Origin: Owenia fusiformis
Lineage: Eukaryota
Length of the DNA: 64,000 nucleotides
Direction: 5' to 3'
Assembly: GCA_903813345.2 (NCBI GenBank)
Contig: CAIIXF020000001.1
Coordinates: 6,262,001 to 6,326,000 of the forward strand
The notes beneath the pieces are model-generated. The model searched no databases and had not been told where the DNA came from. It worked only from the letters and a program-made list of their open reading frames with translations. A program made the translations under genes and the position numbers. Shown piece by piece: positions 1 to 64,000 of the stretch. Each line of letters begins with the position of its first letter. The first letter of the stretch is position 1.

Positions 1-1213
1 ATTATGCTAAAAAATAATACTCGGCTCAGCATAATAAAAAGTATAATTAATCAACTTCGGAAGTATTACAAGCAGAAATGGAACTGAAGTTGAGTATTCG
101 TGTATTTCAATTATTCAAATGTGCCATTTTTCATCTTTGTGTATCTGTTCAATAACATATTGCCTCATATGTCTATCAACGATATAAAGATCTGTTGTTG
201 ATTTGGGAGTTGGTAAAACATAAAAATAATGCCATATTTTTGCTCAGTTTCTTATTGCAGGGTGGTTAAATTACTAGCTAAGCCCGGGTAGCTAAGCTAC
301 AACAGCACCATCTAATTAATAGATGGCATGACTTAAGACTTGAAATTAGAAGTTTATCCATGAAGATTAAAGAGCGACATCTATCAATATACATGCCAGC
401 ATACTATTACTGGTCTGCTAGCGAGGTAGGTTGGAAATATGGAATGTGCGGGGAAATAGCGAGAGTAGACAACATAGAAGGTAAGAATCATTTTTGAACT
501 GTAAAGTACTCAAATATTAATTTTTACAAATCCATATAGAGGTGCAAGCGGTTGAAATAAAGATACCATTTACGAAAACATGTAGTTTCAAACGAGATAC
601 AACAAAGTCTAATACAATTGTTCTGATTTTTGGAAGAACGATTTAATCGAATCAAAATGGCTTGACTTTAGAACGACCTTCATTGAATGTAAAAACTTAT
701 ATTAAGTATATAGCCCGGGGTATATAGTCGAAATATAGAAAGAAATATAATGTACCGAGACTACTGTAATATACATGCAATACTGAAAATGGGTTATAGT
801 TGCAATGCATTGGAATCAAAATGCGCAAACCGTAATAGTCGGTTTAATTAACATGGCAACGTATATATTTGATCTAGAATGGGTTAAGAATACTGATTCC
901 CAAGAGTCTACAAAGAAATCAGACAGTTCCCATATATCTAAGAATATTGATCAGAAGAGTGAAATCATATGCATATATTCGTATGGCCGTCTAGATATGG
1001 ATTGTCACAAATCCACTGTATATGTATGCAGTAATTGGCAATTATTGCAAAATCGACACAATTATTTGTTAGTCGTGGTAGTCTATTCATAAGACAATAG
1101 TCTGGACTAAAATTATCTTGAATACTGATGAGTTCGTGGTCAAGAGAAAGGAGCTATGAATAGAAACTCATTCATTTAATAACTGATAATTTTACAAGAT
1201 TCAATGACTTTAA

Positions 1214-1951
1214 AGGAAAGCCCGTCATGATAAACCTTGACATCTCAAATCTTCTCAGCCCTGAGAAGCCCCATTCTGATACTCATAGCATCTTTCTGTT
1301 TCACCTGAAACATGCTCTGATATTATGAGGCATATTCTGTGATCTGAGCAAATCAGATGGGAAAAGTTATAACTGTCAATAAGTGTGACTGTTATCATGT
1401 AATCATCTACCTTAATGTCAATACATTACATAATAGGCATTGTATTTAACAGCAGATATTACAACAGGCACAGTTACACAAGTTTAATGACCCCAATTAG
1501 ATGAAATATGAGCTGGGATGAAAGATCTCAAAAATCCTCAATTTTGGGCTCTCCTGGATCGCCAAATCAAGCTCATTATATCATGGCATCTCAGGGCTGA
1601 GAAGATTTGAGATGGCATGGTTTATCATGATGGAGAAGCCCTGATATAATGAGCTTGATTTGGCGATCCAGGAGAGCCCAAAATTGAGGATTTTTGAGAT
1701 CTTTCATCCAAGCTCATATTTCATCTAATTGGGGTCATTAAACTTGTGTACCTGTGCCTGTGCTAATTTCTGCTGTTAAATACAATGGCTATTATGTAAT
1801 GTATTGACATAAGGTAAATGATTACATGATAAATATCACACTTATAAATCTTCCCATCTGATGTGCTCAGATCACAGAATATCCCTCATAATATCAGAGC
1901 ATGTTTCAGGTGAAACGGAAAGATGCAATGAGTATCAGAATGAGGAAAGCC
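1214..1951. repeat. Interleaved inverted-repeat element (A-B-A'-B') flanked by 9-bp direct repeat aggaaagcc
   Basis: A 1223-1270 is reverse-complementary to A' 1585-1632 (4 mismatches in 48). B 1272-1583 is reverse-complementary to B' 1642-1942, highly similar with small indels. aggaaagcc occurs at 1214-1222 and 1943-1951. Confidence 0.9.
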
Positions 1952-3083
1952 ATGCGCAGCTATCTATACTGCTTTGCGCACTTCTCACTAATGTCAGTGA
2001 TACTTGAAATGATTTAACAGAAATTAACATGAATGATTCTTCTGGTTTTTCCTTTAGAATTGCCATTTCAAAAGCCATTGACATTTCAACAGCTTACCTA
2101 GCTCATCATTTCACGTAAGACGTGCATCTAAGTTAAGATAAGTTACAATCTAAGTTAAGCTACATGCATTGGAGAATAAATGTATATGGACATTGGTTAT
2201 CAATGATGTGTTTTGATTTTCCAAAAGATTTCAAATGATGTTAGCTTTTATAGTTTTCTTCCATACTGGCAATGTTAGATACATGTAAGGCTAGATGGCC
2301 ATATTAGAACATTAGATTCAAAACGGCAGGCCCCAAAATGTTTGCACATAAATATTGTTTTGTTCAAGCCAAAAAATATTTGACAATACGTTGAATCAGA
2401 CCCCATTTTCTAAAAGCAATGCCTATCGATGGAGCAGTGTACTGGGGTACATGTACTTCTAGATCTCGTTTTGGTTTCGTATATTGGATCAGCCTAATAT
2501 TGCTACATTGATTTACAGACTGACAAAGACAAATCTAATTTTCTGATTTGATTATCTGTGATTGTAATTATCCTGGGCCATGAAATAATTCGAACAATTT
2601 TCATGGAACTCCAAAGATAAAAGAAACGATCGTGTATATTGTAATTAACTATCATATGTAATAATTATTATGTAATTAGTGACCCTTCTGACTTTAATAT
2701 CAAAAACAGGAACAGGAACTGAATTCGGAACTTGCAGATTTGTAAGAATCAATATTATCAATATTGTTCAGCTGGTAGTGGTGATAAATATACTTACGAC
2801 ATCAGATTCTCTAACACACTAAATGTTATCACTGATCAAAATAACTGCTCTGTGTAATACATTAGCTTAGGGCGGGGTTGCAACTTGCAATTCACTGACG
2901 AAGTTACTTAGGAAATGAGAAAGCATTAACGACAACAGCATGCCATGATGAATCTTATCTTTAATTTCAGAACAATGGTACAGACAAACTGAATAGACTA
3001 TACTCAATAGCGAAATAACGATAAGGTTGGGCGACAATTTCGAAAAGGCAAAGTGAAACCGATAGCAGCTTATAAACAACAAA

Positions 3084-12124
<9,041 letters not shown>

Positions 12125-13586
12125 TTTACTTGCAGACTTATAAGCTGAATGGAAATATTGTGTCATGCAATAATCATTTTCCCGGCCGTATTCAAGAAGT
12201 TGACAAAATACAAAACATTGATCATTATGCCTAGTTACACAGAGTGTTTAAAATCCATTTTAAGATGAATTATGGTTTGGATGATATGTCCATATGTTAA
12301 TAAAACAGATGCCATTGCATCATTATTCCCAAGTCCCGTTTTAAATTGTTAAATCATCAAATTTTCGGTTTTGATCACGTTTGTAAGTTTTCTGTCAGAA
12401 TCCTAATTTATAAGTATAATCTTAGTATTGATTTAAGTCCTTGTGAACCCTTACCATTTAGCACCTTAGCTCCACAAAAGAAATAGTTGATTGGGGCGGG
12501 TCTAGAGATTTGATGTTAGATAAGGGTATAAACTTTATTTTGATTCAAATATGCATAAAAATATATATATATCCTGTTATGACTAGAACATCATAGTATT
12601 GTACTATTGTACATAATATGTGCTGTGTAAATACAAGATTATTGTCCAGTTAGAAACATATAATTGGCCAGTGAATCAATTTATTTATAATGGAGGAGAG
12701 CGTTGCAGTTACATTTAAACCTAAAACTTTAGGTTACCTGTAAATAATTAGATACATTTTGTTGAATAGTTACGTATATTATTCAAGATAAAGTTGAACG
12801 AATGGATAGATAGATTATGTTAAAAACAATTGCCTGTTGAATATTTGAATTAAATTGCACATTAATGAAACTATTTTGTGTGGTTATAAAACATTTAATT
12901 TGGAATCATACTAAGTATATTGCAGTCATTAAGTTCTGTTTTACACAGGTACAGTCATCATACGATGAAGAAATAAGATGACATTTCTTCATCCGTAAAG
13001 GCATCATGGGAGATATAGAAACGCTCTATGATGTAGTGTAAAATCAATGTAGGCCTGAGTCGCAGGTTAGACATCGAAATCATATTCATATGTGGGGTTT
13101 TAAACTGTCAGTATGTCATATCGTTCAGTAATTAGGGAGTTTAAGCTGGCGTATAAAATCGAAACGCCAACCTGTACGTATGGCCAATCGTCCATAAAAA
13201 TACATCGCTTAAATAACTTACGTTCGCGTTTAGGTTGTGAAAAACAGTGCAAGCTTAAACTCCCTATTATTTGAATCGATTTACACATGACTGATTTTAC
13301 AAGACAATATATTAACGTTCAATATAATCCAGTGCCAATACAATGTGTTTAATTTATAAATGTATTCATAATGTATAATAGTAGATAAATAATGAGTATA
13401 CATATATCATTGTGTGTTTGTTAGTGCCTGTGTGATATTGTATTTGGAAGTCAAAAACCTAAATGATTTTAAATGTATTGTTTTATTAAAAAAATCCTAG
13501 AAGGCGTAATATTATAGTAAATAAATGTACAGAGTATGGACAACACATCACGGTACAATTACGCAGAATGTGTCTTAAATTATACA

Positions 13587-14005
13587 CGGACTGGGTCAAA
13601 AAAACGTCCATATCTTTATCTATTCATTTTGCAATTGTTCCTGATGAAATAAATCTTGATGGGTTTCTTAATAAGAATGGTTAGCAGACACTAACTGTCT
13701 ATAAATGAAATTATACAGTTCTCGGGATATCGAAAGTCCTACTTTTTCACTGATATTAGTCAATGTCTCACGTCAAACTACAAGAGTGACATCTTTATAG
13801 AGTCTGTCAGAGAGACACAGTAGGCTAATGTGTTCGGTGCTGGAATTATTTCCAGATTTAGAGTGGAATATAAGACAAATAAGTCATATCATTTTAGAAA
13901 CAATAATAATTACTGTATTCTCTGTTAAAAATTTATTAAACATAAACTACGGAAAAAATAATAACAAAATTAAAAACTCAAAGGACGTTTTTTTGTCCCA
14001 CTCTG
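13587..14005. mobile_element. Degenerate Tc1/mariner-type MITE
   Basis: cggactgggtcaaaaaaacgtcc at the left end, ggacgtttttttgtcccactctg|TA at the right end. The left TA has mutated to CA. Confidence 0.65.
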
Positions 14006-15627
14006 TACATGTACGTAATTTGAAGACATAAATACCAAGGGGAAATTTCGTGTAGTCTCATGATTAATGTAATGGATGTATATTTCTGTACGGTTTGAGT
14101 TTAATTCATCCTTAAAATAAATATATTTTGGTAGTCTGATTTATTTGTTGCATTCGCATGTATCATACTTGTACATGTAATAGGCCTAGCCATGGTATTT
14201 TGAATACCAATCATGTAATGGTAAATATATATTGTTGTTTGTTAAATTGTGCAATTTATTGTTTTTGTAAATAAAATGAAAAAGACAACAATACAACATA
14301 TCGATTGTCGCGTGTTAACTGTTTGATTAGAACAACCTTGAAATTAAAGCGAAAATTACTTGACTAACCAACCACAGACCCTGGGATGAAGAAAAGACTC
14401 AACTGAGTTCAAGATACCGTGAGTAAGCTCAGGCTCAAATTGAGTTGTAAGCCCCGTTGCCAAGCACATGGTAACCAAATGAATCGAAACGTTGGTCCAA
14501 AGTCGAAAGATGTGCATAAAATACCTCCAAATTAACAGGAACGTAGCCAGGAACTGTCAAAGGGCGCGATTTTGGGTTTGCAATGCATCACAACGACTGT
14601 GACTTTAATTTTGGACAAACACTAAGTTTTTAAATACCTATAACCTTTTCCCATTTTTGAGTTGAATGATACTTGCCAAATCAATGTAACTTTGGATAAG
14701 CTTTAAAATTATATATTAACCAATATTATGGAGACATTGGTATATGGCTGTCTGATACTTTCGGGACAACCTGTAATGGTAGATTCTAAGCATTTTAAAC
14801 TATAATTTGTTGAAGTCCCCGCATTGTTAAGTATGAAAATATGTTTTTATCATTCATTTACTATTTGACATAACTTTAAAAGTTATTTTAGAATTTTTTG
14901 AAAATAGAAATTGAAAAATTCCCCGCCATTTTCAAATAAAATTCAAAGTTGAAAATTTTTTAATCAACAAAAATTCCACTATGCAGTGCAAAACATTATA
15001 TTTTTAACATCAATGCAATGCAATTTCACAATCAATGTTGATTGTCTAACCAGGTTAAAAGGAAGAATATATTATGTTTTAAATACCATTGTATTGTACC
15101 ATTCATTTCTCTCTTATTTATGGACCAATGTTCTTAATTTTTGGGGAAAAAACACACGAGGATGAATACTATGTATTGGAGTGAATTATCCTAAAAGATA
15201 ATTAGTGTAACCTCTAAAAGTTAGTTTTAAAAGTCCTTCAAAAACTGCTTCTGTAATTAGAAAAAACGATTCACATACTAATACCTGTATCACCATGGGC
15301 TTTCAACTCTACTTTGTAGTTTGTACTGGTGAACGCCATCACTCGCGTCTCTCATCATGATGAGTTCCCCTTGTTTTCCCGGGAATTAAATATCTGGAGA
15401 AAGTGCACTGAGCGAAACTACTTAAGTGATCCAATGTGTGATGGATGGGGGCATTCATATTCTATATAATAACGTTTTTCTCCATCGTTTGGTAAAATTC
15501 ATACTAAACTAATATTCCTAGGGATATAATATAATAGATGTATATGTACGTAAAAACACTATATAGGCTACTTGAAATAATCAGATTCGGCGACGCTGCC
15601 TATTTCCGGTTAAACCTCGTTTTCAAA

Positions 15628-22100
<6,473 letters not shown>

Positions 22101-22754
22101 GCTAGGATATATATGATATGGTGTCTTAGTGAGGACAGAATGCCAGCACAATGGCTCATTTTAATGGTCTCAAAATAACATGTGTCATGGTCAATTAAAG
22201 AGTCAGTAGAGGGATATGTGAAACTGATGTCTTAGGACATTAAACTCACTATAATCTATCTGATATATTAATTGTATCTGACAAGCAGGGATCATAAAGC
22301 AACCAAAGTGAGACTTCATTTACAGTTTCAAAGGAGATCACTACTGTTTACTTTCAGTCTGATCTTTGAATTCTATTATTTTCTAGGTGTATAAAACAGA
22401 AACATTGCCAACTTTATTCTCATATAACAACATGCGAATGTAAATTTATTGTGAACTGAACATTGCAAATGACATTAGGAAATAGAATTTTGTATAAAAA
22501 CCAAGTACATCTTTTGGATATGAAAACATTCATGCGTTCCATATGATCATCTACCTACATTCATTTTCAAGTGGATCTTGTGTTCAGGTTCATTTAAAAT
22601 TCCAAAAATATTGATTGCTAAACCAGCAGGCTGCTAAACCGTCCAAATTAGACACCAATGCAAGTTTTGCTGTTTAAATATAAATATAGTCATTCTGTAC
22701 TTAGCACTCGGATCCATCGTCCTTTCCTATGAAATAGTGGAGTATTTAGTTTCT

Positions 22755-22840
22755 GCCTTGCCCAAGTCTGTATTTTTTACTTATCTGATCTTGAAATTAT
22801 TGAAATCAAGTTAAGTAAAAGAGACCGACTTGGGCAAGGC
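22755..22840. repeat. Short foldback / mini-MITE
   Basis: gccttgcccaagtc..ttactta pairs with taagtaa..gacttgggcaaggc. Confidence 0.7.
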
Positions 22841-24448
22841 TATTAGTTTCTCTGCAAAAGTAAATCAAAAGAGTTACCATGACATGTACATTTACCTTTT
22901 CAAAAAATGTGTCAGCCCGGGTGTGTCAGTTTTGGAATGGTTTAGACTTGTCTTGTATTTTTCATTTTCTTTGCCCATTTAAATTGACAAGCTTGCAAAA
23001 CAAGTCATACAAATTAAGACTGCAAAAATATTATCAATTTGAATTGAAATTTCATCAGAATTAAGATAATCTTTACATTCTTTCTGTTACTGACCTTAGA
23101 GCTTTTTAGAGTTCCAGAATGTGTATGGCAAAATCAATACAGTATCATACAATATATATAAATATAATAAACATACAATAATCTATCTATACTATACTTT
23201 ATAATAGAGAGAACAAAGATAGATGACAACAAAAATGTCTATGTTTTAAACTCATCATGTGTCACCTTCTCATTCCTATTTTCTAAAATCTGTCTTTACA
23301 TTAACTTGTGCCAACAATAGAATTTGCTTTGCATTAATCCTCTTCTGTATCCAAATTTTCAAATAGGCTCAGTAGTAAAGGAGATTGCCTTTTCTAAATA
23401 GGTTGTTTTAATATTTTCAACAAAGGTTCAATATTCGGTTTCAAAATTATCCCAATTTTAGACCTACTCTGGGAGTCAAGAGGCTATAATTTATAACTAT
23501 CCTCTTACTCACATGGAACACCTTGACAACGTCAGATACCGTTTTCACAAATGGCGGCCATAGATTCGTATTCGAATCGATGTTTGTTAAATGCGTGTTG
23601 AACTCTTGAACAACAATCAATCAAAGCGCGTCTATTCATCGTATAGTATAGTAAGTTCTACCAATCATCCAAATAAAGCTTTTAATTGTATCGATCAAAC
23701 TACGACATTGGACAACGGAAATGACAACGGTAAGTATGGATCAAATGTGCTGTAAACTCGGGATACCAACGGTAATATTTGAAAATGACATCGGTAAATA
23801 TGGATCAAATGTGCTCAAGGGTAATGTGCCTAATTCCCGTTGTCATTTCTCATGTGTTCCAATGCAATACATCCACTTTAGTCCTTTGTATTATCTTACC
23901 ATGTGTCGTTGTTAATTTGAAATTCGGATTCCGTTGTCATTTACGATAAAGAAGTCGGTACATTGTGGCGATTCACGACCACATTTGATCGAAATGAGAA
24001 TTTCATATTATACATCATTCACCACATGCACGCTTGTTATAAGGCCATATCATAAAAATAAATCGAGTATCGTCTGATTCAATGACAAATAACATATCAT
24101 TCGAAGTAGGCACATGCGGAAATTCTGAAGTCTTGGCCACACCATTCATGATTACTTCACCGATACGTTACAGAAAATCAAAATTAGCATTTACACGTTT
24201 GGTGATAGATATATTGAAAATATTAAACAAGAAGTTTAATCCAATAATGCCACCATTCTAGGTAAATATCGGTGCACGAATTGTTCATTTTGACGCAGTT
24301 ACCGAACCTGACTGTCGGGCGTTATTTCCTAAACTTCACACTCGATGGTATCTCGTGCAAAGGTTGAAATAACAACTTTTTGAGGAATAAATCAATCCAT
24401 ATTGCACTGATACGAGCGATTAAATCTTCAAGCCAAGTGATTGAAGAG

Positions 24449-27400
24449 TTTTTTTTTTTTTTTTTATTAAGTTATTCATTTGTACAAAGAATACAATACA
24501 AAATACAGTGTGAGTGGCTGTGCTTTTAGCATTATTAGCCACGTTCTACAATTACAATATACAATGTATTCAATCAATACTATTGATTAAAATAAATGAG
24601 ATACAATAAGATAAAAATTGTTTTGTGGAGGATTTCAGACATTTACACATCGCTCGAAGAAAATGGCACTGCACTTTAAAACAATCAGATTCTCAGCTCT
24701 ACTTAATGTTTTATCACCATTGAGGATCAGAGAAAGTTTATCACGTTGTGTCTTATATTTACGGGAGTATTGTATATTCATATTTTTTAGTTGGTTTTCT
24801 AATTCAGTCCAGAATGTTAATCTCAAGTTACATCGAAAAATCACATGGCTGGTTGTTTCACTGTTAATACCACATGAGCAGATTGGGGAATTTACATTGG
24901 TAAAGTTATGTGAGTAAAGGTGAGCCTTGAAAATGAAATCACATCGTACTCTGTTAAATATAATTTCTTGATTTCTTGAGATGGACAATTCTGATGAGTT
25001 AATAACAGTTTCGTTAAAGATATTGCTTTTAAGGCTTGATTTAAATATGCTTAAGCTAGATGAGTTCTTTATATCAGATGAGAGTAGATTCCATTCTGAT
25101 ATTGTTTTTGAGATACAAGATCTTTCATAAAATTTGGATTTAACTGGTAAAATATAGTCAAGTTGGTGTCTTAGTTCATGTGTTTGATTTCTTTTTAGTG
25201 GTTCAAATATCTCAGTGACATAAGAAGGCAGCAAGTTGTTGTGAGCTCTATACATAAAGGTAGCTCTATGATATTGACGTCTATTTGAGAGTGTGGGCCA
25301 ATTTAAAGTATTCAACACTTTTGTGGCTGATGTTCCATGCGTGGCACCTGAACAAATAATTGCAGCTTTATAGTAAAGGCGGTCTAAAAGTTGTAGTTTT
25401 GTCAAATTTGCACATCCGTAAAGAATGTCACAATAATCAAAGAGTGGCAAAATAAAAGAATTAAAAATTGTTTCAAGGTGTTTTCCACTTATTTTCTTAC
25501 TGAAGACTTTTAACGGATTTATGAGTTTATCTATTCTTGCCACAAGTTCAGTAATGTGATAGTCAAAAGTGAGATTTTTGTCCAAAATCAAGCCCAAGTG
25601 CTTGTGATTGTTTACTCTCGGTAACTTGTCATTACCAAGGGAAAGATCTGGGGTCAAAATTTCGCGCTTTCTTGGATTAAAAAAAGTCATATCTTTACTT
25701 TTACTAGCTTTGAAGTTTAATTTCCATGTATTTGACCATAAGAGAATTTTATTTAGATCCTCTTGTAATTCATTATTCTTATCAGCTGCTGTTTCAGCTG
25801 TGAAGGATTGGTAAAGTGACGTGTCGTCTGCATATATAAAACATTTGGTATTTAAGTTATCAGGTAAATCATTGATATAAATTAGAAACAGGAGGGGGCC
25901 TAATATGGAGCCTTGAGGTACTCCTGCGTTTATATGGTTCATCTCAGATAGTTCAGACTCTTGGCCATCCAATACAACTTTCACTTGTCTATTAGATAGG
26001 TACGATTTCATTAATTCTATGATGTTATGACCAAAACCATACATTTCCAGTTTTTTTAATAGTAGCCCATGGGGCATTGAATCAAAGGCGGCCGAAATGT
26101 CAAGATAAATCCCCCTTACATTGGCCCCATTTTCAATTTCATTAGTTATGACATCAATTATACTTAGAAGCTGTGCCTGGGTGCTGTGACCTGGCAAAAA
26201 GCCACTTTGGAGGTTATAAAATAAATTGTTCACAATTAGATGGTCAAAAAGTCTTTTGAAGATTACGCGTTCTGCAACTTTAGATATACAGCTCAGGAGA
26301 GTTATAGGTCTATAATTTTTTACATCTGTTTTGTCTTTACTTTTATGAATTGCTACAACGTGGCCTACCTTCCAAGGTTGGGGGTATTTATTAAGAATGA
26401 ACATTTTGTTTAATAATTTTGATAATATCGGTGAAAGTGATGGTGCTGCCATTTTAAGCATTCTATTGCTTAACATGTCAGGGCCAGTAGCTTTATTTGT
26501 GTCTAACCCAAGTAAAATGCTATAAACCTCTCTATCATTAGTAGAGAGTAGGTCAAAAGATTGATCAGTTCTTGGAATAAAAGTTTCATTTCCTTCTTGA
26601 TAATTTATATGATATTTGTCAGTGAAATGAGACAGTAGCAAGTTTGCTTTGTCATGGCTATCAGTGTAACTGTTACCCCTAGCATCACAAAGAAGTGGTA
26701 TTTTACTATTTTTAGATTTTCCCAAAAGCCTACTTACAATTGACCAGTATCCTTTGCTTCCATATCTCTGATTACTTAATTTATAGTACAACCTTGATTC
26801 CATTGCCTCTTTGGCCTCACGAATAGCATCATTAACAAGATTACATTGATCAGTATATTTCTTAAAGTATTTGTCATCATGTGTTTTCCTGTACTTACGA
26901 TGTAATTTATTTCTTTTATTTATCAAGGTTTTGATATCGCTTGTAAACCATGGCTTATCCGTAGGTTTAATTTCAATATCAGAGTTTGGAATAAGATCTG
27001 TAAAAATTGCAAGTAACCCTCTAGAAAAATTGCTTACTATGTCATCTAAATCATTACTACTATCTATCAAGTGATCAAAGTCTGCTGCTCTAACTGAATT
27101 GTTAATTAGATTTATATCTGCTTGGTCATATTTCCAAATTTTTCTTGAATAAGGACGGTTTTTAAGAGTTTTAAGAAAACACTCCGTGTTTATTGAGCAA
27201 TGGTCAGTGTTACCAATAGGAGGAGAAACATAAGCATTTGTTATAATATCAGGGCTATTTGAAATGAGAAGATCAATACATGATCTACTGGTATTTGTTA
27301 TTCGCGTTGGTTCATCTATAAGCTGAAAAAGTCCAAGTTCTTCAATGTGTTCAAATAATTTTTTTCCTGTGAAATTTTCATTGTCTAAGGCCCACCATTG

Positions 27401-28835
27401 TTTACTCCTTGCATTAAAATCTCCATTAATAAAAATAGCTTCTGGGTTAGAGTCAAGTGCCATATTGCATGAGTTTGAGAACCTAGTGCAGAATTCATTT
27501 GCCTCATTTTGAGTTTGCGATGGTGACCTATAATAAATTGCATATAGATATGACTTATAGTTAATGCTCAATTCAATCCATAAGGAGTCACCCTGATCAT
27601 TCATAAGGTCATTTCTAATTTTAAAAGGGATATCATCTTTAACATATATCAATAGGCCTCGATTTTTATTCGAGTATACATGACAATGACCATCTATAGA
27701 ATAATCAGAAGAAACTGTCAAATCAGTTAGATTTCCAACCTCACAAAGTCCAATAATGTCATTTCCATTGATCTGTATTCTATCTTTAAGTGCTTCAAAT
27801 CTGGCATTTACATTTGCACTTATACTGTTTATATTTGAGAATAAAATCTTTGTGAGCTTAAAATGATTTGTAGGTCCTGGATTCTGATGAACATCATTAC
27901 TCAGTAAGAGAATAGCTTGAACAGTATTAGGAATATAACATAAAATAGCACAGAATGGAATGAACAATAAAACTATACTAGCAAACATCTTCATTATGTA
28001 AAATGTACCAAAATGTTTGTGATTGCTATGAATATAGACAATTGTGCCCATGAATGTTAAACCATGGATGACAACTAGAAATGTACTAATGCATCCAAAT
28101 AAAATCTTACAAGAATTCAAAGTGATTTGCCTGCCTGAATCTGCTATGTAGAGCTCAAAACCACATATCAATGTAAGGCAAATGTACAATGGAATCCAAG
28201 AGAGTGAGTTAAAATAGTCGAGTATGCATTTGCTGCCATTTTTGACTTCTCTCTTATTAACTGATATAAAACACTTTCTACTGTTGTGCATTCCAACACT
28301 CATCCTCCAGGCAGTGACACTTATGCCCATTTTAATACTAATTCATAGATGCAATATAAGAAAAGAAACCGTTCTATTTACAAATAAATTATCTGATGTG
28401 TCATGTCTGTTGAACACTTGCTATGTGAAATACTGTTCCCTTGATTCCTTATAGTAGCTTATTGAATATGTAATAAAAGTAGCTAAATACAGTGATAAGA
28501 AAGTAAGGGTTTTCCACCAATTAAGTTGAAAAGTTTCTCCACAAAACAACCTTTATTTTAAAATATTTAGTTAAAATTGATTAAAGTCAAGATATAAAAC
28601 AAATGTAGAAAAGTACAGTTATAGTATTTGACTTTTACTGTAAGTGTTTGGCTCTGAAAACGGCAAACTCAATGTTCTATCTGTTCAAGGGCAAAAACTT
28701 TTGAAAATATGTACAGAGCAACTCATTTCAGGTCACTGTGAGCAGTGTTTCAGTAAAGTGAAATACACCCATTAGCGCTACTGATTGGCGCAATGTAAGG
28801 TCATGACCTTGGATCTATGCCAAAACAGTGTTTAC
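24449..28835 (-). mobile_element. Apparently full-length non-LTR retrotransposon (APE-type, CR1/L2-group-like), single ORF
   Basis: 17-nt poly(A) tail on the minus strand (T17 at 24449-24465), ~170-nt 3'UTR, intact 1231-aa ORF, ~500-nt 5' region. An imperfect candidate TSD (attgaagag 24440-24448, attgagag 28836-28843) sets the 5' boundary only tentatively. Confidence 0.9.
24635..28330 (-). CDS. LINE polyprotein: hydrophobic leader + 2A-like motif + APE endonuclease + reverse transcriptase + C-terminal CCHC motif
   Basis: APE motifs SNINSI, IIGLCE, YYRSP, GDFNA, EPTR, SCIDL, TDH. RT motifs KATGPD, NYRPITLL, QSGF, LDISAAFD, GVPQGSILGPLLFLIYINDL, YADDT, HLG. C-terminal CSCGINSETTSHVIFRC. Confidence 0.95.
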   Translation of the reverse strand: MGISVTAWRMSVGMHNSRKCFISVNKREVKNGSKCILDYFNSLSWIPLYICLTLICGFELYIADSGRQITLNSCKILFGCISTFLVVIHGLTFMGTIVYIHSNHKHFGTFYIMKMFASIVLLFIPFCAILCYIPNTVQAILLLSNDVHQNPGPTNHFKLTKILFSNINSISANVNARFEALKDRIQINGNDIIGLCEVGNLTDLTVSSDYSIDGHCHVYSNKNRGLLIYVKDDIPFKIRNDLMNDQGDSLWIELSINYKSYLYAIYYRSPSQTQNEANEFCTRFSNSCNMALDSNPEAIFINGDFNARSKQWWALDNENFTGKKLFEHIEELGLFQLIDEPTRITNTSRSCIDLLISNSPDIITNAYVSPPIGNTDHCSINTECFLKTLKNRPYSRKIWKYDQADINLINNSVRAADFDHLIDSSNDLDDIVSNFSRGLLAIFTDLIPNSDIEIKPTDKPWFTSDIKTLINKRNKLHRKYRKTHDDKYFKKYTDQCNLVNDAIREAKEAMESRLYYKLSNQRYGSKGYWSIVSRLLGKSKNSKIPLLCDARGNSYTDSHDKANLLLSHFTDKYHINYQEGNETFIPRTDQSFDLLSTNDREVYSILLGLDTNKATGPDMLSNRMLKMAAPSLSPILSKLLNKMFILNKYPQPWKVGHVVAIHKSKDKTDVKNYRPITLLSCISKVAERVIFKRLFDHLIVNNLFYNLQSGFLPGHSTQAQLLSIIDVITNEIENGANVRGIYLDISAAFDSMPHGLLLKKLEMYGFGHNIIELMKSYLSNRQVKVVLDGQESELSEMNHINAGVPQGSILGPLLFLIYINDLPDNLNTKCFIYADDTSLYQSFTAETAADKNNELQEDLNKILLWSNTWKLNFKASKSKDMTFFNPRKREILTPDLSLGNDKLPRVNNHKHLGLILDKNLTFDYHITELVARIDKLINPLKVFSKKISGKHLETIFNSFILPLFDYCDILYGCANLTKLQLLDRLYYKAAIICSGATHGTSATKVLNTLNWPTLSNRRQYHRATFMYRAHNNLLPSYVTEIFEPLKRNQTHELRHQLDYILPVKSKFYERSCISKTISEWNLLSSDIKNSSSLSIFKSSLKSNIFNETVINSSELSISRNQEIIFNRVRCDFIFKAHLYSHNFTNVNSPICSCGINSETTSHVIFRCNLRLTFWTELENQLKNMNIQYSRKYKTQRDKLSLILNGDKTLSRAENLIVLKCSAIFFERCVNV

Positions 28836-29290
28836 ATTGAGAGTGATATATACCCGCACATAAGTTTCACTGTAACATAAATGTATCGTTTGTTTCCAAG
28901 TATATATCTTCTCAGGTCAGATCCCATATAGAAAAAAGATAAATTCTGCACTTATATAATACTATCGAAGTGTAATTAAAACCATTATAATATCATCATA
29001 TTGATATATAACTGTTTCTAAAGAGAGGATGAAGTATTTATGAGTTTTTATCACTGTTCAGCAACATAGAAACATTACAGTAGAAGCATTGATAAATCCG
29101 ATTAGTCAGATACACTGTGTAAGATCTCAATGCAACAACTGGTCTTGAATATAAACTAAAGGGTATTAGTATATATTGTTGAGAATATTCATTGGCACCG
29201 ACATTGAAGAGTTGCGACGTTTACGTCCGCTATTTGTGACAACGATATCTGACTTAACCGTTGTCGGTGTGTTCTGTGATGTGTTACTTA

Positions 29291-30087
29291 CCCTACTATC
29301 ACACCAAACTAGTTCTCACCACGTTCTCAAAAACGGGCTTCAACTGTGTACGAACGGACTGGACCTACTAAGAACCGTTTGGGATCTATTAACAAACTTC
29401 ATCGAACGTACTCGAACTGGTAGGTCCTCTAGAACTTAGACAATGCTCAAAATGTTCTTGTGGTCGTCACGTTCTACAATAAGAACGAGTGACAACGTAC
29501 TAACCACGAGCTGGACGTACTACGAACGGAACCGTCGTACTTCAATCCTACTAGGGACGGTTTAACAACGAGTTGAATTGTCTGAGGACGTGTTGAGAAC
29601 GAGGTAGAACTAATTGCAAACGGGTTTAAACTGATTGAGAACGTATTTAACACTGCTTATGAACGAGTTAGCAAAGATATAGCTATCACACCAAACAAGT
29701 TGCCACTGCGTTCTTCAAAACTGTGTGCGAACGGAATGAACGTAGCTGCAACTTTCTAAGGTCTATTTACGAACTTTATGATCGTTCTCAGACGGGAATG
29801 TGATTTTAGAATTTTGAATCGATTCAAAATTCGATGGCGACCATAACGTTCTGTAATCAGGTCATGTTGACCTTCTAGACTAAGGGACGCGTTCTACTAC
29901 GTTGCACACCGACGTGGTGCGACCTGAACGAACTGCGAACGAGATGGACGTATTGAAGACTGTTTAAGAACGAAGAAGCTAATTATTTCAGACATATTTC
30001 CCGACCGCAGCCAGATTGAGCCCGTTTTACGACGTTTTCGTAGGACTGGCAAGAACGGGTAAGAACGAGTTTGGTGTGATAGGGGGG
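29291..30087. mobile_element. TIR MITE (possibly PIF/Harbinger-like)
   Basis: tta|ccctactatcacaccaaactagttct ... agaacgagtttggtgtgatagggggg|taa. Has an internal copy of the TIR core at ~29682-29700 and many gaacg motifs. Confidence 0.8.
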
Positions 30088-30566
30088 TAAGATAATTATT
30101 TTACAGTTTTAAGCTGATGATATCTTGATGACCCCAAATTATCTATTGTTCACTTTCGTGTAAGTATGAATATGAAATAGAAGCCAGTTACTTATGAAGG
30201 CAGAGACTGCTGTAACTACACTTCCGATAAGGTAGCTATAGTTGGCCAACCTTATCGAATTGGATGAGGCAAGATCCTGATGCAAAGTCAAAGTCATGGA
30301 AACGTTAAAAAGAACCATTATAAATGATGAGCCCTTTACGGGGGAGGTGAACCTTACGGCTCCACACTTGCGGCCAGGTCCACTTCATCTTGTGTCCAAC
30401 ACATGCATGCACATTTCACAAGTCCAGGGCTTAAATCCTTAAACTGTTAAATAACAGACTGCTCTAATAACAAGCAGAGAATCTGTTGTAACATTTGTCT
30501 GCAGTTTCTAAATGCCTCTTATAATATGCTGTTAATTTATTTGACTTCACCTGGGTAGAGTCACAG

Positions 30567-33500
30567 TTACATATACTCATCAGGTGATGGCGGTGAACAT
30601 TTGCAAGGCATGTAAGAAGACTTTTGACATGGCGTGGATTTTGTCTTCTTGACAGAACCTTTTGCATATCTGATCGATTTCTCTTTTAACTTGCGATGAA
30701 GACCCGCAAGTTCCATCTGCATGTTCCCTATCCTATCAAACACTCGGTCCAAGTTGTCCTTTACATCTTCATCTGGAAGTATGGAATACTTAGTTGTACT
30801 GGCAATAATATGATGTTTTTCGCGTTAAATTCCCACCCGAGAGTTATAAGGCTACCGTTATAAGACATTCTAAATCTGATACTCATCATATTTTTCTGTT
30901 TAGAGCCCAGAGAAGAGATCGTAGAAAATGTCAAAATTCTACAATATTCTATGGGTCTATTAAACATATTTTGTAAAACTTTCAACAGTTGACCTGTCTC
31001 CTCTATTTCCTTATTGTGCTTTGATGATCTTTAAATGTTATTTGGTAATCCATTCGAAAAAGTGGTTGCCATCTTCCCATTCCAAATTAATTTGAATTGA
31101 AAAATCAACTCGACAGATTTTTTAAAAACAAAAAAGCTTTACCTTCATATGTCTCATCAAGGCATTTGAACTGATTTTTGTAGATGTAGCGACGAACCAG
31201 ACGCTGCATAACTTCCTAAAACATTGGAGGATTTTCGATTTTACTTTATATTTTGAACCACAAGTTTCATTTTGGCAAGCCATTGCGCTTTGTGTTTTTC
31301 AACTCTTGCAGCTCCATATTATGTTTTGACGCTTAGATGTTTGCATGAAGTTTAAAATTTTATTTTGTCAAAAATGATTTTTTTCTTATTATTTTTAATC
31401 GTTAAAACATTGCATTTGATTCTGTTACCACTGATGCATAAGAAACCCGGATGATGTAACGTAAATGGCTCAATTCATATAGGCCATATAACGGTGTCCC
31501 ATTAGTTTGAATATAATCTCTCGTCCTCTCTAGTGATCTCGGATGGGATAGGCAGGGTTGATTCAACTAACCTCGTAGTGGCTCCTTGGTTCACACTGAA
31601 ACCAATCTATATCGGAGTCTCTCGCCATACGCCGCTGTAACAAACGTTATAAGAACTAAAAAACGGTCTAGTATCCACAGTTTGGCTTATCCATACGAAG
31701 TAGCCGTAAAGACAATCAAATATCTGATCTTGAACATAATTCATCGTAATTGTAATGAACTAAATCAGTCGGATAAAATAGCATAGACGTAGGTTTTATT
31801 CAAAGCGTTGTATATATTTAACGTTGACATACTTTTTTCATATATGCAGATGCCATCTTGTCGATCTCAGTGGTACTATCTCCAAATGCTTTCTTCTTCA
31901 CCCATTGGAACAGGTAGCATAGGTATTTCGGGTTTGGGATCAAGTTCAGTGGGGCAGGGACAGTCATCCCATGCTCAAAATACTGAATCCTAAGTTTGGC
32001 TCGAGCGAATTTCCATTCGACATCTTTGTCCTCCTAAGAAAAAAAGATTTATTTTTAAGACTTTTAGAAAAATAATTATCCCCATCTAGACTTTTAGAAA
32101 CATTATTATCACTCTTTGGGTAAAAAATTAATTAAGTCTGAAGTCTGACTTTGATGAATCAGAGGAGATAACTACTGCAAAAATTGACATTGTTAACACT
32201 GTTAACTACTGTAAAAAATGGCATCTAATTCTTAACACTGTTAACTACTGCAAAAAATGACATTTAATTGTTAACACTGCAAAAATGACATTTAATTGTT
32301 AACATTGTTAGCTACTGCAAAAGCGACATTTAATTGTCAACACTGTTAACTACTGTAAGAAATGACATTTAATTGTTACCACTCTTAACTAATGCAAAAA
32401 ATGACATTTAATTGTTAACACTGATAACTACTGCAAAAATGAAATTTAATTGTTAACACTGACGTATAGCTGGATGTGATGTGGACCTCAATGACATTAC
32501 AAAAGAGAATATTTTAATTTCGCCTAACATCATCAAGTTTGCCGGAACCATTCGGGCTTTATCTGTAATAAATGTCTTAATTGATATTATACTCAATACT
32601 GCGAGTAAGTTCATGACCCGATTGTAAGGCCAATATTATGGGAAACAACTTTCAAACTTGCAACTTACATAGATCTCTTGGAACGAATTATTCATCATTG
32701 CAATCAACATATTCAGAAGAACTACGACGCCTGCCAAAATATAGCTAGCAAATAGAACAGAGCCTACAGTTTCTGTCCATTTACGAAAGTCCTTATCGAG
32801 AAGATTCACATTCTCCATTGCAACTTCCGGTGACGTTTTGTCGCCCATACCAAATGTTGCCCAAAACAAACTTCCAATTGACCGTTGTAATCTGCAAAAG
32901 ATGCGATTGAACACTCAGGTTGTGGACATTTCCGATTTAGGACTTGCACCATGAAGTCGACCCTTTGACTTCAAATTGATTATGCAATGCAAGTATCCAC
33001 TCTTTTAGATTATACGAATGCCCCATATTTGGCCCATGTTATACTAAAGTATATTCAATTTGGCGTAAGAAGTGGACCATAAAGTGGAGTTAAATTTTTC
33101 TCGCCGAGTACGTTTTTACTCACTCGTTGAAATGCGTGTTTTCATCACAGACATATATCTGGTAGAGACTTGTCAGACCACATACAAATGCCATGAACAC
33201 AAGGAAAAATACAAACAGGAAGCGTGTGACATCCTTCATCATCTGACCGAATGAGATCATGAGGGGCCCTAGCTGTTGACTGGCGGGCAAAAGGTGCGCT
33301 AAACGGGTAAAACTTAATACGTTTGCCAGAGCGAAGAACATGTCTGCAAGGTGATGAGGCTGGGGTAGGGGGAAGTTGTGCCTGCTTCTTAGCATCATCG
33401 ATTCTGAAATATACCGAAGATTGGCAGTAACCGTACAGTAACCAGTTATTACAGTTATATGTTTTTGTGCAAAAAATGATTGTCCCAATAGGTCAAACTA

Positions 33501-36500
33501 CCTTAAAAGATGTACCAACCACAAAATCAGCCAGGGTGAAAAATGAGTAAAATGCAGCGTCACCAGTGTCAAGATTTGGCAAATGTATTGTGGTTCAACT
33601 ACAGTCGTTAAGTTGAAACAGATTAATCACTAAAAAGAAGTTCCAATTAACATTTGATGTTATACATGTAAGCTTTGAGAGCGAAAATGAGTTAATTCCG
33701 TGTAATGTCAAAGTTATAGGCCTATAGCGAAACAGCATTTACCGGAGTAGTTCCCACATTTTTCCGTGCGTGAACAATACATCGATTTGTATCTCTCTCC
33801 TTCTTCTGTCTTTTGCCATTGCACCATCTTGATGTACATGACAAGGTGCAGCGAGATTGAGGCAAGGTACAGAAAAAGTAGGCCAGAATCAATCCAATTC
33901 CACCAGTCGTTCATATAGTCCTCAATGCCCATCGTATAGACCTGTTGGCATTCAAAAACTAGTTGAGCTGAAACGGCACAAAGCAAACAAAAATTGTACA
34001 TGATCGATAAACAGTGAAACCGACTAAAACTATTTGAATCCTAAGATGTTCATATTTCGAGGCTTTTGCGTTCACGGAAAACTGGAATTAGAAAAAATAC
34101 CAACACAATCGGCAAAAAAGGTTTATGTGTCCTATCGAAGTTTATGCGTCCTATCGAGTCCTAGCCATGAAGTCCCAAGGGACCTCGTTGACTTTGCCCC
34201 ATGGGGCAGATGATTTTAATTTGCTGCGGCCGCCCCATCGAATCTCGTGGAACTCGATGGGGCTTTATGGCGCAAAATAGTCCCACGGAGTCCCAGTAGG
34301 CAAATCCGCCGTAAGATTCCACGCAATGTTAAGTCTATGGAGGTTTCAGGTTACCCATTTCACTTTTTGGTATATTGAACGAATACCCTAGGAAGGTTTA
34401 TAGAATGTCATTGAGTGTGGTGTTTGTAGTTCAATGTCATGCTTTAAGAGTCAAGCTTAATCAATGGACAGCTCGAGCTCACAGATGTTGAGTCCAAGTC
34501 CGTGTGGATCTTGTACTGTTGTACATACCTATCACCCAAACGATAATACAGACGAACAGGGCCTTTGTAACTTTGTCACAACACAAGTCAGCCGACCATA
34601 AGTGACCCTCGTCTCGGGTTGCCAAGGCGATGATGAGAAACAAAAAGGTCAGGTAGCAGGAAGATGAGCTCATGAACTTGATCAAGGGACTCCTGACGAA
34701 ATCAGCGACCTGAAAGAGCAAGTAGTACAGAGTGATCCAAGAAATATATTCAATAACAATTACAATGGGTTTATTATATAACATTTTCTGACAGTTAAAT
34801 ATCCGCATAGCGTTTATTTTAAGACCTTACAGTAGTCTAGTTAAGAGACATCTTGATCTTACTAGAGCTTATCACATTGTTGTGGTTACAAATATTGTCT
34901 GTAAAGAACACAGAAGCCATTCTGAATGAAATCGATGCAATGTCAAACAGCAACACTGAACAAACATCACTCCCCAGTGAAAAATGAAGAATGGCATTAT
35001 CTTAAGGTGTGAGGCTGAGGCCCAGGAGGTGTGAGGGGTGCAAAGGTTGATACAAACGTCGAATTTGAACTTGAGTACGTAGAACTCACCTTGCTTTTGG
35101 GAGCGATGAAGTAAATTGCCAGAAGGAAGGGAAGGGACAGGGCAAATAGAAACAGCGATAAGATTTTCAGAAATGTGTTTCTGTGCTGTATCCATGCCAC
35201 TGGCTCATACCATAATGTTTCCATTTGGTTTTGGCATATCGGGTTTGCAATGAACTGAAAATCAAATAAAGATTACTTTGAAGATAGTTTGGTAAATAAA
35301 GAGAAGAATCAATATAGAATGGTCCGATTGCAACTTAATAAAGTTTAGCTTTAGTTTACTAGTACTTGAATGTATAAAAGCAGTGCGGAACTCCGATTGT
35401 CCCTGGTACTTTGGAACAGCGTACATGGAATACATTGTTTGTCCTACTTGACTTTGGGGTTCAGAATCCAAATGCCAAATTTCCTTTTAACCAAATCATT
35501 TTTATCATACTTCATATCTCAGGCCTCCTAGACTTCCATCAAGGCGAACATCAGTTCTGACGCCGCGAACATATTCGCGTTGATGGAAGTCTAGGAGACC
35601 TGACATCTGCTCGTTTTCGTGATCGTAGCCTAGCGCAGTCTTTTTACATGTGTGCTTTATAAAACATTCACGCCAAAGCGTAGTACTCGAAGCACTTACT
35701 CTCTTCTGCTCATATTTGATAGCCAGCCTCACCCTCTCAAGCTTTATTTTGTTTTGGCTTGCATCCCCTGTCCCGTTTTCGTTGAGGATGGTCATCACTT
35801 CGTCTTTCGTTCGACACATGTCTAACAGATCTATTGCATACTTCTCACACTGGTCACTCAGATAGAAATATTCTTTCTAAAATAAGAAATAATGGGATCG
35901 GAACGGTTAAAAGGTGCAGAGGTTCACCGTTTTGCATCCGTTTACTAGTATGTAACAAAAGTGAGGAATTACAGTAGGACGACACATTGAAAAAAACCAT
36001 TGTTGTCGATGATTCTTGTGAACTATTCTTTTGCAAACGCTTGGCTTCTCTTAAACATTTGATGCTGACACACGTTTGTGCTAAAGAGTGGCAATTTTGC
36101 CTACATCGTGAAATCATGGGACAAGAAAAATCGGACCTCCAAGGCCAGGTCCGTAGCCAGGATTTGCCAAGGGGGGGTCACTTTTTGAAAAATTCCAAGG
36201 GGGTTCACTTGTGACAATTTTGGTCCAAAAATTATTCAAATGAGGTATAGAGGCTGACAAAGCAAACAACATTATATCATTCAACTATTTACTTTTCAAT
36301 ATCTCAAAAAGATCCGTCCATCCATGGTGGTTATTGCGATTGGTTCTCTAAAAGTCAGGAAAATATGATAAATGTTTGTTTGTGTCGCAATTTCATTTGG
36401 AATCGAGACACTCCCGTAGTAAAAACTAAAAAAAATAGATGACTTGATGGGTGGATGTATAACAAGATAATAATGTGGATGTGGATGTAGATCATTTGAG

Positions 36501-38881
36501 GTAGATAAGCTACACGTAAGCATATTTGCATCTCCAACAGAAAAAATGCAAAAATAAATGGTGGTGAACTGACTCACGATTGATGAAATCAATAATATAC
36601 AGGGTGGGCCAAAAAAAACGCCATTTTTTTCAAAATTATTGATATTAAATCATAATTTGCATACCAAATGAAACTTGAGGTTGTTATCTAGCCATGGATC
36701 ATAAATTATACAGTTTTACTTGAATAAAATATGTCACCAGCGTCTCACTTAAACGTGGTTTTCATGAGAAATAAGCATAATTTGCAAAATGTTCCTGAAC
36801 TGATACGGCCTGATGATCACCAAGGTAGTAGCCCTGATGCAAACCCCAGTGAGTATAGGATATGGGAAGGTCTCCAGGAGATTGTATGAAGGCACCCAAT
36901 CTAGAAAATTGCTCAACTAAAGCTGGGAATTTAGACAGGTTTGAAAAACTTAGCTAACATTTCATTGATACTGCAATATCAGCAAGGCGACTAAATCTAA
37001 AATATATCATCAATTAGGGTGGCGGATCAATTGAACTCCCCTTTTAGATCAAATATAATCCAAGTTGAATGACTTGTTACATTATATTATTGCTAGGAAC
37101 CCTTGGCACTATATAACTACAAAATTTGAGGTATGTAGGTTGGAAAATAAAAAAGTTGTAGTGTCTTGAAAAAAAAGTGGCGTTTTTTGGCCCACCCTGT
37201 ATATAGAGAATGGTGCCCCACAAAATGACGGAAATGTCAACGTATGAACAGTAAGAAGGTATTTTTGACAATGTTTAGGCATGTTTTGCAGCAATTTTCA
37301 TTTCTAAAAGACTAGGTGCGAGTAGAAATAATCTTGATTTACGTCATTAAATATTCAAAATTCAGTCAAAGTTATGTTATATTTGAAATCTACATGTAAA
37401 GGTACATCTAGAAATAAAGTTTTGAAAATTGTTGATCAAGTTTGAAATTTTTTTTATAAAATCACAAAACGTGAAATATGTTTTTTGCATTGGACAGATA
37501 ACATTTTCTTTTACTGGACATACTAGTATTTTACTAGTAATTTGCATAACGATTGGATACAGATGGGTGATATAAAAATTGAACCACTAAAACAGATGGA
37601 TATTTAAGTGAAAGGGAACTTTCTACTGTACCCGCCATGCCACCTGACCCGAACGAGCCACCTGGTGGTGAAACTGGTAATTACCTACTCGCATCTGAGT
37701 TATTGGATGAAATAACCTTTGGTCTATTTACGGATTGCTGATCTACTATTAAAGGTAGAGTCTATGAAACAATGTGAAATGTATCCTCGCCACAATAATT
37801 AATAAGCTTTGTGACATTTTCATCCGGGTAAGCAACTCTATCCTTCAGAATCAGAATCTTTTTGCTTTTCTTAAGTTAATTCAAAGATCTGACGAAGTTA
37901 TCATCTACAAGTTGAGAAATTTCAAGAAAATGATTTTCATATTACTTGAAACTGAAAAAATATATTGGGATTACTTTAAATCTCTTAAACTGCTGAATTA
38001 TTTTTAACGTAATTATACGAGTATATCGTGTTGTGAGTAATGTAAATGCTTAATAAGTAAAAATTGTAAAAGTGTGTAGGAGCTCGATCGTGTAGAAGAT
38101 TCTAATAAAGGAGTAATGCTTTTACCTTGTATTCTTTTTCAATGCCTGCCAAATCTTTCAGGTCGTGTGCAAGTTGAAATGCAGAGAGAATTGGGTCTTT
38201 ACTTCTGGAGAAGCAGAGATATGCTGGACTTGCGAGTCCCATATATCGATTTAATCTTGACCGAGAGTGCATCACTGAGTCAATCTCCCTTTCACTCGTA
38301 CAGCCCTGGCAATCGCAGAAGTATGGACAGGGCTTCTTTATGGACACCCCATGCATCAGCAACAGCTTCACTAGGCAGAAATTGTTTCTCTGCGAAGCTA
38401 ACACAAGTGGGGTGATATCCTGGGAGAAGCGCGGGCTGTTTCTATGCCGAACGCCCTGTATACTCTCAAGATCGAAGTGTTTCATGCGCTGACAGAGCAT
38501 CAGGTCCTGCTTTAGAAGCATTTCCGTCAATCGGGCGTTATCCTTGCTGATCGCCAGCAACATGGCGTCATTGATGCATTGTATGCTAGATTTGGGCAAT
38601 AGGAATTCAACTATATCTATGTATTCCCCTTCAACAGCTATTTCTAAGGCACTTCTACCGAATATGTCCAGCACATTAAGGTTAAAATTAACATCAGCGT
38701 TTACAATTTTCATGATTGTTTGGATGTCGCCTTTTTCAGCCGCTTCAAGAAATTCAGTTTCCTTCGTGTGCATAACTGATTCGCCAAATATGGCAGAAAA
38801 AACGGGTGCTGCAGAACTCGTCTTCATCAGTTGACCTCTCATCTTTTTCGGCGTAGGTTTGTCACTATCCTGGCCAGGCAT
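30567..38881 (-). CDS. TRPC: Short transient receptor potential (canonical TRPC) cation channel, ~828 aa
   Basis: Exons (minus strand) 38881-38126, 35876-35700, 35254-35090, 34709-34529, 33967-33743, 33403-33124, 32891-32669, 32033-31833, 31215-31143, 30772-30567 (2487 nt, in phase). Contains ankyrin repeats ([25 protein letters not shown]), TRP_2 region ([24 protein letters not shown]), S4-S5 linker [12 protein letters not shown], pore LFW, S6 [17 protein letters not shown] box EWKFAR and PAPLNLIP. Subfamily not resolved. Confidence 0.93.
32169..32461. repeat. Intronic minisatellite, ~39-bp unit, ~8 degenerate copies
   Basis: Unit approximately taactactgcaaaaaatgacatttaattgttaacactgt. Confidence 0.9.
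35520..35602. mobile_element. Minimal CAGG-terminal MITE (hAT-like termini); related left end at 20915
   Basis: caggcctcctagacttccatcaa ... ttgatggaagtctaggagacctg. 20915-20955 (caggcctcccagacttccaacaaagtgaacatcagttctga) shares the first ~40 bp. No clean TSD. Confidence 0.65.
36600..37199 (+). mobile_element. Internally deleted Tc1/mariner transposon with decayed transposase C-terminus
   Basis: TA|cagggtgggccaaaaaaaacgcca ... tggcgttttttggcccaccctg|TA. From ~36830 it translates [19 protein letters not shown] ... [23 protein letters not shown], resembling the SPDLNP..W and terminal GG.xE motifs. Confidence 0.88.
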
Positions 38882-39611
38882 CTTCTCTTAGTCTCTTCTC
38901 CACGAGCCACTTTTGAGGCGACACTATCTCTAGACGCATTTCATCATAATATATACTTTTCATATTTTGCTGGCAATTAATTTGCTTGATGACTGCTCCC
39001 TTAAGGCATCATCAAAACATTCTGGCTGTAATATATGTTTTTGCAATTCCTTTCTCATATAATAATTGAATTGAGGGCAAAAAGAAGTCATTTTAATAAC
39101 ACTTTATTTAAATTAGGCATAAGACTACAATCAAAATGATTACATTATTACTAATATTACAAGTATGGCCATACAATCAATTAGTGAGAGTGCAAATCAT
39201 TCTCTCCTTTTAGATGACAATTGGAACAAATATCTTCCAAGAATATTTTGATCATCGAAGACACGGTCTCTAATTTGTGAGTGTCGCTCGTGACACATGC
39301 ACGTCTATCTTTTTCAAAGTATCATTTTTAAACACAGGGTTAACAAAACGACACATTTGAAAGTTCAAAGACTCATCACATACAATACAGTTCTCTAGGC
39401 AAGTGTCATTACCTCCCCTGGTTTAAAGGTGACTTGACGCTTAGAATAAATATGGGTACTGTGTGCATTTTGTGCGCAGCAAAAGTCATTTTCCATTTAC
39501 TATAAAATGCTTACTCAAACGATATTTTATTACCTTTTCATGAATCCGAAATCCCTACTAAGATACACCACGATAATCGATTAGCAAATTGATACATACA
39601 TGCATATGGGC

Positions 39612-40414
39612 TTATAATAATAATAGGATTTTATTAGTACTGATGCCCTTTTAGGGCCAAACGTACATCCAATATACAATTTTCAATAACAGTAAATATA
39701 GCAATAAAGTAAAGAAAATAGGATTACATTCTTCAAATGACATATAAAATGTTACTTTGATATAAGAATCCTGTCTCTACCCATCATTAGATACTTTATC
39801 ATGTCAGCAGATTCTTTTAATATGATCCCCTCACTCGTCAATAGAAAAATTGTCTTTTGGTGGTCATTCATGTTTTTAAAATTACGACACAGGTTTTCAA
39901 GTTTTTCAATATGGTATTTTCTGATAAACTCCAATTTTTTACATTTGAATAAAAAGTGTGTTTCATCTTCTATAACCGAGTCCTTACATATTTTACAAAA
40001 TCGACTATTAAGATCAGTAATTGGTTTTGTATATCGGCCTCTCTCTATCTCTAGATTGTGGGCGCTTATACGTAATCTAGTTAAATGTTTAGCATTTGAA
40101 AGTGTCGTTTCTGAAAGGTAGTGTTCAAATCCAAAGTGCGATTTTAGTTGTTTAAATAATCTAAGTTTCCCCCCATTCCCACTTATCAGATTGTTCCAAT
40201 ATACTTGATATCTCTCTATTAATTTCTTTTTGACTTTAATAGCAAGCCTATTTGTGCTCATCTCTATGTTTACCCTATCTTCAAGATTCAATTCATCAGA
40301 CATTTTTATTTTAATATGGCACAGTATATTTTTGAGTTGTTTGTGCCATGTAAATGTGTTATTTGTTAAATCAAATGTTTTACTCATGATTAATGAATCG
40401 TTTAGTAAACTCAT
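39612..40414 (-). mobile_element. 5'-truncated non-LTR retrotransposon, 3' end (RTEX-like by resemblance)
   Basis: ORF 39752-40414 contains KLRLFKQLK..FEHYL..RLRISAHNLEIERGRY..RFCKICK..IEDETHFLFKC (post-RT CCHC region). On the minus strand, AATAAA is followed by a (TAT)n tail at ~39612-39633. Confidence 0.85.
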
Positions 40415-40784
40415 ATGTATTGTTCGTCAAATGGCCATGGACTGTCGCTTTTCTCTTTTTCAATTAAATTTTCTTTTGTACATGTTCCATCAGAGGTACA
40501 TGATTCCGTACACCAGAGATATCAGATACCATGTCAGAGTTACGGTTGTCATAGCAACCGGTGGTATTGGCACCTTAAGCAGTCGTTAATCATAACAAAG
40601 TATATATTGAACGTGAATGAGTTTGAAAGACACTAAATTGATGTACCTACCCAAATAATAGGTTTGTCATTATAAATGTCGATACCCAACGATAGGATGA
40701 CAGAAGACACATGCATTGAGGAAATCAAAGTCAGGTCAGCCATACTGAAAATAATTGGATTGAAAACTTCAGATCTCCATGGAA

Positions 40785-41060
40785 GACAGAGAGAACTGAT
40801 ATAATGGTGTATTTTGAATGAAATGTCACTGTAAAAAAACTTATCAGATGCTAAAGAAGTCATTTGGTGATGAAAAGGACTAACCAATGTCTACAGATGG
40901 TACAGTACAGAACGATTTCTGAAAAGCCGAGAAGATCTGCTGAGGATGCTTCACGTACAGGTGCTCCAAAAACAACACGCACAGCAGAGATGATTAAAGA
41001 AGTAGAGTAGCTGGTTATGGTTGATAAGACTGCCACTATTGAACATGAACTGGGCATTGG
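40785..41060 (+). pseudogene. Decayed mariner transposase N-terminal HTH region
   Basis: Frame-broken translation QRELI*WC..KTYQMLKKSFGDE..VYRWY..EDASRTGAPKT..EMIKEVE*LV..ELGIG follows the mariner HTH pattern. Confidence 0.65.
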
Positions 41061-41748
41061 TAATGAGCATGAAAATGGTTATTTAGAATAATTGTGACAT
41101 CATATATTCGAGGTGCTTCGGTATATAATATTTGTCCTTGGAGGTTTTAATCAGTGTGTCCAAAACTTTTCCAGGTATAGATAATACGAACATCCTCGAA
41201 ACTAAATAGACCATTGCTTACGCCCTAAATACCTTTCCTGTACTCATATCGATAGACCTGACTATAACAAAAATTAATCAATAAATGACCATATTCTTCT
41301 TTCCCAGTGGTAAAGTTACTTATAAAGCGAGTATATATCAATGAATCTATAAATATGATTTTTGTCAAGGACTGTATAATATGTTTCAAACTATTAGAAA
41401 CAGTCGGTTCTGCAATAGGGCATTAAATCTTAACGAAGCGTCTTTAGAAATTTTTGGTTGACACTAATGGCAAACACTACCAACCTACGACAAAGGAATA
41501 TAGCAGGTTTACTTCGGCTACTTACCTTCGTTTTTGCAAAAGCAATTCATTCTTTGGCCGATAAAGTAAATAAAAACTATGTGCAGACTCTCAGTGAAAG
41601 AACCTTCCTTTGAATTGAATATGTTTTAATGAACAGAGGCAACAATGCACATTTGGAGGTTGTACAGTGCAAGGAATGGGGTGGGTATGTTCAACCAGAC
41701 TCCCCTAACATAAGGACAACAGTATCCCAAAAAACATTCGAACTATAA

Positions 41749-42829
41749 ATGGATTTATCTAATATCCCAGTATATTGTAGGGCAATAATGGAGCATGTGG
41801 TATTTGTCAAAAGGCTTTTTCACCTGCAGACAACCAAGCGCATCGAGGACGTCCCAGAGCTATATCGCGAGCCAGGTATATGGACAGGGTATCGCAGTAT
41901 CAACAAGGATTGGCGTTACTATCTGATGAGTTTTTTCCAATTACACAATGAATCGTTGAATGTCTGGACACATCTCGGAACCTTCTTTATAGTGTCATAC
42001 TGATCTTGCTTTGCGTTGTGATCTTTCAAATCCATCATATGCTGGTATAGTTGGCTTTTGCATATTGTGTGCCGCCTATAGCTACATCAGCTCCATGGCC
42101 CATCTTCTTCACAGCAAATCAAATCTTGTTCATGTCTTTGTTTACCAGTTGGATTATGCTGGAATAGGGTTCTACACATTTGCTACAGGCTTGCTGACGT
42201 TTTACTACACGTGTGGTACGGGGATGTTCTCGATCCTATCGCCATACTACATTTACGGGAACGTTCTCCAATGCTGGTGTGTGTGCACTGGGTCCTCTTA
42301 CGTCAAACTCCGCTATGGGAGAAAAGACAACTTCAAACGGAGGCGGCTCCAGTCTTTATCGTACCTGCCAGGTGTTATATGGACATCCATTCCCTGGTGC
42401 AGTAGACTCTACGAATGTCTATCCAGTAATGAATGTGAATTACAATACTTCGCTACACATGCCCATTGTGCCAAGTGGTTCATCATCACGTGTTCTTTAT
42501 TTTTGAGCCATTTTCCAGAGAGGCTTTGGCCGGGCAGGTTTGACATAATAGGGCACAGTCACCAGTTGTTCCACATTGCTAACTGTATAACAGTGCTACA
42601 CCAAATATCGGTAGCTGAATATGAACTGAAGCATAGATCTCAGGAAGAAATAATCTTAATGCAGGGAGATTTGAAAACTATACTCGGAAGTATTGTACTC
42701 TGCATTATCATTAATGTTACATCCGTATTATTGCTCACGAAGGCCTTCTATGATATGATAAAAATGCCAGAAGATGACAGTTATAATGCTGAAAATAACA
42801 ATAGCAATCTGAAATACAAGTCCGATTAG
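41749..42829 (+). pseudogene. Intronless PAQR-family membrane progestin receptor (PAQR7/8-like) with one frameshift at ~41993-42000 (pseudogene, null allele or assembly error)
   Basis: Frame 1: VPELYREPGIWTGYR..SFFQLHNESLNVWTH, then TGA at 42001. Frame 2: SSMAHLLHSKS..LDYAGI..FPERLWPGRFDIIGHSHQLFH. The gap between frames is too short for an intron. Confidence 0.85.
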
Positions 42830-43166
42830 ACATCTGGAGTTGTATTTAAAGCATCAAAAGCTAGAGAGGGTAAAATGGTGAAATCAATCTTTCCAAAAAG
42901 CATGACCCCATTATCCTAATTATTTTCTTTTCTGAAAAAGGAATTATTATATCTTATGTTGATGTTTATTGAAGAAATGCAGAAATTACTGAATTCATTA
43001 GTGCTAAAAAATCTAGAAAGTCAAACGATTATCCTAATGATAGGAAAAATATCTAAAAGTTTAGGATTTTTAAGACTCTCTCCACTGTAAAATTATATCA
43101 ATAATTGGTATTGACATGGTTTATCAAATGGCATTTTTACTAGCTGTGTTGTTTCTCATTTTGATG

Positions 43167-43376
43167 TATTATACTTAGCTTGCATTCGCGAATGCAACTT
43201 TCGGCTGTCGGCTACCGGATTTATCTATTGCTTTATGACCAACTCATATAAACATGAATGGAATCCGAATAACGGCAGGTACTATTCATATTTAAATGAA
43301 TTCCACATAAAAATAGTAGGTTAATCGGTAGCCAACAGCCGAAAGTTGCATTCGCGAATACAAGCTAAGTATAATA
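43167..43376. mobile_element. MITE with ~50-bp TIRs and 4-bp direct repeat gatg
   Basis: gatg|tattatacttagcttgcattcgcgaatgcaactttcggctg ... cagccgaaagttgcattcgcgaatacaagctaagtataata|gatg. Confidence 0.85.
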
Positions 43377-44909
43377 GATGATAAATTTGCCCCGAACCCT
43401 CCATTTCCCATTGGATTACATGGGAATGACGATTTTCAAAAATTCATCAAAATCATCAATTTTCGACCTATTGTAATTGAGGAAAAAAATTGAGAAAATT
43501 TGGAGGTATTGGAAATAAAGTCAAGTTACGTTTCCATCAATATTATAAGTTATTTCATCGCCGGTTAAGTAAATAAAAATTCAAACGTAAAGAGGCTTTA
43601 ACACGTAGTTCAATGGGGGAAAAAAGGTTGCCAAACTTATTGAGGGGAGTGTATATAAATGAGTTGGTCATGAAATATTAGGTAAATCCGACATTTCTTA
43701 TGTTATTTTCATTGATATGTCCTATATAAGCTTTGTATATTGTAAAGGAGATGATTTAAGGATTCGGTAAAAGCTGTATTTTTGTATTTGATAGGACAGG
43801 AGGTCAGGAATTATCAACATGTCCCCTTAAAATTGTCATGAATGCAATGTTATGCCCATTTTGTCCACAACTCAAGATGTTTCATCAGGATTGGGTTTAC
43901 CAGCTACTTGCAGTTAGACTGGGCATCTGGTCAACTCGGACCTTAGACAACTTAAAACCCAAGTCAACCCAGATACTCGGACCCCGTCATATTCAAAGTA
44001 GATCAGAGGAACTTGCTAAATATTAATTTGGGAATATGTTTGATTCATTTTAGGATCGACTTAAAAGGAATTGATAACGTCCCTCCAAAACATATATTGA
44101 AAACGTATTATCAAGTTTGCCATAAATTTTCATCAAAATGACGAACGGAAATGACGAATGGAACATGGTCATGGCTTCACAGGGTGAAGGCAAATGCAAA
44201 ACAATTTAGAACGAAACCCACTATGGCCGTACGCCAGAAAAAGTTAATCAACATGTTCACCCCCCCCCCCCCCCCCCTCTCCCCTTAAGATTCAGGGCAG
44301 CAACATTTAATTCACATTGATTTTTTTTTACATTGAATTTTTTGTCAAATACTATTTGTTCGAGTAAACTAGGATCCGAGTTTACTAAGAACCCTATACT
44401 CCACGGTGCATTTAAGTAAAAAGAACTAATATAGTTTTTGCATTGTTTATTGCATAAAATACTTTCAACTTGCGTTCACAATATTACATAAATTGTGTAC
44501 ATGGGTGAAACTATACAAGTAAACTACACAATTTTGTCAAAACTTAAATTCTAAATATTATGGGTTAAGTAACTACTGCACATACGAAAACAAAATTATA
44601 AAGACATATAAAAAATTAATAATTATAAAAATATAGACACATTTGAAAAGTATACTGTTTGTTTACCATGTACAATGTGTTAATAAACATATCATTTTTA
44701 TAGACTTTAATTCAGTGACATAAGGTCTTAGCTTTCCTATGATTGACAATCCATAAAACCTATTAACGAATATATCTACACATTTTTTTAAAATTGTTAT
44801 CAGTTTGTAAAATTTTTATTTTGTTTTTATGATGCATGGTTAACGTGTATAATACAAAATGTCCTATATCATAGTCCTTGTCAGTTATCGCGGTCGTTAT
44901 CATATATCA

Positions 44910-47900
44910 TTATGCCTTCGCGCCCTTCTTCTTCTTAAAGAATTTCTTCTTGGGAGGAGTCTTTTTAAGTGGCTTCTTTTTTGGCTTTTGTGGTTTATTG
45001 ATAAACTCCTTCAAGTCATTTGTAAATTCGTCATCCTTGGGCTCAATAATGTTGCTATTGTATCTTGATAACTGAAAACATTTAACAAATTTTCACGCAA
45101 ATCCTTAAAAATAAATAATCTGATATTTTCTCAGACTGAGAGATCGGTTTTTGAGCTAAACACGGATAAATAATTAGCCTAAATTCATATCGAAATCTTT
45201 TGATATTGTCAGTCCACTCATCCATTTTCTTAATTCTAAATATCAAAAAACATTGGTAAGCATCTTATGCCTTGGTCACATTTGCTCCGATTTATTGGCC
45301 GGCGCCCGGCCGATTGCAATTGATTATTTTGTTCAAAATTGAAGGTCAAATCTGAGGTCAGATGTGAATTCCTGAGAACTTTTACATGATTTAAAAAAGT
45401 TTGGTCAATTTGAAGCAAGTTGAGAACAAAATACTGCAATCGACCGGGCACCGGCCGATGAATCGGATCATATGTGACCTAGGCATTAATAAGAAGCTAA
45501 ACTAGTATTCGAAGCCCAACTGAATTCCATACGTACCTTGCTAAGTGGATTATATTTAGGAACATCACACTGTCGACAGACAGACATTCCTACACCCGTG
45601 ATATCAGGTACACAATCACAAATTTGACAGGGAGATGGCTGTGTTCCTTTGGCAAGAGCACGGGACATGACAACCATTAACTTCTTCTGGCTGACGGGTC
45701 GGCCTCCCATCAAATGGTTTCTATCCCACACAGTACCATTGCTCTCCAAAGCAAGTGGGGCACACATGTCTTTAGGCTCAAGAATTTGAGATCTTAGTGA
45801 GGTATCACCCTTAAACTTTTTAATCAGGAGTTTGAAGTGTTTGTTGGTAAATACTTCGTCATTATCAAAACCTGAAAGCATAAAAACAAAAGTTAGTCCG
45901 ATGAAATCATAACTTAAATATCCTCGCAAACTCGGTCCAGCGATATTACATCATGGTTTTATAAAGTTTTGTGCAAATACAAAATGTGCATGTTCTTTGG
46001 CACTGTGTCGGGCGTTGCTATTTCTTACTAAATAACCGAAGGAGCCATTTCCCTTTCTTCTACATACCATAGATAAAGCTCTTGGCCTTCTTCTTGGTCT
46101 TGATCGCTAGAGCGTGGTCGAGGACCACATGGAAGCTAATGTCTCTCTCCAACATCAGATGCTGCATCTCACTATAAGTGGTAGGACCTTCTGTGCATGT
46201 ATCACATGTAACCAAGATGACTTCCCTGGCAGCTCCTGCACGGAATGGATACTTTGATGCAAACGCCAAAGCAGAAAGACCATCGACCTTAGTATCGGGC
46301 CTTGTGAAATCAAATGACTTGATTCCAATGAGAAGTTTAGTCTTCGGGGCAAACAATTCTCCATCCAATGTGTGAGAATGTGGTTTATTGTGTACACCCT
46401 CGCCTCCAAATCCAACAAGACCAAACTGAACATCACGCAAGCCTAAATGAATAATACAAACATTTGGTAACTAAACATCGTCAATTCATATTTTGTAAAT
46501 CAGCAAAACCTTAAACACCACTATATTATAAGTTATTGGATGATTTGAAGTGCAATACAGAATATATCCTGCTCGAGAAAATCGTATTGTAACGAGACGA
46601 AGTCGAGTGTCAGTGCAGAATATCGAGACAGAATATATCCTGTATTGCACTTCAAATCATTCAATAACGTTTTTATCGTGTGATCCTCTGTATTGCAACT
46701 GAGATTGTCCCCTCCGTACCAATATTTTCTGTATTGCGACGGAGATGATCAACGGGGACAATCTCAGTAGCAATACAGATTGGTACAGCACAAGAACTGA
46801 CCAATCAGAAGGCTTCATTTTACAGATCATACGATAATTAGTGATATTGTATCATTATGTTCACTCTCTCGGCTAGGTCAATACACACAACTCACCCATC
46901 TTCGCGAGGTTTCCAGTTGTTAAAACGGCGAGCTTGTTGAGGTTGGTAGCAATTTTCTTGTTGCACTCGGTCTCCTGAATGACGAATACTACGTCAACAG
47001 CATTCAGCAGAGTCTTCTTCGATAGGGTCACCTCTTGATCTTGCTTGATAACTTCTTTGTTAGGCATCTTACATGTAACTGTAAAAATCCATTCAGTTAA
47101 TGAGCCTTACATTAAACTATCAATAATGAATATAAGATGTCAGTTAAAGATTATAATGTAATTTAAAAAATATCTTTGCATACTGACCACACGACTTGGG
47201 CAGACTTAGTTCAAGTCCATGTACTTTGCAGTCAGTTAAGTATGCAGCTGCCGTATTGCAGGTATCAGCTTCAGAAACTGGTTTGTTGAGGAGCTCTAGG
47301 TCATTTAGGCACATGGTCATAAATGGTGCGGGGTCGGCCTATAACATCGGAATAGTTAATAAATTACAATTAGAAATGGATTTTTTTATCAAAACAAAGC
47401 AACATTTATACCAAAGCTGAAATTGGCAAGAATTAAAAGAACAATTGAATATGATAAAACGGATAACATTAGTGCAAAAACTAATCTCTACACTGTTTTC
47501 CTCAATGTATGTACTTACTATAAGTAATATTTCACAAAATTATGCTGAGACATTTCTCGTGAAATACACACTAAAGTGAAGGGAACATAACTATTCATAT
47601 TTGTTCGAGTTTGCCACGGGATGTACCTATTTAAGCATACCTGTTTGAAACATGGACGGAATGGCGAGTTGGTGTCTTTGAATAAAGCAGCACATGTCTG
47701 GTATTGCACACTGTTCTCTCTAAAGTCAGCCTCTACTGCAATGTTAGCACCTGAGGACTTGCACTGGTACCCTACATCCCAGCTGTTGGCAAAGTCACTC
47801 ACAGTGCTCTGGGGCTCGCGGTCGGGTGATAGCCAGTCATTCTTTGCTTCATTATCATATGTGCCAAACAAACCTGTAAATTTATTTTTGCACAATTGAA

Positions 47901-50900
47901 GATCCATTGCAGACAAGACCAAACATCGATTAAAATAAATATTCGTCCAATTCATGTTACACTTCCAAAATCTATATATACACCATTCACCGACTGAACT
48001 GACATCCATAATTATGCAACGTACCTGCTGTTTTTCCATGGTACCATCCTGACATGTAAACCATGCAGAAATCATGAGGTAGATCGCATTTCACAGTAAG
48101 TCCCCTACTGTTGCTTATTACAATCATATTGCCATGACGTACGGCAGTTGTGTTCTTAAACCCAATGGGGAGCTCGGCCTTTCTACTGTCTAGTTTCACC
48201 TGAAACGTTTCATAGTCATTGTCACATGGAATAATGAAATATATATTTCAAAGCGTTGTCTGCCTGATCAGGAGCTAGTTATATTGCAAATCGACAAACT
48301 TCCCCCATTAAGGTATATAGTTTATTTCAAACTCAGTACCTACCCTGTAGTCAGATTGGATTTCAATCTGCTTCTCATTACTGATAACAAGGATTGACTT
48401 CAGTAGAGCCTTGGGAGTCTTCTTGTAATTAACTACTACAGAGAAGTTGTTGTTTTCGAAGTCATGGGCAAGAAGATAGCTGCACTCTCCAGCAAACTCA
48501 TAGAATTTCTTGTCAAATGTCATGTAATGTTGTCTGCCAGCCATCAAGGCATGGGCTGAAAAATACATGATTTAAATCCTTATCATTCACTGACGAGTGA
48601 TTGCGAGATATGGAGACATTGATCAAGGAATGTATATATACACATACCTTAATTGGAGTCCATGACTAATTCAGCTATTCCACACATACACTTTAGTAGT
48701 TTCAAAGTCAAAGTTCAGTGGAAGGAAATCACTTTTTTGATGATGATGTCAAACGGTTGTTAAATATCGATTTTTCACAAAACTTACTGTCATACGGTGG
48801 TAGCATCACCAATGGGTTGGTAGCGAGTGGCTTGTACGAGTAATAAGTGTCCCAGAGACTGAAATCCTTATCAGGCATCATACTGGCGACCCTCCTCTTT
48901 ATGTTCTCCCATCTGTTAGTCAACTTGTTGATGTATTTCTGCATGTTTGGCATTTCTGTCGGGAGCTTTATATCCTTCAACTCGAATGGAACATGTGCTT
49001 GGACTTTGATTTCACCATTTTGTGGGTCGAATCTGACAACTTTGTATTCATCAAAGTGTAGATATTGGTCAGCGATGTTGTAAAGATGTTTCTTTGCTAA
49101 TGGTTTCCAGTTGTTATACAGTTGCTTCAGTGCATCAACTATGGTTTCTTCTATCTGCCAGTACTCATACGCCCATGTTCCCTAAAATAATTATTTTTAC
49201 AAGTGTACTTGCACTTTTGCGTGTAACAAATACCATTCGGATAACGGATTATAGTGGATGCACAGTCTAAACAAAATAATCGAAGCTAACTAACCTGCTG
49301 GTATGCAGAATTTGCCAATTCCTTTGCATATTTGACATGTGGATGAGACAGTGCAGATTGAACTTGACTCTGGATCTTTGACCTGACCCTATATAAGATC
49401 TCATTGTATTTATCAGCAAATGTGTCAATATGATCATCTAAGTTCATATCATCCGCCCAATCCTTCACAGTCTGTGTATGAGGATGCGTCTTCACATAGT
49501 CTAGGAACTCTAAAAAATAAATTAATCATACTGACCAGTTCACAAAATTCAATGAAATAAAAATTGTAAAGGTTGATGCAGTTTTATGACGCCTATATGA
49601 AAAGCACAGCTATTAACTACATACCAGATAACTTATCCTTGGCGTAGGTCACAAATGCATAGTTCATAGGGTACCAAGTTGGTGTGATTGAAGCCAAATA
49701 ACCATTAAGATTGTTCCTATAGGCCTACAATATCGAAATACATGTTGTTCATTAAACTGCTTGATTTTGGAAAATAAATAAATGTAAGGACTTTAAAAAA
49801 GAAAAGTAAACCAGATTTGGTGTCAGGTGTTCTCAACACTGCTACAGACGTCACAGGGAAAAACGAATTGATATTGCAACTGTTGATACTATGGTGTAAT
49901 ATAATATGATATGCCTAGTATGCCTACCTCAAGTGATTCCATGGCATTCTGTCTCATATCGCTCATGTATTCTGCTGCCTCATCGGTTTTTCTATTCCAG
50001 GTTTCCTTCAAGTAACGTTTACCCTGTTCAAGCGATAGTGAATAGTCTTCAACTAAGTACTTTATCTTAGCAGCCAAGCTGTTGAACCTGTTTCTAATGT
50101 CTTCCCCTGTCTTTGCGAACAGTTCAGACATCAAAGATGATGTGTATTCTGAGTATGTTCTGCAAATAAATATGACATAATATGAATAAACTGTGATCAA
50201 GCAATCATCGGTTCAAACTGATTTATTATTGTCAGAGATGCCGCCAAGAGAACTTTAGATACAGTTTTCTATTTTTATTAATGTAAAAGGCAATGTATAA
50301 TTAAATAGGATGGGTGACAATCTGCCAGACTTCATATGAGTTGGATACTACTTTACCTAATGTAGTCGAGAGCAGTTCGCGACATCTGGTATATATCATA
50401 GGCAAAGAACTCATTAGTAGAATACATGTCATTCATCGCAGTGTTGGCCTTTTCTACGATGTTACTCCAGGCCCGTGATCTGGAAGTCAAGCGCTTCCTT
50501 TGGGACATCTCAGAGCTGAAACTTTCCTTCATGTCTTGCAGAGACTCCATGATCTCTGGTCGTCTAGCATTTATCGCTTCCTGTAAGACAAGGATAATAA
50601 GACCGATATACACCAGCCCAGATGACGAGCTTAAACAATATTTAGGTGAGAAGAGAATTATCAATGAGATAAAGTTATATGTTATATATTGTCATCATTG
50701 AGTTATATTTGATTCCTTCAAAAGGTTGTTGTCTCTCACGTCTTCTGACCTTAAGTATTTTGAACCATACCTTTACTTCACTGAAGAAATCTGGATTCCA
50801 AGTTAATCTTGAACTGAGAAGATGTGAGCTGCTCAGTTTAGTCTTCATCAATGAGTCAGAGCGGCGGGTGCCATCTACTAGGCGATATGCCTCGAGCTCA

Positions 50901-53900
50901 ATGGCTTTCTTGGGGAGGTATTTACCATAGATATGCAACATGTTTCTATCATTCTCTGAAATACATAAACAATATCACTACTAGACACCCAGTGAGATTA
51001 TAGGAGGATTTCAAGATAAACAGAAAGGGCATTAACTGCAAAATTGTGAAGCTTCAATATCAAAATTACAAAAAATGAATTAAAAAAGGAAAATAAAACA
51101 TAAATTCGTAAGAAAATATGATACATAGTTAAGACGTGTGGGCATTATCTTTTATCACATGCTCTGTAAAATTCCAGTAATCTGATTGGTTGATTACCGT
51201 GTGAGTTTTCCCGTCTCACACGGCTGTCTCACACGTTACTAGAGTCAACCGGTGATGACGTTTCATATTTTGCCCATACAATATGACGTCATACTATTTC
51301 ACAAAAAGTACGAATACAACGGTATGACGTCATATTGTTTCAAAGCGAAATCAAAAAGTATTATAGTTACCAGGAGTACAGAGTACTGAAAACAATCATA
51401 ACTGACCAAATCAAAATGCCTCAAAATTCCTAGACATGTGATAAAATCGTCATCACACGTTTCAGCTTATGTGATACATGAAATATTCCACTCGGGTAAC
51501 AATGTATCACCACTCAAGCTTCGCTTTCGTGGATGATACAGTATTACCTTTCGTGGAATATTTCCTGTATCACATGCTGAAACGTGTGATAACTGATAGT
51601 ATTACCTGGGTCAAAGATTTTCAAATCAATCTTGGGGGATGTGTCAAAGTCCAGTTCACCTAGAGTAGTAGTGGTATATGGAGTAACATTTTCAAGCTCA
51701 AAGTGGTAAGATGAATCCTTGTTAGCCATTCTACCTACTAAATTCATTGTCTTCACAGGGGAAAGCAGCTATAAAACAGATATTATTCAAAAATCAACTT
51801 TAAAAAAGGAATACTATGCTCAACTAGAAAACTACTGAACTTGCTTCATATTTGATTGATAAAGAATAAAACAACCCATTTAAAATTATCAATTCAAATA
51901 GCATTTCGATCGACCAATGTTATACACCACATGCATATCAAGTCCTAATGTATGGCAAACTAAAATAGAAACTTAAAAACTGAATTGTTCTTATCATTTG
52001 CAAAGATTACCTGTAAATCGAGCTCCTTCTTTACTTTGTCGATTTCTCCCCTGAGATAAACGACCTTATTTTGTCTTCTTGTCGTCAGATAAGACACACT
52101 TGCTCCAGTAGAGAGTTTGTCATTTACGGATGCTACATGGCCGACCATGTCAATGTCAAGCAGAGAAACTGGGTGTTTCAGGCCGAACTGCAAGGTGTAG
52201 TTCATGTTGGGCGCAGCCTCCGTATTGGCAAGTTTGCCTGATGCTTCAACCTTCTCTCTGTCGCACTCAACCACCACATTGGCCAAATAGTTGCAGTTAT
52301 CTTTGTCCAATGTCAGATCACTTGTCACAGTAACTCCCTGAAATTTAGTCATATTGACGATTACATTTCTTAAGTACAGATTCATTTCAAACATGAATAT
52401 TCACAAAAATGGTTTAGTTTGAAAAATATTATGCTCAAATATAATAGCATAAAAAGATATTATTCAATGGCTACTGGCTTTATTATTATTCAGGTATAAA
52501 TATTTAGAATTGCTTGACTGTGTTGGCGTGCGCCTAATCAATATAAGATAATTATTGACAAAATGATTTTTCATTTTAATGCATACCTCTTGAAGGAAGG
52601 GATGTGTGATGGTAACTTTGCCATTGTGTTGTACTCCCCTTGTCTGGTAATCAGATTTGAAAGTCATCTTCTTGCTTGGATCGCTCTCAGCATCCCACAT
52701 GAAGGAAACGTCAGAAGTCTTCTTATTGCTGTCAGTTGTGTGTTCAAAGTCGAGGGCTACAGTCCTTGTTGGAAGCATCACTTTACCACTAGTCTTCACT
52801 CCTGATCTGAGTTTGGCCCAATCTAGTTCATAACCCCCTTTAACGGCCATGATGTCAAAGTCGCCCTTGTTAGATAAACCCTTCCTGCTGTTCTCAAACT
52901 CAGCATGCAGTTCGTGTTTTGGTTCATCAAGGAATGGTGTGAATGCTTTTATATCTGCAAGGTGTGATGTTCTAAAGCGATTACTGTTGTCCTTATAAGT
53001 ATATTCTACTTTCATGTTTAAGTCCCGCTTGTTCTTATTTAGATTTACATAAACTTGACCAGTTTTTTCTTTACCCAGGTCTTTTAATTCAAACTTGCCC
53101 TCCATTTGGTAAGGCTTAAGCAGTTGAATATCCACAGCGTGTTTCTTCTCTGTTTCCTTGTCATATTTGCTTTCAAGGTGGAGGTATTTTTGGTCGTTAC
53201 GAGAGAATTCTATGGTGTTGTCAACATTGTCCCAGGAATGCTTGTGGTCTATGCTAAGCTCTGCATTGCGTACTATTTCAAATGGAGTTTCAAGTTTCAT
53301 AGTAGTCATAGCTTCCTTCTTGCCCCACCAGGAACCGCTATGTTTCACTGCACTCTCCCAGTTGATTTCCTTCCCTAAGTCGTATCCAATCGATGCTTTG
53401 TTAGTGAAGTCATTGAGGTCGCCATCATGCTCTATGGAAACCTTGTTCTCCTTGAACCTCTGGAATGGTGTTTTCACAACAAGTTCGCTCTTGATACCTT
53501 TTGGAGTTTTTGTATGGTCGGCTTTTATGTTGATGACTTTGTTTGGAGCATATCGTACCTCGGCATCAGTAGAGAAACGTCTCAAGTCACCATGGTGGTT
53601 AAACCTTGCTGATACGTCATTAATGTTTAGAGGCGAAGTAAATGAAAATGATCCTTCAGTCCTTTGAGCCTTTTTGAACATGAGATCAAATTCAATCTTT
53701 TTAAGGATGTTACTATCTATTTCCAAATGCTCTCCAAAGTCTTTCCAGCTAGCAAGGTTAAGCTTATTTAAGAACTGTATTTTCGTTTCGCCACCTGGAC
53801 CACTTGAGATGAAGCCAGAGCATTCATAGTTGTTGGGGGAAACTTTTTTGTGGGCATATTTGAAAGAAACGTCCTCTAGCAGCTTATATTTTGTGTCGAT

Positions 53901-56900
53901 GAGGAATTGATTGTTGCATTCAATAATGAAGTTGTGGATATCTCGAACATCTGATTTCAAGTTAATAACGAGGTCCCTGTTGGTGAATGCTTGGGGGAAT
54001 GTTGATGTGTATGTCAAATCGAAGTGTTTGGGTACTCCCTCGAAGGTAAATGTGCTTTCCCCTGATAACTTTGGATAAGGTGTGATTAGTTTGAAATGAG
54101 ATCGAATATTTTCTAGATTACTCGTATCTTGTTCATGCTCGAATGAAATGCGACGTGACAACAAATTATGATTCAAAATAGCTTTTACATTGTAATTTCT
54201 TAATGGTCCCGTGTAATCAAAATTAAGGAGGGCCGAACTCATGGCTTCAAACGGACTTGTAATCTTTGATTTAATTTTGATATTCTGAGTAGAGACACTC
54301 GACTCCAATTCAGTTGAAATTGGACTCTTGAGCATATTGTGGTCGATTGTTACTTTAGATGTAAAGTCACTTAACTTCCCATCTAGGAAAACACTGAGCA
54401 AAACATTTTTCATTTCCTTGAATGGACTCTTAACCTCTAACCGTGCCTTTATCGGACTGGTTTCTAATGATGAAGTGACTTCAATTTTCTTTGATGGTGC
54501 ATATTCTACATTGATTTCTGAGTTCCATGCACGTCCGTCCTTCTTATGTGTGGCGCTGGCTATTATTCGCTGGAACCTATTAAAGGTGCTGGTAAATCTC
54601 ACTTGACCATACATATCTTCAATGGATTGTATTTTTAGCTCCGAATCGATGTTGACCTTGGTGTTCGGGCCCAATTTCATTTCACCTTTTGTCGTGTAGG
54701 TATCCCTGATCTTCTTGTTCGTGATTTCGAGATTAACAAACTCAAACTTCTTAAAAGGACTGGTGAACTGCATCTTTCCCTCTACGTCAAAACCTTGGTT
54801 TTTGGCGAGCTCAGTCTCAATTTTGATCTTCCTATATTCATCAAGCTGGTGTGATAATACTAGAGACGAGTCGAAGGTCAGAGCACGTCGATAATCATGC
54901 TTATGTTGTAGGGCTACAGATACTGCTCTAACAGGTTTGAAGACTGTTGTCAGATCCATTTGTCCATTTAAACTGACTTCCCTTCTCTTATCGATGTCTC
55001 CATTGAGTTTAAAGCTGACTTTTTTCTCACGGCCAACAATGACATCTAGAAGCGTATCGATACTGGCGTCCTGTACATTTAGCTTATGGGCAACTTTTAT
55101 TTGGTCGTAAAATGGCGTCGCTGCAGTTACACTTCCCTGAACATTAATCAATCCACTGCCTGGATATAGTAGGTCCACGTTAATGACCGATTTCTGATTG
55201 ACTCCCCAAAGTCCTGAGATTTCACCTGAAAACTTTGTTTTTTCATATCGAACTGTGTATGAAAGTTCGTTCTTTTCGAATCCCCGATGACTTGTGGTCA
55301 AAGCAGCCTTTGCACGATAGTTCCCATAAGAATAGTAACCTCGTGCATTTTTGGTGCCATCTAAGTTGAACTTTGCAAAATTGTTACCATACTTTGTGTC
55401 TACCTCGACATTTAGGGAATTAGGAGTGAGTGAATGGTCGTAAGAGAGTTCCAAAGGATTTAGTTGACGGATGGGAATAGTGATTGTTATGTCTCCCCGG
55501 ACACTCTTCCAAGTACGTCGCCTCTCAAGGTCCACATCAAATCCGAATTTCTGTCTCGGAAGCTCAAATGCACCGTTTGTTTTGATTGTATCAGTGGTTT
55601 TCTCGTAGCCAACCTCTGTTGTCATAGTTTCAAAATTGGGGTAAGGTGTCCTGATTGTGATTTTGCCATCAGCTTTGCTGCTGTGATACCAACTACTATG
55701 TTCGTAGCCAAAATCTGACGTGACAGCAAACATTTTCCTCTCACCATCCCAACTAATTCTTGTGTCAGCAATATGTCGTCCGTCTTTGACATCCTTGTGG
55801 TTAATTACCTTAATTTCCTGCCCTGGATACTTGAGTGTCAGGGAAACATCATGATCAACTAGAGAATTGTATCTGATGCTTCCGTCAATGTTGGCATTCT
55901 TTCTATCCCACCAGACACCTGCCTTTACATTATGCGTGGTCCCCCTTTGAAGCACATCGACGTTTCCTCTAAATGATCTCTCTGGATACTTAAGGGACAC
56001 GTCAGATTTGAAGGCACATGGTCCACCCTTGCAGAGGTTGGTCTCGTAAGAGAAGTCCGTTTCATACCCCTTTCCATCATATATTCCTCCTAGGTTTATA
56101 CTAAAGTCTTTCAAATTTGGTTTCAGCTTGCCCATAAGTTTAATATCGCGACCAGGGTAAGAGGTTGAAGTGATGGTCGAATCTACAGCATGCTGATCTC
56201 CAGATTTTTGGTAGGTACTAGAGATGGAAGCTTCTTTTCCTTTCTGCCATTGTCCAGTGACGATATGCTTGAACTGGCCTGGCCTTTGCCTTTGCAGGTC
56301 ATGCACAATTCGCATCTCTCTTCCTGGATATGTCAGCTTCACGTCTCCAAAGACTTTCATGTCATCAAGATTGTATTCAATTGAACTGTCAATGCTTCCT
56401 TTCTTTCTTGGAGTCAAGGCAAAATCTAGCTTGGAGTCCATCTTGTCACCCATTTTCTTGTGTTCAAATGAGAATGAGCTATCGATACCCTGTTGGTGAG
56501 GAAACATGTATTACGTGAATCATTTGGATGGAACAATTACTACAATAACAATTCACAATGACGAAAATTTGGAAGGAAGCTTTGTAAGAAGACTAACTTC
56601 CATATTCGTGAAAGGGCTCTTTGCCTTTTTATGAAAATGGAATTTAGCCCCATATTCCCTGGTTTGCCTCATTCCCAATGAAAACTCATAGAAAAGTATG
56701 AATTGAAATAGTACTATTCTTGTTTACCAAATCTAATGATAGTACATGCATTTTAAGAGAATGGCGGTATTAATATGGAAGTTTTACACGAAGCTTATGG
56801 TTAAGGATAAAGTTCACAAAATATAGCCTATGAACAAAATTTGAATTGCCTTTATTCTTACCTTTGATGCGCATTTGACGTTGCATTTCCCCGTCATCCC

Positions 56901-59900
56901 TGTTAGTATGCCCGATGGGTGTCTGGTAAACTCAAATGAAGATATCATTTTCTTTGCTTTTGCTCCGTATTTAACTTCAGCACTTCCTTTCAGGTTAGTT
57001 GGGTTATATTCAGATGAAACTATGTACCCAACGTTGTACTCAGGGTATTGCGATATAACGCTGTTTCTGGAAATGTTCAGGGGATATGTTCATATTAAAT
57101 GATACACAAAACTCCCTCGAGAATGTACTTTTATTTTTTGATGAAATAAAAATTTGAAAATAGATTCAAAGCAATGAGTTTCTACTCTTAGTAACAATTA
57201 ATAAATATACTAACCCTGTTGCGGTATACTTTGTGATTTTGGCATTGTTAATTGTCTTGAGCTTTCCTGCAAATCTGACATATTGTTTGCCTCCACGCTT
57301 ATCATCATAGTCCATCTTGACGTCCATAGACTTGAGACCTTTTCTGGAATCACTGCTGATCTTATTGGTGAGTTTACCATTGAAGTACGGGGAGTTCACA
57401 TCAAGTACACCGTTCAATTCGTACATGCCAAGTTTGACTTTGGCAACCTTAATCAGTTCACCTGAATAATAGTTAGTATAGGCATATATATTATAAGTAT
57501 ACGCAGGTTGTTAATTTGCTTGTGCTTTTCAAACGATATTGATCCTTCATGCTTTTGGATTTCTTTATTGTACAGTACTAATTTTAATCTCATCTATAAA
57601 ATTGAAATTATGTTTTTTGGATTCCTGGTTACTTTATATTTTTATGAAATGTCAAACTGTAAAGAGAGCTACTGTAAGTGATATTTTTATTATAAGGTGG
57701 CAAGATATTGTACCTTTGACGGTTATTGCTTTCTTGTTTGGCATATGTAGTTCAAAGCTTGGCGTGTATGTGACTGTGGCGCCCTTTATTGTAGTTTGCA
57801 TCTCAGATGAAACAGCGTATCGTTTAGTCTCATCTACCATAGCTTCCAATGCAATTCTTTTTAGGTCGGGTTTGTTCACATATTCACCTAGTAGAACAAA
57901 ATGTGATTTCATACTTTATTCTGAATAAGAATTGGGTTTGTTTCGATATCAGCTTCAATCTTCAACTTAAAAAAGTATATTCATAATGAGAATGGGCTTG
58001 ATCGTGAATGTACTGTAGACACATTACTTCTAAATGAAATTTTACAAATATTGATAGATAAAGCAAAATGTGTTCCGTCTGCTATATCCCTTACCATTTG
58101 CATCTAATTTTTTCCAAGGTGATTTCAAGTTGAGACTGAATGCTTTGTCCTCTGGTTTGTAAATGAGCTCGGTAGAGAGATGCCTATCAGCCTGGGACCC
58201 TGGTGTGTTAAATGACAGCTTTGTCACATAGGTATCTTTGGCGGATTTACCACTTCCTTCCTGTAAGGATACATAGGAATTACTTATTATCAAGTAAGAT
58301 GAATAAGATGATATACATGTAAATGTAAAATAAAATACAGTCGATCCAGAAAAGCCCTGTTTCTTTATTAATTGAATAATGAGCTACAAAAATAAGGTAA
58401 ACACACTCTTCCAAATTTCACTAAAAATGTTACACTTGACTTTTAAAGTATTATATACAAGAAAAGCAGTTTATCCTTTCTTATGTATATTAACCTTTTG
58501 TTTTGAGAAGCCTGCTTCCATCTCGTATGATGTGTGTGTGTCTCGTTTGTTCAAGACCAGGGTGAAGGTCTTAGGTCCAGTAAGGGGGAAGTATGGAGCC
58601 TCGTCTACCATAGAAGCATTGGCATAGCTGATCGTGGAGCAGAACTCAATACCCAAAGCATCTACAAGGGTCGACCCCGTGCATCCTTCCTTCTCTACAC
58701 GACCGCTGGTCACCATCTTCTGTTCACGGTCCCCATCAGAGCTAAGTATGTAGAACCTTGTCCTGAAATTCATTCGTGATCAGATATTATTGATATGTTT
58801 TGTTGGTTAATCCTAATATGGCCCGTTTCTCTTCCCCAGGTATAATTGTCAATTCTTTGGGGCTTACTGACCTTATTTGACAATGATGAATATTAATCGA
58901 GAATAATGAATTACATGCACGTCACTAAATAAACCATCCGATAACAATTTATCCCAGATGAAATCCCCATTTTTAAACACAGAGTCAAAATAATCTAAAC
59001 TTATGATTAAGAGCTAAAAGCCGAAATTGATATATAAACCTAGTTTTGACTTACTTTACATCTAGGACTTCAATTTTGTCTTTAGGCATATCGACTTTTA
59101 CATTCAATAGTTGGCCATTCTGCAATTCTATCTTTCCCTCTGCATATGTACTGGAGTGGAGTGTTGAAACCACCCTCAATCCCGTCTTTGTAACAAATGC
59201 ATCAACGCCCATCGTGCTGGATACTTCAACAGCTCCACTGCAATATAAAATTGTGTAAATGTTTAGGAAAGATAAAGACAAGTTGGGAGGAAAGTTCAAG
59301 GAAGTTGTCTCAATTTTACAATGATTTTTTGCTCTCATCATTCAGTGCCTATTTTCTAAAAAGCATTTCCGACTTTATGTATTGTTAAAACTTTTTAGAA
59401 ATATAAAAGGTGTCCCCCAGTCTATATTTGATTAGGTATTTCGACTTTTCAGAAAAATTGACATTGTACTGGAAGGATTGGCAATAGTTTTGAATAGATC
59501 GCTTCTAACATTTTACAATTTCTTTCCTCTCTTATTCCTATCATCATGACAATGAATACAATGTGCAATGTTTACAACACTCAACACGATTCCATACCAC
59601 ACTACTAAAGACCACTCAAGCAATCATTTGGTTTATTTTTCATCTATGTTATGATGATTATGAACAAACCAGCTGGAACAAACCTTGGTTTGACGAAGCC
59701 ATCAATGTCGAATTTAGGGGGGAACGTGAATAGTTGCCTGATATCGACCTTGCCTCCCACTTTCAAGTTGACAGTCGCCGTGCCATTAATTGCCATTTTC
59801 AATGGAAGACCAGTGACGGTTGGAATACAATGTGTAGAGTCTAGGAACATCATACTCTTGGTGAACTCGTATGTGTTGTCCGAAGCAAGATTGATAAGGA

Positions 59901-62900
59901 AGTCGAGTGGGTTGAATTTCCCCTTGGCAGAACTGTCCAGAGATGCATATCGGATCTCGTTGCCAAACAACCTCATGTAAGCAGATGCTTTAGCCTCAGG
60001 GGCGACAAAGTCATACTGAAAAGTGACAAATGTAATAAATTATTCTCACTTTCAATACCTCTACTCTTCTATAGCTTTACTATACAAAAGTCCAGCTTGC
60101 GTTTTGTTTGTAATGACTATTTCATATTTTATATATCGTATGATCCGTCCGGATGTTAGTAATATCATAATCTGATGATATATTTCGAATAGTACTCACT
60201 ATACGTAAATGTAGTGACTGTATATTCGAACACTATATCAAATTGTGTGTACGCATCATAATACGATATTATGCAAAGCTTACCCTGTCTTCTACTTTGT
60301 TGATTTTCTGTGGTCGGATGGCATCACGTTTGTTCCTTCGTGGTCCAATATCAGGAATTTTATTACTTAAATATCCCTCAGGTCCAAACATTTGCTCCAA
60401 GAAATGCTGGATACCCTCTGCTCTTGCGCCGACCTCGAACAGGTTGACTGATTGACCGAACATATCAACAGTAAGATTCAACATGGCAGACCTGGGGAAG
60501 AAGGACTTCTGGGACCAAATAATGTTGGATTCTAAGTTGGCTCCTGTGTTAAGCATCTCACTGAATAATGATAATTCAATGTTTCTTGAAAACTTCCTCT
60601 TGTCCATATCAAAGCATTTCTTGAGGAGTTCATCTTCCACAATAGAACGTATGTCCTGTTTATATGGAGCCGATGTTTCCATGAGGTTTGTAAGATGAGT
60701 CCACACAAATGAACCCACTTGGTTGACTGTCTCTTCTTCTAAGATGGACCTGATAGCAATAAAAGCAAACTGTTTAGATAAGTGTCTACTGACATAAATG
60801 TATATTGTTAATTTATATGGAGTAACCCACCTCCAAAATACCTGGTATCTCAAAAACCTAAAATATGCTACCATAAACAATGTTCACCTAATTCAAAACC
60901 TGCTTTGGTATGTTAGTAAGTAAACTTATCACCTGCTTTTAGTTACCGAAAACTCTTGGTTGAATAAAACGAGCTGAATAAATGTCACTTGTAACAAATA
61001 AAATTGTCACAAAAAGGACAGATTGATTAATACCTATACCAGACCTGATATCTTGCATCATGCTTGGGGTGGGGCATTTCATCATCATTAGGTAGGCTCC
61101 TATGCGCACTTCTGAATCAAGCTGGGCGTCACGGAAGATATCCTTCAAGCTGTCGAATCTCACCTCCTAAATGAAATGAACCAAATTATTTAAAACCCTG
61201 TTATCATTTCCTAAAGTAGTCTCACATGAACAACTAAATAAAATCTGAAAAGTATCCTGTGGTAAACCAGAGGCATATATTTTACATGTTTTATATGTCT
61301 CTGGGTAAAAGTGTTTCAAATCGAAGAGGATTTAAAGCATTGTTATTATGAATTGAAATCAGCATATGCTTTTTACTGATTTGGTTAGCCATCGTAATTT
61401 TCATTGACTCACATTTTCATGACAAGGCATCCGTCTGAACGCCTCCATGGCCGCAAGTCTGACTGCGATTGGGAGGTCCCTGTTGGCCACGCATCTGTTC
61501 AGGTTAGCTGGTCGAAGACTGATCCCTATGTTACCAATAGATTTCAAAGCCATGATAACCTACACAACAAAAATAGAGAATTCAAATACTTATTAATACC
61601 TGATATGTATTAATACTATGTGTACTTTTGGCCCCTGAGATACCTTGAGGTACAACATGTAAATGTGAAGTATACAATAAAAGAAGAAATTTTCATATTT
61701 AGACGAGTGCAGTTATACCTTATCTTCAGTGGCTGGAGTCACCTTACAGTTGTAGTTGAGCATTTTCTCAAACACTTGCACGATGGCTCTGACATTAGGG
61801 TCTTCCTCACAGGTCGGGTTGTGCTTGCAGTGGCTGAATGCCAGTGTTGAGACGGCTAACATGACATTGTGGCTTGGCTGAGGCACATCTAGTAGCTCCT
61901 GTCATGTGAATATTGCCATTAGAAATATCTCAATGTATTTTATGTAGCTATGTATAGGTAGTTAGTGTTATTGTACCTTAAATGTATATATACTATGTCA
62001 ATCCCAGGTTATTCCCAATTCTTTTCATCTGACTTGGAGATGTTACTATAAACTTATTGATGAATTACCTGGGTGTCAAACCATCATACTTCTACTTATC
62101 GGGGAGGTTTCTGAAATGTTTGACACAAGTATCAAGTTATTTCTACTCTACCTTAAGTTCCCCCAACATCTCAGATGTTGGTTTGGGAATAAGTGACATC
62201 ATAGTTAACCAGATGGAAGTATATTCCTCAACCTCATTGCTTGCAATCTTTTTCTTGATTAACTTTACAGCGGCAGTTGTTCCAAGAAGTGGGATAGCCT
62301 CGTGCATGAATGTCCTGAAAATGCCAAGATATTTCGTTATGCGACTACTGTTTTATGCGTGTAATCGTTTAAAGTTTTATGTGGTATTGTCGACAAACAT
62401 CTCACTACCTGAATGTCCTGAAAATGCCAAGATTTCGTTATGCGACTACCGTTTTATGCGTGTAATCGTTTAAAGTTTTATGTGGTATTGTCGATCTGCT
62501 ACGATCATTAACAACTTACTTTGCCTTGGAACAAGGGTTTCTCGAGGCCCTGTTAAGTACACTCTCCAGGGAATCGGCCCCCAATTGCCTCAGTTTGTAG
62601 ACCAACTTCGAGAACAAAAATGGAACCTCTGGTCTGATTTCATCTGATGATTTGTCACAAAGGTCTCTGAGAATGCTCTCGGCGTCTCGCACATTCGAAG
62701 ACTCAACCTCGGGTGCTTCAGTGTGGCTGAATTTCAGATTTGTCCTCTTTACAATGTTGATGCTGTCTGGAAAAGTATTGTTAACACATTTAGAATTATA
62801 AGCTTACAGTAAGACTGAATATATGAAAATGACACACTAAGTTACACCGGCTTGGTCTCATGCCTGCAGGTTGGTAGTCCGGTAGAAAGCCGAAAAATTG

Positions 62901-63171
62901 GATGAAGAAAATGAAAAGAGACAAACTGACTTCGACCCAGGCCATTTATCCGATAATACCGTTTAAACTTACCAAGTGGTGTTCTTCTGCTTCGGAATTC
63001 TCTGGTAAATTCCAGAACTTGAGTACTTGTAGTAACTGCGCCACTTTTCTCATTGGAGAATGGTCTAAACATATGCATTTCCTCACATGCAGTCTTGACA
63101 AGCTTGCCGTATGCGTCTATCATCTGCTCGCATTCGTGAGTGCTCTTCAGAATTGGCATTGACTGCAGTGG
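44910..63171 (-). CDS. Apolipophorin-like large lipid transfer protein (Vitellogenin_N/LLT module, long beta region, VWD, C8), 5'-partial, ~3,555 aa visible
   Basis: 31 in-phase GT-AG exons (minus strand): 63171-62973, 62766-62520, 62314-62152, 61898-61719, 61559-61413, 61166-61045, 60749-60284, 60015-59684, 59237-59055, 58762-58495, 58260-58095, 57887-57714, 57461-57215, 57066-56862, 56489-52587, 52337-52011, 51768-51606, 50955-50771, 50580-50357, 50159-49928, 49724-49625, 49509-49295, 49181-48788, 48555-48344, 48199-48025, 47873-47641, 47338-47188, 47078-46896, 46442-46068, 45871-45537, 45071-44910. Motifs: ALKSIGNIG, DSEVRIGAYL, NQVGSFVWTHL, RKFSRNIE, FPRSAMLNLT, IPTVTGLPL; VWD HYMTFD..CSYLLAHD..GLFGTYD. 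The start codon lies beyond the window. Confidence 0.93.
45268..45485. mobile_element. PIF/Harbinger-type MITE
   Basis: TTA|tgccttggtcacat..ccgat..ggccgg..cccggccgattgca ... tgcaatcgaccggg..ccggcc..atcgg..atgtgacctaggca|TTA, a 3-bp TTA target duplication. Confidence 0.85.
46532..46837. mobile_element. Two-module palindromic non-autonomous element (unclassified)
   Basis: Palindrome 46532-46668 with apex gacGAAgtc (46596-46604), followed by a module bounded by ttatcgtgtgatc (46673) and gatcatacgataa (46825-46837) that contains ccaatcag. Confidence 0.7.
51152..51593. mobile_element. Two-module palindromic non-autonomous element (unclassified), opposite orientation to 46532-46837
   Basis: Module bounded by ttatcacatg (51152) and catgtgataa (51435-51444) containing ctgattgg, then palindrome 51449-51593 with apex aagcTTCgctt (51516-51526). 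Confidence 0.7.
62307..62493. repeat. Tandem duplication (~85 bp) of an intron 3' end including the splice acceptor, with an 18-nt filler between copies
   Basis: tgaatgtcctgaaaatgccaagat..ttatgcgactac..gtggtattgtcga at ~62307-62393 and ~62410-62493. Confidence 0.9.
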
Positions 63172-63375
63172 CTGCAAGGGGAGTCATCATCTTAGTTTTC
63201 AGTTACAGAAGTTAAAAAGAAAGTAGAAGGGATGGGGACTGTAATGTTGGGAGCAATTTTAATGCAAATAATTCCCTTATATCCTTTTTATATTTCCAGA
63301 AAAGGTAGTGAGATGTTTGTTGAAATTAGAAGATCGAAGATGCAAAGATATCCATATTAATTAGAATTGATAAAA

Positions 63376-63875
63376 GGCTTTGTATAAAAAACCTCCTACC
63401 TCATACCCACCTACCCACCTACGTAGAACATGATACAGTCATTGAAGGGTTCAATTTGAAAGATTATTAAATCTCAAAATAGCTCAAATTATTAACATTT
63501 CTACAATTCCGGTTTTATTTTATGACTACAGAGATGACAGATCCATAAATAAAGGCATATGGATGCATTTTAATGTGTAATGACCCGAGGGCGCCCCAGG
63601 GGAATAAATAACTTACGACCGCGAGCAAAGATCCAACAAGCCAGATAAAGAAATTGATAGAAAGTGTTCTAAATTCGATGCCCCTTGTGGGAATCGAACC
63701 CAGCTGGGATGTAGTAGCAACTTGCTATCAAGGGTCATTACAGATGCATCTATAGTTCATCATAAACTAAGATTTAATAAACTAAGATCTTTAAAATCGA
63801 ACCCTTCAAAGACTGTATCATGTCCCACGTACGTGGGTAGGTGGGTATGAGGTAGGAGGTTTTTTATACAAAGCC
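63376..63875. mobile_element. Mutator (MULE)-type MITE
   Basis: ~90-bp TIRs beginning ggctttgtataaaaaacctcctacctcatacccacctacccac, with a perfect 9-bp target duplication ttgataaaa (63367-63375 and 63876-63884). Confidence 0.88.
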
Positions 63876-64000
63876 TTGATAAAATAGTATGTTCTCTTTT
63901 CGATAAACTTTAAAATCGACGGATTATTCTGAAGCAGTCAGAACTGTTTAAAAAACATGGACTGATGAAAGATTTTGAACTTCCTATCCTTCTATTTGCA

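Follow-up and report, generated by a model that had tools for sequence, protein, structure and literature searches.

Results

An intact single-ORF LINE on the minus strand

The feature lies wholly on the minus strand of the window, by which we mean the entire 64,000-nt stretch of Owenia fusiformis DNA that was analysed. It is a 4752-bp single-ORF LINE bounded by an 11-bp target-site duplication and ending in an A-tail (Table 1); a match to the 11-mer would be expected by chance about 3e-4 times across the 1270 nt searched. The ORF is intact, an in-frame stop stands five codons ahead of its ATG, and the encoded protein begins MGISVTAWRMSVG. In the 5' UTR there are 16 upstream ATGs, none of them opening a uORF longer than 31 codons, and no ORF on its minus strand reaches 60 aa. 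A sequence-only reading of this DNA had described a single-ORF APE-type LINE, and both APE and RT Pfam domains do fall within one ORF. The same reading had placed the APE domain immediately behind a 2A-type motif; the domain is indeed downstream, and its Pfam Exo_endo_phos match begins 13 residues on, at residue 166. The closest relatives of the ORF are proteins at 37-39% identity. The element represents a recent, intact insertion of an APE-type non-LTR retrotransposon with a single ORF.

Table 1. Features of the element and its flanks, from 5' to 3' on the minus strand, in window positions.
Feature	Position	Strand	Basis
5' target-site duplication copy, 11 nt	29203..29213	-	exact 11-mer, repeated right behind the A-tail
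5' UTR, 872 nt	28331..29202	-	no ORF1
ORF: leader, 2A, APE, RT, C-terminal Cys/His motif	24635..28330	-	1231 aa, single
N-terminal motif, aa 1-15 MGISVTAWRMSVGMH, core W8-R9-x-x-V12-G13	28286..28330	-	conserved among relatives
Basic linker, aa 16-44	28199..28285	-	7 K/R, counted jointly with the N-terminal motif
Hydrophobic helix 1, aa 45-63	28142..28198	-	Kyte-Doolittle peak; AlphaFold2 helix 45-63
Hydrophobic helix 2, aa 76-100	28031..28105	-	Kyte-Doolittle peak; AlphaFold2 helix 69-102
Hydrophobic helix 3, aa 112-134	27929..27997	-	Kyte-Doolittle peak; AlphaFold2 helix 109-123/128-132
2A/StopGo-like element, aa 135-153: Leu-rich helix AILLLS and core N-DVHQNPG/P (slash, release site)	27872..27928	-	sequence, relatives, AlphaFold2
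APE endonuclease domain, aa 166-377/380	27200..27835	-	Pfam PF03372 (6.3e-07), PF14529 (5.7e-11)
Reverse transcriptase domain, aa 667-890	25661..26332	-	Pfam PF00078, 1.9e-31
3' UTR, 169 nt with AATAAA, plus A-tail of 15-17 nt (24465-24451/24449)	24451..24634	-	sequence
3' target-site duplication copy	24440..24450	-	exact 11-mer

A joint in DNA run X2 that connects 23995 to 29216 (one contig) was considered as an empty site and rejected, and the borders defined by the target-site duplication were preferred. The joint is consistent with copies of the surrounding high-copy repeat in which neither nested insertion is present.

The ORF is under purifying selection in a multi-copy family

In run X2, word depth is about 900-1500 at the element's 5' end and climbs to about 9000 at its 3' end, showing that the element belongs to a multi-copy family with a gradient of 5' truncation. 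Family-level depth reaches upstream to about 29150. Among the substitutions listed inside the ORF, 14 of 18 are synonymous, compared to 20.5% expected (p = 3e-7), and among the indels listed inside the element all nine fall in the UTRs. The ORF of this family is thus under purifying selection. Only four of the listed variants lie in the leader, two synonymous and two conservative, which is too few for dN/dS. RNA reads are few, and each may stem from whichever copy is alike to 90% or more; raw reads mapped to the element show no pile-up of molecule starts or ends that would mark a transcription start.

A 2A-type motif separates the leader from the APE domain

The core octapeptide DVHQNPGP occupies residues 146-153 (27895..27872, minus strand; GAT GTT CAT CAG AAT CCA GGA CCT) and follows QAILLLSN, just as the sequence-only reading had reported, although it had left the strand unstated. 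Its Leu-rich upstream context, AILLLS, spans positions -14 to -9. The core does not match the 2A consensus D(V/I)ExNPGP, having H at p14. We examined the relatives of the ORF for the same arrangement. An xNPGP motif ([NH]PGP) stands ahead of the APE domain in 91 of the best 120, at the leader/APE boundary where it had been placed in the window, and it lies between residues 50 and 167 in relatives with complete N-termini. The p14 residue in these 91 proteins is E in 43, H in 42, Q in five and N in one, whereas K, D, A, G and V, each reachable from a Glu codon by a single nucleotide change, are never found. The H had been called non-canonical; it does deviate from the consensus, but these counts show that it is no oddity of this copy. 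At least 16 switches between E and H are needed on the tree, with NPGP retained throughout. The residue after H is P in 32 of the 42 H-type cores, while the window has HQ. By sequence comparison, the 2A motif is under selection in the relatives.

The leader has a membrane-like layout

Hydrophobic peaks were defined as a Kyte-Doolittle mean of at least 1.6 in a 19-aa window. As expected from the three hydrophobic stretches noted earlier in the leader of about 145 aa, three separate peaks begin at residues 45, 76 and 115, and there are none in the other 1078 residues. In the 91 motif-bearing relatives, peak density is 1.27 per 100 aa in leaders and 0.025 per 100 aa downstream, a difference of about 50-fold. 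An AlphaFold2 model built from seven aligned leaders places helices over these stretches, in agreement with the layout, and adds one at 136-143 over the Leu-rich context, but the model is of low confidence (mean pLDDT 59.1). Pro125, within helix 3, is invariant across the seven-leader alignment.

The charge distribution is also patterned. Summed over eight leaders, K and R number 40 in the N-terminus, seven in loop 1, 24 in loop 2 and five in the tail, and the N-terminus and loop 2 together exceed loop 1 and the tail in all eight, following the positive-inside rule. This pattern predicts an N-in/C-out topology, in which EN-RT that escaped skipping would be carried towards the lumen and would not stay tethered on the cytosolic side. 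The membrane-tethered RT that the sequence-only reading had derived from partial skipping gains no support from this analysis, and neither does its ER, vesicle or cell-to-cell route. The distance from the last helix to the release site is 17-28 residues in all eight leaders and 18 in the window.

The leader is conserved among relatives

Of the best 120 relatives, 32 carry the pattern [WHYF]R..[IVT][GA] at positions 2-9, compared to 0.04 expected, and in 28 of these 32 it is found at position 7 or 8. The window's ORF falls in a clade of seven members (local support 100), all of which have three hydrophobic peaks in a leader of 138-153 aa. Hydrophobic helices are not universal among the relatives. 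The number of hydrophobic helices ranges from 0 to 4 among relatives with complete N-termini, so there is no conserved single topology for a fused product, and 12 of the 31 relatives with both the N-terminal motif and the 2A lack any hydrophobic helix upstream of the 2A helix.

Single-sequence searches gave no relatives of the leader. A word-indexed search with residues 1-165 found none, and a search of the ESM Atlas with the leader gave no usable match. Membrane families in Pfam matched the leader only below cut-off. Two phmmer matches to the leader among 1.84 billion representatives (E about 5e-4 to 8e-4), to DnaJ and to bacterial Shr/SLH proteins, were rejected as spurious. Homology of the leader is therefore argued from weak profile and alignment scores. 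In a leave-one-out test, an HMM of six clade leaders, with the 2A removed, scored the window's leader at 17.6 bits (E = 3e-4), above the best of 1400 shuffles (12.3 bits). Global alignment z-scores were 5.6 to 2.8 for five of the seven leaders, and a profile of all seven, run against longer proteins, recovered three of its own members and one new 270-aa fragment, P0124. Together with the clade-wide layout, the N-terminal motif and the positive-inside charge pattern, these sequence comparisons support the leader as a real, conserved coding module and no peculiarity of one copy.

Discussion

A proposed StopGo-released membrane leader

The N-terminal motif, basic linker, three transmembrane-like helices and DVHQNPG/P form one modular, conserved front end, and we think it reasonably likely that the leader is freed by StopGo at the ER while EN-RT stays cytosolic. 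We infer from sequence that the leader would insert into membranes and that its H-type core would be efficient enough to part the two products, and the purpose proposed for the leader is inferred as well. On leaving the ribosome, helices 1 and 2 would draw the translating element RNA to the ER, where the N-terminus of the leader would stay on the cytosolic side of the membrane. At Gly152/Pro153 the peptide bond would be skipped and a leader of about 152 aa released. Helix 3 would still be in the exit tunnel at that moment, because its end is 18 residues from the release site. Translation of the same RNA would then resume at Pro153 and yield EN-RT as a cytosolic protein of its own that lacks a signal, while the leader would stay behind in the membrane as a small polytopic protein with NPG at its end. 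At the same time, the 2A may throttle the amount of EN-RT, filling in for the missing ORF1.

Three other accounts of the front end were weighed against this one. The open frame ahead of the 2A could be an untranslated remnant, with initiation further down (Met94, Met113 and Met115 would be candidates) or through internal entry. Simple scanning to Met1 would be inefficient because of the upstream ATGs in the 872-nt 5' UTR, and the mapped RNA reads with their missing start pile-up leave room for such an account. We nevertheless regard it as highly improbable. In the window, as in the 32 motif-bearing relatives, the N-terminal motif coincides exactly with Met1, an A at -3 and a G at +4 give Met1 a favourable start context, and all three downstream methionines lie inside hydrophobic helices. 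Furthermore, the coding frame of the leader is free of stops, compared to 11 and 12 stops in the alternative frames, and 153 open codons at its own base composition would arise with a probability of 1.7e-5. An account in which the leader is translated but its hydrophobic stretches do not span a membrane, serving only as exit-tunnel context for the 2A or arising as a T-rich by-product, so that the leader is a short-lived, functionless peptide, is improbable to a lesser degree. StopGo depends on over 30 aa of native sequence ahead of it, according to the text of PMC12846837; the leader diverges fast, its overall T content (36.6%) matches the 36.5% of the 5' UTR, and the helix-free relatives point the same way. 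However, the release site is 52-108 residues away from helices 1 and 2, which places them well beyond the tunnel, and the T enrichment is specific to codon position 2 (40.5% in the leader vs 29.8% in the rest of the ORF). The clade-wide three-helix layout, the positive-inside pattern in every leader and the excess of hydrophobic peaks over the remainder of the same proteins also argue against it.

The third account concerns the 2A itself. An H-variant might barely split chains and mainly stall or attenuate translation, leaving mostly a leader-EN-RT fusion that is membrane-bound, translocated or degraded, with low EN-RT as its role. Crack-15_BF, a natural E-to-H 2A in a LINE and the only such case assayed in print for LINEs going by the text of PMC3708506, has very low activity; the window carries three Leu at -12 to -10; and in LINEs that lack ORF1, the 2A has been proposed to serve in down-regulating ORF2 (PMC3708506, PMC3894237). 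Counting against simple release at the 2A, a high-throughput screen, as its text reports, found that 59% of the ORF2p 2A-like peptides tested cut protein abundance rather than simply skipping (PMC13405545). On the other hand, a natural p14 = H from an RNA virus is reported in PMC12846837 to be more than 95% active in its own context. The restriction of p14 to E, H, Q or N in all 91 relatives, with NPGP kept across the E/H switches, fits a working core, and with 0 to 4 helices a fused EN-RT would end up on differing sides of the membrane by lineage. We consider this account rather unlikely as the main explanation, and separation and attenuation are in any case compatible.

Relation to known 2A systems

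Parts of this arrangement are familiar. Heras et al. reportedly described 2A in LINEs in 2006. With that work and a 2013 study, LINE 2A has long been known, and the part cut off has so far been regarded as a short leader. Odon et al. (2013; PMC3708506) list in their text, among 2A-bearing single-ORF APE-type LINEs, L1Tc/Ingi of trypanosomes and Rex1, L2, CR1 and Crack of sea urchin, amphioxus, molluscs and sea anemone. Like those described there, the window's LINE has no ORF1 and a 2A adjoining the APE domain (2A end 153, APE start 166), and the Glu position is often substituted, including E to H in Crack-15_BF. The 2A ahead of APE in LINEs and H at p14 as a natural variant are thus already known. 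The LINEs of that text carry their 2A 40-80 aa from the N-terminus, compared to 146-153 here. The part upstream of the 2A receives no comment in the text consulted of PMC3708506 or PMC3894237, and the words 'hydrophobic' and 'membrane' do not occur in the text of the latter review; here that part holds an N-terminal motif and three membrane-like helices. Our search of the literature for membrane or hydrophobic leaders in LINEs found none, though figures and supplements (Figure 2A and the alignments of PMC3708506, the tables of PMC13405545) may show some uncommented. A conserved polytopic leader ahead of 2A in LINEs is apparently undescribed so far.

The closest precedent for two products with different destinations, which the sequence-only reading had also proposed, comes from the 2A-like signal sequences of sea-urchin NLRs (Roulston et al. 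2016, PMC4981915, as far as its text describes them). There too StopGo is paired with a hydrophobic targeting element at the N-terminus, so that skipped and unskipped products would go to different compartments. In the NLRs, cellular immune proteins, the 26-aa 2A-like sequence is itself a cleavable-type signal at the extreme N-terminus. In contrast, the 2A of the window's LINE begins 135 residues from the N-terminus, its signal-anchor-like helices are separate and precede the release site by 18-108 residues, and the released product would be a predicted 152-aa polytopic protein. A second parallel is found in RNA-virus variants with p14 = H (PNAS 2026, PMC12846837), whose text gives the same D-V-H-x-N-P-G-P core and a Leu-rich upstream helix, and argues for function from over-representation, as we do here. 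According to that text, p14 = H is rare in viruses, with one native context assayed in rabbit reticulocyte lysate, whereas H and E are about equally frequent in the LINE clade (42 vs 43).

In the window, what the 2A would cut off is a conserved module, with a family-wide N-terminal motif and, within the clade, three membrane-like helices. If the leader enters membranes, translation of the LINE and assembly of its RNP would be tied to the ER, a new step for non-LTR elements, and this may be how ORF1-less LINEs cope without an RNA chaperone. More tentatively, and with less confidence than we place in release at the ER, the leader may be a polytopic ER-membrane protein that replaces ORF1p. It would bring the RNA to the surface of the ER or nuclear envelope, where EN-RT would be made and capture it; a large invertebrate LINE clade, marked by N-terminal W/Y/H-R-x-x-I/V-G, would then be membrane-dependent, and at the extreme vesicles and cell-to-cell or horizontal spread could be involved. 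A membrane-entering leader would also offer a natural test case for StopGo on a translocon-bound ribosome, and His at p14 would be a mainstream StopGo state of cellular elements and no defect.

Structure of the element and coding capacity of the leader

The minus-strand LINE contains a single uninterrupted ORF (Table). The 11-mer directly after its A-run is repeated identically upstream of the ORF (29213..29203), where chance alone would give about 3e-4 such matches over the 1270 nt searched, and this flanking pair sets the borders of the element at 29202..24451 (4752 bp). ORF1 is absent: the 5' UTR holds no minus-strand ORF of at least 60 aa, the longest upstream ORF having 31 codons. There are 16 upstream ATGs, an in-frame stop lies five codons 5' of Met1, and the nucleotides at -3 and +4 of Met1 are A and G. 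A search for a second copy within the 64-kb window found none.

Features of the LINE, with positions in the window (nt) or in its ORF (aa)
Feature	Position or length	Strand	Remarks
ORF	28330..24635	(-)	1231 aa
2A/StopGo motif DVHQNPGP	27895..27872; aa 146-153	(-)	QAILLLSN directly before
APE-type endonuclease	aa 166-377	(-)	Pfam PF03372
APE-type endonuclease	aa 265-380	(-)	Pfam PF14529
Reverse transcriptase	aa 667-890	(-)	Pfam PF00078
5' UTR	872 nt	(-)	between 5' 11-mer and Met1
3' UTR	169 nt	(-)	with AATAAA, then tail
A-run/tail	24465-24449	(-)	15-17 nt; 3' end of element

The frame of the leader, i.e. the residues before the 2A motif, contains 0 stops; the two alternative frames contain 11 and 12, and each frame of the 5' UTR has 14-20. 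At the leader's own base composition, the probability of 153 codons staying open by chance is 1.7e-5. T makes up 40.5% of second codon positions in the leader and 29.8% in the remaining ORF; total T in the leader (36.6%) is the same as in the UTR. A Kyte-Doolittle scan (19-aa window, mean at least 1.6) returned leader peaks starting at residues 45, 76 and 115, bearing out the three hydrophobic stretches of the sequence-only reading, and none in the 1078 residues C-terminal of the motif. An AlphaFold2 model of the leader, with seven aligned leaders as input, has helices at 45-63, 69-102, 109-123/128-132 and 136-143, at low confidence (mean pLDDT 59.1, pTM 0.35).

Conservation of the 2A core

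The same reading had described a non-canonical 2A/StopGo motif, joined to a membrane-like leader and immediately followed by the APE domain. Both short sequences were confirmed; the APE match follows the motif after 13 residues, not immediately. A query with the endonuclease and reverse transcriptase part (EN-RT, residues 150-1231) matched 1237 proteins. We inspected the N-termini of the best 120, among which the closest are 37-39% identical, and found [NH]PGP before APE in 91. Of the 29 without an intact motif, 24 begin, by eye, at or inside APE and were taken as truncated gene calls; the other five have decayed by one residue (NPGH, NPGQ, NPGD, DPGP, QPGP). These five (P0005, P0036, P0046, P0069 and P0110) keep the upstream helix, and P0110 still has four hydrophobic stretches as well as the N-terminal motif. 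All five are probably copies in decay and could serve as natural negative controls.

Among the 91 relatives, position 12 of the core (p12) is D in 68, G in 8, T in 7, N in 7 and R in 1; p13 is I in 47, V in 43 and L in 1; and p16 is N in 86 and H in 5. At p14, the consensus Glu that is His in the window, we counted E 43, H 42, Q 5 and N 1. The membrane-like leader with its 2A is real and conserved, and "non-canonical" overstates the His. In 32 of the 42 His relatives, P directly follows. A change from Glu to His takes two nucleotide changes, via Gln or Asp codons. None of the 91 has K, D, A, G or V at p14, though a single nucleotide change in a Glu codon would yield any of them. On a FastTree tree of the post-2A parts of 92 rows, with leader and 2A excluded from the alignment, E and H switch at least 16 times, with NPGP retained throughout. 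The restricted residue set and these switches argue that p14 is held to E/H(/Q). The 2A core is under constraint, and His at p14 is apparently a standing functional state in the LINE clade, not decay.

The accessible text of PMC3708506 gives very low activity for the E-to-H change in Crack-15_BF and describes E substitutions as common among LINEs of the Rex1, L2, Crack and CR1 groups. That of PMC12846837 describes H at p14 in RNA viruses as rare, over-represented and >95% active in native context, and reports a cryo-EM structure in which E14 makes a stacking contact with a base of the 28S rRNA.

Conservation of the leader

On the same tree, the window groups with P0004, P0006, P0007, P0008, P0009 and P0072 in a clade of 7 (local support 100; terminal branches of 0.57-0.86 changes per column). 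All seven have three peaks and a leader of 138-153 aa; p14 is E in 3, H in 3 and Q in 1. As a query, the leader alone found no relatives by word-indexed search, phmmer, ESM Atlas or Pfam; two marginal matches were rejected, both being unrelated proteins. An HMM built from the six other clade leaders, each without its last 18 residues, gave the window leader 17.6 bits (E = 3e-4), whereas the best of 1400 composition-matched shuffles reached 12.3 bits. Global alignments of the window leader (300 shuffles per relative) gave z-values of 5.6 for P0007, 5.3 for P0124 (a 270-aa fragment returned by the seven-leader profile search), 3.9 for P0008, 3.4 for P0072, 2.8 for P0009, 1.9 for P0004 and 0.06 for P0006.

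M1, P125 (within helix 3), D146, N150, P151, G152 and P153 are invariant in the seven-leader alignment. Across eight leaders, K+R totals are 40 in the N-terminal region, 7 in loop 1, 24 in loop 2 and 5 in the tail, and in 8/8 the N-terminus and loop 2 together hold more K+R than loop 1 and the tail together. This is the positive-inside pattern of a putative N-in, three-span protein. The leader/2A anatomy is conserved across deep divergence.

The leader start, MGISVTAWRMSVG, fits the motif [WHYF]-R-x-x-[IVT]-[GA], found in the first 20 residues of 32 of the best 120 relatives (of 1237), nearly always at residues 7-8. Elsewhere in those proteins it occurs 3 times in 132,103 positions, so that 0.04 chance matches are expected. 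Sharing of this motif at the protein start marks Met1 as the genuine N-terminus of the family. Hydrophobic peaks are ~50x denser in the relatives' leaders (74 in 5,832 residues, last 18 residues excluded) than C-terminal of 2A (24 in 97,349). At least one peak occurs in 16/18 leaders of at least 100 aa, 23/27 of 60-99 aa, 6/29 of 20-59 aa and 0/17 of <20 aa. In the 31 relatives counted as complete because they carry both N-terminal motif and 2A, leaders span 50-167 aa, with no peak in 12, one in 13, two in 2, three in 3 and four in 1. The hydrophobic module is common, variable and not universal.

The family in the source organism

Twenty runs, which belong to six studies of a single organism, contain a fraction of 0.36-0.70 of the element's sampled words. 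We compared 23800-29500 with two sets of DNA contigs and the raw reads of two RNA runs at a likeness of at least 90%. In the DNA run X2, word depth is ~900-1500 over 26856-28956, 2260-9000 over 25137-26091 and ~9000 at 24564-24945; this rise toward the 3' end reflects the graded 5' truncation of copies in a multi-copy LINE family. A single 790-nt contig (27412-28201; 3 differences, gapless) covers the APE start, 2A and the greater part of the leader.

Of the 18 ORF substitutions among those listed, 14 are synonymous (20.5% expected if random; binomial p = 3e-7); 97 further entries, for the whole 23800-29500 stretch, are outside this count. The family ORF is under purifying selection. Listed leader variants are 2 synonymous changes, F84L and L43F, too few for a leader-only test. 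All 9 indels listed within the element fall in UTRs, though the ORF takes up 78% of it. In the RNA run X22, first mates over the 5' UTR bins 28384-28956 have depths of 5.15, 2.44 and 1.34 on the plus strand and 0, 0 and 0 on the other, from reads that are few over the element and may derive from any copy that reaches 90% likeness; the bias is weaker in RNA run X23. The X22 bias would fit sense transcripts if library preparation followed the usual antisense-first scheme.

A possible role for the leader

That 2A precedes APE in ORF1-less LINEs is already established (PMC3708506). In those elements 2A lies 40-80 aa from the N-terminus, whereas here it occupies 146-153, and the accessible text contains no discussion of the sequence upstream. 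The words "hydrophobic" and "membrane" have 0 occurrences in the review PMC3894237, and a 2026 screen (PMC13405545), in its accessible text, mentions the upstream part only as "differing amounts of ... preceding N-terminal sequence". Functionally, the closest precedent is the dual-targeting, 2A-like signal sequence of sea-urchin NLRs, in which 2A itself is the N-terminal signal (PMC4981915, accessible text). Searches of the running text of papers outside subscription journals returned no description of a membrane-like leader in LINEs.

We propose that helices 1 and 2, emerging 50-100 residues ahead of the ribosome's arrival at 2A, would act as signal-anchors that draw the RNA under translation to the ER. 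In 8/8 leaders, 17-28 residues separate the end of the last helix from the release site (Gly152/Pro153); since this is shorter than the ribosomal tunnel (~30-40 residues), helix 3 would still be within the ribosome at StopGo. The leader would be freed as a ~152-aa membrane protein with its last helix near the C-terminus, and EN-RT, restarting signal-less at Pro153, would stay cytosolic beside its own RNA. If the G-P bond formed, EN-RT would be expected, from the charge pattern, to go with helix 3 toward the lumen. Helix number ranges from 0 to 4 among relatives, so a fused product would lack a conserved topology, which favours separation of leader and EN-RT as the selected outcome. The sequence-only observation is confirmed and its interpretation partly supported; the predicted topology does not favour the membrane-tethered RT and intercellular movement that it suggested. 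Our preferred guess is that the leader, in the membrane, replaces ORF1 by placing the RNP. Attenuation of EN-RT synthesis may run in parallel; attenuation by 2A has been proposed (PMC3708506 and PMC3894237, accessible text), and a "reduction" class comprises 59% of tested ORF2p 2A-like peptides (PMC13405545, accessible text).

Surroundings of the element

A 70-aa exon-like ORF at 32636-32848 (-) matches the pore/S6 end of Pfam Ion_trans (7.8e-08) and PKD_channel (2.5e-04), placing the LINE ~3.4 kb from, or in an intron of, a same-strand cation-channel gene. The repeats flanking the LINE are far higher in copy number, with an X2 depth of 1.16 million at 29339-29500 and 32,404 at 23800-23990 on the other flank; depth is intermediate (~3300-4100) at 23996-24440, between the 3' target-site duplication and the high-copy repeat. 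One X2 contig joins 23995 straight to 29216, omitting 5220 nt, and this joint suggests a nested arrangement in which an older insertion lies in the high-copy repeat and the LINE landed later at its edge.

Fragments of 29204-29327 recur in the window at 5301-5365, 5738-5789 and 30052-30091. Both flanking repeats (29204-29500 and 23800-23990) have abundant RNA reads on both strands. In X22, 7 reads (4 start places) carry a joint that goes back 113 (29402->29290) with ~40 other letters between, and loose read ends cluster at 29287-29290, 29320, 29363 and 29402, suggesting that the flanking repeat occurs in transcripts as tandem or rearranged copies.
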